In this document: positions 1 to 64,000 of the stretch, one piece after another | Layout of the letters: each line of letters opens with the position of its first letter | Numbering within the stretch: the first letter of the stretch is position 1 | Assembly: GCA_029258885.1 (NCBI GenBank) | Contig: JAPDJW010000001.1 | Location: 128,001 to 192,000 of the forward strand | Direction of reading: 5' to 3' | Origin: Thermoproteota archaeon | Lineage (GTDB): Archaea; Thermoproteota; Thermoprotei; Thermofilales; B9-G17 | Length of the DNA: 64,000 nt | Position numbers and translations under genes: made by a program | The notes under the pieces: model-generated | Told to the model about the DNA's origin: nothing | Database searches by the model: none | The model's input: the letters and a program-made list of their open reading frames with translations, nothing else

Positions 1-115
1 CTATTTTTTCCGGCGTGTCCGTTGGAATTAGCGTTACTTTTTCATCAGTATGAATATATGCACCTAGCGAGGAGGTACCATATATAGTATATTTCTCTAT
101 TTGAACACTCATCAT
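1..115 (-). CDS. eif6: Translation initiation factor aIF6, 5' part (runs off window start)
   Basis: Manual translation MMSVQIEKYTIYGTSSLGAYIHTDEKVTLIPTDTPEKI matches the aIF6 N-terminus; conserved L39e-L31e-aIF6 order. Confidence 0.85.
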   Translation of the reverse strand, partial: MMSVQIEKYTIYGTSSLGAYIHTDEKVTLIPTDTPEKI

Positions 116-116
116 T

Positions 117-425
117 TCACTCTTCTTTTTCGGTTCCTTCACGGTACAATGTTACCTCTACATAACGTCGATCCATTTCCTCGTCATACACTTTCTTAGC
201 TACAACCTTAATTCTTCTAGGAGGTTTCTCTATGCTTCTGGAAAATATGTATTCATTTACATCGTTCCGAATTACTATGTCATCATCTTTCATATGTCTC
301 CTTATGAACTCCCGTATTATTGTTACGCATTTCTTACCTCTCTTCCGCCTAGAGGAATAGTATGCATCCCTTAGCGGAATTACATAAACTCTCTCTTCCT
401 CTACCTTAAGCGGTGTCTCAGACAT
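117..425 (-). CDS. rpl31e: 50S ribosomal protein L31e
   Basis: ERVYVIPLR...IREFIRRHMK...NEYIFSRSIEKPPRRIKV motifs; ATG at 425 follows a GGTGA RBS. Confidence 0.95.
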   Translation of the reverse strand: MSETPLKVEEERVYVIPLRDAYYSSRRKRGKKCVTIIREFIRRHMKDDDIVIRNDVNEYIFSRSIEKPPRRIKVVAKKVYDEEMDRRYVEVTLYREGTEKEE

Positions 426-437
426 ATGAATCACCTA

Positions 438-593
438 CTACAACTGCATACGGCTTCTTCTCCAATTTCTACTTATTATCCTACCTCTAACCTTACCTAA
501 CGTCTTTGCAACAACCCATATTGGAACGGGTACATTTTGCTTTAGTGCACGCGCCAATCTCTTCTTCTTGCCAAGCGTTTTATACCTGGCCAT
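438..593 (-). CDS. rpl39e: 50S ribosomal protein L39e (missed by ORF track)
   Basis: MARYKTLGKKKRLARALKQNVPVPIWVVAKTLGKVRGRIISRNWRRSRMQL*, 51 aa. Confidence 0.95.
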   Translation of the reverse strand: MARYKTLGKKKRLARALKQNVPVPIWVVAKTLGKVRGRIISRNWRRSRMQL

Positions 594-731
594 AGCCTTC
601 TCCTCTGAAATCCGACTGATCTGCTACTGGTTATAGAGACACAACCATATTTCAATAACTATCTTATTTATCTATCGGGTGCCTTATAGTAATATTAAAG
701 TGCATAATTGTTGTTAATAACTAGTAGCAAA

Positions 732-780
732 TGCGTAAACTATATATAGAAGCGCTAATATGCATTTTTCGGATTATTCT
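732..780 (+). promoter_or_regulatory. Thermosome alpha promoter/operator, 47/49 identical to 54478-54526
   Basis: TGCGTAAA-ct-ATATATAGAAGCGCTAATATGCATTTTTCGGATTATTCT; BRE/TATA-like start, direct repeat elsewhere in window. Confidence 0.85.
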
Positions 781-796
781 AACGAGGTGTAAATGT

Positions 797-2434
797 ATGG
801 CGGCTCCGGCTCAAGCAATTCCCGTATTATTGTTAAAGGAGGGAACTACAAGAACTGTTGGAAGGGATGCTAGAAGAACAAACATTTTAGCTGCTAGAAT
901 TATTGCAGAAACTCTAGCTTCTTCACTTGGTCCTAGAGGTATGGATAAACTTCTCGTTGATTCATTCGGTAGTGCTACGATAACAGGAGATGGCGCCACT
1001 ATTCTAAAGGAGATGGATGTACAGCACCCAGCTGCAAAGATGCTTGTTGAGGTAGCTAAAGCTCAAGACGATGAAGTCGGCGATGGAACAACATCGGTAG
1101 TAGTATTAGCAGGCGAATTCCTAAAGAATGCAGAAGAACTCCTAGATTCTGATATTCATCCAACTATCATTACTGAAGGATATGAAAGGGCGTTAGAATA
1201 CCTACTTAAAGAGATAGATAAAATAGCCGTCAAGGTAGATCCTCTAGATGTTAATGTTCTGAAAGAGGTGGCTAAAACAGCCTTATCCAGCAAGGTCGTC
1301 GCACAATATAAAGATTTTCTAGCAGACTTAGCTGTTAAGGCTGTCCTACAAGTAGTGGAGAAAACCGATGATGGTAAGTATAAGGTGGACCTAGATAACA
1401 TTAAAATCGAAAAGAAGAAGGGTGAATCTATTGAGGAAACAATGCTAATAAATGGCATAGTTCTAGACAAGGAAGTCGTGCATCCAGGAATGCCTAAGCG
1501 AGTAGAGAACGCAAAGATAGCATTAATAAATGCTCCACTGGAAATAGAGAAGCCTGAATGGACGGCTAAAATAAACATTACAAACCCGGAGCAGTTAAGG
1601 GCATTCCTAGATCAAGAGGCAGCACTATTAAAAAAGATGGTTGATAAAATAGCTGAAGTAGGAGCTAATGTTGTCATTACCCAGAAAGGCATAGACGACT
1701 TAGCTCAGCATTTCCTAGCTAAGAGAGGAATCCTAGCTGTAAGGAGGGTCAAGAAGTCTGACATGGAGAAGCTAGCTAAAGCCACTGGAGCTAGGATTGT
1801 AACAAGCATTGAAGATCTTACACCTGAAGATTTAGGCTATGCAGGTCTTGTGGAGGAGAGAAAAGTAGCAGATGATAAAATGGTGTTCGTAGAGGAGTGC
1901 AAGAATCCTAAGGCTGTAACAATCCTCGTAAGAGGTGGAGCTGAACACATAGTTGATGAAACAGAGAGAGCTCTTCATGACGCACTCTGCGTGATAAGAA
2001 ATGTTGTTCAGGAGCCGAAGATAGTAGCAGGTGGAGGCGCTATTGAAATAGAGCTTGCAAGGAGGCTGAAAGAGTTTGCTAAGTCTCTCGGAAGCAAGGA
2101 ACAGCTAGCCGTAGAGGCATACGCTGAAGCGCTAGAGAAGATACCTACAATTTTGGCTCAGAACGCTGGTATAGAGCCTGTCGACGCAATAGTTGAGCTT
2201 AGAAACAGACATGAAAAGGGAGAAGTATGGAGTGGTGTTGATGTTATAAACGGTAAAATAAGCGATATGATGAAGCTGAATATAATAGAGCCAGCGATAG
2301 TAAAGAAACAGACAATAAAGAGTGCCACCGAGGCAGCGATAATGATATTAAGGATTGACGATATAATTGCAGCGGCTCCTCCAAAGGAGAAGAAAGAGAA
2401 AGGATCGGAGGAGAAAACTCCTGGCTTTGAATAA
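797..2434 (+). CDS. thsA: Thermosome (group II chaperonin), alpha-like subunit
   Basis: [25 protein letters not shown] motifs; ATG at 797 after GAGGTG. Confidence 0.97.
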
Positions 2435-2693
2435 ATTAGAGAAGAAAAAAGGCATTAAAATAATATTAGGACCTCCTAAATTAACGAGATACGAGAAAGC
2501 CCGTATTATAGGGGCTAGGGCTCTTCAGCTAGCTCTTGGCGCCCCTCCACTTGTAGATATCGAGGAACTTAAAGTTAAAGATCCAATAGAAATAGCGCGT
2601 ATAGAGCTCGAGATGGGAGTACTACCTATCATAATAAGAAGAAAACTGCCAGGAGGAGAGTTTCAGGATATACCCTTAAAATATCTTTTATAA
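2427..2693 (+). CDS. rpoK: RNA polymerase subunit Rpo6 (K)
   Basis: [25 protein letters not shown]; likely TTG start overlapping the thermosome stop. Confidence 0.93.
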
Positions 2694-2712
2694 AAATAGT
2701 AAAACTTTAATT

Positions 2713-3063
2713 CTAACCCTTTTTTATTTCGATCATTTTACTTTTAATTACTACTTCGATTATATCTCCTATTTCTGGCTTCTCGGGTAATCTATCCCAC
2801 TCATCCTCTGTTAAAAGTATTGTTAACCTAGGTACAGTAAACTTTCCACCACTGAAAATAGGCAATGATTTCATTATCTGTGATATTACCGGTGCAATTT
2901 CTCTAGATAAAGTATCATCTTTCTTCTGATGTATTATCACCGGACCAGGTATATCTTTCTCTTCCATTAGTTCAAGTTTAATCATATTTTCTCCTAATGG
3001 ATCCTTTATAATGCTCTTACTCGTTAAAATAGCCTTAAATTTTACTTCAATCATTTTACTCAA
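2713..3063 (-). CDS. Arcadin-1 family protein
   Basis: Aligns from memory with Pyrobaculum arcadin-1: SKSIIKDPLG..IKLELMEEKDIPGPV...IMKSLP..GGKFTVPRLTILLTEDEW...IGDIIEV. Confidence 0.8.
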   Translation of the reverse strand: MSKMIEVKFKAILTSKSIIKDPLGENMIKLELMEEKDIPGPVIIHQKKDDTLSREIAPVISQIMKSLPIFSGGKFTVPRLTILLTEDEWDRLPEKPEIGDIIEVVIKSKMIEIKKG

Positions 3064-3580
3064 CTTTTACAGTAAATCCCCTGCCCCCTTTCTTCTCAAG
3101 CTTTTCGACAGTTATCGTTAAAACCCCATTCTTATATTGTGCCTTTGCAGTTTCAGGTCTGATTTTTTCAGGTAAAACAACGCGCTTGTAGTATTTCCTA
3201 TCGCCTCTTCTCGCAGATACTTCTATTACATCCTCTGTAGCCTCCACATTTATATCCTCTTTCTCTACTCCTGGCATATCAATTACTATTTTAAACTTAT
3301 CCCTTTCGTCTATCACATCAGTGAATGGCTCTAGTTCTTCAGTTATATGCGGTCTAATGACTCCAGGCTTTATATTACCCCACTCCCTTATCCTAGGAAT
3401 ACCGTCAGGACCTATTGTCATCGAAAAGCCGTATACATAAGGTCCAAATCTTCTAACTCGTCGCTCCTCAGGGGGAAGTGACATGGATTCTCTTATCATT
3501 TCATCTATTAACCTATCTATTTCCTCAAAAAACCTCCTAGTCCTTTTCCACCATTCATCGAATTCGGACAAGTATTTCAC
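3056..3580 (-). CDS. hsp20: Archaeal small heat-shock protein Hsp20
   Basis: GPYVYGFSMTIGPDGIPRIREWGN plus alpha-crystallin domain (DMPGVEKEDI...AQYKNGVLTI). Confidence 0.95.
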   Translation of the reverse strand: MKYLSEFDEWWKRTRRFFEEIDRLIDEMIRESMSLPPEERRVRRFGPYVYGFSMTIGPDGIPRIREWGNIKPGVIRPHITEELEPFTDVIDERDKFKIVIDMPGVEKEDINVEATEDVIEVSARRGDRKYYKRVVLPEKIRPETAKAQYKNGVLTITVEKLEKKGGRGFTVKVE

Positions 3581-3648
3581 CCACTCATAATACTTACTCT
3601 GTCTAAAATTTAAAGGTATCCTTACTAGTCAATAGTTTTTTCACAATA

Positions 3649-3740
3649 TGCCCCGGCCGGGATTTGAACCCGGGTCTCTGGCTCGAAAGGCCAGTATACT
3701 TTAGGCCCCCGCAGGGCTGACCTGGCTATACGACCGGGGC
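3649..3740 (-). tRNA. tRNA-Glu(TTC) with 17-nt D-loop BHB intron (3701-3717)
   Basis: GCCCCGG acceptor, CTGGC-CT TTC GA-GCCAG arm, GGTTCAAATCC T-arm; intron H helix AGGT/GCCT with CAG and AAA bulges; spliced length 75 nt. Confidence 0.92.
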
Positions 3741-3865
3741 TTATCTAAAATACAATAAAAGAGCAAAATATATTTTTCCCGTATAGTTCAGCCTCGTAAT
3801 TTAGGTTTAAAGTTTAAATTTACTATAGAAGCAGCTTGCTGCATCTTAATCTACTGATGGAAATA

Positions 3866-3970
3866 TGCGGCCGCCGGGATTCGAACCCGGGTCGCTGGCT
3901 TGCTCCAGATGACTTCGGGAGGCCAGCGTCCTATTCTGGGAGGAATCTGTCCAGGCTAGACGACGGCCGC
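3866..3970 (-). tRNA. tRNA-Gly(CCC) with two 15-nt BHB introns (D-loop 3934-3948; canonical 37/38 3901-3915)
   Basis: GCGGCCG acceptor; H helices CTGG/CCAG and CTCC/GGAG each with 3-nt bulges; spliced length 75 nt. Confidence 0.92.
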
Positions 3971-4122
3971 TATATTACATCTTAGAGCAATGCCTAATAA
4001 ACTTTTGGCCGAAGGTTCCTTCTTAGTAAATATTGGGAAGAAGCCGTAGTAAAAAGATTTAAATGTCTCCTGGTATTAAGGATAATCGGTAAGGAGGTTA
4101 CAATTAGTAGGAGGTTATTATA

Positions 4123-4527
4123 TTGTCTTCAAACAAGGAGGAGTTCGAGCCGGCACAGTGTCCTTGTGGCAGGATAATCTCTCATCCTAGTGAGTACAAG
4201 CTATTGTTTCTGAAAAAAGAGCAGAACGAGATAGACATACTGTGTCCTAACGATACATGCTACCTCAGAGAATTAGGTTATATCACCTTTAGGATCGATG
4301 ATGACGGAAATGTTAAAGTTGAAAAAATCAGCTTCTATCCACCATTCGTGACTTGGAATGTAGGAAGAATGGGTAGAGAGAAGGCGACTAAAGTATTAAA
4401 AGCACATCTTAGATGGATAGTGAAGAAGGGAGTAGATTGGGAGAAAATAAAGGAGGATTATATGAAGAGAAGTAGAGAAAGGGAGGAAGAGGAAATAGCA
4501 GTTACAGAGGAAGAGATTACAGAATAA
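4123..4527 (+). CDS. Hypothetical protein, possible Zn-binding (CPC...CPNDTC), acidic tail
   Basis: 134-aa ORF with GGAGG RBS and TTG start; no family recognised. Confidence 0.75.
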   Translation: MSSNKEEFEPAQCPCGRIISHPSEYKLLFLKKEQNEIDILCPNDTCYLRELGYITFRIDDDGNVKVEKISFYPPFVTWNVGRMGREKATKVLKAHLRWIVKKGVDWEKIKEDYMKRSREREEEEIAVTEEEITE

Positions 4528-4619
4528 ACAATTACATTCCCTTACATATAAAGCTCTTCCGGTAGCTGACGGAAAATATAAATTTATGTAACATTATTTC
4601 TTGAAGTCAATACTACGAG

Positions 4620-5087
4620 GTGATTAATCTGGTTACAGTAAGGGATGTACCCGCTGATATATTCATTGAAACCCTAGCTAAATATCTAAAGGAAAACATA
4701 AAGGAGCTCAGACCCCCAGAATGGGCACTATTCGTCAAAACGGGTTGCCACGCCGATAGACCACCTGACGACCCCGACTGGTGGTATAAAAGGGCAGCAT
4801 CTATTCTGAGAAAGCTATACCTACACGGACCTGTAGGCGTCGAGAGACTTAGAACAGCATACGGCGGCAGAGTAGATCTAGGCGTAGCCAGGAAACACGT
4901 GAAAAAAGGAGGGGGATCCAATATTAGGAAGATACTACAACAGTTGGAGGCCGCCGGTCTCGTAAAGAAGCTAGACAAAAAGGGGAGAATACTTACTCCG
5001 GAAGGACAATCCTTATTGGATAGAATAGCAACTAAAATATTTAGAAGACTAGTACATGAGCGTCCCGAGCTAAAGAAATACCTCTAA
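4620..5087 (+). CDS. rps19e: 30S ribosomal protein S19e
   Basis: [44 protein letters not shown]. Confidence 0.97.
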
Positions 5088-5105
5088 ATACTAAGACATA
5101 AAGAG

Positions 5106-5453
5106 GTGAAGCGCTTGTCAGAATACTACGACAAAGAGCTAGAAGAAATAAAGAGAAGAAAATTGCTAGAATACCAACGAATGCTTAAAAGAGCCGAAGA
5201 GGAAGAGGCACGAAGAAGATTAGAAGCAGAAAAAGAAGCACTCCTCAGAAGAATATTAACACCAAAAGCAAGACAAAGACTAGCCAACCTAAAGCTAGTG
5301 AAGCCACAGTTCGTAGAATCGCTAGAACTCCAACTAATACAACTAGCACAAACAGGAAGAGTTGAAATACCAATAACAGACAAAGTACTAAAACAAATAC
5401 TCATAAGGCTAACAGCATCGGAACGAAAAGGAAAAATCATATACTACCGATAG
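5106..5453 (+). CDS. PDCD5-family DNA-binding protein
   Basis: [18 protein letters not shown]...LIQLAQTGR...[10 protein letters not shown]; conserved neighbour of rps19e. Confidence 0.92.
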
Positions 5454-5491
5454 GAAAAATTTATAACACACAAACACAGCATATATCAACA

Positions 5492-5566
5492 GCCCCGGTC
5501 GTATAGTCCGGACGAGTATACCGGCCTGTCGAGCCGGAGACCCGGGTTCAAATCCCGGCCGGGGCG
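5492..5566 (+). tRNA. tRNA-Asp(GTC), intronless
   Basis: GCCCCGG...CCGGC CT GTC GA GCCGG...GGTTCAAATCCCGGCCGGGGCG; upstream TTTATAA box, downstream T-run. Confidence 0.97.
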
Positions 5567-5605
5567 TTTTACTTTTCCAATTTCTTGCTCTGATTTTTGG
5601 TGTTT

Positions 5606-6805
5606 TTAAGATTCTATTTTTATTTCTACTATTAGGTGTCCATCTTCTATATAGTAGCTTTTTATCTCTGGCTCTCTTTCCATGGCTTCGTGCGGTTCTA
5701 TTGTGTAGCCTAGTATTCTGGCTGTTGGTCTTAGGCTTTCTTTTAGGTATTCTAGTATTTCTCGTTCTATTCGGTGGTAGTCTTCTGTTATGTCTATGCC
5801 GAAAGTTAGGTTGTTGTCTTTGAATATCATTGTTACTGTTACTGGGCCTTCTGTCGGTGTTATTGGCATGTGTTTTAGCTCTTCTGGCAGTTTTTCTGCT
5901 ATTTTTCTCTCGTATTCTTCTCCCAGCTCGTTTAGTTTCCTTATTACTTCATCTATACTCTTCAGATTTATTCTAGTTTCTTTCCATTTGTAGTCTATTC
6001 TTATTCTGAAGTGTACCAGTTTTTCTCCTCTAAATACTTCTTTGAATACTTGTATGGCTTTATCTAGCTCTGCTGGGCTGGTTATCTGGGTATAGCATGT
6101 TACATAATATATGTATTTGAGAGGAGATGGCGACCTAATTTTAAATGTAAGGACTATAAACTGTTCCTTATAGTTTTTCTTAAATAATATTTCCGATCTT
6201 TTCTTAATCTCATTTAGGGCGTAGTCTAAGTCATATATCAAATCGTTACACCATTGCCCTTTCTTAAGTTCTTTAATAATTTGTTGATGATCCGTTCTAT
6301 ATGAGGTTAATCCTTGCCTGAAGAATTTCTTTATATTTTCTCTTCCAGAAATTGCTAATTTATGACAATATTTTCCTGATTTTCTGTCACGATATGGTGC
6401 TCTAAAACGTGCCTGTATTCTAAAGTATTCTTCCAATACCTTTTTAATGTCCTCGAGTTTGACTATCAATGAATTTATGCATATTTCTGACCAGAACCAG
6501 CTTTTCTTTTCATCTAACTTTATTATCGGAATAAACTTAGGTAATTTCAGGGGACTACTTTTCCTAATTTTTATTTGATTGCTGAGATGCTTTACTGCAT
6601 AGCTTAGTTCTTTATAACAAAATTCTCGATACAGGCATACTGACGTTGGATAGGTTATTCCTGTATATTTTATTCCTTTTGTACAGTGATAAACGAGACA
6701 GTTGCTATTATCACACCCAGCACATAGATGATAAAGAAAACATTCTGTACATTCTTGTTTGCCACATAATCCTTTCTTTCGATATTCTGCTGCAGTGACC
6801 GTCAA
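5606..6805 (-). CDS. Mosaic hypothetical protein (Cys-rich N-terminus, LAGLIDADG/intein-endonuclease-like middle fragment, unknown C-terminus); possible island remnant
   Basis: Cys cluster CGKQECTECFLYHLCAGCDNSNC; middle segment YCHKLAISGRENIKKFFRQG; lies next to the tRNA-Asp 3' end; flanked by AT-rich DNA. Confidence 0.5.
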   Translation of the reverse strand: MTVTAAEYRKKGLCGKQECTECFLYHLCAGCDNSNCLVYHCTKGIKYTGITYPTSVCLYREFCYKELSYAVKHLSNQIKIRKSSPLKLPKFIPIIKLDEKKSWFWSEICINSLIVKLEDIKKVLEEYFRIQARFRAPYRDRKSGKYCHKLAISGRENIKKFFRQGLTSYRTDHQQIIKELKKGQWCNDLIYDLDYALNEIKKRSEILFKKNYKEQFIVLTFKIRSPSPLKYIYYVTCYTQITSPAELDKAIQVFKEVFRGEKLVHFRIRIDYKWKETRINLKSIDEVIRKLNELGEEYERKIAEKLPEELKHMPITPTEGPVTVTMIFKDNNLTFGIDITEDYHRIEREILEYLKESLRPTARILGYTIEPHEAMEREPEIKSYYIEDGHLIVEIKIES

Positions 6806-7217
6806 GGTTATCTCCTTTTTCTTAAATGTCGGTTATAAGTTAAATTACTCATGAGACCTTATTTTGCTTTTAATTTTAATAAAACACATTATAAACTGTT
6901 TTTCATCGTTTTCATGTCGGCAAGCGTCTTAATAATGGTTTAACTATTCATGTCAAACCATAGTGTTATAGAGAAATATTTAACTTAATAATCATCCATA
7001 ATTTTCAGGGATTAATAAAGCTAAGAAGCCTTGGCTATAGGTCTAAAGTATTTAATAGTCCTACTTATAATATCAGATATCTAGGTGGAATCAAATTATA
7101 TATAATTTATAAGTCAAAGATTTTGTTAATTATATGTTAAATTGTCAAATATTGATGATACATTCCCGTAATTACTAGTACCTAGCTATATTAAAATATC
7201 TTCGCTGTTATAGTCTC

Positions 7218-8570
7218 ATGCGTGATTATATGTCTGGTGAAAGGGTTAATTGGTATAGGATATCTAATGAGCTTCATCTCAAGTATCAAGGTAAGATTGA
7301 GATTATGCCCAAGGTGCCTGTATTAAAGCTTAAGGATTTTGCTATATGGTATACGCCTGGTGTTGCAGGACCTTGTAAAGAGATTTACGATAAAGGTGGT
7401 GATCTATCGTTTAAATATACTCTTAGGTGGAATTACGCTGCAGTTGTAAGTGATGGTACGCGTGTACTTGGATTAGGCAACATTGGTCCGGAAGCTGGAT
7501 TACCTGTTATGGAGGGCAAGGCCTTGCTTTTCAAATACCTTGGTGGAGTGGACGCTATACCTCTTGTAATCAATGCCCGTGATCCGGATAAGTTTATTGA
7601 GGTAGTCAAGATCCTGGAGCCAAGTTTTGGAGCTATTAATTTGGAGGATATCGGGAGTCCAAAGTGCTTCTACATACTTGAGAAACTTAATGAGATATTA
7701 AATATACCTGTATGGCATGATGACCAGCAGGGTACAGCTCTAGTTACGCTTGCAGGGCTTCTCAATGCACTGAAGATTGTTGGTAAGAGCCTTGATCAAG
7801 TGAAGATAGCGTTTATAGGTGCTGGTGCGGCTAACATGTCTTCTATAAAATATATTACATTAGCAGGGGCTGATCCTCGGAAAATGGTTGTTGTTGATAG
7901 TAAGGGTATTCTTCATCCGAATAGACCGGATGTTGGGGAGCTTAAGGTTAGGAATCCATGGAAATATAGGTTAGCTATGACAACGAATGCTGAGGGAGTG
8001 ACTGGTGGTATTCCAGAGGCATTAAAGGGGGCTGATGTAGTAATAGCAGCCTCTAGGCCGGGACCCGGGATTATTAAGAAAGAATGGATCAGGTTAATGA
8101 ATGATAACCCGATAGTATTTGCTGAAGCAAACCCTGTACCAGAGATATGGCCTTGGGAGGCTAAGGAGGCTGGTGCAAGGATTGTTGCTACGGGTCGTAG
8201 CGATTTTCCTAACCAGATCAATAACAGTCTTGGATTCCCGGCTGTATTCCGTGGTGTATTGACTATACGTGCTCGGAAGATGACTGACTCCATGTTTCTC
8301 GCTGCAGCTTATGCTATTGCCGGATATGCTGAGAAGAAGGGTATTCATGAAGAATACATAGTACCTACTATGGATGATCCTGAAATGTTTATTGAAGAGG
8401 CTATTGCTGTTGCTGAGAAGGCTATGGAGGAGGGTGTTGCCCGCCGTAAGCTATCTCGTTCAGAACTTGAAGCTGAGATTAGAGAGCTTATCTATAGGCC
8501 TAAAAAGTACATGGATATTGCTCTTAAAAATAACCTCATAAGAATCCTGCCTCCATATTCTGAGAAATAG
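7218..8570 (+). CDS. NAD(P)-dependent malic enzyme
   Basis: YTPGVA, VVSDGTRVLGLGNIG, VMEGKALLFK, INLEDI, HDDQQGTA, GAGAA. Confidence 0.95.
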   Translation: MRDYMSGERVNWYRISNELHLKYQGKIEIMPKVPVLKLKDFAIWYTPGVAGPCKEIYDKGGDLSFKYTLRWNYAAVVSDGTRVLGLGNIGPEAGLPVMEGKALLFKYLGGVDAIPLVINARDPDKFIEVVKILEPSFGAINLEDIGSPKCFYILEKLNEILNIPVWHDDQQGTALVTLAGLLNALKIVGKSLDQVKIAFIGAGAANMSSIKYITLAGADPRKMVVVDSKGILHPNRPDVGELKVRNPWKYRLAMTTNAEGVTGGIPEALKGADVVIAASRPGPGIIKKEWIRLMNDNPIVFAEANPVPEIWPWEAKEAGARIVATGRSDFPNQINNSLGFPAVFRGVLTIRARKMTDSMFLAAAYAIAGYAEKKGIHEEYIVPTMDDPEMFIEEAIAVAEKAMEEGVARRKLSRSELEAEIRELIYRPKKYMDIALKNNLIRILPPYSEK

Positions 8571-8593
8571 GCTTACAAAAACATTTTTACAAT

Positions 8594-9730
8594 CTATAGT
8601 GTTTTTAACGTAGTTTCTACTCCAACCTCCATGCCAATATCGGTTAATTCTTTATAGACGTTCTTGTGAAGTGGTATTCCTATCTTCTTCCTTGTCTCCA
8701 TGGTTAGCCATGCTTTTTCGCCTGGTATCCATATGCGATCGGCTTTTGGGTGTTTCTTTGAACTCTTTATTTCCATTACATATCTATTTATTCTGTCATT
8801 AAATTCCTCGCGGGACATGAAGGCCTCTATATCTATTGCTATGAAGGCGTGGCCTACATTAGATGGTTTCTTACCGACTGTATAGCCTACATGTAATCCC
8901 CATGCAGCACCAGATAATACTCCTGATATAATATCTATTACAAATGATAGACCGGAACCTTTATGCCCTCCATGTTCCTCTCCAAGCCCCCCTAGCGGTA
9001 GTAATGCTGCTTCATGTGTCTTTATCTTCTTTAGTATCGGAGCAGCATCTCCATGGAGTATGTTGCCCTTTCGATCAATAACCCATCCAGAAGGTATTTT
9101 CTTGCCCTGCTTAGCGTAGATCTCTATTTTGCCTACTGGTACTACTGATGTTGCTGCATCGAATAATATTGGTGGGGGTTCTAGTTTAGGTACTGCTACT
9201 GCTATTGGATTTGTACCAATTATTCTTTCAATGGTGTTTGTGTAGGCTACAAGGTTTACTGAATTTGTCATTGTAACTCCTATATAGCCTCTCTCAGCAG
9301 CTTTCAATGAGTAGTACCCTGCTATACCGAAATGATTACTCCTTCTTACAAGCACTAATGATACTCCATAATCGTGGGCTTTCTTAATAGCTAGCTCCAT
9401 AGCTCTAACGCTAACCGGTTGTCCAAGCCCATTACATGCATCAATAACTGCTATTGCACCACGGTCAATAATGATCTTCGGCTCTGCATGGATGTCTACG
9501 TTTCCAGACCTTATGCCATCAACATATCTACGGACTCTCTGAACTCCATGACTTGATATACCGAATAGATCCGCTGTAACAAGCACATCAGCTACTACCT
9601 CTGCATTCCATTTAAAGACCCCAAGCCTTTCGAATATGCTAGTCACATAATCCCTCAGCATGACATGATCTACTCTTACATAGTCTTCTGGAGGCACAGG
9701 TTTTTCGCGTTCATAATATTCATACTCCAT
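8594..9730 (-). CDS. Ldh_2 family (malate/L-lactate/L-sulfolactate) oxidoreductase
   Basis: ADLFGISSHG, RSNHFGIAGYY, GTNPIAVAVP, DAATSVV, GHKGSGL. Confidence 0.93.
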   Translation of the reverse strand: MEYEYYEREKPVPPEDYVRVDHVMLRDYVTSIFERLGVFKWNAEVVADVLVTADLFGISSHGVQRVRRYVDGIRSGNVDIHAEPKIIIDRGAIAVIDACNGLGQPVSVRAMELAIKKAHDYGVSLVLVRRSNHFGIAGYYSLKAAERGYIGVTMTNSVNLVAYTNTIERIIGTNPIAVAVPKLEPPPILFDAATSVVPVGKIEIYAKQGKKIPSGWVIDRKGNILHGDAAPILKKIKTHEAALLPLGGLGEEHGGHKGSGLSFVIDIISGVLSGAAWGLHVGYTVGKKPSNVGHAFIAIDIEAFMSREEFNDRINRYVMEIKSSKKHPKADRIWIPGEKAWLTMETRKKIGIPLHKNVYKELTDIGMEVGVETTLKTL

Positions 9731-9923
9731 AATTCCGATCCCTCTGAAGAAACTATTTCATTAAAATATTCTCACATAAAATAAATGGGTTGTGGAATGC
9801 TATTGGTGTATCTTAAAGCATTTAATATAAACAGTAAAGAGAAGAGGGGTGATGTTCTTCATTTGGCTATTAAAGCTAATTTACAGACTGAAATCTTGAA
9901 GCTAAGGGACTTAGTGGCTAAAG

Positions 9924-9958
9924 TTTATATAGAGCTTCCTCCTCTCTTTCTTAGCTCG
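9924..9958 (+). promoter_or_regulatory. rpl24 promoter, shared bipartite element with rps8 promoter
   Basis: TTTATATAGAGC-N8-CTCTTTCTTAGCTCG, same as 11848-11882. Confidence 0.75.
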
Positions 9959-9969
9959 TAGTCAGTGGT

Positions 9970-10350
9970 GTGATGCATATGTATAAAACTGTTTCGAAGC
10001 AACCTAGGAAGCAGAGGAAGGCATATTTCAATAGACCACTTCATCTTAGGCATAAGGATATGAATGCTCCTTTATCTGAAGCTCTTCAGGTAAAGTATGG
10101 GGTTAAGAGGCTCCCTGTCAGAAGCGGGGATACGGTCCTAATAGTTAGGGGGGACTTTGCAGGGTATGAGGGTAAGGTTTTAAGAGTAAGCTTAAAGAAG
10201 AGGAGGATATATGTGGAAGGCGTTACCAGAACTAAGGCCGATGGGAGCAAGGTGTTAGTTCCTATTCACCCGTCTAAGGTTATGATCACTAAGTTAGATT
10301 TATCGGATAAATGGAGAAAGAAAATTATTGAGAGGAGGGCTAAAAAATGA
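9970..10350 (+). CDS. rpl24: 50S ribosomal protein L24 (uL24)
   Basis: [25 protein letters not shown] motif, [12 protein letters not shown]. Confidence 0.97.
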
Positions 10351-11093
10351 AGAAGGCTAAAGGTAGTTTAAGACATTTAAGGAGATACGCAGCTCCGTGG
10401 TACTATCCAATAAGCGTTAAGGAATATGCCTGGACGGTAAAGCCAAGACCCGGACCTCACGCATTAGATAAGTGTATTCCCCTAGGAATAATACTTAGAG
10501 ATGTATTGGGCTACGCTAGAACCATGCGTGAAGCGAGGAGAATTCTGGGAGAAAGAAAGGTTAAAATTGACGGTAGGATTATAACAGACTACAAATTCCC
10601 GGTCGGTCTAATGGATGTCATAGAACTAATCCCCAGCGGAGAAATATTTAGAGTTCTACCACATCCCTCCAAGTTCCTCTATTTGAAGCCCATATCTTCA
10701 AATGAAGCGAACCTTAAGATATGTCGCATAGAAAACAAAACTATGGTAAAGGGCGGAAATATACAGCTAAACCTGCACGACGGAAGAAATATCTTAATTA
10801 AGATAAGTAATCCATTTGAGCCGGTAGAAGATGTCTATAAAACTCTTGATTCAGTACTTATAACAATACCCGATCAACAAATAGTTGAACATATCAAGCT
10901 TAAGGAAGGAGCCTATGTATTAGTCATTGATGGAAGAAACGTTGGCGCTAAAGGAAGGCTGAAGTCTGTAGTTCAGATATTTAAGAGGAGGAGATCTATA
11001 GTGACGTTAGTAGATGATAACGGAAACGAGATAAGGACAATCCTAGATTACATATTCCCCATCGGGCATGAAAAACCGCTGATAGAGGTATAG
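10347..11093 (+). CDS. rps4e: 30S ribosomal protein S4e
   Basis: [33 protein letters not shown]. Confidence 0.97.
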
Positions 11094-11098
11094 AGAAC

Positions 11099-11662
11099 AT
11101 GCCGGCGGATGAGCATATTCTGAAAACCGATCACCCTATGAGGTATGTGAAAATCGGTAAAGTAGTAGTTAACATGGCCGTAGGTGAGTCGGGCGAAAGG
11201 CTGGCTAAGGCAGCTAAGATTCTCGAGATGCTTACAGGACAGAAGCCATGCTTTAGAAAGGCTAAGAAGACAATAAAGGACTTTGGTATAAAGAAGGGTG
11301 AAAACATAGCCTGTATAGTAACCTTAAGAGGGGAGAAGGCGATAAGCTTCCTAAAGAGGGCTCTAGAGGCTGTAGGCAACGAAATTAAAGAAAGTAGCAT
11401 AGACGAATACGGTAATTTTGCATTTGGAATAAGGGAGCATATACACCTGCCTGGAGTAAAGTATGATCCACAGCTGGGAATTTATGGGTTTGATGTATGT
11501 GTTAGCTTGGAGAGGCCTGGATATAGGGTTGCTAGGAGAAGGAGGAGGAAAGCTAAAATAGGTAAAAAGCATAGAGTTACGAAAGAGGAGGCAATAGAAT
11601 TTATTGAAAAAGTATTAGGTGCAAGGGTTGTTAAGGAGGTGAAGAAAAGATGGGTAAGATAA
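11099..11662 (+). CDS. rpl5: 50S ribosomal protein L5 (uL5)
   Basis: [34 protein letters not shown]. Confidence 0.97.
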
Positions 11663-11814
11663 AACCGCCAAAGGTTAGAAAGTTTGGTAAAGGAGCACGT
11701 AGATGCATTAGATGTGGGACTCATGAAGCATTAATTAGAATGTATAACCTTAACATTTGCAGGAGATGTTTTAGGGAAGTAGCGGAGGACATTGGATTTA
11801 AGAAGTATATGTAG
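11650..11814 (+). CDS. rps14: 30S ribosomal protein S14 type Z (missed by ORF track)
   Basis: [54 protein letters not shown]. Confidence 0.96.
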
Positions 11815-11847
11815 TTGTATTCAGCGTAAGTTGGCCTTTATGTAAAA

Positions 11848-11882
11848 TTTATATAGAGCCTTTTCAACTCTTTCTTAGCTCG
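11848..11882 (+). promoter_or_regulatory. Internal rps8 promoter, shared bipartite element with rpl24 promoter
   Basis: TTTATATAGAGC-N8-CTCTTTCTTAGCTCG, same as 9924-9958. Confidence 0.75.
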
Positions 11883-11892
11883 GTGATCTACA

Positions 11893-12285
11893 ATGGTCAT
11901 GATGGATACTCTAGCTAATGCGCTTGCAACGATAATGAATAATGAGGTCAGAGGAAAGAAGGAGTGTCTAGTATATCCTGCGTCAAAGTTTATTGCTAGA
12001 GTACTTAGAGCCATGCAGAGAGCTGGGTATATAGGCGAGTTTGAGTTTATTGATGATGGGCGCTCAGGAAAGTTAAGAATACAGCTATTAGGTCGTATAA
12101 ATAAATGCGGTGTAATTAAGCCACGTTTTCCCGTGAAACATGATGAGTTCGAGGAATGGGAGAAGAAATATCTGCCTGCAAAGAATATAGGTATTCTCAT
12201 AGTCTCAACTCCCCAGGGAGTTCTAACACATTATGAAGCCAAGGAAAGGGGTATAGGAGGAGTTCTCGTAGCTTACGTATACTAG
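11893..12285 (+). CDS. rps8: 30S ribosomal protein S8
   Basis: [39 protein letters not shown]. Confidence 0.97.
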
Positions 12286-12287
12286 AG

Positions 12288-12695
12288 GTGCGGTTTATGA
12301 ACCGGAACTTAAGTAAAGAGTTGGTTAATCTTCTAAAATTAAGGCGGGAATTAAAGAGCAAGAAGCCACGCTTTATAGTAATGAACGTGTGGTCTAAGCC
12401 TAGGCTTCCAGACGGATGGAGGAGGCCTAAGGGTCTTGATAATAAGATCAGGTTAGAGATAAAGGGATTTCCGAAGAGGGTTAAAGTAGGGTATAGAGGA
12501 CCTAGGAAAGTGAGAAATCTTCATCCATCGGGATACATTGATGTTCTTGTTAATAACATTAAGGAGCTGGAGGTATTAGATCCGAAAATACATGCTATAC
12601 GTATAGCTAGAACCGTGGGGAGGAGAAAGAGAGAGGAAATTATTAAAAGGGCCGAGGAATTAGGTTTTAAGATCCTGAATCCTGAGAGGGAGTAG
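12288..12695 (+). CDS. rpl32e: 50S ribosomal protein L32e
   Basis: WRRPKGLDNKIR, VGYRGP..VRNLHPSG. Confidence 0.96.
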   Translation: MRFMNRNLSKELVNLLKLRRELKSKKPRFIVMNVWSKPRLPDGWRRPKGLDNKIRLEIKGFPKRVKVGYRGPRKVRNLHPSGYIDVLVNNIKELEVLDPKIHAIRIARTVGRRKREEIIKRAEELGFKILNPERE

Positions 12696-12699
12696 GCTT

Positions 12700-13128
12700 A
12701 TGTCATTAAAGTTTGTTAGGAGGCTTGCGGCCGAAGTTCTAAAAGTAGGAGAAAGCAGGGTCTGGATAGATCCTGATAGCTTTGATAGAGTAAGTGAGGT
12801 CATTTCAAGGGAGGATGTTAGAAGGTTAATAAAAGATGGTGTAATTAAGGTTAGACCCAAGTCCACGCCATCCAGAGGCAGGTTGAGAATGCGGAGGAAG
12901 AGGAGGAGAGGACCCGGTAGCCGTAAGGGAAGCACTATATCTCAAAAGGAGTTATGGATGGCTAAAGTGAGAGCGCAGAGAAAGTTTCTGAAATTATTGA
13001 GGAGGAAAAGGATCATTGATAGGAAAACTTATAGGAAGTTGTATATGATGGTTAAAGGTAATGCTTTCAGAAGCGTGGCACACTTAAAGCACTATATTAT
13101 TGAGCATAAGTTGGCGAGGAGGATATAG
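12700..13128 (+). CDS. rpl19e: 50S ribosomal protein L19e
   Basis: [40 protein letters not shown]. Confidence 0.96.
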
Positions 13129-13129
13129 G

Positions 13130-13744
13130 ATGGCGAGGAACGGCAGGTATAGGGTTCCCTTTAAGAGGAGGAGGAAGGGATTAACCAACTACTACAAACG
13201 GAAGAAGATGATATTGTCAGGAAAACCACGACTTATAGTCCGCAAATCCAATAAACACGTAATAGTACAAGTAGCCACAGCCAAGATACAGGGAGACGAA
13301 ATAATAACCTCGGCTTCATCTATAGAGCTTGAGAAAAAGTTCGGATGGAAGGGAGCTACTAGGAATACTCCTGTAGCATACCTTGTAGGTCTTCTAGCCG
13401 GACTTAAAGCGTTAAAAAGGGGAGTGAAGGAAGCCATATTAGATATAGGATTACATAGGCCTATAAGAGGAGCAATAGTATTTGCGGCAGCTAAGGGGGC
13501 ATTAGATGCCGGATTAAAAATTCCCATAGGTGAAGAGGTTCTTCCCGAAGAGGAGAGAATAAGAGGAGAACATATAGCTAATTACGCCAAAATCCTGCTA
13601 GAGGAGGATTTAGAGAAGTACAACAAGCAGTTCTCAAGATACCTATCGAGAGGATGGGATCCCACTCTACTTCCCAAGTACTTTGAGGAAGTTAAGAGTA
13701 AGATTTTAGAGTTAAAATCAGAATTAAGCCATCCTTCTAATTAA
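13130..13744 (+). CDS. rpl18: 50S ribosomal protein L18 (uL18)
   Basis: [48 protein letters not shown]. Confidence 0.96.
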
Positions 13745-14200
13745 ATCGTTAATAGCTTTTCCTCTATATCCTAATTCTCCGCCTCTCTTATAGTGGACCT
13801 TAATAGATCCTTTAAATCCTCCAGAGGGAGGGCTTAACCTAAAAACTGGTTTTAGCCCAGGTATTTTCCTGATATCTACCTTAGACGTAATTATTGCCTT
13901 AGCTAGATCTTCTATGCTTTTAAAGCCTAATTTTTTAACGTATTCCTCTGTTAGCTTCTTATTTCCTCTTAATCTTCCCCTACGCTCTAGCAGCAAGGTA
14001 AGCGTTTCTTCGTCTATCTCACCCCATGTAATCCAGTTTTCAGCCTTTTTAAGCATACCCATCATAGAAGGGTTATCGTCCACAAGAACTAAGTGGAACT
14101 TTTTATGTAATCTAAGTAACTCAAGAGTTTTCTTTACATCTGGCGGTACATCTACTTGTCCTCTTATCCTGATGACAGCGAGCTTCATCAGCTTCACCAA
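13724..14200 (-). CDS. rpl30: 50S ribosomal protein L30 (uL30), inverted
   Basis: [35 protein letters not shown]. Confidence 0.96.
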
Positions 14201-14808
14201 TCTGTTGACACCTTAATAGCATACGTATTTCTTAATGCATTAAATACAGCTGAAGCGAAATTCAATGATGTTCTGGTTTCGCCTCTAACTCTAGTCCATA
14301 CATCCTTGATTCCTGCAAGCCTTAGGACAGCTTTCGCTATATCTCCAGCTACTAGACCCACGCCCTTAGGAGCAGGCAATAGTTCAGCTATCACACTTCC
14401 ACTTTTCCCGACAACCTTAAAGGGTAAGCTATGTGGTTCTCCGCAGAAGCATTCCCAGCTACCGCATCCCCTACGTACCGGGATAATGTTTAACTTAGCG
14501 TTAACAATGGCTTTCTCTATAGCCTGACGAACTTGCCTCGCCTTACCTGTCCCAAGCCCTACATATCCGTCTTCATTACCTACAACAACGACGACCCTAA
14601 ACTGGCTTACTTCTCCTGCATCTGTCTGCCTTTGAACGAGATTTACCGACAAGACTTCATGCTTTATGTCAGGTAGTAGGGTATCTATAATCTCTACTTC
14701 TTTTATAGGTAGATTCATGGCGAATATCTCATCTAGACTGGTAATTTTCCCCTCCTTTACAAGCCTTCCTACTTTAGTTCTGGGAACCCACTCTATACTC
14801 TGACTCAT
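14194..14808 (-). CDS. rps5: 30S ribosomal protein S5, inverted
   Basis: [40 protein letters not shown]. Confidence 0.97.
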
Positions 14809-15080
14809 TTAATCACCGCTTTAAACTATTTCGCACGTAGCAGATTATATTTTTTTCCCTCTCGCAGTGTTATTTCATTAATTAGCATATAATTTGTTTA
14901 GCTTTCTTGGATCTGAATTTGGTGTAGATACTTATGAACACGCCTATAATCAGCCAAGATAACAGTATATCATACGTCTTTTCAATCCATTTTAGAGAGC
15001 GTGTATGGCTCTATCCTATAATAGAGAGCCGAAAGTTTTAAAATACACTGAATAATGTATAATCCAGCCCTGGTGATAAA

Positions 15081-15593
15081 ATGCCTCAAGAGAAGACATT
15101 TAAGTTTCTAATAGAAGGAGGAAAGGCCACAGCTGGACCCCCTATATCTTAGGGGAAAGGTCCAGCCTTAGGGCCTCTTGGACTCAACGTAATGGCAGTA
15201 GTTAGGAGAATAAATGAACTCACTAAAGATTTTGCTGGAATGAGAGTACCAGTTACTGTTAAGGTTGATATTGAAAAGAAGACGTTTGAGGTTGAAGTAG
15301 GTGTACCAACGACTGGGGCACTCATAGTTAAGGAGCTGAAGATAGAGAAAGGATCAGGTCTTCCAGGGAGGGAAATAGCAGGGAATCTCTCTATGGAACA
15401 GGTAGTAAAAATAGCGATTATGAAGAGAGATCAGTTGAAGTCGAGGACGTTGAAGGGATGCATTAAGCAGGTTTTAGGGACGTGTTTAAGCATGGGAGTT
15501 AACGTTGAAGGAAAGAGCCCGAAGGTTGTTCAGAAGGAGCTTGATGAAGGAGTATATGATGATTTATTGAGGAAGTATGGTGAGGAGATATGA
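15081..15593 (+). CDS. rpl11: 50S ribosomal protein L11, two exons (15081-15145, 15158-15593)
   Basis: MPQEKTFKFLIEGGKATAGPPI|GPALGPLGLNVMAVV after removing 12 nt; ATG at 15081 follows GGTGAT RBS; first gene of L11-L1-L10. Confidence 0.93.
15146..15157 (+). other. Putative BHB-type mRNA intron in rpl11 (ATCTTAGGGGAA)
   Basis: Outer helix GCTGGACC/GGTCCAGC (8 bp), central 4-bp helix CCCT/GGGG, bulges AT|A and AA|A; contains in-frame TAG at 15150. Confidence 0.88.
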
Positions 15594-16231
15594 GTTATTC
15601 GATAGGTGTGCTAGCTAAGGCTATAGAAGAAGCTAAGGCGAAAGCTAAAAAGAGGAGATTTAAGCAGAGTGTTGAGCTTATAGTTGTTTTAAGGGACGTC
15701 GATGTGAGAAAGCCTGAAAATAGGATAAATATGCCTGTTTTTTTACCGAATCCGCCTTCAAAGGAGGCAAAGGTATGCGTGATAGCATCAGGAGACTTGG
15801 AGCTTAAGGCTAAGAATTCAAGGGCAGATCTTGTAGTATCAAGGGATGAGTTAATTAAGCTAGCTGACAATAAAAAGGCAGCTAAGGATCTTGCTAAGAA
15901 ATACGACTTTTTCCTGGCGCAGGCTGATTTAATGCCAACTATAGGAAGGCTTCTAGGTAGATATTTAGGCCCTAGGGGTAAAATGCCTCAACCTGTAACT
16001 AGCTCAATGAATATAAATGCTCTAGTTGATAGGTTCAAAAGATCTGTCAGAATTAGGATTAAGAATCAGCCTGTAATAAGTTGCAGGATAGGTACGGAGG
16101 ATCAGGATAGTAAAAAATTAGCTGAAAATGCCATGGCTATATTAAATGCCATAGAGAGTAAGTTTAAGAAGCAAAACATAGATAGGATTTACGTTAAGTT
16201 GACCATGGGACCAGCCGTTAAGGTCAGGTAG
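15590..16231 (+). CDS. rpl1: 50S ribosomal protein L1
   Basis: RRFKQSVELIV, LGRYLGPRGKMP, YVKLTMGPAVKV. Confidence 0.97.
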   Translation: MSYSIGVLAKAIEEAKAKAKKRRFKQSVELIVVLRDVDVRKPENRINMPVFLPNPPSKEAKVCVIASGDLELKAKNSRADLVVSRDELIKLADNKKAAKDLAKKYDFFLAQADLMPTIGRLLGRYLGPRGKMPQPVTSSMNINALVDRFKRSVRIRIKNQPVISCRIGTEDQDSKKLAENAMAILNAIESKFKKQNIDRIYVKLTMGPAVKVR

Positions 16232-16245
16232 TGGAGGTGTATATA

Positions 16246-17115
16246 ATGGTGTATGTAAGGCAGAAGGCTATTCCTTCATGGAAGAAGGAGTGGGTAGCCG
16301 AATTTACAGAGTTAGTTAAGAAGTATAGGACTATAATGATAGTTGGAATAGAGGGAGTAAGTGCACCAGTATTGCATGAAATAAGGTCATTAATTAAGAG
16401 TAGGAATGGGGTACTTAAAGTAATAAAGAATACGTTATTTAGTAGAGTTATTGATAATGTAAAGGATAAATGTAAAAATATAGAGAAACTAAAGGAACAC
16501 CTGCGTGGATCCAATGCGTTAATTCTAACTAATGACAATCCATTTTCCTTAAAGCTTTTCCTGGATAAAAACAAGGTTCCAAGGGAGGCTAGAGCCGGAG
16601 ATATAGCACCAAAGAACATTGTAGTTTACTCCGGAAACACGAATATGGCCCCAGGACCGATACTCAGCCTTTTCAATAAACTTAACGTACCAACTTCGAT
16701 AAAAGAAGGCAGCATTTGGGTCACAAAAGACACGGTCGTAGTTAAAAAGGGAGAAGTTATATCTCAGGATGTAGCCGAGCTTCTAAGGAGGCTCGATATT
16801 AAACCTATAGAGGTAGGCTTAAACGTAAAAGTGGCCTATGTAGATGGAATAATTATTAATGCAGAAGATCTAGAGCTAGATCTTGAGGACTACAGGAGTA
16901 GAATAGCGGAGTCTGTCCGCAACGCTATAAACCTAGCAGTAAATGCAGCCTTTCCAACAAGTGAAAGTATCAAGGTGATAATAGGAAAGTGTTATAATGA
17001 AGCTATCAATTTATCAGTAAACGCCGTAATTCCATTGCCAGAAACACTAAGTATGATTATCACGAAAGCACAGGTCATAGCGAAGACCATAGCTGATAGG
17101 GCTGGACTAAAATAA
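16246..17115 (+). CDS. rpl10: 50S ribosomal protein L10 (P0)
   Basis: IPSWKKEWV, KVIKNTL, ARAGDIAP, TNMAPGPIL. Confidence 0.96.
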   Translation: MVYVRQKAIPSWKKEWVAEFTELVKKYRTIMIVGIEGVSAPVLHEIRSLIKSRNGVLKVIKNTLFSRVIDNVKDKCKNIEKLKEHLRGSNALILTNDNPFSLKLFLDKNKVPREARAGDIAPKNIVVYSGNTNMAPGPILSLFNKLNVPTSIKEGSIWVTKDTVVVKKGEVISQDVAELLRRLDIKPIEVGLNVKVAYVDGIIINAEDLELDLEDYRSRIAESVRNAINLAVNAAFPTSESIKVIIGKCYNEAINLSVNAVIPLPETLSMIITKAQVIAKTIADRAGLK

Positions 17116-17170
17116 TTCTACAGTATAAACCTAAGATATTTTAATCCAGTTATCCTATCTAAATTTCTGT

Positions 17171-19222
17171 ATGAGAACAGATACCTACGCTGAGATTCTC
17201 AAGGTATTGGCAAATAAAATAAGGTTAGAAATTTTGCGTGCTCTATACCATAAGGGACAATTATCTTTTACTAATCTTGAGTCAGCGTTAGGTCTAAACG
17301 AGTCAGAGAGGGGCAAGTTTGCCTATCATTTAAACTTACTAAAGGAACATGGATTAGTTGAATATGATAATGTAAGAGCTGTCTATAGTCTTTCAAAGCT
17401 CGGCAAGATGCTTTTTAGTCATATACGGATAATAGAAGAGGAAGTACTAAAAAAACGGAAAGGCAAGTTGATTTTCCTGTATTCGGCAAAGGAAGATTCC
17501 TTGGAAAAGCTTACGAAAGAGACGTTATGTTATTATCTAACCAAGAATGTAGGCCTGCCCAAAAGCCTAGCTAATAAAATTTATATATACATACGTGAAA
17601 TGTTGGAAAAGCTAGCAGAGGATGAGGTTATCTCTGATGATCTGCTTGAAGATATAACGTATTTCTATCTATTAGATCAAAATTATATAGATATATACCT
17701 GGACAATTTGAAAATAGGATATCCTTTAAAATCGTTTACGGAGAAAGTCTCGGATACAAGCACTGTGAGCCTAACATGTTCGTTAGCTCGCGAATACATA
17801 TTTAATAGGCTAGTTACCGATAGATGCAAGGTTTGGATAGCAAAAAATATAATCTTCATAAACAAAATCTGTGATATTTTAAATTCTCCTATTTCTATAG
17901 ACTTTCCTTTAAATGCCTTCGCTTCTCTATGGAAAAATCATATTTTTATGAGAACATTCCTCAGCGAAATATTTAGAATTATAAAATCATATAAAATAAA
18001 TATATTCTTTTCGGATGTTGAAAGTATACTACCTCTAATGCCCAATGAAAGTAAAGAGTTGTTTTACAAGTTCTTGTTAATCACCAAATACCTGCTTGTA
18101 GACACAGATAACATTATTTCAGTAAACATGAATCTAAACCATGGCAAACTGGAATATATTTTGGAATTTCTAAAGAGTTTGAAGAGACAATATTATGGGG
18201 CTGACTTTGTAAGCAGATCTCATCACATTCTCATATACACTAAAGGCATAAGACCCATTATTGACAACAGGAAGTTAGGTCGCGTTACATATGATCTTGT
18301 CCAAGACCATTGGCCAGTCTTTTTCTCCGATGATGGAGATTGTTCGTTATTCTGTAGTGAGGGGAAAATAACTATTCATTCAGGCAGTGTTGCTGTCGTT
18401 CTTCCTACATTAACTTTACTTTCAAAGAATGATGAGACGATAATTGTTAGCTACTTAGAGGAGATCCTTGGTGATATCGTAGTTTTCTTTATTAACCATA
18501 ATAAATTGGTAAGAGAGAAATGGAAGGAAATGATAAAGAGTCTTGAAATCGATATTGCAGACATTAAATTTAGCTATTCTATCCCTATAGTTGGATCACA
18601 TGTATCATCTGTTATGATAAACCGTAGTTTTAATAAAAATTTTATAAGAAATATATATATTCAAGCCAGAAATATTTTAGAGGATGTTATAAGTAACCTA
18701 CCGATTCGTGAAGAAATAGATGTTAAAGTAACAGCAATTAACCAAGACTTGGACATTTTTAAGACTATAGAATTTAATATGTTAAGAATTTTATCGAAGA
18801 AATTGCCGTCACATAGCGAGATCCTAAGAAACTTTAATGTAACGGGATTTTTATCGCATGCTTTAAGAATTCCTGCCTCCGAAAGAATAAGAATGGAGGG
18901 ACAGTTACAGAATGAAACAAAGGTTCAAAGCCTCTTAAACATTCATATAAGTCATCCCTTTGTCCCATTCTCGGATTTTAAAAAGCTACTTAGTTTGATG
19001 TTAGAGGATAACGTAAGATTAGCTACGATAACACAGGACTACACAGTGTGTGAAGACTGTTTATCGAAGGAACAAGGCTTTCTAAGTATGTGTCCTAATT
19101 GTTCAAGCTATAGGCAAAGTCACTACGGGAAAGTATTATACCGATATATTCCCCTCAACAGCCTAAATTCATTGTCTAAGAAAGAATATATCTCGAGAAT
19201 CAGATACACCTATATCTCCTAG
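17171..19222 (+). CDS. ArsR-type wHTH + ATP-cone + degenerate class III ribonucleotide reductase (NrdD)-fold protein
   Basis: N-terminal LANKIRLEILRAL..SFTNL..GKFAYHLNLL; ATP-cone-like residues ~100-175; C-terminal CEDC..CPNCSS then YGKVLYRYIP..N..KKEYISR, aligning to the NrdD tail without the radical Gly. Confidence 0.75.
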   Translation: MRTDTYAEILKVLANKIRLEILRALYHKGQLSFTNLESALGLNESERGKFAYHLNLLKEHGLVEYDNVRAVYSLSKLGKMLFSHIRIIEEEVLKKRKGKLIFLYSAKEDSLEKLTKETLCYYLTKNVGLPKSLANKIYIYIREMLEKLAEDEVISDDLLEDITYFYLLDQNYIDIYLDNLKIGYPLKSFTEKVSDTSTVSLTCSLAREYIFNRLVTDRCKVWIAKNIIFINKICDILNSPISIDFPLNAFASLWKNHIFMRTFLSEIFRIIKSYKINIFFSDVESILPLMPNESKELFYKFLLITKYLLVDTDNIISVNMNLNHGKLEYILEFLKSLKRQYYGADFVSRSHHILIYTKGIRPIIDNRKLGRVTYDLVQDHWPVFFSDDGDCSLFCSEGKITIHSGSVAVVLPTLTLLSKNDETIIVSYLEEILGDIVVFFINHNKLVREKWKEMIKSLEIDIADIKFSYSIPIVGSHVSSVMINRSFNKNFIRNIYIQARNILEDVISNLPIREEIDVKVTAINQDLDIFKTIEFNMLRILSKKLPSHSEILRNFNVTGFLSHALRIPASERIRMEGQLQNETKVQSLLNIHISHPFVPFSDFKKLLSLMLEDNVRLATITQDYTVCEDCLSKEQGFLSMCPNCSSYRQSHYGKVLYRYIPLNSLNSLSKKEYISRIRYTYIS

Positions 19223-19226
19223 GTTA

Positions 19227-19805
19227 CTAGGTTATTTTCTTAAAGAAAAAGTAGTTGACCAAAGCTATACATTGGCTGGTTAGATACGATACTGGTCCAA
19301 GGCTAATTCTAGTGGCATTTACGTTATTAAGGAATCGTTCTTGTTCTACACATAAACCCTTTTGATCACCTAATATAAAAAGATAATTCACTTTCCTATT
19401 GAAATTAAATTCCTGTATTGGAGAACCGTCTTCAACTAAATATATAGGCTTAAATTCTCTTATCAAATTAGTAACTAATTTCCTAAAGTCTAGCTTATAT
19501 AGCTTAATTCCAGGAAACTTTCTACCTCTCATGGCATCAATGAGAATTTCACATAAATCTATCTCGCTCTCCGGTAATGATGATACTCTATTGCCGTCTA
19601 TCTCTATTACGAGGGGAGGAGAAGGAGGGCCTTCAAGTAAGGCGTAGAATTTTATCATACCTTTAAAACGGTTAGGCATAGAGAAGGCCGATAGAATGCT
19701 TCTGAGTATTAGGTCAAATCTACCACTAGTAGAAGCAATGGATCTTATATTGAAATCAGGGCTTGTATGCGCAGTAGATGATTTAACTAAATATGCTATT
19801 TTCAT
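19227..19805 (-). CDS. trmY: tRNA (pseudouridine54-N1)-methyltransferase TrmY
   Basis: SGRFDLILRSILSAF, LEGPPSPP, FILGDQKGL, ISLGPVSYLTSQCI. Confidence 0.88.
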   Translation of the reverse strand: MKIAYLVKSSTAHTSPDFNIRSIASTSGRFDLILRSILSAFSMPNRFKGMIKFYALLEGPPSPPLVIEIDGNRVSSLPESEIDLCEILIDAMRGRKFPGIKLYKLDFRKLVTNLIREFKPIYLVEDGSPIQEFNFNRKVNYLFILGDQKGLCVEQERFLNNVNATRISLGPVSYLTSQCIALVNYFFFKKIT

Positions 19806-20092
19806 CTGCCCAAGGATATTCTTTTCTTCCTCTCTTCACGAGATCTAATTCTTATAACTCCCTGAAATATTGCACAATTGATACATAAGTACTTAGTTAC
19901 ATAGTAGCGTGGAATTATAGCTCCTTGTGCACGTAATTCTCTTTCAAGCTGAGGATCTATTAAGCTTAGCCTCCTAGTAACTCTGACCGCTTTAGATCTT
20001 GGTATCAGTGCTCCACATGCGTCACATTGAACTATACTCTCCTTTCCTTTACCACCTTTATGTCTTCCCCTATTTTTTCGCTTTTTAGGCAT
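19802..20092 (-). CDS. rps26e: 30S ribosomal protein S26e
   Basis: MPKKRKNRGRHKG, VQCDACG..IPRSKA, YLCINCAI..IRIRSREER. Confidence 0.96.
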   Translation of the reverse strand: MPKKRKNRGRHKGGKGKESIVQCDACGALIPRSKAVRVTRRLSLIDPQLERELRAQGAIIPRYYVTKYLCINCAIFQGVIRIRSREERKKRISLGR

Positions 20093-20114
20093 ACTAACAC
20101 CTCTTGAATTATTT

Positions 20115-20207
20115 GGGAGGGTTTTCACCGCCCGTTAACACTCACCTTCATAGCCCGACGCAATCGTCGGCCTCCGGGAGCTCTCTGCGAGCGGTATACA
20201 CCCTCCC
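20115..20207 (-). ncRNA. Unassigned GC-rich structured RNA or 5' leader upstream of rps26e
   Basis: Nested stems GGGAGGGT/ACCCTCCC, TACCGC/GCGGTG, CCGACG-ATTG-CGTCGG; G-U pairs favour the minus strand; TATA boxes at 20222-20243. Confidence 0.55.
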
Positions 20208-20238
20208 TTCTGTGAATCTTCTTATAAAATGGGAGTTA

Positions 20239-20284
20239 TAAAGTTTGTCCCTTGGGCTCTCTTACTTAGGAGGGGCAAACTTTA
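20239..20284. repeat. 14-bp inverted repeat (one G-T) overlapping divergent promoter boxes
   Basis: TAAAGTTTGTCCCT-N18-AGGGGCAAACTTTA. Confidence 0.7.
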
Positions 20285-20565
20285 CATTCTTGTATTTATT
20301 CCGTACGATTGAGCGAAAATGAGTTTTTCCTACTAATCTCACTCTATTTTTCGTCGTGTCATTTTAGCGTTAATAATACGAAAGTTACTATGTCAAAGAG
20401 CTCCCAGTTTAAGTCATACTACGGACATAGGGGGCAGCTAATACATGTATTGTACTTACTGTATGGACTTAAAGTTAAAACCCGCTTAACTTTATATGTG
20501 AGTTATTCTATTTCTTCATGGCGTTGGGATGCTTATCAGACGATTTGAAAAATGGAGGTGATCGT

Positions 20566-21771
20566 GTGGGAGGATTATCTGCGTCTATGAAATATGTAAT
20601 ATATGCGGACGTTGAAATTGACGGCATAGTGGAGAAGCCAGATATAATAGGCGCTATATTTGGCCAGACAGAAGGGCTACTAGGCGAAGACCTAGATTTA
20701 AGAGAGTTGCAGAAGACAGGAAGAATAGGTAGGATACAGGTAAGGGTAAGCACAAAGGATAACAAAACTGTAGGTACATTAATGGTACCGTCAAACCTAG
20801 ATAGAGTTGAAACAGCGCTAATAGCTGCAGCCATAGAGAGTGTCGATAAGATAGGTCCCTATAGCGCTAAAGTCAAAGTTACAAAAATAGAGGATCTGAG
20901 AGCAAAAAAGAGAAAGTGGATAATTGAGCGAGCCAAGGAACTGCTACGTAAGTGGGAAGAGGAGGAAGCTCCCGAAAGTAAAAAGCTGGCTGAGGAGGTT
21001 CTTAAAGCTATTAGAGCCGCGGAAGTAATAAGTTTCGGGCCGGAAAAATTACCCGCAGGACCCGATGTCGCGTCAGCTAGCACAATAATCGTCGTGGAGG
21101 GAAGAGCCGACGTTATAAACCTGCTTAAGCATGGCTATAAGAATGTAATAGGCCTTGAAGGAGCGACGATACCGAAGACCATAGTAGATCTAAGCAAGAA
21201 GAAGACGGTCATAGCTTTTGTCGACGGAGATAGAGGAGGAGACTTAATTCTAAAGAATTTAATTAATGTTGCGGAGATAGATTTTATTGCTAGAGCACCA
21301 TCTGGAAGAGAGGTTGAAGAGCTTACTGGAAAGGAGATAGCTAAATGTCTGAGAAATAAGGTTCCAGTAGAAGAGTATCTGGAGGTTATCAGAAAAGAGA
21401 AGCCGACAAAAGTGCTTACAATAAGGGAAGAGAAAGAGCTAGGAGAGCTTGGTGTAGAAATTCCAGGTGGGGTAGTTGATAGGGCGTTGAATCTAGCTGG
21501 GACGTTGGAGGGATACTTTTATGATAGGGAGTGGAGGGAGATCACGAAATTTGCCGTCAGCGAGTTAGCTGAACTGATCCCCAAGTACGAGGAAATATAT
21601 GCAATAGTATTTGATGGAATAGTTACTCAGAGGGTACTTGACGAAGCTTCTAGACGCAATGTTAGGGTAATTATTGCAAATAGAATAGGAAAAGTAGCAA
21701 AACTTCCAGAAGATATCAAGATAGTAACGTTCAATGAACTACGGAAAACCTCAGGAAAAGAAGAGGGTTAA
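20566..21771 (+). CDS. dnaG: Archaeal DnaG-type primase / exosome-associated protein
   Basis: DGIVEKPDIIGAIFGQTEGLLG, TOPRIM IVVEGRADV, AFVDGDRGG; GTG start after GGAGGTGA. Confidence 0.96.
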   Translation: MGGLSASMKYVIYADVEIDGIVEKPDIIGAIFGQTEGLLGEDLDLRELQKTGRIGRIQVRVSTKDNKTVGTLMVPSNLDRVETALIAAAIESVDKIGPYSAKVKVTKIEDLRAKKRKWIIERAKELLRKWEEEEAPESKKLAEEVLKAIRAAEVISFGPEKLPAGPDVASASTIIVVEGRADVINLLKHGYKNVIGLEGATIPKTIVDLSKKKTVIAFVDGDRGGDLILKNLINVAEIDFIARAPSGREVEELTGKEIAKCLRNKVPVEEYLEVIRKEKPTKVLTIREEKELGELGVEIPGGVVDRALNLAGTLEGYFYDREWREITKFAVSELAELIPKYEEIYAIVFDGIVTQRVLDEASRRNVRVIIANRIGKVAKLPEDIKIVTFNELRKTSGKEEG

Positions 21772-21772
21772 T

Positions 21773-22534
21773 CTAAGGCTTCTTTGCCACTATTATAAAT
21801 CCCGTGTGTCCCACCATATGCATCTTCGGCCTTATAGCATACGGCTTTACTTCATAATACCTAACTATCCCATCCAAAAGTAGAATATCAATAAAATCGG
21901 AGGAATGAAGAATCTTTAGCATTTTCTCCACCTGATTATATGTTGGGACAAAACACGTTAAGGTGCCTCCGTGCTTTAAAGCCTTGTAAGCGTGGTCTAC
22001 TACCAACCAAGGTGACGCCATATCTAAGATCACCGAATCGACGTCATCTTCGTCTATACCTTCGGTTATGTCCTTATTCTTCAAAATAACCCACTTTTCC
22101 AATCCGGCTTTCTCTAAATTTTTCCTAGCTACATCAATGAACTCCTTACGGATCTCATAACTTATAACGAGTCCTGAAGGACGGACGAAGTTTGCTAACG
22201 TTGCCGTTAGAACGCCTGATCCAGTCCCGCTCTCAACTACCTTAGCTCCAGGGAATACGTTTGAATATATAAGTATTAGCCCTAGGTCTTTAGGATAAAT
22301 TACCTGTGTTTTTCTCTTAAATTTCATTAGAAAGTCCAGGAATGTAGGTCTTGCTATTTTAAATTTCTTACCTATATTAGTCAAGACCTCGGTACCGTAT
22401 TCTGATCCAATTACATCATCAAGTTTTATGTAACCTAATCGAGTATGTAAAATCTTCCCCTTTTTTACTTTAACAAGGAATTTATCTCGTTTGCTGCTAT
22501 ATAATAGTACATAATCACCGTCTTCAACCTTCAT
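21773..22534 (-). CDS. trmI: tRNA (adenine57/58-N1)-methyltransferase TrmI
   Basis: TQVIYPKD, VVESGTGSGVLT, YEIRKEF, LDMASPW, GHTGFI. Confidence 0.94.
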   Translation of the reverse strand: MKVEDGDYVLLYSSKRDKFLVKVKKGKILHTRLGYIKLDDVIGSEYGTEVLTNIGKKFKIARPTFLDFLMKFKRKTQVIYPKDLGLILIYSNVFPGAKVVESGTGSGVLTATLANFVRPSGLVISYEIRKEFIDVARKNLEKAGLEKWVILKNKDITEGIDEDDVDSVILDMASPWLVVDHAYKALKHGGTLTCFVPTYNQVEKMLKILHSSDFIDILLLDGIVRYYEVKPYAIRPKMHMVGHTGFIIVAKKP

Positions 22535-22886
22535 TCTAATCCCTTCGTATATGCTAGACTTATAATAGGTAATGCAGTAGAGTATATTTTTCTTATCAGG
22601 AAGCATGTGATAGCATTTTTCTTTTTGCTAATTTCTGTTCTGCCTATTTATTCCTACTGCATCAAGGGAGGGCTACATAAATAATGAGGTAAATGGTACA
22701 TTCTCTAATGTCTTACGAAGATTTTTACAATATATTGAAACAGAAGACTTATATATAATGTTGTATGTCTTTAGATCAAAAAATTAAGTAATCGCATGTT
22801 TAAACCAGTTTATTCAGATGGTAATACTTATATATTGTTACTTTATCCTAAATTGGGATATTTGGTAGGGTTTAGGTGGTATAATC

Positions 22887-23132
22887 TTGGCTGGGAAAAA
22901 ATTTAGTGTTTTAAAGCATGTTCTCGTTCCGGAACATATACTGCTATCTAGAGAGGAAGCTAGGAGGATTCTTAAGAAAATGGGCATTAAACCGAGTCAA
23001 TTACCGTGGATGCTAGCGTCGGATCCCGTAGCTGTTGAACTTGGAGCCAAGCCTGGGGATATTGTCATGATCATCAGGGATAGCCCTACAGCTGGTAAGG
23101 CAATAGCCTTTAGGTTAGTTATTGCTGGGTGA
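22887..23132 (+). CDS. rpoH: RNA polymerase subunit Rpo5 (H)
   Basis: [29 protein letters not shown]. Confidence 0.97.
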
Positions 23133-23136
23133 GAAC

Positions 23137-26100
23137 ATGTTAACATCCGAGGATAGATGGAAGCTTGTTGAGGCATATATTAAGGAGAAAGGACTAGTAC
23201 GGCAGCATTTAGACTCTTATAATCATTTTATACAGCATGTTCTCCAGCAGATAATAGATGAGCAAGGCATTATAGAGACGGAGATTCCAGGCCTTTTCAT
23301 AAGGCTAGGTAAAATAGAGGTTGGTAAGCCTCAGGTTAAGGAAGCCGATGGATCGGTTTCAGAGATATTACCCATGGAGGCTAGGATAAGGAATCTTTCA
23401 TACTCAGCTCCCCTTTACCTAGAAATGACTCTTGTCGTAGATAATGAGGAGCAATCCACGGTATCGGTGTATATAGGGGATATGCCCATAATGGTAAAGT
23501 CGATATTGTGTCCACTATCCAAGATGAGTAAGGAGGAATTAATCAGAATAGGCGAAGATCCGGAGGATCCAGGCGGATACTTTATCATTAATGGTTCCGA
23601 AAGAGTTCTCGTAACTCAGGAAGACTTAGCCGTAAACAGAATTCTGGTAGATTATGGAAGTGCCGGATCCTCGGTAACTCATATGGCTAAAGTTTTTTCG
23701 GCCACAACCGCTTATAGAATACCAGTTGTGGTGGAGAGGCATAAGGACGGAATATTGTATGTTTCATTCCCAGCTATAGCTGGGAAAATCCCGTTAGTAG
23801 TAGTTATGAGGGCACTTGGCCTAGAGACAGATAAGCAGATAACTGAGGCCGTTTCTCTTGATCCGCAGATAATAAATGAGTTTATAACTTCTCTGCTACA
23901 ATGCCCGGTTAAAACTCAGGAAGAGGCCCTAGACTATATAGGTAATAGAGTTGCAATAGGTCAGGTGAGGAGCGTAAGGATGGAGAGGGCAAAGAGGATA
24001 CTAGATAATTATCTTCTGCCACATTTGGGAAATACTCCCGAATCTAGGAAGATAAAGGCCTACTTCTTAGGGCAAATGGCTGAGAAGCTTCTGGAGCTTG
24101 TTCTAGGTAGACGTAAACCCGATGATAAGGACCACTATGCAAACAAGAGGCTTAAATTGGCCGGAGATCTCATGGCCATGTTGTTTAGATCTGCATTAAA
24201 GCAGTTTGTGAAGGATGTTAGGTATCAGCTTGAAAGGATGAGGAGTAGAAATAGGGAAATAGATCTTATCACGCTAGTTAGAGCTGACATAATTACGGAT
24301 CGATTAAAACACGCCCTAGCTACTGGAAATTGGGTAGGTGGAAGAACAGGCGTTAGCCAGCTACTGGATAGAACAAATTATCTATCGACAATTAGCCACC
24401 TACGGCGTGTAGTATCGCCTTTAAGTAGGACTCAGCCACACTTCGAGGCTAGAGAGTTACATCCGACACAGTGGGGAAGACTGTGTCCCGTTGAAAGTCC
24501 GGAAGGACAGAACTGTGGTCTCGTTAAAAACCTTGCATTATTAACTACCCTTTCGATAGGTATTGATGAAGAGGAGATAGAGCTTCTATTATACAGGTTA
24601 GGCGTAATACCGATAGATGCCGCAAGAAGTGAAAATAGAACAGGAACAAAAGTAATCCTGAATGGTAGACTAATAGGTATTCACGAGGATCCAGAAACCC
24701 TTGTTAAGGAAATTAGAGAAATGCGAAGGGACGGAAGAATATCCCATGAGGTAAATATTGCTTGGTATAGAGATGAGTGTATCGATGAAATCTACGTTAA
24801 CTGTGATGCTGGAAGGGCTAGGAGACCATTAATAATAGTCAGGAACGGCGAGCCACTGCTGAAAAAGGAACATATAGAGAAACTTGAAAAGGGCGAATGG
24901 ACATGGAGTGATTTAATAAAGCATGGATTAATCGAGTACCTAGACGCTGAAGAGGAGGAGAACGCATTAATAGCCGTAAATCCAGAGGAGCTGACGCCAG
25001 AGCATACTCACCTTGAAATAGTCCCCTCAGCAATACTCGGAGCCATAGCTTCAATTATCCCATATGCTCAGCATAATCAATCACCGAGAAATACCTATGA
25101 GGCGGCAATGGCTAAGCAATCACTAGGCATACCTTTCCTCAACTTTAGGCAGAGAATGGATTCAAGAATGCATTTGCTTCACTATCCCCAGAGGCCTCTT
25201 GTTGAAACAAAGATTATGAGAATCATAGGGTTCGATAAGAGACCTGCTGGACAGAACTTTATCGTTGCCGTAATGGTTGGAGGCGGTTATAATATTGAGG
25301 ACGCTCTCATTATTAATAAGGCTTCAATAGAAAGAGGCCTGGCCAGATCAACCTTCTTTAGGGTTTATGAAGCTGAGGAAAGAAAGTATCCAGGCGGACA
25401 AGAGGATGAAATTAAAATCCCTGAACCCGACGTTGCCGGGTATAGATCTATGGAAGCATATGCACACCTCGGCGAAGACGGTATCGTGGAGCCTGAATCC
25501 GAAGTTAGAGGAGGAGAAGTCATTATAGGCCGTGTAAGCCCTCCAAGATTCTTCGAGTCCATTGAGGTAAGATCAACAACCAGTAAGAGAGACACTTCGG
25601 TAAGCCTAAGATACGGGGAGAAGGGAATAGTGGATAGGGTCGTAATAACTATAACCTCGGACAACAACAAGCTAGTAAAAGTTAAGGTTAGGGATCCGAG
25701 AATACCCGAAATAGGAGACAAGTTTGCCTCAAGACATGGACAGAAGGGAGTAATCGGGATGATAGTTCCACAGGAAGACATGCCATTCACCGAAAGCGGT
25801 ATCGTTCCTGATTTAATAATCAATCCACATGCTATTCCTTCAAGAATGACCGTAGGACAGCTCCTGGAGTCCTTAGCAGGAAAAGTCGCGGCACTAGAGG
25901 GCAGATTTGTTGACGCAACACCATTTGAAGGAGAAAGCGTGAAAAGCCTGAGAGAAGCTCTCCTTAGACTTGGCTTCAGAAGCGATGGGAAGGAGGTCAT
26001 GTATAATGGAATAACTGGAGAACGATTTGAAGTAGAGATATTTATCGGTATAGTCTATTATCAGAAATTACACCACATGGTAGCTGATAAGATGCATGCG

Positions 26101-26451
26101 AGAGCTAGGGGACCAGTACAGATACTTACAAGGCAACCTACAGAGGGTAGAGCTAGGGAAGGAGGGTTAAGATTTGGAGAGATGGAGAAGGATTGCCTCG
26201 TAGGCCATGGGGCTTCTCTTCTTCTAAGAGAAAGACTATTTGAAGAATCTGATAAAACAACCGTATGGGTATGCAGTAGATGTGGTTTCATAGGATATTT
26301 CGACTCGAGAAAGGGAAGGCCGGTATGTCCGGTATGTGAAGATAAAGGTGAACTATATCCTGTAGAGATATCTTATGCTTTTAAATTACTGCTACAAGAG
26401 CTTATGTCCCTGGGAATAGCGCCTAGATTAATATTGGGTGATCCTGTATAG
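23137..26451 (+). CDS. rpoB: RNA polymerase subunit Rpo2 (B), unsplit
   Basis: [34 protein letters not shown]-terminal Zn ribbon. Confidence 0.98.
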
Positions 26452-26461
26452 GGGTGAACAT

Positions 26462-30308
<3,847 letters not shown>

Positions 30309-30312
30309 TGAT

Positions 30313-30627
30313 ATGGTCGATTTAGTTAGAGAACTGAGAACCGCCATGAGAACAGGAAAAGTAGTTCTTGGAAGCAAGAGGACTCTAGCCTTAATAAAGC
30401 TGGGTAAAGCTAAACTTGTCATAATCGCAGATAACTGTCCACTAGACATACGCAGCGACATCGAATACTACTGCAAACTTGCTGATATTCCAATATATAT
30501 ATTTCCGGGAACGAGCTGGGATTTGGGGGCAATATGTGGAAAACCATTCATGGTAGCTTCACTCTGTATATTAGACCCAGGTGAAAGCGATGTTATGGCT
30601 CTAGTTGAGAAGGAAGAAGAGAAATAG
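30313..30627 (+). CDS. rpl30e: 50S ribosomal protein L30e
   Basis: TGKVVLGSK, LGAICGKPF, DPGESD. Confidence 0.97.
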   Translation: MVDLVRELRTAMRTGKVVLGSKRTLALIKLGKAKLVIIADNCPLDIRSDIEYYCKLADIPIYIFPGTSWDLGAICGKPFMVASLCILDPGESDVMALVEKEEEK

Positions 30628-30636
30628 GGTGATATT

Positions 30637-31068
30637 ATGCCCGTAAAGATAACCGAGGAGGAGATGAGGTATATTTCGCTTTTTGAAAGTCTAACGGGGG
30701 TTGTCGTTAAGGACTGTGTAATCGATAATAGTAGGGGGAGAATAATATTTCTAGTAAAGGAAGGACAGGTCGGAAAAGCTGTGGGAAAAAATGGTATAAA
30801 TATAAAGAGATTAAATAAATTGATTGGTAAAAGCATTGAAGTGGTAGAGTACGCGGAGACATTGGAGGATTTAATAAGGAAGTCGCTTTTTCCGGCAAAA
30901 ATTAGTAGCGTAAAACTAACTAAGACTTCGAATGGAAGGAAGGTCGTCATAGTTACAGTACCAGCAAGCGAGAAAGGCATAGCTATAGGCAAAGATGGAA
31001 AAAACATTTCGAGAGCAAGAATTTTAGCTAAGAGATACTTTGATGTGGACTGGGTAACCATCGTATAG
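30637..31068 (+). CDS. nusA: Archaeal NusA (KH domains)
   Basis: FESLTGVVVKDC, GKAVGKNG, AIGKDGKNI. Confidence 0.96.
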   Translation: MPVKITEEEMRYISLFESLTGVVVKDCVIDNSRGRIIFLVKEGQVGKAVGKNGINIKRLNKLIGKSIEVVEYAETLEDLIRKSLFPAKISSVKLTKTSNGRKVVIVTVPASEKGIAIGKDGKNISRARILAKRYFDVDWVTIV

Positions 31069-31124
31069 GAAAAATTTATAATAAGCCACATACTTAATCA
31101 CCTAGCATTTAATCAGGTGATAGT

Positions 31125-31568
31125 ATGCCCGGTTCTAAGTCGCCTAAGGGACTCTTCGCAGCAAGGAAGCTCAGGAGAAAGAGGAAGAAGTTTAGATGGA
31201 GTGATATTTACTACAAGAGGAAAATGTTAGGTCTAGATGTAAAGGCTGATCCATTAGAAGGAGCACCTATGGCGCGCGGCATAGTAATCGAAAAAGTTGG
31301 AATAGAAAGTAGACAGCCCAACAGCGCTGTAAGAAAATGCGTGAGAGTACAGCTAATTAAGAATGGAAAACAGGTTACTGCATTCCTTCCTGGAGACGGT
31401 TCATTAAACTTCGTTGATGAGCATGACGAAGTCATAATAGAAGGCATAGGAGGTCCTGAAGGAAGAGCCTATGGTGACCTTCCAGGAGTGAGGTATAAAG
31501 TCATAAAAGTTAACGGCGTATCTCTGAAGGCACTACTCTTGGGCAAAAAACAGAAGCCTATACGATAG
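31125..31568 (+). CDS. rps12: 30S ribosomal protein S12
   Basis: [27 protein letters not shown]. Confidence 0.98.
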
Positions 31569-31577
31569 GGGAAGAAG

Positions 31578-32396
31578 TTGTCGGAAATTAAACCGGAATT
31601 TAAGCTACTTAGCCTAGAAAATAATAGGATAAGGTTCATTATAAGTGGAATAAATCCCACAATTGCAAATGCAATTAGAAGGACTATTCTTGCCGAAGTT
31701 CCTGTTATGGCGATAGATGAGGTCATAATATTTGAGAACTCATCTGTTCTTCCAGATGAAATTCTGGCGCATAGGCTGGGTTTAATTCCGCTTAAAACGG
31801 ATCCTTCACTTTATGAGCTTTATGAAGAAGGAAGCGGATTATTATCGAAAGGTGACGTTATTTTAAGGCTTGAGGTGGAGGCTGTAGATGGACCCATGAC
31901 CGTATATTCAGGACATATAAAGCCAGTCACCGATCCCTCAGTTGTTCCTGTATATGATAATATTCCAATAGTTAAGCTTGAGAAGGGACAGAAGATTTCG
32001 GCCGAGTTAATAGCCAGGTTAGGTAGGGGGAAGGATCATGCCAAATGGCAGCCTGTAGCCGCCATTGCCTACAAGTACTATCCTCAAATTATAATTCATG
32101 AGGATAAGTGCACGTTATGTGAAAGGTGTATCGAGGTCTGTCCGAAAAAAGTGCTTAAAATAAGCAATGGAAAGCTAACTGTGGAAAATCTGCTTGAATG
32201 TAGTATGTGCAGGGCGTGTGAAAGAGCCTGTGAATATGGCGCTATTGAAGTATCCTGGGATGATACAACATTTATTTTCTCGTTTGAAACGACTGGTGCC
32301 TTACCTCCGAAGGCTATTTTAGTTAAAGCATTAGAAATCTTAATTAATAAGGCGAGGAAGTTTATGGAGGAAGTGGAGTATAGGGTGAAAGAATGA
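31578..32396 (+). CDS. rpoD: RNA polymerase subunit Rpo3 (D) with ferredoxin-like domain
   Basis: [31 protein letters not shown]; [12 protein letters not shown] and [11 protein letters not shown]. Confidence 0.97.
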
Positions 32397-32755
32397 AGAG
32401 AACCGGGCCGACAGACGTAAACTTAAGATTACTGGCGGCATACTTACGAAAGGCATCTAGAATTCATGGAGCTAAAATATGGAGGGTTGTTTCCGAGAAA
32501 CTCCTGGCGCCGACTAGGAAGCGCATTGAAGTTAATATAAGCAGAATAAACAGGTACACTAAAGATGGAGACTATGTAGTGATTCCGGGCAAGGTTCTCG
32601 GATCAGGTATTCTAGATCACAAGGTTTATGTTGCCGCTTGGAAGTTCTCAGAGAAGGCTAAAGAGAAAATAGAAAAAGCTGGAGGAAAATGTCTCAGAAT
32701 AGATGAGCTTGTAGAGATAAATCCTAAAGGTAGTAATGTAAAAATTTTATATTAG
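32393..32755 (+). CDS. rpl18e: 50S ribosomal protein L18e
   Basis: [27 protein letters not shown]. Confidence 0.97.
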
Positions 32756-32767
32756 AGGTTGAGGGGG

Positions 32768-33217
32768 ATGTCGTCTAATAAGGTGTATGTGATAAATGCT
32801 GAGGGATGTATTTTAGGTAGATTGGCTTCATATATAGCAAAGAGGTTGCTTTCAGGCGATAAAATAGTAGTTGTGAATGCTGAGAAAGCCATAGTCACTG
32901 GAAGGAAACGTGAGATAATAGAAAGGTATAAACGTAGATTAAGATGGAGAACATACTATAACCCAGAGAAGAGAGGACCTAAGATTCCTAAGCGGCCGGA
33001 TAGAGTGTTCAAGAGAACGGTTAGGGGAATGTTACCCTATAAGAAGGAGAAGGGGAGAATAGCTCTTAAAAACCTTAAAGTGTATATAGGGGTACCTGAG
33101 GAGTACGCCAACGTCGAGTATCTAGAGGTGCCCGAGGCGAAGAAGGATTTTTTAAAGACGGAATATTTAACGTTAGAGGAAATAGCGTATGAAATGGGGT
33201 GGCGCAGGAATGCCTAA
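32768..33217 (+). CDS. rpl13: 50S ribosomal protein L13
   Basis: ILGRLASYIAK, VVVNAEKA, KRTVRGMLPYK. Confidence 0.97.
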   Translation: MSSNKVYVINAEGCILGRLASYIAKRLLSGDKIVVVNAEKAIVTGRKREIIERYKRRLRWRTYYNPEKRGPKIPKRPDRVFKRTVRGMLPYKKEKGRIALKNLKVYIGVPEEYANVEYLEVPEAKKDFLKTEYLTLEEIAYEMGWRRNA

Positions 33218-33614
33218 AATAGTACTTACATCTACTAGAAGGAAGATGGCTAGGGCTAGAGTTATAATTAGAGAGGGTAAGGGAAGGGTTAGGATAAATG
33301 GCATACCATTAGAGATATATCAGCCAGAGCTTGCCAGATGGAAGATTATGGAGCCTCTACTCTTAGCTGGAGAGAAGATAGTTAATAAGATAGATATTGA
33401 AGCTAGCGCTAGGGGAGGAGGAGTTATGGGGCAAGCGTCCGCCATAAGGACAGCTATCGCTCGAGGCTTAGTCTTATGGACAAAATCCGAGGAACTAAGA
33501 CAATTATTTCTAAAGTATGATAGGCATCTTCTAGTGGAGGATCCGAGACAGACAGAGCCTAAGAAGCCTAGAGGAAGATCTGCAAGAGCAAAAAGACAGA
33601 AAAGCTATCGATAA
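33210..33614 (+). CDS. rps9: 30S ribosomal protein S9
   Basis: [34 protein letters not shown]. Confidence 0.97.
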
Positions 33615-33832
33615 GTCTCTTCTCCGGCTTTCGCTCTTATTCTTTCATACTCCAGTATTCCGTCTATTAGTTCTACGTGAGATAAAAACATCCTTCTGCA
33701 ACAGTATCTCTTCACGCCCAAGTCGTCGAGAACCTTTCCAGCGTTTTCTCCTTTCTTAACACGTCGAATATACTCTTCCCATAGATGTCCTATTACTGCA
33801 CCACAGGTAAAGCATCTTACAGGAAATATCAT
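33605..33832 (-). CDS. rpoN: RNA polymerase subunit Rpo10 (N), inverted
   Basis: [22 protein letters not shown]. Confidence 0.97.
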
Positions 33833-33889
33833 TTATAACACCAATATTCTTCTTAGCTAAGTACCTAAATATTTATTTATCGTTTTCTA

Positions 33890-34972
33890 TTGGTGTCAAT
33901 AATGTATAAAAAGGTGGGTTCAGCTAACATAGTTTATGGTGAGCTTCCGCAGGGATGTAAGCTTTGTCTAAGAGGAGCTAAGGCCGTACTGTTTGTAACA
34001 GGCCTTTGTCCAAGAAGATGTTTTTACTGTCCATTAGGATTTGATAGAAGATTTAGGGATATTCAGTTCATAAATGAACGTCCCATAGCAAAAGAAGACG
34101 ACATAATTGAGGAGATGATGATGATGGATGCTCGAGGTACTGGGATAACGGGAGGAGAACCTTTACTAGTACTTGAAAGGACGATAAAGTATATCAGGCT
34201 AATTAAGAACACATTTGGTGAAGAGCATCATATTCACATGTATACCTCTGAAACGCGTGGATCTGTTAATCGAATAATTAGACTCTTCGAGGAAGGATTA
34301 GATGAATTGAGAATGCATCCATACATACTGGGGGAAATAAACTTTGAGTTTATAGAGGAGGTCGCAAAAAATAAGCCGGAAACGGCTAGAGTTGGAATTG
34401 AAATACCAGCATTACCAGGGGAGGAAAGTAGAATTAAAAAGCTAATATTGAAATTAGATAAAATCGGCATCGACTTTATCAATTTAAACGAGCTCGAATT
34501 TACCGAGACAAATTCTTACAGTCTAATGGCTAGAGGATACAGTTTAAGAAGCGACTCGTATACTGCAGCTGAAGGAAGTAGAGAAACGGCATTAAATGTT
34601 TTGAAGTGGGCATCCTGTAAAAACATCAATATGACTATACACTTTTGCTCGGCATTATCAAAGGATAAGGTGCAGACTAAACTCAGGTATTTTAGAAGAG
34701 GTATAAATATGGTTAAGCCATACGAGAAATTAACGGATGAAGGAACTATATTATATCTATCAGTAAAGTTTAAAACCCATAGGGATGCCGAAGCTTTTAT
34801 AAGACAACTCAAGCTTCCTAGAAGTTTATTTAAAGTAGAAAATAAAAGAGTCTATACAAGCATAGACCTAATAGATGAAGTAAAAAAAGCGAAGAATATC
34901 GTCAAGGCTGAGGTAATAGAATTATCGGCAACATACCATAGACAGGTGATGGGAATTACGCCTTTGCTTTAA
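33890..34972 (+). CDS. Radical SAM protein, conserved archaeal family, function unknown
   Basis: CPRRCFYC motif, ITGGEPL, LDELRMHP, LNELE. Confidence 0.9.
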   Translation: MVSIMYKKVGSANIVYGELPQGCKLCLRGAKAVLFVTGLCPRRCFYCPLGFDRRFRDIQFINERPIAKEDDIIEEMMMMDARGTGITGGEPLLVLERTIKYIRLIKNTFGEEHHIHMYTSETRGSVNRIIRLFEEGLDELRMHPYILGEINFEFIEEVAKNKPETARVGIEIPALPGEESRIKKLILKLDKIGIDFINLNELEFTETNSYSLMARGYSLRSDSYTAAEGSRETALNVLKWASCKNINMTIHFCSALSKDKVQTKLRYFRRGINMVKPYEKLTDEGTILYLSVKFKTHRDAEAFIRQLKLPRSLFKVENKRVYTSIDLIDEVKKAKNIVKAEVIELSATYHRQVMGITPLL

Positions 34973-34974
34973 GG

Positions 34975-36054
34975 TTATTGTTCTTCTATGCCTAACTTTT
35001 GTCTGACTTGTGCCAGATACTTCTTTAAATCTGATATTAGATGCACTGGAGTTGGGTCAATACTTCTATAAATAGCTAAATAGTAGGAGATGAGGTCAGT
35101 TAAATAGATCATCTCAAATATTTCGCTAAGCCTTTTCCCAGATTTAACGCTGATTTCTATAAAGTCGATATTCTCCTTTTCGAGGATCCTCTTAAGATAA
35201 TCTATCCTTGCTCTTACATCTAAATCTTCCTCACTTCCTCTCAAAATAGCCACTAGTACTTTTTCCTTCTCTATCTGTATGGCCTCGAAAAGCATTATGT
35301 CGTTGTGATTCATTTCAGGAATATGATCAAATTTAGCCAGCATCTTACTATTTTCATTTAATTGATCCTTAAATCGCACTGCTACTGAGCAGTAAGGCCT
35401 ATACGAATAAATTAGAGGAATTTTTCTCAAGATTTTCTTAGCATACGCCTTCGCTAAGTTTTTGTTCTCCCGAACTTCCCTCCTAATATTTTCCCTCATT
35501 TTAATCAGTTGATTATACGTGTACTTTATGTCTTCATCCATATCTATACGACTTAGCGTACTTAATGTAACGATCAACGGCATGGTAAGATATGATATAG
35601 CGCATCGAGGAGGGTATCCTGTAGGAATTTTAATGACAGGATAATTTTTTCTATTAAGCATACGCTCTAACTCTCCGTTCGATGTAACGCCAATTATGAA
35701 GTTATTCCTAGCCTGTATTACACGCTTTGTAGCACGTAATGTTTCATAGGTATTTCCCGAATAGCTTATCGAAAAGACCAATGAATTTTCCAATGCACAT
35801 AGTGGCAATTTAAAATCCTTAACCGATAAGATTGGGACATTAATTTTATCATAAAATAAATCTACAGCTATCTCTCCAGCTATACCTGATCCTCCCATCC
35901 CTAAAACCACAACTTTATCAAATTCATGCTCAATTAATATCGTCTTTAAAGTTGGGAGCAGTGTTTCCTTGGATAAATTGTATGCTTTCATGAAATCATC
36001 CGGAAATTTGAACAATAGGGAATACATGTTTTCTTTATCTATTTCTTCGTACAT
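34975..36054 (-). CDS. Bifunctional phosphoglucose/phosphomannose isomerase
   Basis: GMGGSG, SYSGNTYET, PPRCA, NENSK, PEMNHN. Confidence 0.92.
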   Translation of the reverse strand: MYEEIDKENMYSLLFKFPDDFMKAYNLSKETLLPTLKTILIEHEFDKVVVLGMGGSGIAGEIAVDLFYDKINVPILSVKDFKLPLCALENSLVFSISYSGNTYETLRATKRVIQARNNFIIGVTSNGELERMLNRKNYPVIKIPTGYPPRCAISYLTMPLIVTLSTLSRIDMDEDIKYTYNQLIKMRENIRREVRENKNLAKAYAKKILRKIPLIYSYRPYCSVAVRFKDQLNENSKMLAKFDHIPEMNHNDIMLFEAIQIEKEKVLVAILRGSEEDLDVRARIDYLKRILEKENIDFIEISVKSGKRLSEIFEMIYLTDLISYYLAIYRSIDPTPVHLISDLKKYLAQVRQKLGIEEQ

Positions 36055-36066
36055 TGTCCTACACCT

Positions 36067-36837
36067 TCATCTTACGGGTAGTCCTTTGGAGAGAGTAATC
36101 GTTTTAAATCTTTGGGCATCATCTGCCATATAAATATTGTTGAAAAGAACGTATATGTCCCTACAATTGGGGATGTATCTCTTACATATATTTGCCAGCG
36201 TATGTAGGTCGTTTTCAGTATACTTATACCTATAATTAACCTCCCTTGGACCTATACCATGAAGTCTAAAGTAACATACGTCATGATAATATACGGTTTC
36301 ATGTTTAAATGGATCAACTACATGTATCAAGTCTAGTCTCCTACATATATCCTTAATGAGGTTGGGGTCTTTATGCCAGTCGCCCCTCGGCTCCCAGCCT
36401 ATCACTATATTCCCTCGATTTATGGTAGTTAAGAATTTCTCCATATTTAACACATTTTCCTCAGTGGCTCTAAATGACGGTGGAGTCTGAATTATACATA
36501 TCCTTGCATCTAAGGCTTTACATATCTCTAGGGTCTTCTCCCATGCCTCAATATTTTCATCCGTCGGTCTTAAGAAGCCATATTTATCACGCTTTTTCGG
36601 CTCAATTTTCAATCCAGCCTTCCTCCAGGTCGGAGATGAAGGTGGATGAGTTATTACTTGCCAGGCTTTTAGAGTAAATTCGAAGTCTTCAGGAGCTTGA
36701 TCACGCATTTTAATGGCAGTCTCTTTTCTAGGTAGCTTGTAAAACGTATTCTGGAGCTCTATAAGCTTAAATACTTCAAAGTATTTCTTTCTTCCACCTC
36801 TCACAGACCATCCACAAGTGCCAACCTTAATCATCAA
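36067..36837 (-). CDS. DUF72 family protein
   Basis: VGTCGW, ELQNTFY, QTPPSF, WEPRG, YFRLHG, FNN. Confidence 0.92.
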   Translation of the reverse strand: MMIKVGTCGWSVRGGRKKYFEVFKLIELQNTFYKLPRKETAIKMRDQAPEDFEFTLKAWQVITHPPSSPTWRKAGLKIEPKKRDKYGFLRPTDENIEAWEKTLEICKALDARICIIQTPPSFRATEENVLNMEKFLTTINRGNIVIGWEPRGDWHKDPNLIKDICRRLDLIHVVDPFKHETVYYHDVCYFRLHGIGPREVNYRYKYTENDLHTLANICKRYIPNCRDIYVLFNNIYMADDAQRFKTITLSKGLPVR

Positions 36838-36977
36838 AATCTAAATTCCGCAAGCAAATTTAAAGCTAATCTTCAACATGTTTTTATCGACAATCATCGA
36901 ATGAAGAATAATATTTTGACGTTTTTTGCATAGAAAATGTTTTTATAGTTCTAAAAACACTACTAAAACGTGGTAAC

Positions 36978-37292
36978 ATGCCCTTATCAGATGGAGAAAG
37001 GGCTTTACTCCTAAAACATGCATATTATGTAGCTAAGAACATTGTAAAAAGAACAAAATCTAAGAAAATATCCATTAAGCTAAGGACATTACTGAGATAT
37101 GCCTATGTATCGTATGTGAGAAATACTTTCGACATTAGTACGATTAGAGGGCTTGTTCCTAGAATTAGACCGCCCTCCAGGTTCACAAGCCAATACGTGT
37201 ATAGGGATATTGAAGATATGTTAAGGAGGAATTTTAAAGTAATGGTAGAAAGGAGGAGGCAACATACGTACGTCATCTTTTATAAAGAATAA
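36978..37292 (+). CDS. Small basic hypothetical protein
   Basis: 104-aa Arg/Lys-rich ORF with upstream TTTATA box and GGTAAC-ATG; no family recognised. Confidence 0.7.
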   Translation: MPLSDGERALLLKHAYYVAKNIVKRTKSKKISIKLRTLLRYAYVSYVRNTFDISTIRGLVPRIRPPSRFTSQYVYRDIEDMLRRNFKVMVERRRQHTYVIFYKE

Positions 37293-37294
37293 CT

Positions 37295-37765
37295 TTACTT
37301 CTGCTTTTTTACACCTCTTCTAACCTTTACCGCTATACCTCTTTTAAAGCTCAGCATTTCTTGTGCTGCCAATACAGCTCTTCCAATAGCTAAAAGTCTA
37401 TCCTCTTCATCCACCACCAGTACTTCCTCGCCAGCACGTATTTCTGGATCGACATTCACCACGTGTTTAGCAAATACATTTCTACCCTCCGCAATTATAT
37501 CAGCCACATCCTTCCTTACAATAACTCTTCTACAAGGAAATGGTAGAAGCTTATGGAGAATTTTAGCTCCTTCTATGTTCAATACTATAAAACCATCGCT
37601 AGCTCTAACGCTTGCTATTAGCTTATCGTTTAGATATATGTAGCGTATCCTACCAGTATTCTTAGACTTTATGTACGTCACCCTACCCTGTTTCAAAAGC
37701 TTATCCCCTAAATTTCCTCCATACTGGTAGTTTAGCGTGCATCTAATTCTTTCCAGCTCCTCCAT
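37295..37765 (-). CDS. PUA-domain RNA-binding protein (archaeosine TGT C-terminal-like)
   Basis: YQYG..SKNTGRIRYI, GRNVFAKHV..DPEIRAGEEVLVV..LLAIGRA. Confidence 0.9.
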   Translation of the reverse strand: MEELERIRCTLNYQYGGNLGDKLLKQGRVTYIKSKNTGRIRYIYLNDKLIASVRASDGFIVLNIEGAKILHKLLPFPCRRVIVRKDVADIIAEGRNVFAKHVVNVDPEIRAGEEVLVVDEEDRLLAIGRAVLAAQEMLSFKRGIAVKVRRGVKKQK

Positions 37766-37848
37766 GCTCCATCACTAATGTCCTCCTCGTTAGTCTAAGA
37801 GAACAAAAATAAAAGAGAATATCAGCTAATAAAGATTAGTGATAATAT

Positions 37849-38331
37849 ATGCTATGTGAACTTTGTGGAAGGGAAATTAGGGGGAAAGTTTATAGGGCAC
37901 GATTTAACTCCAGTATCCTCATAATATGTAGCTACTGTGCTAGCAAACATCGCAACAGTGTTATAGGGGAGTATGTGACTAATGTTCCTAGATACACGGT
38001 CAAGCCGAAGAGGTCGAAATTTTTCCTCGACAAAAGTGAAATGTACGAGATCGTTGAGGACTGCGGTGAGAGAGTACGGGAGGCAAGGGAATCTCTCGGA
38101 CTAACGAGGGAGCTATTGGCTCAAATGGTGGGCGAAAAAGTATCTACAATTAGAAGAATAGAGGAGGGATCCCTAGTTCCCGACTTAAATCTAGCAAGAA
38201 AGCTAGAGAAAGCGCTTAAAATAGTTTTAGTAGAAGAATCTACCTCTTACATTCCGAGCGAATATAAATTTAGCACAAATAGGGATTTAACTCTAGGTGA
38301 TATTGTAGAGTTTAAAAGGAAAAAGAAATAA
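37849..38331 (+). CDS. Multiprotein bridging factor aMBF1
   Basis: CELCG..C..C Zn ribbon plus HTH (REARESLGLTREL..IEEG..P). Confidence 0.92.
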   Translation: MLCELCGREIRGKVYRARFNSSILIICSYCASKHRNSVIGEYVTNVPRYTVKPKRSKFFLDKSEMYEIVEDCGERVREARESLGLTRELLAQMVGEKVSTIRRIEEGSLVPDLNLARKLEKALKIVLVEESTSYIPSEYKFSTNRDLTLGDIVEFKRKKK

Positions 38332-38355
38332 GTCGATGTAGGGTGTAGATAGTAA

Positions 38356-39654
38356 ATGCGAGTGTTACTGGTACAGAGGCGTCTTAGGGACGAAAGATCG
38401 TATTTAGATGAGCTTAGGGAGCTAGCTAGAGTAGCCGGTTATGATCCGGTACTGGAAATTGAGCAAATAAGAAAACCGGATGCAAAGTATCATATTGGCT
38501 CCGGTAAAGTACGTGAAATAGCTAGAATAATAAAGGATCTAAATATTGAGAAGGTGATTTTTTACAATGAATTAAAGCCGTCACAGGTACATAATCTTAT
38601 GAAGGCATGGAAGGTTGAGGTAATAGATAGATTTCAGCTTATATTGGAAATTTTCAGCAAGCGAGCGGGTACCAAGGAGGCAAAGCTACAAATAGAGCTA
38701 GCGAAGTTGAGGAGAGATCTATCCTTCATACGGGAACAGATAAGTTTAATGAAACGAGGAGAATATCCTGGTTTTCTATCTGGAGGAGGCTACAAGGTTG
38801 ATGCTTTCTACGACTATGTTAACAGGAGGATAGCAAAAATAGAAAAGGAGCTTAGAGAAATTAGAAGGAAAAAGCATATTTTAAGGAAAAAACGGACGTC
38901 ATGCGGATTTCCAACGGCAGTTTTAACTGGATATACGGGAGCTGGTAAAACGACGATTTTCAATCGTATGACTGGATATGAAGGATATATTGATGGGAGG
39001 CCTTTTGCTACCTTGTCAACTAAGATAAAGAGGATAAATATCTTAGGTAGGAAAATACTTCTTGCCGATACTATCGGATTTATAGAGAACCTGCCATCTC
39101 TTTTAGTCGAAGCCTTCTACACCACTCTTGAGGAAATAGTTTATGCTGACCTAGTAATTCTAGTAATGGATGCAAGCGTAAAGAAGGCGGAGTTTGAAAG
39201 GAAGTTTAACGCAAGCGTAAATATCCTTGAAAATCTAGGAGTTTCACTAGGTGATGTACTATACGTATTGAATAAGATAGATCTAGTGGATAGCGATAAA
39301 TTAGCTCTCCTTCAGGATATCATTAGGGATAGAATCGGTAAGGTTGAAACAGTAGCCATCTCTGCTTTAAAAGGTATTGGATTTGCGGCATTTGAGAGAA
39401 AAATTCTATCGATGTTAAGAAACTACCTGAGAGTTACTTTAAAACTTCCAGCGGATAATGATGGTATTGATTTCTTATTCAAAAGAATATATCCTTTAGC
39501 ATATGTTGATTTCCTAGGCTTTAATGAGGGTACTGTTAATTTAATTATCGAAGGAACTAGGGATTCAATCCGTAGAATCTTGTGCGAGATAGAGAATAGA
39601 GGGGGAGTAGTTGAAGCTATATCCAGAGGTTGTGGTATTGAGGCTAGGGCATAG
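38356..39654 (+). CDS. hflX: GTPase HflX
   Basis: [39 protein letters not shown]. Confidence 0.95.
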
Positions 39655-40165
39655 GGTAGGAAGAGATAAAAGGATAAGCACGCATGTGGGGCTTGTAGCT
39701 AGAGCCTTCGGAGCGAGAGCAATAATCTATTTTGGAGAAATAGAGCGGAGTGTAGTCGAGTCCATAAGGAACGTCGTATCCAACTGGGGAGGAAGATTTG
39801 AGGTCTACGTTGAAACGAACTGGAGAAAGAAAATTTTAGAATTAAAAAATAATGGATGGAGAATAGTTCATTTAACGATGTATGGGATAAATATTGCGGA
39901 AAGAGGGCTAATAGAGGAATTGAGAGGCTGTGAAAAATTAGCTGTAGTTGTGGGAGCAGAGAAAGTTCCTGCAGAGTTATATAGTATTGCAGACTATAAT
40001 GTTGCCATTGGAAACCAGCCACATAGCGAAGTTGCCGCTTTAGCTGTCTTTTTAGATAGGTTATATGGAGGAAAAGAACTTTGTATCAGTTTTCCTAATT
40101 ATAAATTGAAGATAATCCCCAGCGCTAGGGGAAAAATGGTTGTGAGGCATAACGATGAAGAATGA
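39611..40165 (+). CDS. trm56: tRNA (cytidine56-2'-O)-methyltransferase
   Basis: [39 protein letters not shown]. Confidence 0.95.
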
Positions 40166-40652
40166 ACAATTACTACTTATAATGGCTGAGAGAATACTGG
40201 GGGAAAAAGCTGCAAATATAGTTACTTTACTTTTAGAGAATGATGAATTGACAGATGAAGCAATATCGAGGGCTATTAAGCTTGATATAAACGAGACCAG
40301 AAGACTACTTCACAGGCTATTCGACCTAAATATCGTAAAGTATAGAAGGATAAGGGACGAGAAAATAGGATGGTACACTTACTTATGGAGGATAACTGAC
40401 AGTTCCCCTGAAGCTATAATAGCGCTGAGAAAGAAGAGAGTTTTAGAAAAACTCAAAAGAAGGCTTGAATATGAGCTAGATGGACCCTACTACTATTGTG
40501 GAAAATGTAATACACGTTACACATTTGGAGATGCGTCAAGCTATATGTTTATGTGTCCAAAATGTGATGAAGTACTAAGTCCCTACGATAACTCGAAGCT
40601 CGTAGAAAAGCTTGAAAAAATCATAAGGCAACTTGAGGAAACTCCCCCATAG
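40155..40652 (+). CDS. tfe: Transcription factor E alpha
   Basis: TDEAIS, RRLLHRL, GWYTYLW, Zn ribbon CGKC...CPKC. Confidence 0.93.
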
Positions 40653-41157
40653 AACAGTTAATGATAAGCAGTAGAGATGGTAAAGAAGCTTACATAGCTA
40701 TAAATTTCAAATGTATATCCTACTAGGCTTATAGAAACTTAGTTTTGCCGGAGAGCAAAACATAGCATGAAGATAGCTCTTTCAGATGTTACTTAAAATA
40801 TTCCAGGGTGTAATGTTTAACGTTAATGGGAATGAATCATCTGATAGATGGTTAAATAAAGCATGTTTATATAGCCTGAGGAGCGAAAGTTATGCTCTCA
40901 CATCTTTTGTATTTTTTTTAAGGTGGGGCTTACTCATTAAGGGCTGCGGCGGTTTTCCAGACTTTGTGTCGGACTTGGACATAGCTCTATCCAATCCTAG
41001 TAAAAATAGTGCCAGAGGAAATAGCACTAACAGACTACTGGTGAAGCATTAGATAAGGTACCGAATAATCCAATACACAACCTTATCACGATCAAGAGCC
41101 GTTAAGCAACGATTAAATATATTAATATCATAGTGTGTGTTTTCCTTAGGTGGAAGT

Positions 41158-41244
41158 TTGGTTAATGAGGTAATTCTCAGGGTTGTTGAAGCTAAGCAAG
41201 GTGATGTTTTTCTAAATATTAACGAGAAGCGGTGGGATAAATGA
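41158..41244 (+). pseudogene. Possible 5' remnant of a CDC48/VAT AAA ATPase gene
   Basis: GGTGGA RBS, TTG, MVNEVILRVVEAKQGDV then unrelated sequence and stop overlapping the nop5 ATG. Confidence 0.45.
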
Positions 41245-42452
41245 TAGCATATTTAGTTGATAATATATTGGGAGTCTTCGCGCTTAACAGTAATGGAGAT
41301 ATCATAGATAAGGTGCTTTTCGAGGGTAGCGTTGACGAAATATCTCAAAAAATCTACATGCTTGAAAAAAGCGAAGTTATAAGTGAACTAAGGGATCTAA
41401 TCGGAAAGCTTATAGAAGGGGGCGTCAGCGAACTAGTGTTAGAGGATGAGAAACTGGCAAGGAGGATCAAGAGAGAATTTGGAGTTAATGTAAAAATCGA
41501 ATTGCCTAGCAAGCTAGCACAAAAATTCAGAAGGGAATTGCCAGAGTATCTATCTAAAGTAGGTATAGACTACGAGAATTACCTTGATAAACTATTCGAA
41601 ATTTCACAGACATTAACAAAAATGAAGGTAAGAGAAGCTGCAGAGAGAAGAGATTTATTTATCGCCCAGTCAATATCAGCAATAGATGAAATAGATAGAA
41701 CAATAAATCTCTTTGCATCAAGGCTTAGAGAATGGTATGGCCTTCACTTCCCTGAGCTCGGGGAACTAATACGAGAACATGAGCTATACGCTAAAGTTGT
41801 CGCAAATATAGGCTTAAGAGACAATATGAGGGCAGAACAACTAATCGCCTTAGGTCTAGATGAGAAAAAAGCTAGACGTATTGTTGATGTAGCTAAGAAG
41901 AGCATGGGAGCTAAAATGACGTCCTTTGACATAGAGTACATTCAGGCGTTCGCTTCCCAGCTTCTTAGACTATATGAACTAAGGAGAAAGCTTGAAGTAT
42001 ATGTAGACGAGGCCATGAAGGAAGTAGCGCCTAACATCAGAGGACTTGTGGGTCCACTTTTAGGAGCGAGGTTAATCGCATTAGCTGGCGGATTAAACAA
42101 GCTCGCAACTCTGCCTGCAAGTACAATACAAGTGTTAGGTGCTGAGAAAGCTTTATTTAGGGCATTGAGGACAGGAGGCAAACCGCCGAAGCACGGCGTA
42201 ATATTCCAGTATCCAGCAATCTTCCGAGCACCCAGATGGCAGAGAGGTAAAATAGCTAGAGCTCTTGCAGCAAAACTGGCAATAGCTGCAAGAATAGATG
42301 TTTTTTCAGGCGAGTACAAGGCGGATGTACTTAAGGATGAAATCGAAAAAAGAATAAAGGAGATTAAGGAATTATATCCGAGGCCGCCTCCGAGAAAGAC
42401 CGAGCCTGTTAGGAGGACAGGCAAGAAAAAGAAGAGGAGGAGGAAAAGATGA
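41241..42452 (+). CDS. nop5: C/D box RNP protein Nop5 (Nop56/58)
   Basis: [39 protein letters not shown]. Confidence 0.97.
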
Positions 42453-43144
42453 TAAAAAAGGTATATCCACATGAGAAGTTTGAGGGAGTCTTTTGGGCTG
42501 AATTCGAGGACGGAACTAGAAGACTAGCTACCATAAATCTAGCTCCAGGCAGAAGAGTATACGGCGAATTAATTTTCAAGTATGAGGGGAAGGAATATAG
42601 GATATGGGATCCCTATAGAAGCAAGCTTGCGGCAGCAATTTTAAAGGGCCTTGAAATAATGCCTATTAAGCACGGATCCAAGGTTCTCTATCTAGGCTCA
42701 GCTACAGGAACTACCCCAAGCCATGTATCTGATATTGTTGGCGAGGAAGGATTAGTTTTCTGCATAGAGTTCTCACCTAGAGTAATGAGGGAATTCATCG
42801 AGAGGTGTCTGCCGCATAGAAAGAACATGATTCCAATACTAGCTGATGCAAGATTTCCAGTATCCTATAGAATGTACTTAACAGAGGTTGATGTAGTCTA
42901 CGCGGATATAGCACAGCCGTTTCAGAGCAAGATTGTAGCTGATAACGCTGATGTATATCTAAAGTCTGGAGGCTGGGTAGTTCAGGCAATAAAGGCAATG
43001 AGTATTGATGTAACTAAAGAGCCTTCAGAAACTTATCGCCGTGAAATAGAACATCTAGAATCCAGAGGCTTTGGAATTGAAAATGTTGTACACTTAGAGC
43101 CTTACGATGTGGCACACGCTTTTTTAGTAGCTATTAAAAAATAG
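42449..43144 (+). CDS. flpA: Fibrillarin-like rRNA/tRNA 2'-O-methyltransferase
   Basis: [35 protein letters not shown]. Confidence 0.97.
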
Positions 43145-43184
43145 ATGAAGGAGAAGGAATTTAAGCATCTAATCAAATATTATT

Positions 43185-44162
43185 ATGTCTCATAATATGC
43201 GCGTGAAACAAGCGCTCAATAACGTGGTTAGGGATCTAAAGGGAGAGAAGTTTAAGATAGTTGTAAATACTGATAGGAGAAGTTACTGTTTTAATATAAT
43301 AGCCTATAATGAGGAATATTCGGAAAAAGTGCTTATAGTAAAGTACTTTAAAAACATAGATAGTTGTGATGATTCCGTGGCAAGCGAGCTGATAAAGTTA
43401 GCGTATAGCATCAATGGGGTTCCAGTAGTAATAGGTGAATCTGCAAAAAATGAGAGGTTAATTGACTATGTTATCTACAGAAGGTCAGGAATAATAGCGT
43501 TATCTCCAAAAACTTTCAATGCATTAATAAGTAATGAGAGGGAAATACCACACGTGTACGCCTATAGGGGTGGTTTATATGTTAAGATAAACGGAGAAAA
43601 GCTAAGGAAGGCACGTGAGAAGGCTGGTTTTTCTAGAGGAGAATTAGCCGAGAAAGTTGGGGTTTCACGTAAAACAATTTATAGCTATGAGAATGACGAG
43701 ATGGATGCAACGCTTGATGTAGCGATAAAGCTAGAGGAGGTTTTAAACGAGCCTTTAGTCGAAGTTTTTCATTTAACTGAATGTTTTAAAGTACCATTAG
43801 CAAAAATAGATATGGGTACACAGGTTAGTGATCCATTATTAAATAAGCTAATGTTGATAATGAAGAGCCTTGGTTTCAAGTTTGTTAGGCTTAAAAGAAT
43901 GCCATTTGAAGTAGCCGGAAGAAACGATAGAAATCGTACAAAACTTTTAATAAAAAGCTATAAGAGGAGGAACAGGGATATGAGAGATCTAAGAATATCG
44001 CTAAAGATAGCCGAGGTACTTGGATCAAATATAATTGTGTTAGCTGAAAACCAAAGGGTTAAAAGAGAGCTAGAATTTGAAAAATCACTAGTAATAACGC
44101 CTAATGAGCTAAGGGATATGGAGAAAAATCCTGATTCTTTCATGGACGAGATAGCTCGATGA
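43185..44162 (+). CDS. Conserved archaeal HTH (Cro/C1) transcriptional regulator with PD-(D/E)xK-like flanks
   Basis: GGLYVKING..LRKAREKAGFSRGELAEKVGVSRKTIYSYE. Confidence 0.85.
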   Translation: MSHNMRVKQALNNVVRDLKGEKFKIVVNTDRRSYCFNIIAYNEEYSEKVLIVKYFKNIDSCDDSVASELIKLAYSINGVPVVIGESAKNERLIDYVIYRRSGIIALSPKTFNALISNEREIPHVYAYRGGLYVKINGEKLRKAREKAGFSRGELAEKVGVSRKTIYSYENDEMDATLDVAIKLEEVLNEPLVEVFHLTECFKVPLAKIDMGTQVSDPLLNKLMLIMKSLGFKFVRLKRMPFEVAGRNDRNRTKLLIKSYKRRNRDMRDLRISLKIAEVLGSNIIVLAENQRVKRELEFEKSLVITPNELRDMEKNPDSFMDEIAR

Positions 44163-45370
44163 ATACCTATAGCTTAAAAAGTGTTAGGGAAGGAAGAGCA
44201 AGTATATTTGTAGTTGACATAAAGAGCTTAGGCTTACATCATCCATGTAGATCGCCAGTCTTCTATAACCCAAATATGGAGCTTTCAAGGAACATAGACG
44301 TAGCCGTGTTGCGGGCAATATTAGATAATCTAAACTTTAACTTGAGGAATTTAGTAGACTTAACGGCGGGAACTGGTATACGCGGGATTAGATACGCTTT
44401 AGAAAGTATCCCCTATGAATTGAAAGATTATCTGAAGCTTTTCTTTGTAGATAAGAATAAGTTAGCTTGCTCAATCTTAAGGAGAAACATTGAAAGAAAT
44501 GGTTTATCTAAAATATCTATGGTATTGAACGAGGATTCTAGACTAGCTATTCTAAAGATCAGATATGAACTCAATATACACCCGTGTATAATAGATATCG
44601 ATCCCTTCGGAACGCCTGTGCCCTTCATGGACTGTGCTTTTCTAGCCTTACGTAATGAAGGAATTTTAATGATTACTGCAACGGACATGGCTCCTCTCCA
44701 GGGTATACATCCAAAAGCATGCATCAGAAAGTACTTTTCCAAGCCATTAAAGGTACGATTCTCCAGGGAGATAGCTGTAAGGATACTGCTCGGATATATA
44801 GCGCGCGAAGGAGCAAAATACGGCATTTCAATAGAACCCCTATATACTTACTCTCAAAAACATTTCATCAGAATAATAGTTAGAGTAAAACATGGAATTA
44901 AATTATGTAATAATTTACTGGATAAAAGCATTGGCTATCTATACTACTGTAGTAAATGCGGGAACAAATTTATGGATAATGCATTATATCCTAATGTTGA
45001 GAGAATATGTAATGTATGTGGCAGTAAACTTAAAGTAGCCGGGCCTCTGTGGACAGATCTTCTATGGAATGTTCAACTAGCAAAAAATGTGCCGAAAAGC
45101 TATAGAGAGCTTAAGCATTTCTTCACGAAATTTGTTAAAGAGGGAGAGAATATAGTAGCTACGATAGCCGATGAAGCGCTAATAAATAGTCCCTTTCATG
45201 CTACAGATGAGCTAGCCAGTATCCATAAGGTTAGAGAGTTCTCCCCCAAAAAAGCGGTAGAGATGCTAAGGGATTCCGGATTTCAAGCATCACTTACGCA
45301 TTTTTCTCCCAAAGGATTTAGAACAAATGCTGGAATAAATAATATAATTCGCATTATTCGAAGTCTCTAA
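44159..45370 (+). CDS. trm1: tRNA (guanine26-N2)-dimethyltransferase Trm1
   Basis: VFYNPNMELSR, AGTGIRGIRY, DIDPFGTP, ITATD, AGPLW. Confidence 0.95.
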   Translation: MNTYSLKSVREGRASIFVVDIKSLGLHHPCRSPVFYNPNMELSRNIDVAVLRAILDNLNFNLRNLVDLTAGTGIRGIRYALESIPYELKDYLKLFFVDKNKLACSILRRNIERNGLSKISMVLNEDSRLAILKIRYELNIHPCIIDIDPFGTPVPFMDCAFLALRNEGILMITATDMAPLQGIHPKACIRKYFSKPLKVRFSREIAVRILLGYIAREGAKYGISIEPLYTYSQKHFIRIIVRVKHGIKLCNNLLDKSIGYLYYCSKCGNKFMDNALYPNVERICNVCGSKLKVAGPLWTDLLWNVQLAKNVPKSYRELKHFFTKFVKEGENIVATIADEALINSPFHATDELASIHKVREFSPKKAVEMLRDSGFQASLTHFSPKGFRTNAGINNIIRIIRSL

Positions 45371-46418
45371 TTTCATTCCAGTCTATTTTAACAGCTTCAT
45401 TTCTTTTGCTGGATTCAAGGGCTGAAATTACACATTTTAACGCTATATATCCGTCCAATGCCGATACTAAGGGCCTTTTTCTCTGACGTATAGAGTTTAT
45501 AAAATCTTTTACCTCGAGTTTTAAAGGCTCAGAAGCATGCGACGTTAAAAGCCTTCTCTCCATATAATCTGCTGATCTATATGCTGAAAGTATTTCGGAG
45601 TAATCCTCCAAAGACCTATGTTCAGCAACACCTTTCTCGACAGATATTACCTGGAGAATATAGTCTAATCGTATTATCGAATTCCTTGTCTGTATAAACA
45701 GCTCTCTCTTCTTAAGGGTGGAGGATGTTCTCCAGCTAGCCCTAAGATTTGCAGTTATCGTCTCCTCTGCATCATATGAAAATATTGCAAATATTTCAGT
45801 TTCATAGGGGAAACTTTCCGTATACACAGTTAGCGACCATACTCTGCTAGGCAACGCCTTAAGCAAATAGCATACTACATCCACATCGTGGATAAGCAGA
45901 TCATGAGCAACGCCAAGATTATCTGTTTTACCGGGATAAGGTCCAGGTCCTATTCTCTGGGTAGACACATATAGGGGGTTATCCCCTTCTCCCCTTAAGC
46001 TTTCAATATATTTCTTAAGGGCTATGACGGCGGGATTAAATCTCTCGATATGGCCTACGGCTACTATTCGCTCCAGTTTCTCAGTTTCTCTAACTATCTC
46101 CCATGCTTCTTTAATAGAGCTAGCTATAGGCTTTTCTATCAGGAGGTCAACATAGGGTAGCAATTCCATCGAAACCCTATGGTGATAAACCGTAGGAACG
46201 GCAACTACAGCTGCATCTATGCTATTCTTTCTAATAGTAGCTACCGCGTCATCACCGTAGCCATCAGCACCATACTTTAAGGCTATTTCCCGTGCTCTAG
46301 AAATATTCTTATCACACACATAAAACTCATCTATAACTCCCTCTCCCTTAAGCTCGCTAAATACTCTAGCGTAATTCTTGCCCCATCTACCTACGCCTAC
46401 AACACATATTTTCATCAT
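45354..46418 (-). CDS. Gfo/Idh/MocA family oxidoreductase
   Basis: VVGVGRWG, LIEKP, VGHIERFNPA, DLLIHDVD. Confidence 0.92.
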   Translation of the reverse strand: MMKICVVGVGRWGKNYARVFSELKGEGVIDEFYVCDKNISRAREIALKYGADGYGDDAVATIRKNSIDAAVVAVPTVYHHRVSMELLPYVDLLIEKPIASSIKEAWEIVRETEKLERIVAVGHIERFNPAVIALKKYIESLRGEGDNPLYVSTQRIGPGPYPGKTDNLGVAHDLLIHDVDVVCYLLKALPSRVWSLTVYTESFPYETEIFAIFSYDAEETITANLRASWRTSSTLKKRELFIQTRNSIIRLDYILQVISVEKGVAEHRSLEDYSEILSAYRSADYMERRLLTSHASEPLKLEVKDFINSIRQRKRPLVSALDGYIALKCVISALESSKRNEAVKIDWNEIRDFE

Positions 46419-46501
46419 CTATCGCCATATACCAATCGATCTATCACTTTATTATAGTTTCCCAAAAGTATTATTAACCGAAACGAGTTAGACTCTACGT
46501 T

Positions 46502-47053
46502 ATGACGAAACTGCTAATACTTATAACTGGTATGCCGGGCAGTGGAAAGAGCGTAGTAGCAGACGTGTTTAGAAAGAAGGGAGTAAGAATAGTATCAATG
46601 GGAGATATAGTTAGGGATTTATTGAAAAAAGAGCATGAGAAAGGAAGCAGAATATCATTAACTGACTTCTCAGTTAAGCTGAGGGAAAGGCATGGAGAGG
46701 ATATTATCGCCAAGCTGACCTCCAAGGCCATAGAACAGTATCCTGATAAGATAATTGTAGTGGACGGCGTTAGGAGTCTAGTAGAAGTTGAGGTCTTCAG
46801 GGAAAAGTATGATGTAAAGATACTTGCGGTGCACGCCCCACCTCAGGAAAGGTTCAAGAGATTAAGAGAGCGAAAGAGAAGAGACGACCCAAAAACATTT
46901 GAAGAGTTTAAGCATAGGGATTTAAATGAACTTGCATTAGGAGTAGGCAATGTTATTGCTTTAGCCGATATCATGATTGTCAACTACAAGAAAAGCCTAA
47001 CTGAATTTATCCAGGAGATAGAGAATGTATTGAAGGAGGAGGTCGGTATATAG
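46502..47053 (+). CDS. UPF0200 P-loop kinase (archaeal dephospho-CoA kinase-like)
   Basis: TGMPGSGKS, VSMGDIVR, VDGVRS, RGRxDD-like RKRRDD. Confidence 0.85.
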   Translation: MTKLLILITGMPGSGKSVVADVFRKKGVRIVSMGDIVRDLLKKEHEKGSRISLTDFSVKLRERHGEDIIAKLTSKAIEQYPDKIIVVDGVRSLVEVEVFREKYDVKILAVHAPPQERFKRLRERKRRDDPKTFEEFKHRDLNELALGVGNVIALADIMIVNYKKSLTEFIQEIENVLKEEVGI

Positions 47054-47490
47054 TGGAAGTTGAAGTTAGAACTTTCGTGACCGTTACAGAAAGCCTAGAA
47101 AAAGTGAAGAGAGCGGTATTCAACGTTTTTACACCAGATACCGTCAAGTTAGAGGAGATAGATGATACTAGGGCGGAGCTGATATGCTATGGTAGGGGAC
47201 CTGAGTGCCTGAAGAAGCTATACTCCGCGTTAAGGAGGCAAAGAATTCTTGATGCAGCACGAAACTACATTTATAGAGGGGTCGCGGGGGACACTATTGT
47301 ATTCTATTTAAATAAGCAGGCGGCATACGTAGGAGTAGTATCTTTCTGTAGCTTTCCCGACAGGGAGAGCCCTAAAGGAGCAATAACTTTCATTGTTAAG
47401 TCAAGCGATGTAAAGGGTTTTATAAATTGGTTAGCGCCCAGAACTTTTAAGGGAAAGCCTATTAAAGAGTATCCTCCACCCGATCCCTAA
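47053..47490 (+). CDS. UPF0201/DUF54 RNA-binding protein
   Basis: TESLEKVKRAV, RRQRILDAAR, LNKQAAYVG. Confidence 0.88.
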   Translation: MEVEVRTFVTVTESLEKVKRAVFNVFTPDTVKLEEIDDTRAELICYGRGPECLKKLYSALRRQRILDAARNYIYRGVAGDTIVFYLNKQAAYVGVVSFCSFPDRESPKGAITFIVKSSDVKGFINWLAPRTFKGKPIKEYPPPDP

Positions 47491-48401
47491 TCCTCATATC
47501 TCAGTACCTTAATGCTATTATCTATCGCTACAAACGTATTTGGAAACACGGCTTTAGCTTCCATTAAAATTTTTTCATTATCCGTAATCCTAGGGCTAAT
47601 ATGAAACAATGCTAATTCTTTAGAATGCGACTTTAAAGCTACCTCTGCTGCTTGACGAGCTGTTGAATGAAGCGATTCCTCAGCTTCCTCCCTATACTCT
47701 TCTGTAAACGTAGAATCGTGTATTAGTAGCGTTGAACCGTAGGCTAGTTTAACTATCTCGCTACAAGGAGCGGTATCACCCGTATATGTTACTTTAAGCC
47801 CTTTTCTAGGCGGACCTAAGACATCCTCGGGATAGACGCGCCTACCATTTGGCAAGTCCACGTAATATCCTATTTGCAGTTTCTTCCACAAGGGTCCTTT
47901 CGGAATTCCTAAAGCTAAAGCCTTTTCTACATTAAATCGTCCTGGTCTATCCTTTTCTACAAGGGAATAAGCTAGTGTAGGCACGGAGTGCTTGGCCCAT
48001 GTGCATATAACATAGTATTCTCTCTTCTCAAATATGCATCCTGGAGTAACCTCCTTTACAACAACTTCATACTGTAAGTTCGTGTACGTATTTTCAAGTA
48101 TCGATTCGATGAAGCTTTTAATGGGCTTTGGTCCATATATTTCGATCGGAAGGCTTCTACCTAGAAGGGAGAAAGTGGATAATAGTCCAGGTAGCCCGAA
48201 GACATGGTCTCCATGCAGATGTGTTATAAATACATATGTGGGCTTATTAACACCAATATGATTAAGTAGGAACCTCTTCTGCATGCATTCTCCACAGTCA
48301 AATATGAAGATTTCACCTTTTCTCCTTATTACGATAGAGGGTAGATTCCTATCTCTTGATGGCACGCTGCCTCCAGTACCTAGGAAAAATATTTCCATCA
48401 T
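47487..48401 (-). CDS. rnz: Ribonuclease Z
   Basis: FLGTGG, THLHGDH, exosite GIPKGP, YTGDT, HDSTF, HST, LFHIS. Confidence 0.96.
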   Translation of the reverse strand: MMEIFFLGTGGSVPSRDRNLPSIVIRRKGEIFIFDCGECMQKRFLLNHIGVNKPTYVFITHLHGDHVFGLPGLLSTFSLLGRSLPIEIYGPKPIKSFIESILENTYTNLQYEVVVKEVTPGCIFEKREYYVICTWAKHSVPTLAYSLVEKDRPGRFNVEKALALGIPKGPLWKKLQIGYYVDLPNGRRVYPEDVLGPPRKGLKVTYTGDTAPCSEIVKLAYGSTLLIHDSTFTEEYREEAEESLHSTARQAAEVALKSHSKELALFHISPRITDNEKILMEAKAVFPNTFVAIDNSIKVLRYED

Positions 48402-49435
48402 ACTTCTGCCACCACTATCTTCCGGGTCAGTGACCTATGGACTCGTATTAGGTGTTTTTCCAATATTTTTAAATTGTTTCTAGCAATTATTTGCTCTATA
48501 TTAATTCTACTATCCACCATAATAACTGCTCTGCCTCCTTTACGTAGGGCTCTAGCAATTCTTGCTACGAATTTCTCCATAAGTTTATCTAGATCTTTTC
48601 CTTTGGTAGTCGATAATCTTCCATATGGAGTATCAGTAACTATATAATCTATGCTTTTCTCCCTAAATACAAGCTTTTCTGAGTCACTAACAATTAGATT
48701 AGATGAACTCCATATGTTAAAATGCTTTAAATTAAGCTTGGCACCATGTGCCATCTCGCTTAAAACATCACATCCCACTACATGATAGCCTAAAAGTGCG
48801 GCTTCTATCAGAATTCCGCCAGCACCACAAAATGGGTCCACTATAATGCTTCCTCTACGGGCTCTGGATAGATTGACAAGGGCTTTCGCTAATACTGGAT
48901 GAAGGGTGCTGGGATGAAAGAAGGGTCTTTTAGAAGGTCTTCTCTTCTCAAAAATTCTTCTCCTTATTCTGAAACTCTCTACTCCTAGTACACTAGCTTC
49001 AGGGGATATGATAACGTTAAAGCGGATATCCGGCTTTTCCAAGTCTACATGTAAATTCGTTTTCTTTACGATTATAGCGCCTATTTTTCTTTCAATGGAG
49101 ACGCTATTCACTGGTATTTCCTTGCCTCCAAGCTTATCAACTCTTACGCAGAACGTTTTATCCGAAGGAAGATCTTCCAGAATAAATTTTTTCCTTAAAT
49201 CGTCTATGAGAGTGTTTATATTGTTTGCATAATGTAGTACGTATCCTCCATATTTAACGTATGCAGAACGCTTTTTTACGCTCTCTAGGGTCCTTGGCTC
49301 GCTTTTTAATACAAGCAGTCCCGGATAATTGAGAGTTATCTCATAGCTGCAACCTTCACTTTCGAGGATAGCAAGTACTTCAGATATGGGCAAGGTTCTA
49401 TGTTCCATCGATAGCCTGAAAAATAGTTTTTTCAT
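48398..49435 (-). CDS. THUMP-domain tRNA (guanine10-N2)-methyltransferase (Trm11/TrmG10)
   Basis: RPFFHP, DPFCGAGG, TDTPYG; THUMP region. Confidence 0.9.
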   Translation of the reverse strand: MKKLFFRLSMEHRTLPISEVLAILESEGCSYEITLNYPGLLVLKSEPRTLESVKKRSAYVKYGGYVLHYANNINTLIDDLRKKFILEDLPSDKTFCVRVDKLGGKEIPVNSVSIERKIGAIIVKKTNLHVDLEKPDIRFNVIISPEASVLGVESFRIRRRIFEKRRPSKRPFFHPSTLHPVLAKALVNLSRARRGSIIVDPFCGAGGILIEAALLGYHVVGCDVLSEMAHGAKLNLKHFNIWSSSNLIVSDSEKLVFREKSIDYIVTDTPYGRLSTTKGKDLDKLMEKFVARIARALRKGGRAVIMVDSRINIEQIIARNNLKILEKHLIRVHRSLTRKIVVAEV

Positions 49436-49464
49436 AAATACACCGGGAGAGTAGTCCTTGAAAT

Positions 49465-50562
49465 CTACGTGAGTATGGTGATTTTTTCTCTCAACGCTAA
49501 AAATCCTGCGACAAGCATTGATATAAGCACTGAGATGAACATCCAGTATATCAAGTATAATATGTTTCCCATACCTAAAATAACTCTAAATATCTCAATT
49601 GTTGCTTCTCTGAATGGTATTATGAAGGATAAAGCTATTAGTGATTTCCAGTCTAGACGCTTGTACTGGATTATATTATCCGCTATTCGCCCCGCTAGTA
49701 TAAAGAGGACACCTAGTATGGTTATGTCCGCTAAGGTAAGTAATCCTCCTATAGAAGTAAGCATAATTTCCGATATTAGTTCTATAATGTTTGTTCTTGA
49801 AAATTTGCCTAAGGAGTAGGTGATAATTGTGCCTGTTAGAATTAGGGTAATTCCAGTAAGCATGGATATGAATGTTATGGGGTATTGCGAGTAGGCTTCC
49901 TTTATTTTTTCATCTAATGCAAATCCCTTATATACGAATGCAAGCCCCAAAAACATGGGAATTATATGCCAGAAATAACTTGAAATACCCAGAACTGATA
50001 AGAAAGCCTGAATAAACATTAAAATGCCCGGAATCCCTAAAGAGTATTTTCGATACTTTGGCTCGGTAAAAAGCTTCTTAAGATAACCTGTCACTAGAAC
50101 AAACGATTCCTCGATCCCCCTAGACTGTTGTACTACAACTCTTCTAACGGAAATTACAGGTAACCTAGATTGAATCAGGGGAATTACTTGTTCGTCTGTG
50201 GGGCCATCGGAAATCAGCACTACAGCTTCGGCAGAAAATTTACCGAGCACTTTATCAAGTTCAGATAGTATTTTCATATCGGCTTCAATTCCTTCTTCCG
50301 GGGTTCCAGCTATAACGGCTATCTCACAATTTTCTGGTCCTACAACTTTTCTAATCCTATCGAATTGCTGTATTGCGGCAAATAAAGCATTTGAATCGGA
50401 GTCCTCAGGTCTTTGAATGGCGAACTTTATAGCTGATTTAAGCACGGCATCACGCCCTACTATAGGGGTTTCAACACGAGTATACTCACCTATATCATCG
50501 TCTCTATCCACACAGAGTATAAGCAATCTCTTGGGTATTTTTCGCTCATTATCTTCGCTCAT
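49465..50562 (-). CDS. DUF373 family membrane protein
   Basis: LILCVDRDDDIG, PEDSDSN, SDGPTDE, VVVQQSRGIE; C-terminal TM helices. Confidence 0.9.
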   Translation of the reverse strand: MSEDNERKIPKRLLILCVDRDDDIGEYTRVETPIVGRDAVLKSAIKFAIQRPEDSDSNALFAAIQQFDRIRKVVGPENCEIAVIAGTPEEGIEADMKILSELDKVLGKFSAEAVVLISDGPTDEQVIPLIQSRLPVISVRRVVVQQSRGIEESFVLVTGYLKKLFTEPKYRKYSLGIPGILMFIQAFLSVLGISSYFWHIIPMFLGLAFVYKGFALDEKIKEAYSQYPITFISMLTGITLILTGTIITYSLGKFSRTNIIELISEIMLTSIGGLLTLADITILGVLFILAGRIADNIIQYKRLDWKSLIALSFIIPFREATIEIFRVILGMGNILYLIYWMFISVLISMLVAGFLALREKITILT

Positions 50563-50648
50563 ACCTTTCCCAAGCCGCAGAATTATAACCGATGACGATT
50601 AGTAAGTTTAATAAATTTACTATTAAAGGTTTTGTTTCTAGATAAATG

Positions 50649-51593
50649 CTATTTTTTCTCGATAAAATCGAATTCCATTAGTAGCTTGAATTCTTCAAGC
50701 GTAAGTTTCTCGCCGCGTTTGTACTTTTCGTATACCTCCTCAGCTTTGCTTCTGAGTTTTCTTTTCCTCTCTTCAACCAACTTAGCCAGTTGTTCCGCCT
50801 TAGCTAGAAATGCTAGTCGACTGATTTCGTCCTTAATATCCTTAATCTTTGTCGCTAGCTCTATGTACTTCTTATGATGTTCATCGGCCTTGCTCTTATG
50901 GTTATTTTTCTCGTTTTCAAGCTCTTCTATCCTCTTCAAAACGTCGTTAAGGATCTCCCTCTTTTCGTTCAGTTTTTCCTTAACATCCTTATAATTGTTG
51001 AACACTTCCTCTATTTTTTCCTTAAGCTCATTAAGTCTCGTGTTAATTTCCTCTATCTTATTCCTAATTTCCTCTAATTCATTTTCCCTGCTTTCTAGCG
51101 TTTCTAATTTAGCTAGTAGGAGTTCAAGCTGATTTATTCTGTCGACATATTGTTGTTCTACTTCGAGTGGCAGCGATCGAGTTTGGTACTCCCACTCTAA
51201 TCTTTCTATTTCCTCCTTTATCAGATCTTTCTGAAGCTTCTTCCTGCGTTTTGCACCGAGTCTTTCACGTATCTTCTTAATCTCAGAAATTATGTTTCTC
51301 CTTCTAGCTATAAGCTCGCTTTTCATCTCTCTAAGTTTTCTCCTTTTCTCCCTAAGTTTACGTAGCTCTTCAAGCAAGGCATTTTTCTTTTCCCTCATCT
51401 CCCTAACTTCTTCTCTTATTTTCTTAGCATTCTGATTCAATTCCTTTAGCTCGGAAACAATTAACCTAACTTTAGTATTGTATTCGTCCCTTAAGCTCCT
51501 TTCTGCATATGCCTGTTCCTGGAGCTTAAGCAGTTCCTGTTTAAGCTTATTTATTGCCTCTACATATCCATTTGGAGCCATCCTCTCACTCAA
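50649..51593 (-). CDS. Archaeal long coiled-coil protein (COG1340-like)
   Basis: Heptad-rich; LEWEYQT and GEKLTLEEFKLL motifs; adjacent to DUF373. Confidence 0.82.
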   Translation of the reverse strand: MSERMAPNGYVEAINKLKQELLKLQEQAYAERSLRDEYNTKVRLIVSELKELNQNAKKIREEVREMREKKNALLEELRKLREKRRKLREMKSELIARRRNIISEIKKIRERLGAKRRKKLQKDLIKEEIERLEWEYQTRSLPLEVEQQYVDRINQLELLLAKLETLESRENELEEIRNKIEEINTRLNELKEKIEEVFNNYKDVKEKLNEKREILNDVLKRIEELENEKNNHKSKADEHHKKYIELATKIKDIKDEISRLAFLAKAEQLAKLVEERKRKLRSKAEEVYEKYKRGEKLTLEEFKLLMEFDFIEKK

Positions 51594-52284
51594 GTATTAT
51601 CCTTGCATCAACAACTTTAGCGCCATGAGAGTAAACAAATATAGGATTTAAATCTATTTGTTCTATCTCCTTAATTTCCCCAACCATTTCCGATACTTTG
51701 GTAATGATATCTACAATTGTGTCGATATCTACTTTCTCATGACCCCTATACCCATAAAGCAGAGGCTTCGCCTTAATTTCGTTAATCATCTCTCTAGCCT
51801 CATTCTCGTTAACCGGCGCTACCCTAAATGAAACATCTTTAATAACTTCTACAAATATCCCGCCTAAACCGAACATTAACACATGGCCGAAGTTGGGATC
51901 CTTTATACACCCAACAATTACCTCTAAACCCTTAGGCGCCTGCTTCTGAATAGTAACTCCTATAATTCTCGCATTAGGCACATATTTCTTAGCATTACTA
52001 ATTACTTTTCTATATGCTTCGATAACTTCTTCTACGGAGGTGATGTTTAGGATAACTCCGCCTACATCACTCTTATGAATAATATCGGGTGATAGTATTT
52101 TCATAACGAGAGGAAAGCCTATTTTCTTTGATATCTCAACCGCTTCATCCAAAGTTTTGGCTACATAAGCTTTAGTCGCAGGTATACCGTATAGTAGACA
52201 CAAGTCTTTGGATTCATTCTCCATCAGAACCTTCCTACCCTCTCTTCTTGCCTTATCAATTATAGTCTTAGCCTCTTTTTTCAT
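51586..52284 (-). CDS. ADP-forming acyl-CoA synthetase beta subunit (ATP-grasp)
   Basis: GFPLVMKILSPDIIHKSDVGGV, FGLGGIFVE, DLNP. Confidence 0.93.
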   Translation of the reverse strand: MKKEAKTIIDKARREGRKVLMENESKDLCLLYGIPATKAYVAKTLDEAVEISKKIGFPLVMKILSPDIIHKSDVGGVILNITSVEEVIEAYRKVISNAKKYVPNARIIGVTIQKQAPKGLEVIVGCIKDPNFGHVLMFGLGGIFVEVIKDVSFRVAPVNENEAREMINEIKAKPLLYGYRGHEKVDIDTIVDIITKVSEMVGEIKEIEQIDLNPIFVYSHGAKVVDARIILE

Positions 52285-52292
52285 GGAGGTCC

Positions 52293-53060
52293 CTAGGGCA
52301 ACACTATGTAATCTTCACCACCTAAATATATTTGTTGCAATACAGTATAGAGTGTGTCGATTCCCGCTCCTGTCTTTGCCGATACAAGCAATACATTGAA
52401 GATGTCTAGATACTCTTTTATTGTCTCATATATATTCGTCGATAGCTCAAGTTTAGTTCCGAATAGTTCCTTTCTTAATTCATCGTGTAACTCCTCCGGG
52501 TTATCAATCCATCCGAGAATTTTTTCGAGATACTTTCCGTTTATGAAGTCGATTTTATTTAGGACGTTTATCATAGGTTTATGAAAGCGATAGAACACGG
52601 ATGCTGATAGAAGTAAGGATGAAACAAACGAACTTGCACGAAGAGCTACAACCGCATCTAATATAAAAATAATGCATGAACGTTTCTCGCTCAGTTGTGA
52701 TATCAGATATTCTCCGATATCTCTAAAGACAAATAGCTCCATTTGACCCGGAGTATCGAAAATTACATAGCCTGAACCTGAGGAGAGTACTTCTTCCCTT
52801 ATTTTCTCGATTTGAGTAGCCATATAATCAACAGATGCTATAATTGCGCCATTAGGTCCTAATCCATATTTCTCCATAAAGAAATCGGCTCTAACCCACT
52901 CCCTTACGTCAACATCGGGTTCGTAGGGGAGTTTCTCTACCGCTGGATCTAAGTTAACCCTAACTACATCTATGTCATGAGCTAACAGCCATTGAGATAG
53001 GCTATGAGTTAAAGTTGACTTACCCGAACCAGCTGGACCGATAATAAAAACATTGAACAA
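52293..53060 (-). CDS. GPN-loop GTPase
   Basis: GPAGSGKS, VNLDP, LGPNG, DTPGQME, NKID. Confidence 0.95.
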   Translation of the reverse strand: MFNVFIIGPAGSGKSTLTHSLSQWLLAHDIDVVRVNLDPAVEKLPYEPDVDVREWVRADFFMEKYGLGPNGAIIASVDYMATQIEKIREEVLSSGSGYVIFDTPGQMELFVFRDIGEYLISQLSEKRSCIIFILDAVVALRASSFVSSLLLSASVFYRFHKPMINVLNKIDFINGKYLEKILGWIDNPEELHDELRKELFGTKLELSTNIYETIKEYLDIFNVLLVSAKTGAGIDTLYTVLQQIYLGGEDYIVLP

Positions 53061-53072
53061 GATAGCCTACCC

Positions 53073-53273
53073 TTACTTTTTCCTTGAAAGCCACCAAGCC
53101 AAATACTCCCGTGCTTTATCCTCCTTTTCCTCCTCATCTCTTCCCTTAAACTTGGAAGATTTAATTCTGCTCCACTCTTCTCGGGTTAATGAAAAACCGC
53201 AATTTTTACACACATACATAGAGCGCCTATGATCATATTTCATTATAGATCCACAGTCAGGGCAAACGGGCAT
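53073..53273 (-). CDS. Small Zn-ribbon protein
   Basis: CPDCG...CKNCG, C-terminal EYLAWWLSRKK. Confidence 0.8.
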   Translation of the reverse strand: MPVCPDCGSIMKYDHRRSMYVCKNCGFSLTREEWSRIKSSKFKGRDEEEKEDKAREYLAWWLSRKK

Positions 53274-53284
53274 GTGTATCCCTT

Positions 53285-53692
53285 TTATTCTTTTTCTTTC
53301 TCTTCGCTTAATAGTTTTCGCTTATCGTAGGCCCGCAGAACCTCTACGGCAAATATCGCATCGTTATGATCTATTTGATCCTGCAGGGATTTGTAGCCAT
53401 TTTTCTCTAACTCTCTTATAACTTCATCTATCTTCTTTCCTCTCCTGATTTCTATTTCTTTTATTAATTTTTCAAACGTTTCTCGTTTAAATTCTCCATA
53501 GTCCTCCTCGCATGGAAGCTTAATACCGAACTTTTTTGAAAGTATGCTCATGATAATGCACGTCTCTGGATCCCGCCTTTCAGGACATACGTATTCACAG
53601 TGAGCTAATGCATACCTAAACAGTTTCTCCAGGTCGCTTAAAAGCGTTGTAATAACTTTGTCGGGCATTAGACTCCCCATCCCTACATCCAA
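53285..53692 (-). CDS. Hypothetical protein with four Cys
   Basis: HCEYVCP..PETC..LPC; tightly packed in the hps-GPN operon. Confidence 0.72.
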   Translation of the reverse strand: MDVGMGSLMPDKVITTLLSDLEKLFRYALAHCEYVCPERRDPETCIIMSILSKKFGIKLPCEEDYGEFKRETFEKLIKEIEIRRGKKIDEVIRELEKNGYKSLQDQIDHNDAIFAVEVLRAYDKRKLLSEEKEKE

Positions 53693-53704
53693 TACAGAAG
53701 ACTA

Positions 53705-54379
53705 TTAAGTTTTTCCTGAGGAGGCGATTGCATGCAGTATTTCTCTAGCTCTTTTACCGGGATCGTTGGACCTCGTTATATATCCGCCAACAATTACAAT
53801 ATCTGGCTTTGCATGAATAATTTGCGGAATAATTTGCGGTTTTATTCCTCCAGCAAGGGCAAGCTTAATACTACCGTATTTTTCCCTAATGAGTCTTGCT
53901 TCGTTTACCAAGGAGATTATGCTTATTCCACGGCGCTTCTGTACATCAACACCTATGTGAAGACAGACTATATCAAATCCTATATTGGCTATCTCTTCCA
54001 GCCTCTCAATCGGATTTGCTACATTTATAAAATCAACCATCACAAGCTTACCGTATTCCCTAGCCAGCTCTGTAACTTCCTCTATAGTTTCCTTACTCGC
54101 TAATGCAAGGACAGTTACGATATCGGCACCAGCTTCGTAGAATACCCTGGCTTCAAGAACTCCTGCATCCATAGTTTTAGTATCAGCTACAATAAAGGCA
54201 TCATCAAAATATGCTCTGAATATCTTTACAGGTAAAACGCCATACTTCTTAATCAACGGTGTACCAGCCTCAATATAACGCGCGCCACTTACGTACGTTG
54301 CCTTAGCTATACGCATAGCTTTATCTAAGTTAACAACGTCTATAGCAACCTGTAAGTTAGCGGACAATTCTCTCACCAC
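53705..54379 (-). CDS. 3-hexulose-6-phosphate synthase (OMP decarboxylase/HUMPS family)
   Basis: LQVAID, IEAGTPLIK, ADTKTMDAG, HIGVDVQ, AGGIK. Confidence 0.9.
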   Translation of the reverse strand: MVRELSANLQVAIDVVNLDKAMRIAKATYVSGARYIEAGTPLIKKYGVLPVKIFRAYFDDAFIVADTKTMDAGVLEARVFYEAGADIVTVLALASKETIEEVTELAREYGKLVMVDFINVANPIERLEEIANIGFDIVCLHIGVDVQKRRGISIISLVNEARLIREKYGSIKLALAGGIKPQIIPQIIHAKPDIVIVGGYITRSNDPGKRAREILHAIASSGKT

Positions 54380-54477
54380 GTCAGATAATCCAACATACAG
54401 GCTTATAAGTTATGACCAATTCGATGATAAAGCAGTACTCATGGTTTGCATAATCTAACATCTCACGATGGCTTTTC

Positions 54478-54526
54478 TGCGTAAAAAATATATAGAAGCG
54501 CTAATATGCATTTTTCGGATTATTCT
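54478..54526 (+). promoter_or_regulatory. Thermosome beta promoter/operator, 47/49 identical to 732-780
   Basis: TGCGTAAA-aa-ATATATAGAAGCGCTAATATGCATTTTTCGGATTATTCT. Confidence 0.85.
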
Positions 54527-54540
54527 CATGGGGTGTTAGA

Positions 54541-56196
54541 ATGGCGGCTCAACTAGCACAAATAGGTGGAGTTCCTGTTCTAATCCTAAAGGAAGGTACC
54601 ACGAGAACATTTGGTCGTGAGGCAATAAGACAAAACATTATGATCGCAAAAGCAATCAGCGAAACCATCAAGACGACCCTAGGACCAAAAGGAATGGATA
54701 AAATGTTAATTGACAGCTTAGGAGATATAACCATTAGTAACGACGGAGCAACTATACTGGATGAAATTGACGTACAGCATCCAATAGCCAAACTGCTCGT
54801 GGAAATATCCAAGGCCCAGGACGATGAGGTGGGAGACGGAACAACAACAACAGTGGTTCTAGCTGGTGAGCTACTCAAGGAGGCCGAGAGGCTGCTACTA
54901 AAGAACATACATCCGACAGTAATAGTGTCAGGGTACAAGAAGGCGCTTGAAAAGGCGAAAGAAGTACTAAAGAGTATAGCCATAAAGGTAGACAGGGACG
55001 ATGATGAGTCATTAAAGAAGGTTGCAATGACTGCTATGCACGGAAAAGCAGTCGCCGGGGTCAGAGAATACCTGGCTGAAATAGCAGTAAAGGCCGTTAA
55101 ACAGATAACAGAGAAGAGAGGAGATCGCATCGTAGCAGACACCGGATACATACAGATGACAAAGAAACAAGGAGGCAGCATGTTTGATACACAGCTAGTC
55201 TACGGAGTAATCATAGATAAGGAGGTAGTTCACCCAGGCATGCCTAAGAGAATAGAAAACGCTAAAATAGCTCTACTGGATACGCCACTTGAAATAGAGA
55301 AGACTGAAATAGATGCAGAAATAAGGATACACGATCCATCGCAAATGCAGGCCTTCATAGAGGAGGAAGAAAGACTGTTAAGAGATATGGTTATGAAGAT
55401 CAAGAAGGCAGGTGCAAACGTAGTATTCTGCCAGAAGGGTATAGATGATATAGCCCAACACTACCTTGCTAAGGAAGGCATACTGGCTGTAAGGAGAGTC
55501 AAGAAGTCCGATATGGAGAAGTTAGCTAGGGCCACTGGAGCTAGGATAGTAACCAAGGTCGAAGACCTAACAGAGAAGGATCTAGGATACGCTAAACTGG
55601 TAGAGGAAAGGAAGATAGCCGAGGAACGAATGGTATTCGTTGAAGGATGTAAAGATCCTAAAGCAGTAAGCATACTGATAAGAGGAGGTCTAGAGAAAGT
55701 AGTCGATGAAGTTGAGAGATCATTAAACGATGCCCTAAGGGTAGTAGCTGATGTAATAGAGGAGCCATGCATACTGCCGGGTGGAGGCGCACCAGAAGCA
55801 GAAATAGCCAAAGTATTGAGGGATTACGCTGCAAAAGTTGGTGGAAGGGAGCAATTAGCGATAGAGGCTTTTGCTAATGCAGTAGAGGTTATACCGAAAA
55901 CCCTAGCTGAGAACTCTGGGCTTGATGCCATTGAGACCCTAATGAAGTTAAGGAAGAAGCATAAGGAGAAGGATGGATGGAAGTATGGTGTAAATGTATT
56001 CACTGGAGAAATAGAAGATATGCTAAAGCTAGGAGTAGTAGAGCCACTCGTAGTAAAAACTCAGGCACTGAAATCAGCAACTGAAGCATCTGCAATGATT
56101 CTGAGAATTGACGATATAATAGCGGCAAGCAAGCTTGAGACTAAGGAAGAGAAAGGAAGAGAAGGCGAAGAAGAAAAAGAAACTGAATTTGATTGA
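54541..56196 (+). CDS. thsB: Thermosome (group II chaperonin), beta-like subunit
   Basis: [28 protein letters not shown]. Confidence 0.97.
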
Positions 56197-56394
56197 AACT
56201 ACTAATTAATTTTTAGTATAAAAGAAAGTTTCTTTACTCTTTCTTTATATTATAAACTTCTTATCATGTAATCTTAATGTAGGTTAGTTTACAGATATTC
56301 ATGCGAGTTTTCTGTGTTTCAGTGTATTAGAGGCAAATATTACCCACATTATAAGAATTCTAGCAGAACTAGTTAATGTAAGTGTTAAGGATAG

Positions 56395-56484
56395 TAGCCC
56401 GGCGGGGATTCGAACCCCGGTCGGCGGGTTTCTCTCCTAACTGGGTCCAGAGCCCACCATGCTTGACCGCTACACCACCGGGCT
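56395..56484 (-). tRNA. tRNA-Gln(CTG) with 17-nt canonical BHB intron (56430-56446)
   Basis: AGCCCGG acceptor, GTGGG CT CTG G|intron|A CCCGC; H helix CTCT/AGAG; spliced length 73 nt. Confidence 0.93.
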
Positions 56485-56630
56485 CCAGAATATATAATCC
56501 AGAGGCTATCGATATATATTTTTCTTCACTTACGATTACTACCCAACCTTCAGAGGGCTCAAGAAATGGTCTAATTTGCAGAAGATGATTTGGGAATGTT
56601 TATAAGCTAATTTAAAGGTAAAATATACTA

Positions 56631-56687
56631 GGCTATGAAGAAAAAGCGCCTTCTGATAGCTGATGAACGAGAAGTACCTCTGAGCTA
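56631..56687 (+). ncRNA. C/D box 2'-O-methylation guide sRNA
   Basis: C ATGAAGA - guide AAAAGCGCCTT - D' CTGA - TAGC - C' TGATGA - guide ACGAGAAGTACCT - D CTGA; TATA-like boxes just upstream. Confidence 0.8.
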
Positions 56688-56923
56688 ATAAATATATCAT
56701 TATTAAAATACTATAAAATTTTACATTAAATAAAGGATAGATTAACGTTCTACTCCAGAACTTAGTTTGAAATGTAGTTTTGCGTTGCCTAAACTGCATG
56801 TGTTTACCCGGTTTTTGAGAAAGAACTTGAACATTATAGCATCTGAGATATCCTGAAAATACCATTCAAAATAAATATTGGAGTGTATAGAAATAAGCTA
56901 AACACAGAGGATGATGATGGAAT

Positions 56924-57424
56924 ATGAAGATTATGTGGGCTCCCTGGAGAATAAAGTATATTTTATCCGCAGTGAAGAAAACGAATGAATGTATTTTCTG
57001 TAAAATTATAAGCTATGATAGGGAAAAGGATAAGGAAAACCTCATACTCCATAGGGGAGATACTGCTTTCATCGTGTTAAACAAGTACCCATACAACAAC
57101 GGACACTTATTAATTGTCCCATATTCGCACGTACCCTCTCTGGAATATCTTAGCGATGAGGAGGTACTTGAAATGATGAAGCTTGTAAAATATTCAATAT
57201 TAGCATTAAGAAAGGCCATGAATCCCGACGGGTTTAATGTAGGTATAAACATTGGGAGGGTAGCGGGAGCAGGCGTTGAAGACCACGTACACATACATAT
57301 AGTCCCAAGGTGGAATGGAGATACAAATTTCATGCCAGTGCTAGCCGAAACTAAAGTAATCTCAGAGTCTCTACAAGACTCCTATGAAAGAATAAGTAAA
57401 GCTTTACGTGAAATTTTAGGCTAG
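56924..57424 (+). CDS. HIT domain protein (Ap4A hydrolase-like)
   Basis: MWAPWR, CIFC, NKYPYNNGHL, HVHIHIVPRW. Confidence 0.95.
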   Translation: MKIMWAPWRIKYILSAVKKTNECIFCKIISYDREKDKENLILHRGDTAFIVLNKYPYNNGHLLIVPYSHVPSLEYLSDEEVLEMMKLVKYSILALRKAMNPDGFNVGINIGRVAGAGVEDHVHIHIVPRWNGDTNFMPVLAETKVISESLQDSYERISKALREILG

Positions 57425-58266
57425 CTTCTGGCAAGGTATGCATCATAAAGATCCTTTACATCCTGGAATATTAGGTCCCTTATAATAGGCCTCTTTTCTC
57501 TTGCGCTGCGAATGCGATCCGTATCTATCACCGCTGAGACCACATCCTCCTCGTATAGCTTAGCTTTAACGAGCATTTTACCTAAAGGACCCCTCACATG
57601 GCTTCCCCCAAAGAAGCCTATGCCGTCTTGAAACCCCACATTATTGACGTATGCTACAAAAACCGTGTTTTCCATAGCACGGCATTTAATGAATGTCTCA
57701 AAATGGTCCCTAGACATATCTGGTGCAGCTGATAAATAGACGTGGAGTATAGCACCCCTTAACATGAGGGTTCTTGAAACTTCGGGGAAGAATGCGTCAT
57801 AACATATAGCAACTCCCAGCTTTAGTCCATCAATGTTGTATACGTTAATTGTGCCACGCCATGGATTAAAGTACCTTAATTCTTCAAATAAGCCATAGCT
57901 GGGTAGGTGTCTCTTCCTATATACGCCAATTACTCCTCTTTCACCAACTATAGCAGCCGAGTTATACAGTAGCCTATCCTCGGAACTACGCTCGGACATC
58001 CCGAGGATAGCTATGCTCTTAACAGATTTTTCTTTAAGAACTTCAGCAAAGAGTTCTGTCGTCGGGCCGGGTATGGTTTCAGCCAGAATAAAGTGTAAAT
58101 CTTTACTTAAATAGCCTTGAACGTAAAGCTCAGGGAGTATGTATATATTAAGATCTACTTCCTCCTCAACTTTATCTGATTTAATAACTTCAATAGCTTT
58201 CGCAATGTTTATCTCTTTCCTTCCTGGAATGCTTCTCAGCTGAAGAAGGCAAAGACGCACTTTCAT
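57421..58266 (-). CDS. Carbon-nitrogen hydrolase (nitrilase superfamily)
   Basis: Catalytic triad context LPELY, YRKRHLP, ICYDAFFPE. Confidence 0.93.
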   Translation of the reverse strand: MKVRLCLLQLRSIPGRKEINIAKAIEVIKSDKVEEEVDLNIYILPELYVQGYLSKDLHFILAETIPGPTTELFAEVLKEKSVKSIAILGMSERSSEDRLLYNSAAIVGERGVIGVYRKRHLPSYGLFEELRYFNPWRGTINVYNIDGLKLGVAICYDAFFPEVSRTLMLRGAILHVYLSAAPDMSRDHFETFIKCRAMENTVFVAYVNNVGFQDGIGFFGGSHVRGPLGKMLVKAKLYEEDVVSAVIDTDRIRSAREKRPIIRDLIFQDVKDLYDAYLARS

Positions 58267-58323
58267 GATTACAAGAAAGGAGTTAAATGTTTATTTTCTT
58301 TTTCGATACTTAACTTCTTAGGT

Positions 58324-59175
58324 GTGAACAATATGGCGGAGAAGATAACGATTAAAAGTCTGGACATCGACCTGCAGTATGCAGTTGAGCGAATTACTAA
58401 CTTCATAAAGGAGTATCTAGCTAAGAGTAAGGCAAAGGGATACGTCATCGGATTAAGTGGTGGGATAGATTCATCCACTACACTAGCTCTTCTAGTAAAA
58501 GCCGTAGGTAGCGAGAAGATCACCGGACTAATAATGCCTTTTAAGGGAATAACACCAGAAGAAGACATAAACGATGCTTTAGACCTAGCCAATAGCTTCA
58601 ATGTAAAACATCACATAATATGTATAAACAGCATATTCGAAGCTTTCAAGTCTATCATCCCTTATTTTGATGAGCAAGACCGCATTTCAAACGGCAACCT
58701 TATGGCGAGGACTAGAATGATACTTCTCTACTACTATGCCAACAAATATAACTATTTAGTGGCTGGCACGGGAGATAAGAGTGAAATCCTCTTAGGATAC
58801 TTCACAAAGGGCGGGGATGGTATGGTAGATATTCTTCCAATAGGAGACCTATATAAAACTCAGGTAAGAAAGGTTGCGAAATACTTGGGACTGCCAGAGA
58901 GAATAGTAACTAAGCCAAGCAGCCCTAGGCTGTGGGCAGGACAGATAGCTGAGCAAGAGCTAGGCATAAGCTATGAAACAATAGATCTAGTTCTCTACTC
59001 GCTCTTTGACTTAAGGCTTAATATGGATAAAATAGCTGAAAAAACAGGAATTAGTAAAAGCATTATTCAAGCAATATATGAGAGAGTAATTTCATCGCAA
59101 CATAAACGTAACTTGCCGCCCATACCGAGGATAAGTGCCCGGACAACGGGATTAGATTTGAGGATGCCAATTTAG
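58324..59175 (+). CDS. nadE: NAD+ synthetase, single-domain NadE
   Basis: [41 protein letters not shown]. Confidence 0.96.
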
Positions 59176-60107
59176 CCTTGACGAAGAGGTAACGGAATCT
59201 TTAGTTTTTTAGCTAATTCCTTATATCTATTTCTTACAGTAACTTCAGTAACCTGTGCGGCCTGAGCAACTTCCTTCTGCGTCCTCACCTCTCCTGAGCG
59301 GAGTGAGGCAATATATATTGCTGCTGCAGCTAGACCGGCCGGATCTTTTCCTGCGGTTATTCCAAGCTTCTGTGCTTCCCTAAGTATGTTGATAGCTTCC
59401 CTAATAGTTCTAGTGCTTAACTTTAATGTCTCACCTATTCTAGGCACGAAGTCTATTGCATTAGGTAGTGGAACCTTCACAGGCGTCTCCCTAATGAGAA
59501 GCCTATAGCACCTAGCGACATCCTTTCTTCCAGCTCTCGTATATCTAGATATTTCATCCAAAGTTCTTGGCAATCTTCTTTCCCTACATGCGGCATAAAT
59601 CGCTGCAGCCATAACGGACTCTATTGATCGTCCCCTAACTAACCCCGTCTCTAAAGCTATCCTATAAATTTCTAATGCCCTATCCTTTATTACCTTAGGT
59701 AGACCTAAATGTGAAGATAATCTTTCAAGTTCAATAGCCGCCTGAGCCAAATTCCTCTCTATCGATGACTGTATCCTAGTCCTTAAATGCCATTTCCTCA
59801 ATCTAAGCATCTCTATCTTTCTCTTCAGGGATAGCTCTCTACCTGCAGCATCCTTACTCTTCCAATCTATCTCTGTGGATAAGCTCTCAGGAGTTATCCT
59901 ATCTAAAGGCATACCAATTCTACTTCTCTTTTCTCTCTCCTCAGGGGTGAATGCTCTCCACTCTGGTCCTCTATCGATAGCTCTTTCGCTTATAACGTTG
60001 CCACAGACGGGGCATATTATCTCTCCTCTAGCGTAATCGTGAATAAGCCTTGTATTGCCACATCTATCACAGACTAATGTCTTCCTCTTCGATCGATTAT
60101 TACTCAT
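59172..60107 (-). CDS. tfb: Transcription initiation factor IIB
   Basis: Zn ribbon, GPEWRAF, two cyclin repeats, [24 protein letters not shown]. Confidence 0.97.
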
Positions 60108-60147
60108 AATCTCACCCAATAAGTTTAAATACACCTAAAGGGAAATA

Positions 60148-60195
60148 TTTATAAATTTTTCGTCCCCCATAATAAGGGGACAAAAAGCTTATAAA
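60148..60195. promoter_or_regulatory. Back-to-back mirror-image promoters for tfb and the methylthiotransferase
   Basis: TTTATAAA-ttttt-c-GTCCCC short spacer GGGGAC-aaaaagc-TTATAAA. Confidence 0.65.
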
Positions 60196-60217
60196 CTTTT
60201 CGTTTGGAGGTCTTTCT

Positions 60218-61495
60218 ATGCATAATGTATACATTGAAACCTACGGATGTTGGCTGAATAAAGCCGAGACAGAGGTTATTAAGACAATTTTACGAAAAAA
60301 TGGTTACACTATCGTACAGGATTTAGAGGATGCTGATATGGTAATAATAAATACGTGCGCTGTCCGGGAAGACGTGGAGAGACGAATGTTCAGGAGGCTA
60401 AGGGAGATAGGGAGAAAGGAGGGGAAGTTTAAGGTAATTGTAGCTGGCTGTTTAGCCGTTGTAAGGCCAGCTTCAATAGTAAAGATTATACCTAGGGCTA
60501 TGCTGATTAGTCCCGATAATATAGAGCGCATAATGGATGCCATTAAAGGGGGCAATCACTTAATACTAGGTGCATCCTCAAGGTGCATTCTTCCGGATAT
60601 ACCTAGCAGTCATAGGTATGTAGTGCCAATAGCATCTGGATGTTTAGGTAACTGTGCTTTCTGTGTAGGAAAATTCGCTAGACCACGATTGAAAAGCTAT
60701 CCTAAGGATGTAATTGTAGATGCGATTAGTCGTGCGGTAGAGAGGGGCGTAAGGGAGATCTATTTAACAGCACAAGATGTAGCCGCCTATGGTGTAGATA
60801 TAGGGACAAACATTGTTGAATTGCTAAATGATATCTTGAGTAGAATACATGGAGAGTATATTATAAGGCTAGGGATGATGGAGCCAAGCTTAGTTTTGAA
60901 ATATCTAGATGAGCTGGTAGAAATATACAGAGATCCCCGCGTCTACAAGTACCTACATATGCCTATTCAATCAGGCGATGACAGGGTATTGAAGCTGATG
61001 AATAGGAAGTATAATACGGATGATATTATAACGATAGTTGAGAAGTTTAGGAGAGAATTCCCGGAGCTTAATTTCGCGACGGATATTATAGTTGGTTTTC
61101 CGGGGGAGGATGATGAGGCATTTAACAATACAGTCAGAATTATTGAATATTTAAAGCCCGATAAGGTTCATTTTGCAAGATATGCTTTAAGGCCGTTTAC
61201 TAAAGCATATCTAATGCCGCAGGTACCTGAATACATTAAGAAGAGGAGATCCCGTATGTTATCAAAAGTTGTTGAAAAGGTAACGCTGGAGCGAAATATG
61301 CAACTTGTAGGAAAATGTAGAAGGGCAATAGTATCCGATTATGGACTTAAGGAAAATACATTAATCTGTAGACTATTGAACTATAAGCCAGTCGTTATAA
61401 GTAGGGAGCCAAACCTATCCTTAGGCGACATCATAGATGTCAAAATTTTAGATGCAACACCTATATACTTAAGGGGTAAAATCCTAGGATCTTGA
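60218..61495 (+). CDS. tRNA methylthiotransferase (MtaB/MiaB-like radical SAM)
   Basis: [41 protein letters not shown]-terminal TRAM. Confidence 0.93.
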
Positions 61496-63178
61496 AGAAC
61501 CTCTAATTTCATCGAGCTTCTTCAATAGCTTTTCAACGTCCTTCTCAGTCAACTTCTTGAATACTACCTTAGGCTTATTTATCCTATGTCCACCAGGTAC
61601 TAGGTCTTTAGCCATGCTCCAGGAAATATCGTTAACGTTGTAATTCATTTGTCTAAGTAGTTCCTCTGCGCTACTGGGTATAAATGGAAGCAACATTATA
61701 GCGACCGACCTTGCGATGCTAAATGCTATATTCATAGTTGTACACGTCCTCTCCCAATCAGTCTTTATGGTATTCCATGGTTCTCTCTCGTTAAGATACC
61801 TATTGCCTAACCTAGCTAGTCCAGCTACTTCATGTAAAGCAAGCCTTATTCTAAATTCATCCATGTACTCTGTTATCCTCCTATACATGCTAGCTATCTC
61901 ATCTACTGTCCTTTTGTCTACCTCATCCATTTCATGTCTTTCGGGAACTACTCCATCCATTCGAGTATATATAAACGATAGTGTACGGTAAATAAAGTTC
62001 CCGATATCGTCATTTAACATCTTGTTAATAACGTTGAGTAACTCGCTCCACCTAAAGCTCGTGTCCCTAACCTCAGGCCTTAGAGCTACTAGGGTAAATC
62101 TCCATATATCGGTTGGCAGAAGCTCTAGTGCCTCGTCAATCCATATGCCGATACGCCTACTCTTAGAAAACTTCTGCCCTTCGTAGAGCAGGTACTCTGT
62201 CGATGCAACGGTCCAAGGAAGATTGTAGTTTCTTGATGAAGCGATAAGTAGTGCAGGAAATATTATCGTGTGGAAAGGTATATTATCTTTACCTATAAAG
62301 TAAACACTCTTTGTCTCCGGATTAAGCCAAAACTCCTTCCACCTATCCTTTTCTCCTTTTTTGCTGAAATATTCTATTGTAGCTGAAATATATCCGAGAA
62401 CAGCCTCCATCCAGACATAGATTGTTTTACCCTCTGCTCCCGGAAATGGAGCGGGAATCCCCCACTTATTATCTCTAGTTATGGACCTTGGCTTTAATCC
62501 ATCCCTAATTACCTGTAAGCTCATGTTCCTAGCGTTCTCCGGCAAATTACTGTTTTCTAATATATATTTCTCGATGTCATTAGATAATTTAGGCAGATCG
62601 AAAAACCAATGTTTCGTCTTTTTAATAATGGGTTTAGATCCACAAATGGAACATCTAGGGTTAATAAGCATAGTTGGTGTTAGTAGCCTACCACATTTAT
62701 CACATTGGTCGCCTCTGGCGTCCTCAAAGCCACAGTAAGGACAAGTTCCATGAACAAATCTATCCGGGAGAAATCTATTGCACTTAGGACAAAACGGCAA
62801 AAGCATTTCATCTTCAAAAATGTAGCCTCTCTCATATAGATCCATATAGAATTCCTGAACAAACTTTATGTGTACAGGATTCTCAGTCCGTGAATAGTTG
62901 TCGAAGGATATATTCCATCGATCAAACAGCTTCTTCATTCTGCTATGTATTTCATCTGTAAGCTCTTTAGGACGTATTCCACGCTTAATGGCCTCTACCT
63001 CAATGGGAGTTCCATGCTCATCGGATCCGCTGACAAACACTACTTCGCATCCCTTTAACCTTAAATACCGTGCAGCAACATCGGCTGAAAGGATGGATCC
63101 TATAATGTTACCTAGGTGAGGGATACCGTGAGCATAGGGCCACGCTGAGCAAACGAGCCATTTGTCTCCCATGAGCAT
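61484..63178 (-). CDS. metG: Methionine--tRNA ligase
   Basis: [13 protein letters not shown] (HIGH), SGSDEHGT, Zn knuckles, KFSKS. Confidence 0.97.
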
Positions 63179-63249
63179 TACCTCCCAATCATATTATTAA
63201 TGGTCATATTAAAGAATTATGATTATTATTAATAGTAATGATAGCTCAG

Positions 63250-64000
<751 letters not shown>

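Follow-up and report, generated by a model that had tools for sequence, protein, structure and literature searches.

The 12 nucleotides at positions 15146-15157 of the analysed stretch of DNA (64,000 nt, contig C3:128001-192000 of the genome; hereafter the window) very probably form a genuine tRNA-type (bulge-helix-bulge, BHB) intron in the sole rpl11 gene of an uncultured hot-sediment archaeon of the order Thermofilales, an intron that would be removed from the pre-mRNA by the tRNA-splicing pathway. We base this reading on the presence of inserts at the same site in relatives, on insert lengths that break the frame, on helices in which changes are compensated, on the perfect L11 products obtained after excision, and on the endonuclease and ligase encoded in the genome. 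Such a pre-mRNA intron had been proposed in an earlier sequence-only reading of the window, and the comparative evidence for it is strong: structure, conservation, covariation, exact restoration of L11 and presence of the enzymes are all directly seen. The kind of element is already known (from cbf5), and what is new, relative to the literature searched, is rpl11 as its host gene.

An interrupted rpl11 gene

Translated from its ATG at 15081, the rpl11 frame reads MPQEKTFKFLIEGGKATAGPPIS before it is broken by a TAG (15150-15152), after which it resumes with GKGPALGPLG and continues in the same frame, as GKGPALGPLGLNVMAVV..., to position 15593. The TAG belongs to 12 extra nucleotides (15146-15157, AUCUUAGGGGAA), whose deletion leaves CCC CCT ATA GGT CCA (PPIGP), gives an L11 of 166 aa and restores the conserved motif GGKATAGPPIGPALGP, which is universal in L11. 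The sequence-only reading had described these nucleotides as splitting GPPIGPALGP; the excision agrees with that description, and each of the rpl11 coordinates it had given proved exact on re-reading. In this genome (2.10 Mb, 26 contigs, 99.89% complete) rpl11 is a single-copy gene, and the intact second copy that the sequence-only reading had named as a possible objection was not found. The features of the locus are as follows:

15035-15046, plus strand: TATA-like AT-rich box GTTTTAAAATAC, a putative promoter by sequence reading, about 35 nt 5' of the start codon
15072-15076, plus strand: Shine-Dalgarno-like GGTGA, 4 nt 5' of the exon 1 ATG
15081-15145, plus strand: rpl11 exon 1, MPQEKTFKFLIEGGKATAGPP and the two first letters of an Ile codon
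15146-15157, plus strand: predicted intron of the BHB or bulge-helix-loop (BHL) type, 12 nt, AUCUUAGGGGAA, with an in-frame UAG at 15150-15152; homologous inserts in relatives
15158-15593, plus strand: rpl11 exon 2, the final letter of the Ile codon, then GPALGPLGLNVMAVV... to the stop
15590-17115, plus strand: rpl1 (15590-16231) and rpl10/P0 (16231-17115), 3' of rpl11 and overlapping; one operon by layout

The gene stands at the head of an rpl11-rpl1-rpl10 cluster. An RNA-library contig (the sole one found, from one metatranscriptome) covers positions 15506-15700, a stretch 3' of the predicted splice junction, and is weak evidence for transcription. On the other side of the gene, rps5-rpl30 (14808-13724, minus strand) is inverted with respect to rpl18 (13100-13744, plus strand) within window positions 13100-14808, and as a consequence rpl11 is transcribed divergently from rps5 instead of following spt5.

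Predicted fold of the intron

The elements of the predicted structure, together with a tRNA intron that served as an internal control of the cutting geometry, are listed below (arrows mark cuts):

15132-15139, plus strand: outer exon-exon helix h, 5' strand GCUGGACC, codons Ala-Gly-Pro; 8/8 pairs with 15159-15166
15159-15166, plus strand: outer helix h, 3' strand GGUCCAGC, codons Gly-Pro-Ala; wobble positions co-vary
15140-15143, plus strand: central 4-bp helix H, 5' strand CCCU, in the exon; pairs with GGGG at 15152-15155
15152-15155, plus strand: central helix H, 3' strand GGGG, in the intron
15144-15151, plus strand: 8-nt loop with the predicted 5' splice site AU↓A (after 15145); bulge-helix-loop form
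15156-15158, plus strand: 3' bulge AAA, 3 nt, with the predicted 3' splice site AA↓A (after 15157)
56395-56484, minus strand: tRNA-Gln(CUG) with a 17-nt intron (56430-56446) at position 37/38; internal control of cutting geometry

In the DNA, the corresponding letters are GCTGGACC (15132-15139), CCCT (15140-15143), ATA (15144-15146), T15147, CTT and A15151 on the 5' side, followed by GGGG (15152-15155), AAA (15156-15158) and GGTCCAGC (15159-15166). The copy in the window has no real inner helix (at most the pair U15147-A15151), and its 5' site lies in the 8-nt loop. A 47-nt stretch folds at -21.7 kcal/mol, as compared to -13.8 +/- 2.8 for shuffled versions (z = -2.8), with 1 of 200 shuffles being as stable. 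The minimum-energy fold of the window copy has the central helix one register off (5 bp and a 4-nt bulge); for the 35-nt core, the BHB register (-19.3) is 1.4 kcal/mol costlier than this fold (-20.7). In 11 of the 13 homologues, both helices (8 bp and 4 bp) and the 3-nt 3' bulge are retained in the minimum-energy fold, and for 7 of those 11 this fold is exactly the BHB structure as drawn. Four copies with inserts of 18-22 nt (L003, L004, L012 and L013) have as their minimum-energy fold the textbook hBHBh' arrangement (two 3-nt bulges, inner hairpin of 3-6 bp); the short variants, that of the window included, keep h, H and the 3' bulge and hold the 5' site in a loop. This relaxed form corresponds to the bulge-helix-loop, which certain archaeal splicing endonucleases are described as accepting; the same account links relaxed recognition to the Crenarchaea-specific loop (PMC12397907).

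Inserts at the same site in relatives

We searched all 41 Thermofilales species genomes, in 32 of which the rpl11 site was assessable. Thirteen of these species carry an insert at exactly the same site (in all cases after CCN-AU and before A-GGN-CCN-GC), and the other 19 encode an uninterrupted PPIGPALGP. A scan of metagenome contigs with a degenerate pattern returned rpl11 with an insert at the site in 21 of 22 matches (the pattern demanded AAG-GCN and the exact site, differently placed introns being outside its reach). The inserts comprise 22 distinct variants with lengths of 11-24 nt. In 15 of the 22 the length is no multiple of three, so that these break the frame and cannot be translated through; the 7 distinct in-frame variants (12, 15, 15, 18, 18, 21 and 24 nt) all hold an in-frame stop. 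Two apparent interruptions were discarded: the rpl11 break in G113 is a scaffold gap of Ns, and the 'TAG' break in G331 is a normal stop codon.

The pairing potential is maintained throughout the variants. Helix h (8 bp) is perfect in 21 of them (the remaining one has a single A.C mismatch), and helix H, formed by N-CCN of two Pro codons with four intron bases, is complete (4/4) in all 22. The 3' bulge measures 3 nt in 22/22 variants and ends in A, whereby AUA (Ile) is restored on splicing, and the 5' side reads AU-N. At the four variable pair positions (the two codon-wobble pairs of h and the two ends of H, i.e. positions 1 and 4) the combinations UA, AU, GC, CG, UG and GU were all seen, and 87 of the 88 cells hold a standard pair; the count overstates independence, as the genomes are related. 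Furthermore, the wobble pairs of h match in 26/26 cases in the 13 intron-bearing species versus 14/38 in the 19 intronless ones, the latter being the level of chance (0.375 expected; Fisher p = 4e-8 for the contrast, uncorrected for relatedness). Presence and absence among related rpl11 genes (13 versus 19 of 32) and covariation of the helices, the comparisons to which the sequence-only reading had pointed, both speak for the intron. Three intronless genes (L005, L006 and L011) have wobble positions that pair in full; as about 2.7 of 19 would be expected by chance, we make no claim of a 'scar' of intron loss.

Predicted cut sites and spliced product

A cut after the second bulge nucleotide gives AUA (Ile) in every variant. 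The copy in L008 is informative in this respect, since its 5' bulge is AUG: a cut after nucleotide 2 yields the conserved Ile and a cut after nucleotide 3 yields Met, which tells the second-nucleotide rule from a cut one base later. Once the insert is removed from the sequence, L11 is full-length (166-172 aa) and contains PPIGPALGP in 12 of 12 complete genes, the thirteenth ending at a contig edge. The control points in the same direction: in the tRNA-Gln(CUG) intron, H is CUCU/AGAG, the bulges are GG↓A and AA↓A, and cutting there leaves the anticodon loop CUCUGGA. The earlier statement that all four tRNA introns of the window obey this rule thus stands for tRNA-Gln(CUG), the one of the four that was examined. 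Two further tRNA matches on the minus strand were missed by ARAGORN, namely 3866-3970 (105 nt, 44 bits), which at this length must hold about 30 nt of intron sequence, possibly in two introns, and the weaker 3649-3715 (67 nt, 30 bits).

Splicing enzymes and further mRNA introns

The genome encodes two EndA paralogues. The alpha subunit (C3:96503-97051, 182 aa) aligns gap-free and end-to-end with chain B of PDB 3P1Z (E = 4.5e-51), which we take to be the alpha subunit of Aeropyrum pernix EndA; it keeps GIDHAPF, where the near-identical chain of PDB 3AJV (presumably the catalytic-His mutant of the same protein) has Ala for that His. For the beta-like subunit (C2:472923-473453, 176 aa), the match is to the non-catalytic half of enzymes with two repeats; models of the beta subunit match it weakly. 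The predicted endonuclease is of the crenarchaeal (alpha-beta)2 type, which published accounts link to non-canonical introns and to splicing of cbf5 mRNA (PMC10485636; PMC5829648). An intact RtcB ligase gene is also present (C1:488272-489579).

With these components, we infer that cleavage and ligation in the cell proceed along the following lines. In the pre-mRNA, the Ala-Gly-Pro codons (15132-15139) would pair with the Gly-Pro-Ala codons (15159-15166) in an 8-bp helix and the next four exon bases, CCCU, with the GGGG of the intron; this pairing would leave the AAA bulge on the 3' side and the 5' splice site in the 8-nt loop, i.e. a relaxed bulge-helix-loop. The heterotetrameric (alpha-beta)2 endonuclease would cut after 15145 and after 15157, and RtcB would join the exons, restoring the AUA (Ile) codon and with it GGKATAGPPIGPALGP. 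The spliced protein would be recognizable by the tryptic peptide ATAGPPIGPALGPLGLNVMAVVR, and unspliced mRNA would yield a peptide of 23 aa only.

The supposition that more such introns lie hidden in this genome was borne out, as two further genes (both outside the window) carry BHB introns. In cbf5, a 27-nt intron (C2:423088-423114, minus strand) sits at the catalytic Asp codon, the published site of the cbf5 mRNA intron (PMC2738675). The TBP gene has a 29-nt intron (C2:334440-334468, minus strand) whose inner hairpin measures 9 bp and whose outer helix is all but absent; it splices to EYNPEQFPGLV (spliced sequence EYNPEQFPGLVLR). The two cases indicate that mRNA splicing by the tRNA pathway would be no one-off in this organism. 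A genome-wide scan combining motif search and ORF joining returned 1793 and 805 candidates under loose filters, the bulk of them fortuitous fusions at the boundaries between genes; when an outer helix of 6 bp or more was demanded, 13 candidates were left, with rpl11 ranking best and the true cbf5 and TBP introns missed, from which we conclude that an intron catalogue needs homology and not motifs.

No LAGLIDADG endonuclease gene was found adjoining the intron-bearing rpl11, the ORFs 5' of it being devoid of a LAGLIDADG domain. Matches to LAGLIDADG_3 lie far from rpl11, on contig C1, within open frames of 1127 and 1144 aa that we take to be inteins. Several Thermofilales, some of them intron-bearing and some not, have a conserved ORF of about 220 aa directly 5' of rpl11 (L009:614-1294, L023:641-1318, L002:2076-2705(-), L020:2080-2742(-)); it has no family match and a faint similarity to DUF460 (E = 0.004).

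Distribution, history and role of the intron

In a tree of L11 exon 2, L1 and L10 (quick IQ-TREE run, rooted on four outgroup loci from MAGs labelled Methanomethylicota, Culexmicrobium and Bathyarchaeia), the intron-bearing lineages are scattered across the Thermofilales, so that no fewer than 7 gains or losses must be assumed; well-supported branches impose five of these. Intron sequences are alike within sub-clades. Outside the order, an intron at the rpl11 site was found in 0 of 73 non-Thermofilales matches of the class, in 0 of 141 genomes of the Sulfolobales/Desulfurococcales class, in 0 of about 60 loci from Bathyarchaeia, Methanomethylicia, Nitrososphaeria and other groups, and in none of the 150 matches listed for a 401-genome sample of the phylum. 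The cultured species of Thermofilum (genus g5, which we read as Thermofilum) are without the rpl11 intron, and the 2009 survey of cbf5 scored Thermofilum as intron-free for that gene (PMC2738675). Within Thermofilales the intron is probably of early origin, with repeated losses; ancestral presence followed by repeated precise loss is the simplest reading of a tree that cannot separate gain from loss.

The exon side of the structure has an explanation in the protein itself. As GCN-GGN-CC is the reverse complement of GG-NCC-NGC, codons for A-G-P...G-P-A pre-form 6 of the 8 pairs of the outer helix, which is in consequence largely a by-product of the protein motif. This invites a bolder interpretation, which we offer tentatively and regard as possible rather than probable: the site may act as a landing pad, at which an insertion of about 11 nt bringing NGGN and a bulge would become a spliceable intron, with mini-introns having arisen independently, stops being kept as a fail-safe, and mRNA splicing by the tRNA machinery being routine in some archaea (here for rpl11, cbf5 and TBP at least).

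As to its role, the most likely view is that the intron is tolerated and close to selectively neutral, and is no regulator. The sequence-only reading had envisaged that splicing acts as a switch which tunes L11 and ribosome assembly to the tRNA-splicing capacity, the in-frame stop silencing unspliced mRNA. The stops in 7/7 in-frame variants would fit selection against translating unspliced mRNA, and the position of rpl11 at the head of the rpl11-rpl1-rpl10 cluster would suit such a control; against it, the intron is missing from 19 of the 32 assessable species, some of them sisters of species that have it, and is therefore dispensable, and a needed regulator would not vanish as often as the at least 7 changes on the tree imply. 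The stops would keep the cell from making an L11 with extra residues in its most conserved loop, but they may also simply reflect base composition, through A/U-rich loops and UAA/UGA bulges. We therefore find no support for a coupling of ribosome biogenesis to tRNA processing and deem a regulatory switch improbable.

Conservation of exon 1

The start codon of exon 1 is present in 13/13 intron-bearing genomes, and GGTGA or GAGGTG (both Shine-Dalgarno-like) precedes it in most of these 13 relatives. Over the last 14 codons of the exon, the amino acid is unchanged in 178 of 182 cells, with two to five synonymous codons per column and freely varying third positions, a pattern of purifying selection at the protein level. 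With exon 1 conserved in this way, the internal ATG at 15192 is ruled out as the only start of L11.

We accordingly assign a very low probability, lower than that of the switch, to the view that the insert is kept and that L11 either starts at 15192 (lacking the first 37 residues) or is obtained by read-through or by ribosomal bypassing of the 12 nt (the case of phage T4 gene 60). The ATG at 15192 is in frame, and seven genomes of another family encode an L11 devoid of the N-terminal domain, from which it follows that a truncated L11 is survivable. However, a start codon and near-invariant amino acids in exon 1 of all 13 intron-bearing genomes would be pointless if the exons were not joined, the frame is shifted in 15/22 variants, matching take-off and landing codons are absent from the flanks of the 22 variants, and the covariation of both helices would be left without explanation. 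The alternatives of an ATG 15192 start and of read-through, which had been named alongside the intron in the sequence-only reading, are thus disfavoured relative to splicing.

The genes without the N-terminal domain deserve a description of their own. Seven genomes, all from one family of the Sulfolobales/Desulfurococcales class (L128 (G240:C1:1379900-1381000), L129 (G441), L130 (G519), G506, G491, G494 and G532), have an rpl11 match that covers the C-terminal domain only (residues 73-165; frames of 103-159 aa). Two of the seven genomes are complete (1,669,696 and 1,595,994 bp), with an ORF of about 110 aa directly 3' of spt5. A query with L11 residues 1-72 detected no N-terminal domain at E <= 1 in the four of these genomes to which it was applied.

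The insert in independent assemblies

Contigs from two other studies (X2 and X5) span the rpl11 insert with 0 indels, and the studies with independent contigs carrying the 12 nt comprise hydrothermal vent, marine and other sediment metagenomes. Over 1.5 kb, X2 differs from the window by T15149C alone, a change in the intron loop that fits an unconstrained base; the T>C change at 15149 is present in two independent metagenome assemblies. Two other explanations, namely an error of assembly or sequencing and a pseudogene in decay, have the broken frame itself as their sole argument, and their probability is next to negligible in view of the identical insert in contigs of independent studies, of inserts at the site in 13 species genomes and 21 metagenome contigs, and of a single-copy gene whose flanking exons are under purifying selection.

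Relation to known systems and significance

The closest relative of the rpl11 intron is the pre-mRNA intron of cbf5, described for Desulfurococcales and Sulfolobales (Watanabe 2002; Yoshinari 2006; Yokobori 2009, PMC2738675). Both are short BHB-type introns in a coding sequence, within a codon of a highly conserved motif; both occur in hosts with (alpha-beta)2 enzymes, are patchily spread with inferred gains and losses, and have in-frame as well as frame-breaking lengths. The rpl11 intron differs in its gene and order (Thermofilales), in its length (11-24 nt versus the 19-39 nt given for cbf5 in PMC2738675), and in that its variants mostly lack an inner helix (BHL) and have an outer helix made of exon codons alone. 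Furthermore, splicing of cbf5 was shown by experiment, whereas that of rpl11 is deduced from sequence. With the relaxed BHB/BHL introns of tRNAs, described for hosts of (alpha-beta)2 or epsilon2 EndA (PMC12397907, PMC5829648, PMC3241643), it shares the 4-bp helix, the 3-nt 3' bulge and the predicted cut after the second nucleotide, with both bulges fully formed in the longer variants L003, L004, L012 and L013. The enzymes are presumed to be alike, and the tRNA-Gln intron of the window matches in geometry; the rpl11 host, by contrast, is an mRNA whose product must keep the frame and in which no tRNA body aids recognition.

Among archaeal mRNAs, HVO_1309 of Haloferax volcanii is cleaved at a BHB by EndA (reviewed in PMC10485636). 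It is the second published archaeal mRNA substrate of the splicing endonuclease, and resembles the rpl11 pre-mRNA in this respect. Its intron reportedly lies in the 5' untranslated region, whereas that of rpl11 interrupts the coding sequence of an essential ribosomal protein. A more distant parallel is offered by HAC1/XBP1 of eukaryotes, small mRNA introns that are removed independently of the spliceosome by an endonuclease (IRE1) and joined by tRNA ligase or RtcB, with an altered translation product. In that system the enzyme is IRE1 and not EndA/TSEN, and recognition is of a stem-loop and not of a BHB; HAC1/XBP1 is, moreover, a proven stress switch, while nothing points to a function of the rpl11 intron beyond its removal. 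Rudiviruses have 12-bp indels (Peng 2004, cited in PMC2738675 and PMC4390879) that were weighed as a possible relative; being polymorphisms at the DNA level with no shown BHB, they were set aside.

Neither the rpl11 intron nor any Thermofilales mRNA intron was reported in the literature searched, in which cbf5 and one Haloferax mRNA are the only archaeal mRNAs with documented endonuclease splicing, with a single coding sequence between them; a 2023 review states that further cases 'remain to be discovered' (PMC10485636). The present analysis adds a well-supported candidate mRNA intron in a core ribosomal protein gene, with the shortest lengths that we found reported for an mRNA intron of the BHB type. 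Taken together, its 22 natural variants resemble a set of mutants that delimits the smallest substrate, namely an intron of 11 nt with a single bulge, a single 4-bp helix and, as outer helix, exon codons alone. On the practical side, such genes end up wrongly annotated by gene callers, either as truncated or as pseudogenes.

For the Thermofilales, the range of the cbf5 intron now extends to this order, and in one and the same genome tRNA-type splicing would reach several essential information-processing genes (rpl11, cbf5 and TBP). With regard to intron evolution, the rpl11 site provides a concrete case of a tiny intron at a fixed position that was repeatedly lost, or gained.

Follow-up and report, generated by a model that had tools for sequence, protein, structure and literature searches.

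The locus described here raises the question of what a class III reductase (NrdD) becomes once its catalytic residues are gone. An earlier note, made from the sequence alone, read one open reading frame of the window (the whole stretch of archaeal DNA that was analysed, 64,000 nucleotides in length) as encoding a catalytically dead class III RNR fused to an N-terminal winged helix-turn-helix (wHTH) and an ATP-cone-like segment. It proposed that the product is a dNTP/NTP-sensing transcription factor. The forward-strand reading frame of 683 codons is as it had been described, and Pfam matches, hhalign and the predicted structure agree on the wHTH and the NrdD-like body; with no radical Gly and no thiyl-Cys loop in this body, a dead reductase with a DNA-binding head (termed P0001 below) is well supported. 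The proposed sensing of nucleotides and the proposed link to RNR promoters fare less well, and they are weighed below against other readings. Coordinates of the gene, its domains and its neighbours are given in Table 1.

Table 1. Features of the P0001 locus, in positions of the window
Feature	Position	Strand	Description or basis
Ribosomal protein L10/P0 (rpl10), upstream neighbour	16231..17115	+	PF00466 and PF17777
Spacer from rpl10 to P0001, 55 bp, two TATA-like words	17116..17170	+	Read by eye
Whole P0001 gene, stop codon included	17171..19222	+	683-aa protein: wHTH, ATP-cone remnant, dead NrdD
ArsR-like winged helix-turn-helix (DUF7347), residues 1-96	17171..17458	+	Pfam, family profile, AlphaFold secondary structure
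Eroded ATP-cone, residues 97-182	17459..17716	+	Family-cone HMM, alignment, structural alignments
NrdD alpha/beta-barrel body without active-site residues, residues 183-622	17717..19036	+	Profile, structure, site census
Short finger-loop remnant, residues 388-399 (DGDCSLFCSEGK)	18332..18367	+	Profile alignment with the genome's own NrdD
Zn ribbon and former glycyl-radical tail HYGKVLYRY, residues 623-683	19037..19219	+	BLASTP against own NrdD, Pfam NRDD, site census
Convergent downstream pair	19227..20128	-	Pfam, synteny
SPOUT RNA methyltransferase, TrmY-like	19227-19805	-	PF04013
Ribosomal protein S26e	19802-20128	-	Pfam

Fold, active site and DNA-binding head of P0001

Direct domain searches recognise only part of the reductase. 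The Pfam NRDD model (PF13597) matches residues 567-679 (31.3 bits, cut-off 26.2), and the NCBIfam NrdD equivalogs all score far under their cut-offs (38.8 vs 585, 29.2 vs 326 and 29 vs 545). Alignment of the family profile with the genome's own NrdD by hhalign extends over residues 208-683 of the query (501 columns, probability 100, E 5e-42), with an identity of ~13% between the P0001 body and that enzyme. An alignment-based AlphaFold model has a pLDDT of 89.1 and a pTM of 0.80 (a single-sequence run with pLDDT 36 was discarded). Its top Foldseek matches are all NrdD (best E 1.2e-14), and VIA-align superposes it on the Thermotoga maritima NrdD structure 4u3e with Z 28.8 and an rmsd of 3.5 Å over 469 residues. 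Profile and model comparison thus show the full NrdD fold in P0001, with the whole body NrdD-like.

The fold is kept without the active site. The HxHD motif, which in NrdD binds the substrate triphosphate (PMC11226230), reads F229-I-N231-K232, the residue equivalent to C79 (the second Cys) is Ser, and the GG motif is V585-Q586. The segment VAVVLPTL (407-414) aligns to vtvNLPRi, where the NLPR motif is reduced to V410...T413 and its Asn is lost. Relative to the genome's own NrdD, the finger loop, carrier of the thiyl Cys in NrdD (Cys416 in the P. copri enzyme), has lost ~34 residues, and the CCRL/GCR motif is absent from the remnant, as it falls in the deleted stretch of the profile alignment. 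The remnant does contain two cysteines, C391 and C395; they do not align with the Cys motif, orthologues do not conserve them, and the remnant varies even among near-identical variants (F394L, S396N, G398E). At the C-terminal end, RIVGYY of NrdD aligns to KVLYRY, which places Tyr657 (codon 19139-19141, checked) at the position of the radical Gly, which NrdD carries within a C-terminal RVxG[FWY] motif. The NrdD landmarks that remain are the four Zn-ribbon cysteines C627, C630, C641 and C644, each of which has its counterpart among the NrdD cysteines in the alignment.

BLASTP and hhalign against the genome's own NrdD and the site census confirm the motif pairings proposed earlier (VAVVLPTL, YSIPIVG, ERIRMEG and the Zn site), together with Tyr in place of the radical Gly and VQ in place of GG. 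Because radical Gly, thiyl-Cys loop, second Cys, HxHD, NLPR Asn and GG are all lost, P0001 cannot reduce nucleotides. Since its C-terminal part and its whole body are NrdD-like and no Gly occupies the radical position, the first reading of the protein as a dead NrdD stands.

The head of the protein is a winged helix. Pfam DUF7347 (PF24038) matches residues 8-82 (E 2.6e-10) and HTH_20 scores 30.5 bits (cut-off 27), while the NCBIfam HTH_metalloreg model, at 36.6, stays under its cut-off of 55. Compared with PDB structures, the family profile matches HlyU, NolR, ArsR and SmtB with E values of 6e-7 to 9e-4. The recognition helix GKFAYHL is a motif common to the family of dead NrdD proteins described in the next section, and an alignment of 110 sequences of this family has just two invariant columns, H53 and G78. 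The winged helix is also the region of P0001 that is best conserved in comparison with all relatives (31-33% identity), and a long helix (residues 76-96) leads from it into the next domain.

An archaeal family of inactive NrdD proteins

A word-index search for homologues retrieved P0001 alone, and an exhaustive phmmer search was used instead. This yielded 188 cluster representatives, most with N- and C-terminal stretches, and at least 594 family loci are present in the species-genome collection. The family is archaeal and has the architecture wHTH (DUF7347), ATP-cone and inactive NrdD. In databases its members go under the names 'ribonucleoside-triphosphate reductase', 'ATP-cone domain-containing protein' or 'hypothetical'. 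A literature search found no description of this architecture or of the family, and the dead-NrdD family is large and widespread and, as far as found, undescribed. Sequence comparison places P0001 among its members.

It had been asked whether the radical Gly and the finger-loop Cys are lost across homologues. For the thiyl Cys the loss is family-wide (106 of 110 representatives, with the residue kept in four). The radical Gly is kept in 16/110 representatives, and in 46/110 the tail is missing altogether; the position varies freely among relatives, with G, A, S, T, L, I, N, D, V and Y recorded there. Only a single representative of the 110 has thiyl Cys and radical Gly together. Other NrdD landmarks are widely retained, the NLPR Asn by 105/110 and GG by 87-90/110, and P0001 is without both.

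In a phylogenetic tree the 110 representatives stand apart from two real NrdD outgroups with a support of 100, long branches being a caveat to this separation. The clade that contains P0001 is long-branched and has 17 representatives, and those with a name are Thermofilum or Thermoprotei MAGs. The branch of P0001 itself measures 1.78 changes per column. Proteins of this clade have a degenerate cone and no adjacent RNR gene. Their best conserved parts are the wHTH together with the Zn ribbon and tail (33% identity), where HYG[RK] is conserved. P0001 is the eroded extreme of the dead-NrdD family.

The ATP-cone is where P0001 departs most visibly from its relatives. In typical family members it is the best conserved domain, and six of the ten members scanned pass Pfam ATP-cone (PF03477) with 29-38 bits; a scan of P0001 with this model gives no match. 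An HMM made from the family's own cones matches P0001 residues 109-172 at 19-24 bits. Structural alignments of the model to ATP-cone-bearing NrdDs begin at residue 100, and from there on the predicted secondary structure and the alignments are compatible with a cone fold. The family motif VRTSR...F..KI reads LIFLYSAKEDSLEKLTKE in P0001, and the beta-hairpin VRTSR, the family's replacement for the canonical K-R dyad, is LYSAK. The P0001 cone is 17-18% identical to that of any relative, compared with a mean pairwise identity of 49% among canonical members. The ATP-cone-like segment seen earlier is thus confirmed in part, with weak homology and a predicted cone fold retained but neither the Pfam signature nor the VRTSR hairpin. 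By sequence, the inherited ATP/dATP-sensing domain appears eroded in the P0001 lineage, and nucleotide sensing could be ascribed to P0001 only by analogy with its relatives.

Family loci outside the Thermofilales were viewed through 80 loci retrieved with a 20-sequence alignment of canonical members, and all 80 are of Bathyarchaeia type because of this choice of query. An nrdD-like gene lies directly downstream on the same strand in 21/80. Seven of these genes were inspected; all seven carry the glycyl-radical motif [WY]SRV.GY and two show CCRL. Pyrimidine genes are also close by, pyrB next door in 36/80 loci and pyrI in 20/80. It should be pointed out that two of the 80 Bathyarchaeia-type loci are filed under bacterial MAG names.

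Gene neighbourhood and proposed role

The neighbours of P0001 in the window and of its Thermofilales relatives are L10, the TrmY-like methyltransferase, S26e, a SpoU methylase, L10e and EF-1alpha. The convergent TrmY-like/S26e arrangement is conserved in the order, at the loci of eight relatives (G002, G006, G007, G009, G013, G015, G019 and G036), six of which were re-checked with longer flanks. Complete sister genomes in the order have frames of 630-675 aa whose N-terminus matches the wHTH. That rpl10 directly precedes P0001 had been remarked upon earlier and is correct, and the sole rpl12 match (PF00428) in the genome is on another contig. However, none of the seven same-order relatives examined has rpl10 upstream, and in six of the seven just the TrmY-like/S26e neighbours on the downstream side are retained. 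The adjacency to rpl10 is therefore specific to this genome, carries no functional meaning and is rejected as a clue. Two TATA-like words are present in the spacer, AGTATAAA (17122-17129) and TATTTTAA (17137-17144). The latter is ~31 nt before the ATG, a placement that would fit a promoter of its own and a near-leaderless mRNA for P0001.

There is no RNR gene within the window, and neither an RNR gene nor another gene of nucleotide metabolism is found beside P0001 or beside the copies in Thermofilales relatives. Separate reductase genes, which had been suggested as a check, are present elsewhere in the genome: two intact nrdD genes (one at 487 bits, the other, which is split by an intein, at 292+169 bits) and nrdG (144 bits), with no class I/II RNR gene found in the genome. 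Neither nrdD has a PF03477 match, and dATP feedback, if any, would therefore act elsewhere.

Regulatory sequences gave no tie to these genes. No shared operator was found upstream of P0001, nrdD1, nrdD2 and nrdG. One 9-mer (TAGCTGATA) is common to the P0001 and nrdD2 upstream regions, which is about what chance would give, and there is no shared 10-mer. Footprinting of seven orthologous upstream regions produced AGCT-centred 8-mers, which are unreliable because two of the seven regions include coding sequence. A palindrome overlapping the nrdD1 start codon (ATATAGCTATAT) and its 10-bp core TATAGCTATA were considered as evidence of a regulon and rejected. In G015 and G019 the intergenic stretch ahead of the P0001 orthologue also contains the core, which has 35 sites genome-wide vs 15 for a control; none of these is upstream of P0001, and at one mismatch the window has 8 sites vs 8.7 expected, i.e. 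no enrichment. With no RNR gene in the window and no shared operator, the proposed link to RNR promoters is not borne out.

With all catalytic residues lost and a DNA-binding head gained, P0001 is probably a gene regulator. The reading that we favour, with moderate confidence, is that of a non-catalytic descendant of NrdD that acts as a DNA-binding protein, most likely as a regulator of transcription. NrdD is a homodimer, and the NrdD body may supply a dimer whose two winged helices would face a DNA site of two-fold symmetry. Binding of ATP or dATP to the cone changes oligomeric state or geometry in NrdR and in ATP-cone-bearing NrdD; in typical members of the dead-NrdD family, binding to the conserved cone might likewise alter oligomeric state or geometry, and hence DNA binding. 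In the Thermofilales clade the cone and the old active site would be eroded, with the winged helix and the Zn ribbon and tail best conserved. Here P0001 may sense a signal at another site, e.g. at the dimer interface, where the old specificity site lies; alternatively it may bind DNA without a nucleotide signal.

A more speculative reading, less likely than not, is that the dead-NrdD family as a whole is the archaeal counterpart of NrdR, in which the reductase itself has been made into a regulator of the supply of DNA precursors, and that the Thermofilales clade has been re-tooled for another regulon or signal. If so, this clade dropped ATP/dATP sensing and the RNR neighbourhood and kept the DNA-binding head and the Zn ribbon and tail, and P0001 would be a pseudoenzyme with two changes of function behind it.

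It is doubtful that P0001 itself is an archaeal functional counterpart of NrdR, i.e. that it has retained the sensing of ATP/dATP or dNTPs, by way of its cone remnant or specificity site, and represses or activates nrdD and nrdG. Membership in the family speaks for it, as do the conservation of the cone and its Pfam match in canonical members, the nrdD gene directly downstream in 21/80 Bathyarchaeia loci, the reported rarity of NrdR in archaea (PMC9110341) and the missing PF03477 match in both nrdD genes of the genome. P0001 itself, however, is a poor fit: its cone has the low identity and low score on the family-cone HMM given above and no VRTSR hairpin, HxHD and GG are missing along with the NLPR Asn, its Thermofilales clade has no RNR neighbour, and its upstream region has no more than one 9-mer in common with that of an nrd gene, as chance would predict. 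Of the dNTP/NTP-sensing transcription factor proposed in the earlier note, the dead scaffold with its wHTH is thus retained, and the sensing is weakened by the divergent cone, its failure to match Pfam and the missing HxHD.

It is unlikely that P0001 acts instead on protein, e.g. as a heterodimer with active NrdD or by titration of NrdG via the Zn ribbon and tail. NrdD being homodimeric, such a partner would make use of the dimer-forming body kept in P0001, and the Zn ribbon and tail are, with the wHTH, the best conserved parts of the clade, including HYG[RK]; four close relatives (P0004, P0006, P0007 and P0029) keep Gly at the radical position. But a body only ~13% identical to real NrdD makes a specific heterodimer interface unlikely, 46/110 family members are without the tail, and the invariant winged-helix residues H53 and G78 would be left unexplained.

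Might P0001 be a decaying gene without function, the fossil of a regulator? The very long branch, the loss of nearly all family motifs, including an NLPR Asn kept in 105/110, and the low G+C (33.6% for the gene vs 39.6% for the surroundings) would point that way, and the long branch and low G+C would also fit relaxed constraint. This reading is nonetheless very unlikely in view of the open frame over 683 codons, the high AlphaFold confidence, and ten independent metagenome variants that are all 683 aa in length and have 2-18 mostly conservative changes. In addition, full-length syntenic orthologues are present in eight other genomes of the order and span several of its families. A metagenome scan for close DNA relatives of P0001, intended for dN/dS, returned none.

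It is scarcely credible that P0001 is still a radical enzyme, of an unusual kind that forms an aminoacyl radical or acts as a reductase by means of other residues. Radicals do form in homologues of glycyl-radical enzymes that have Ala, Ser or Thr in place of the Gly (PMC11528403), and the finger-loop remnant has two cysteines. But the residue in P0001 is Tyr, the signal in PMC11528403 came only from Gly substitutions of the native residue, the site varies freely among relatives, and P0001 is without the substrate-binding motifs and the conserved Cys.

Control of DNA-precursor synthesis in most archaea is, to our knowledge, poorly understood. The dead-NrdD family combines a DNA-binding domain, an ATP-cone and a dead reductase, sometimes encoded just before a working nrdD, and is therefore an obvious candidate for such control. 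If this candidate role is true, an essential radical enzyme has been recycled into a regulator. There is also a practical side, as database labels that make members active reductases or hypothetical proteins can mislead metabolic reconstructions of uncultured archaea. P0001, returning to the favoured reading of a DNA-binding NrdD descendant, shows which parts survive the loss of the nucleotide-binding signatures, i.e. the barrel, the winged helix and the Zn ribbon. It is useful as a contrast case, but a proof of nucleotide sensing would better start from another member.

Comparison with known systems

P0001 shares with NrdD (PF13597; 4u3e, 8p2s, 1h79) a ten-stranded barrel over ~470 residues, followed by a C-terminal Cys4 Zn ribbon and a tail homologous to the glycyl-radical domain, and, as in some NrdDs, a putative domain of ATP-cone type comes before the body. 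Unlike NrdD, it has none of the six catalytic and substrate-site features listed above and has a winged helix added at its N-terminus. By descent P0001 is an NrdD, by function it is not.

By sequence, the first 90 residues of P0001 match the ArsR/SmtB regulators (HlyU, NolR, ArsR, SmtB), and the predicted secondary structure, with four helices, a beta wing and a fifth helix, is also like theirs. These regulators are homodimers of ~100-120 residues that sense metal or redox state within the HTH domain, whereas in P0001 the HTH forms one end of a protein of 683 residues, for which no metal site was identified.

With the rest of the dead-NrdD family P0001 has in common its origin, the three-part architecture, the loss of both cysteines and the GKFAYHL helix. 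It differs from typical members in its degenerate cone, in having no adjacent RNR gene and in the absence of the NLPR Asn and GG.

In bacteria, the RNR-specific repressor NrdR consists of a Zn ribbon and an ATP-cone (PMC9110341, PMC12176259). The likely logic of the wider dead-NrdD family resembles it, i.e. an ATP-cone of the RNR type linked to a domain that binds DNA and encoded next to RNR genes. No NrdR model is among the NCBIfam matches of P0001, and no NrdR-box-like operator was found. NrdR has an N-terminal Zn ribbon and a canonical cone in ~150-170 aa; P0001 has a winged helix and an eroded cone in 683 aa. NrdR is thus at best an analogue of P0001 and not a whole-protein homologue, and, unlike NrdR, the dead-NrdD proteins carry with them a 500-residue body of a dead enzyme.

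Fold and active site of P0001

The earlier note took the 683-aa protein P0001 to be a probable dead class III ribonucleotide reductase scaffold with a DNA-binding head, which is confirmed by the NrdD fold, the lost catalytic residues and an ArsR-type winged helix-turn-helix (wHTH). By Pfam, P0001 has a DUF7347/HTH_20 winged helix (residues 8–82), an NRDD match confined to residues 567–679 and no ATP-cone hit, and the NCBIfam NrdD equivalogs reach 29–39 bits, which is below their cut-offs of 326–585. Sequence alone thus backs just the two ends of the protein, and the middle required profiles and structure. By hhalign, an alignment of 110 family representatives matches P0003, an NrdD of the source genome, with probability 100 (E 5e-42) over 501 aligned columns (query 208–683). 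With the same alignment, AlphaFold gives a model of pLDDT 89.1 and pTM 0.80, compared with a pLDDT of only 36 from a single sequence. The structural comparison proposed earlier shows the model to be NrdD-like: the top Foldseek matches are all class III reductases (T. maritima 4u3e, E 1.2e-14), and VIA-align of residues 188–682 with 4u3e yields a Z of 28.8 and an rmsd of 3.5 Å over 469 residues. With the ATP-cone-bearing NrdDs of P. copri (8p23) and S. thermophilus (9d3x), the alignment to P0001 begins at model residue 100.

Catalytic sites were surveyed in the 110 representatives in one alignment, with P0003 and a relative's NrdD as references. Landmarks in P. copri NrdD are the thiyl Cys416, Gly711, HxHD at 157–160 and the ATP-cone Lys7/Arg8 (PMC11226230). 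Loss of the radical Gly and the finger-loop Cys, which the earlier note proposed to check, is widespread among homologues (see table), and only one of the 110 has both at the aligned catalytic positions. A Gly together with a catalytic Cys, which would have refuted the earlier note, is thus not seen in the active site of P0001. A caveat is that C391 and C395 fall within its finger-loop remnant; these are not conserved in orthologues, and the remnant varies even between near-identical P0001 variants. Radical enzymes with Ala, Ser or Thr replacing Gly have been described recently (PMC11528403). It is unlikely that P0001 is such an aminoacyl-radical enzyme, because it has Tyr at the site and no partner Cys, and relatives show free variation at the position.

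Features of P0001, its family and its surroundings (window coordinates unless a locus or contig is named)
Feature	P0001 or location	Family representatives or remarks
P0001 gene	17171–19222 (+)	683 codons, uninterrupted
Radical Gly of NrdD	Tyr657	Gly 16/110; no tail 46/110
Tyr following radical Gly	Arg658	Tyr 6/110
Thiyl Cys (CCRL/GCR finger loop)	motif in ~34-residue deletion; remnant DGDCSLFCSEGK	Cys 4/110
Second Cys (T4 C79 equivalent)	Ser	no conserved residue; Thr, Ser, Glu most frequent
HxHD	F229-I-N231-K232	first His 59/110; second His 7/110
NLPR Asn	Val410	Asn 105/110
GG	Val585-Gln586	Gly 87–90 of 110
Zn-ribbon Cys4	kept: C627, C630, C641, C644	Cys in ~89/110
L11, L1, then L10/P0	L10: 16231–17115	5′ side of P0001 gene; L10 by PF00466
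SPOUT RNA methyltransferase and S26e		3′ side, convergent; methyltransferase by Pfam (PF04013)
S8, L32e, L19e, L18 (+); L30, S5 (−)	11893–14808	L30 and S5 from translations
Second nrdD	L003:2125–3624; contig C1:225648–228875	intein-split
ATP-cone protein, 292 aa	L122:817–1695 (−)	ATP-cone, Mrr-type restriction-endonuclease domain, AF1548-like C-terminus
ATP-cone protein, 192 aa	L123:1156–1734 (−)	N-terminal ATP-cone, otherwise without Pfam domain

Two Bathyarchaeial members of the family (L038:3041–5299 and L103:6043–8301) keep a thiyl-position Cys within a TGCRF motif, and Ala stands in for their radical Gly (FSRVSAK/FSRISAK). Alanyl-radical enzymes have been demonstrated (PMC11528403), and given these, the two proteins might not be dead.

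The family and its ATP-cone

An exhaustive phmmer search of 1.8 billion cluster representatives gave 188 matches to P0001, about 110 of them 560–800 aa long and matched at both termini. In typical members DUF7347, ATP-cone (29–38 bits) and NRDD all pass the Pfam cut-offs, NRDD over the full model at up to 307 bits. They are labelled 'ribonucleoside-triphosphate reductase', 'ATP-cone domain-containing protein' or 'hypothetical', and a literature search found no paper describing the wHTH/ATP-cone/inactive NrdD architecture. Scanning genomes with two family peptides revealed at least 594 loci, the best 80 of which (L034–L113) are Bathyarchaeia-type. Among these 80, an nrdD-like gene lies immediately 3′ on the same strand in 21, and pyrB and pyrI are neighbours in 36 and 20, respectively, convergent with the family gene. 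The [WY]SRV.GY glycyl-radical motif occurs in all seven nrdD-like genes inspected, and CCRL in two of them. A reductase neighbour is thus present at roughly a quarter of the Bathyarchaeia loci and absent at the P0001 gene. These neighbours tie the family to nucleotide metabolism, the pyrB/pyrI convergence being a second nucleotide-synthesis link beside the downstream nrdD. Two typical members (L068, L094) are deposited under bacterial MAGs (Krumholzibacteriaceae, Acidiferrales); their 45–48% identity to Bathyarchaeial proteins makes binning contamination likely.

The family tree separates the family from two NrdD outgroups with support 100, where long-branch effects are possible, and places P0001 in a long-branched clade of 17 sequences with an end branch of 1.78 changes per column. 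In canonical members the ATP-cone has the highest mean pairwise identity (49%, vs 36% for the wHTH and 21–25% for the body). The best-kept parts of P0001 are the wHTH (31–33%) and the Zn ribbon and tail (33% within the clade). An invariant family hairpin, VRTSR...F..KI, occupies the place of V-x-K-R-x-G in canonical cones; P0001 has LIFLYSAKEDSLEKLTKE there. An HMM from canonical family cones matches residues 109–172 at 19–24 bits, and this weak match and the changed hairpin argue that the segment is an ATP-cone by descent, lacking the residues expected to hold the triphosphate. The ATP-cone-like segment proposed earlier is only partly confirmed, and it is just 17–18% identical to anything.

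Gene and genome context

The source genome is archaeal, 2.1 Mb in size and 99.9% complete, and the window corresponds to C3:128001–192000 in it. Ten metagenome variants of P0001 are each 683 aa long with 2–18 changes, conservative for the most part, and its 90%-identity cluster includes a fragment deposited as Thermofilum sp. ex4484_79. The gene has a G+C content of 33.6%, vs 39.6% for the whole window. Convergent TrmY-like/S26e neighbours are found at loci of eight same-order relatives (six re-checked with longer flanks), which identifies the genes there as orthologues. Upstream of these are SpoU methylase, DUF2192, L10e and EF-1alpha genes, not L10; the rpl10 junction is thus local to the source genome, and the position after rpl10 mentioned in the earlier note is incidental. 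The sole PF00428 (rpl12) match is on contig C2 (locus L033), so that rpl12 lies away from rpl10. TATA-like words, read by eye ~31 and ~46 nt upstream of the ATG in the 55-bp spacer, suggest that the gene may have its own promoter. Farther upstream, the S8–L18 run is followed by L30 and S5 on the minus strand, and the usual gene order looks locally inverted there.

The search for a separate active reductase found two bona fide nrdD genes and one nrdG, above cut-off, and no class I/II large subunit in the source genome. One nrdD scores 487 bits; in the other, a ~470-residue insert with intein splicing and LAGLIDADG domains separates positions 200 and 201 of the NRDD model, in a single open frame of 1127 aa. 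Neither matches PF03477. Two further ATP-cone proteins are encoded in the genome (see table).

Proposed mechanism

Searches for shared operators gave nothing above chance. A perfect 12-bp palindrome, ATATAGCTATAT (L001:3366–3375), overlaps the start codon of nrdD1, one of the two nrdD genes. Genome-wide there are 35 copies of its 10-bp core, vs 15 of the reversed control, and the core also lies ~52 bp 5′ of a SpoU methylase gene in two same-order relatives (G015, G019). The palindrome may serve promoters in general or be the site of another regulator.

Nucleotide sensing and control of ribonucleotide reductase, as first proposed, are plausible at the family level but unsupported for P0001 itself. 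The dead NrdD fold, Zn ribbon and ArsR-type head of P0001 are established, as is the link of the family to nrdD and pyrBI, and an NrdD-type dimer would offer two winged helices to DNA. In the P0001 clade, ATP/dATP input via the cone has seemingly been lost. In canonical members, the cone would make oligomeric state or geometry respond to ATP/dATP, as it does in NrdR (PMC9110341) and ATP-cone NrdD (PMC11226230).
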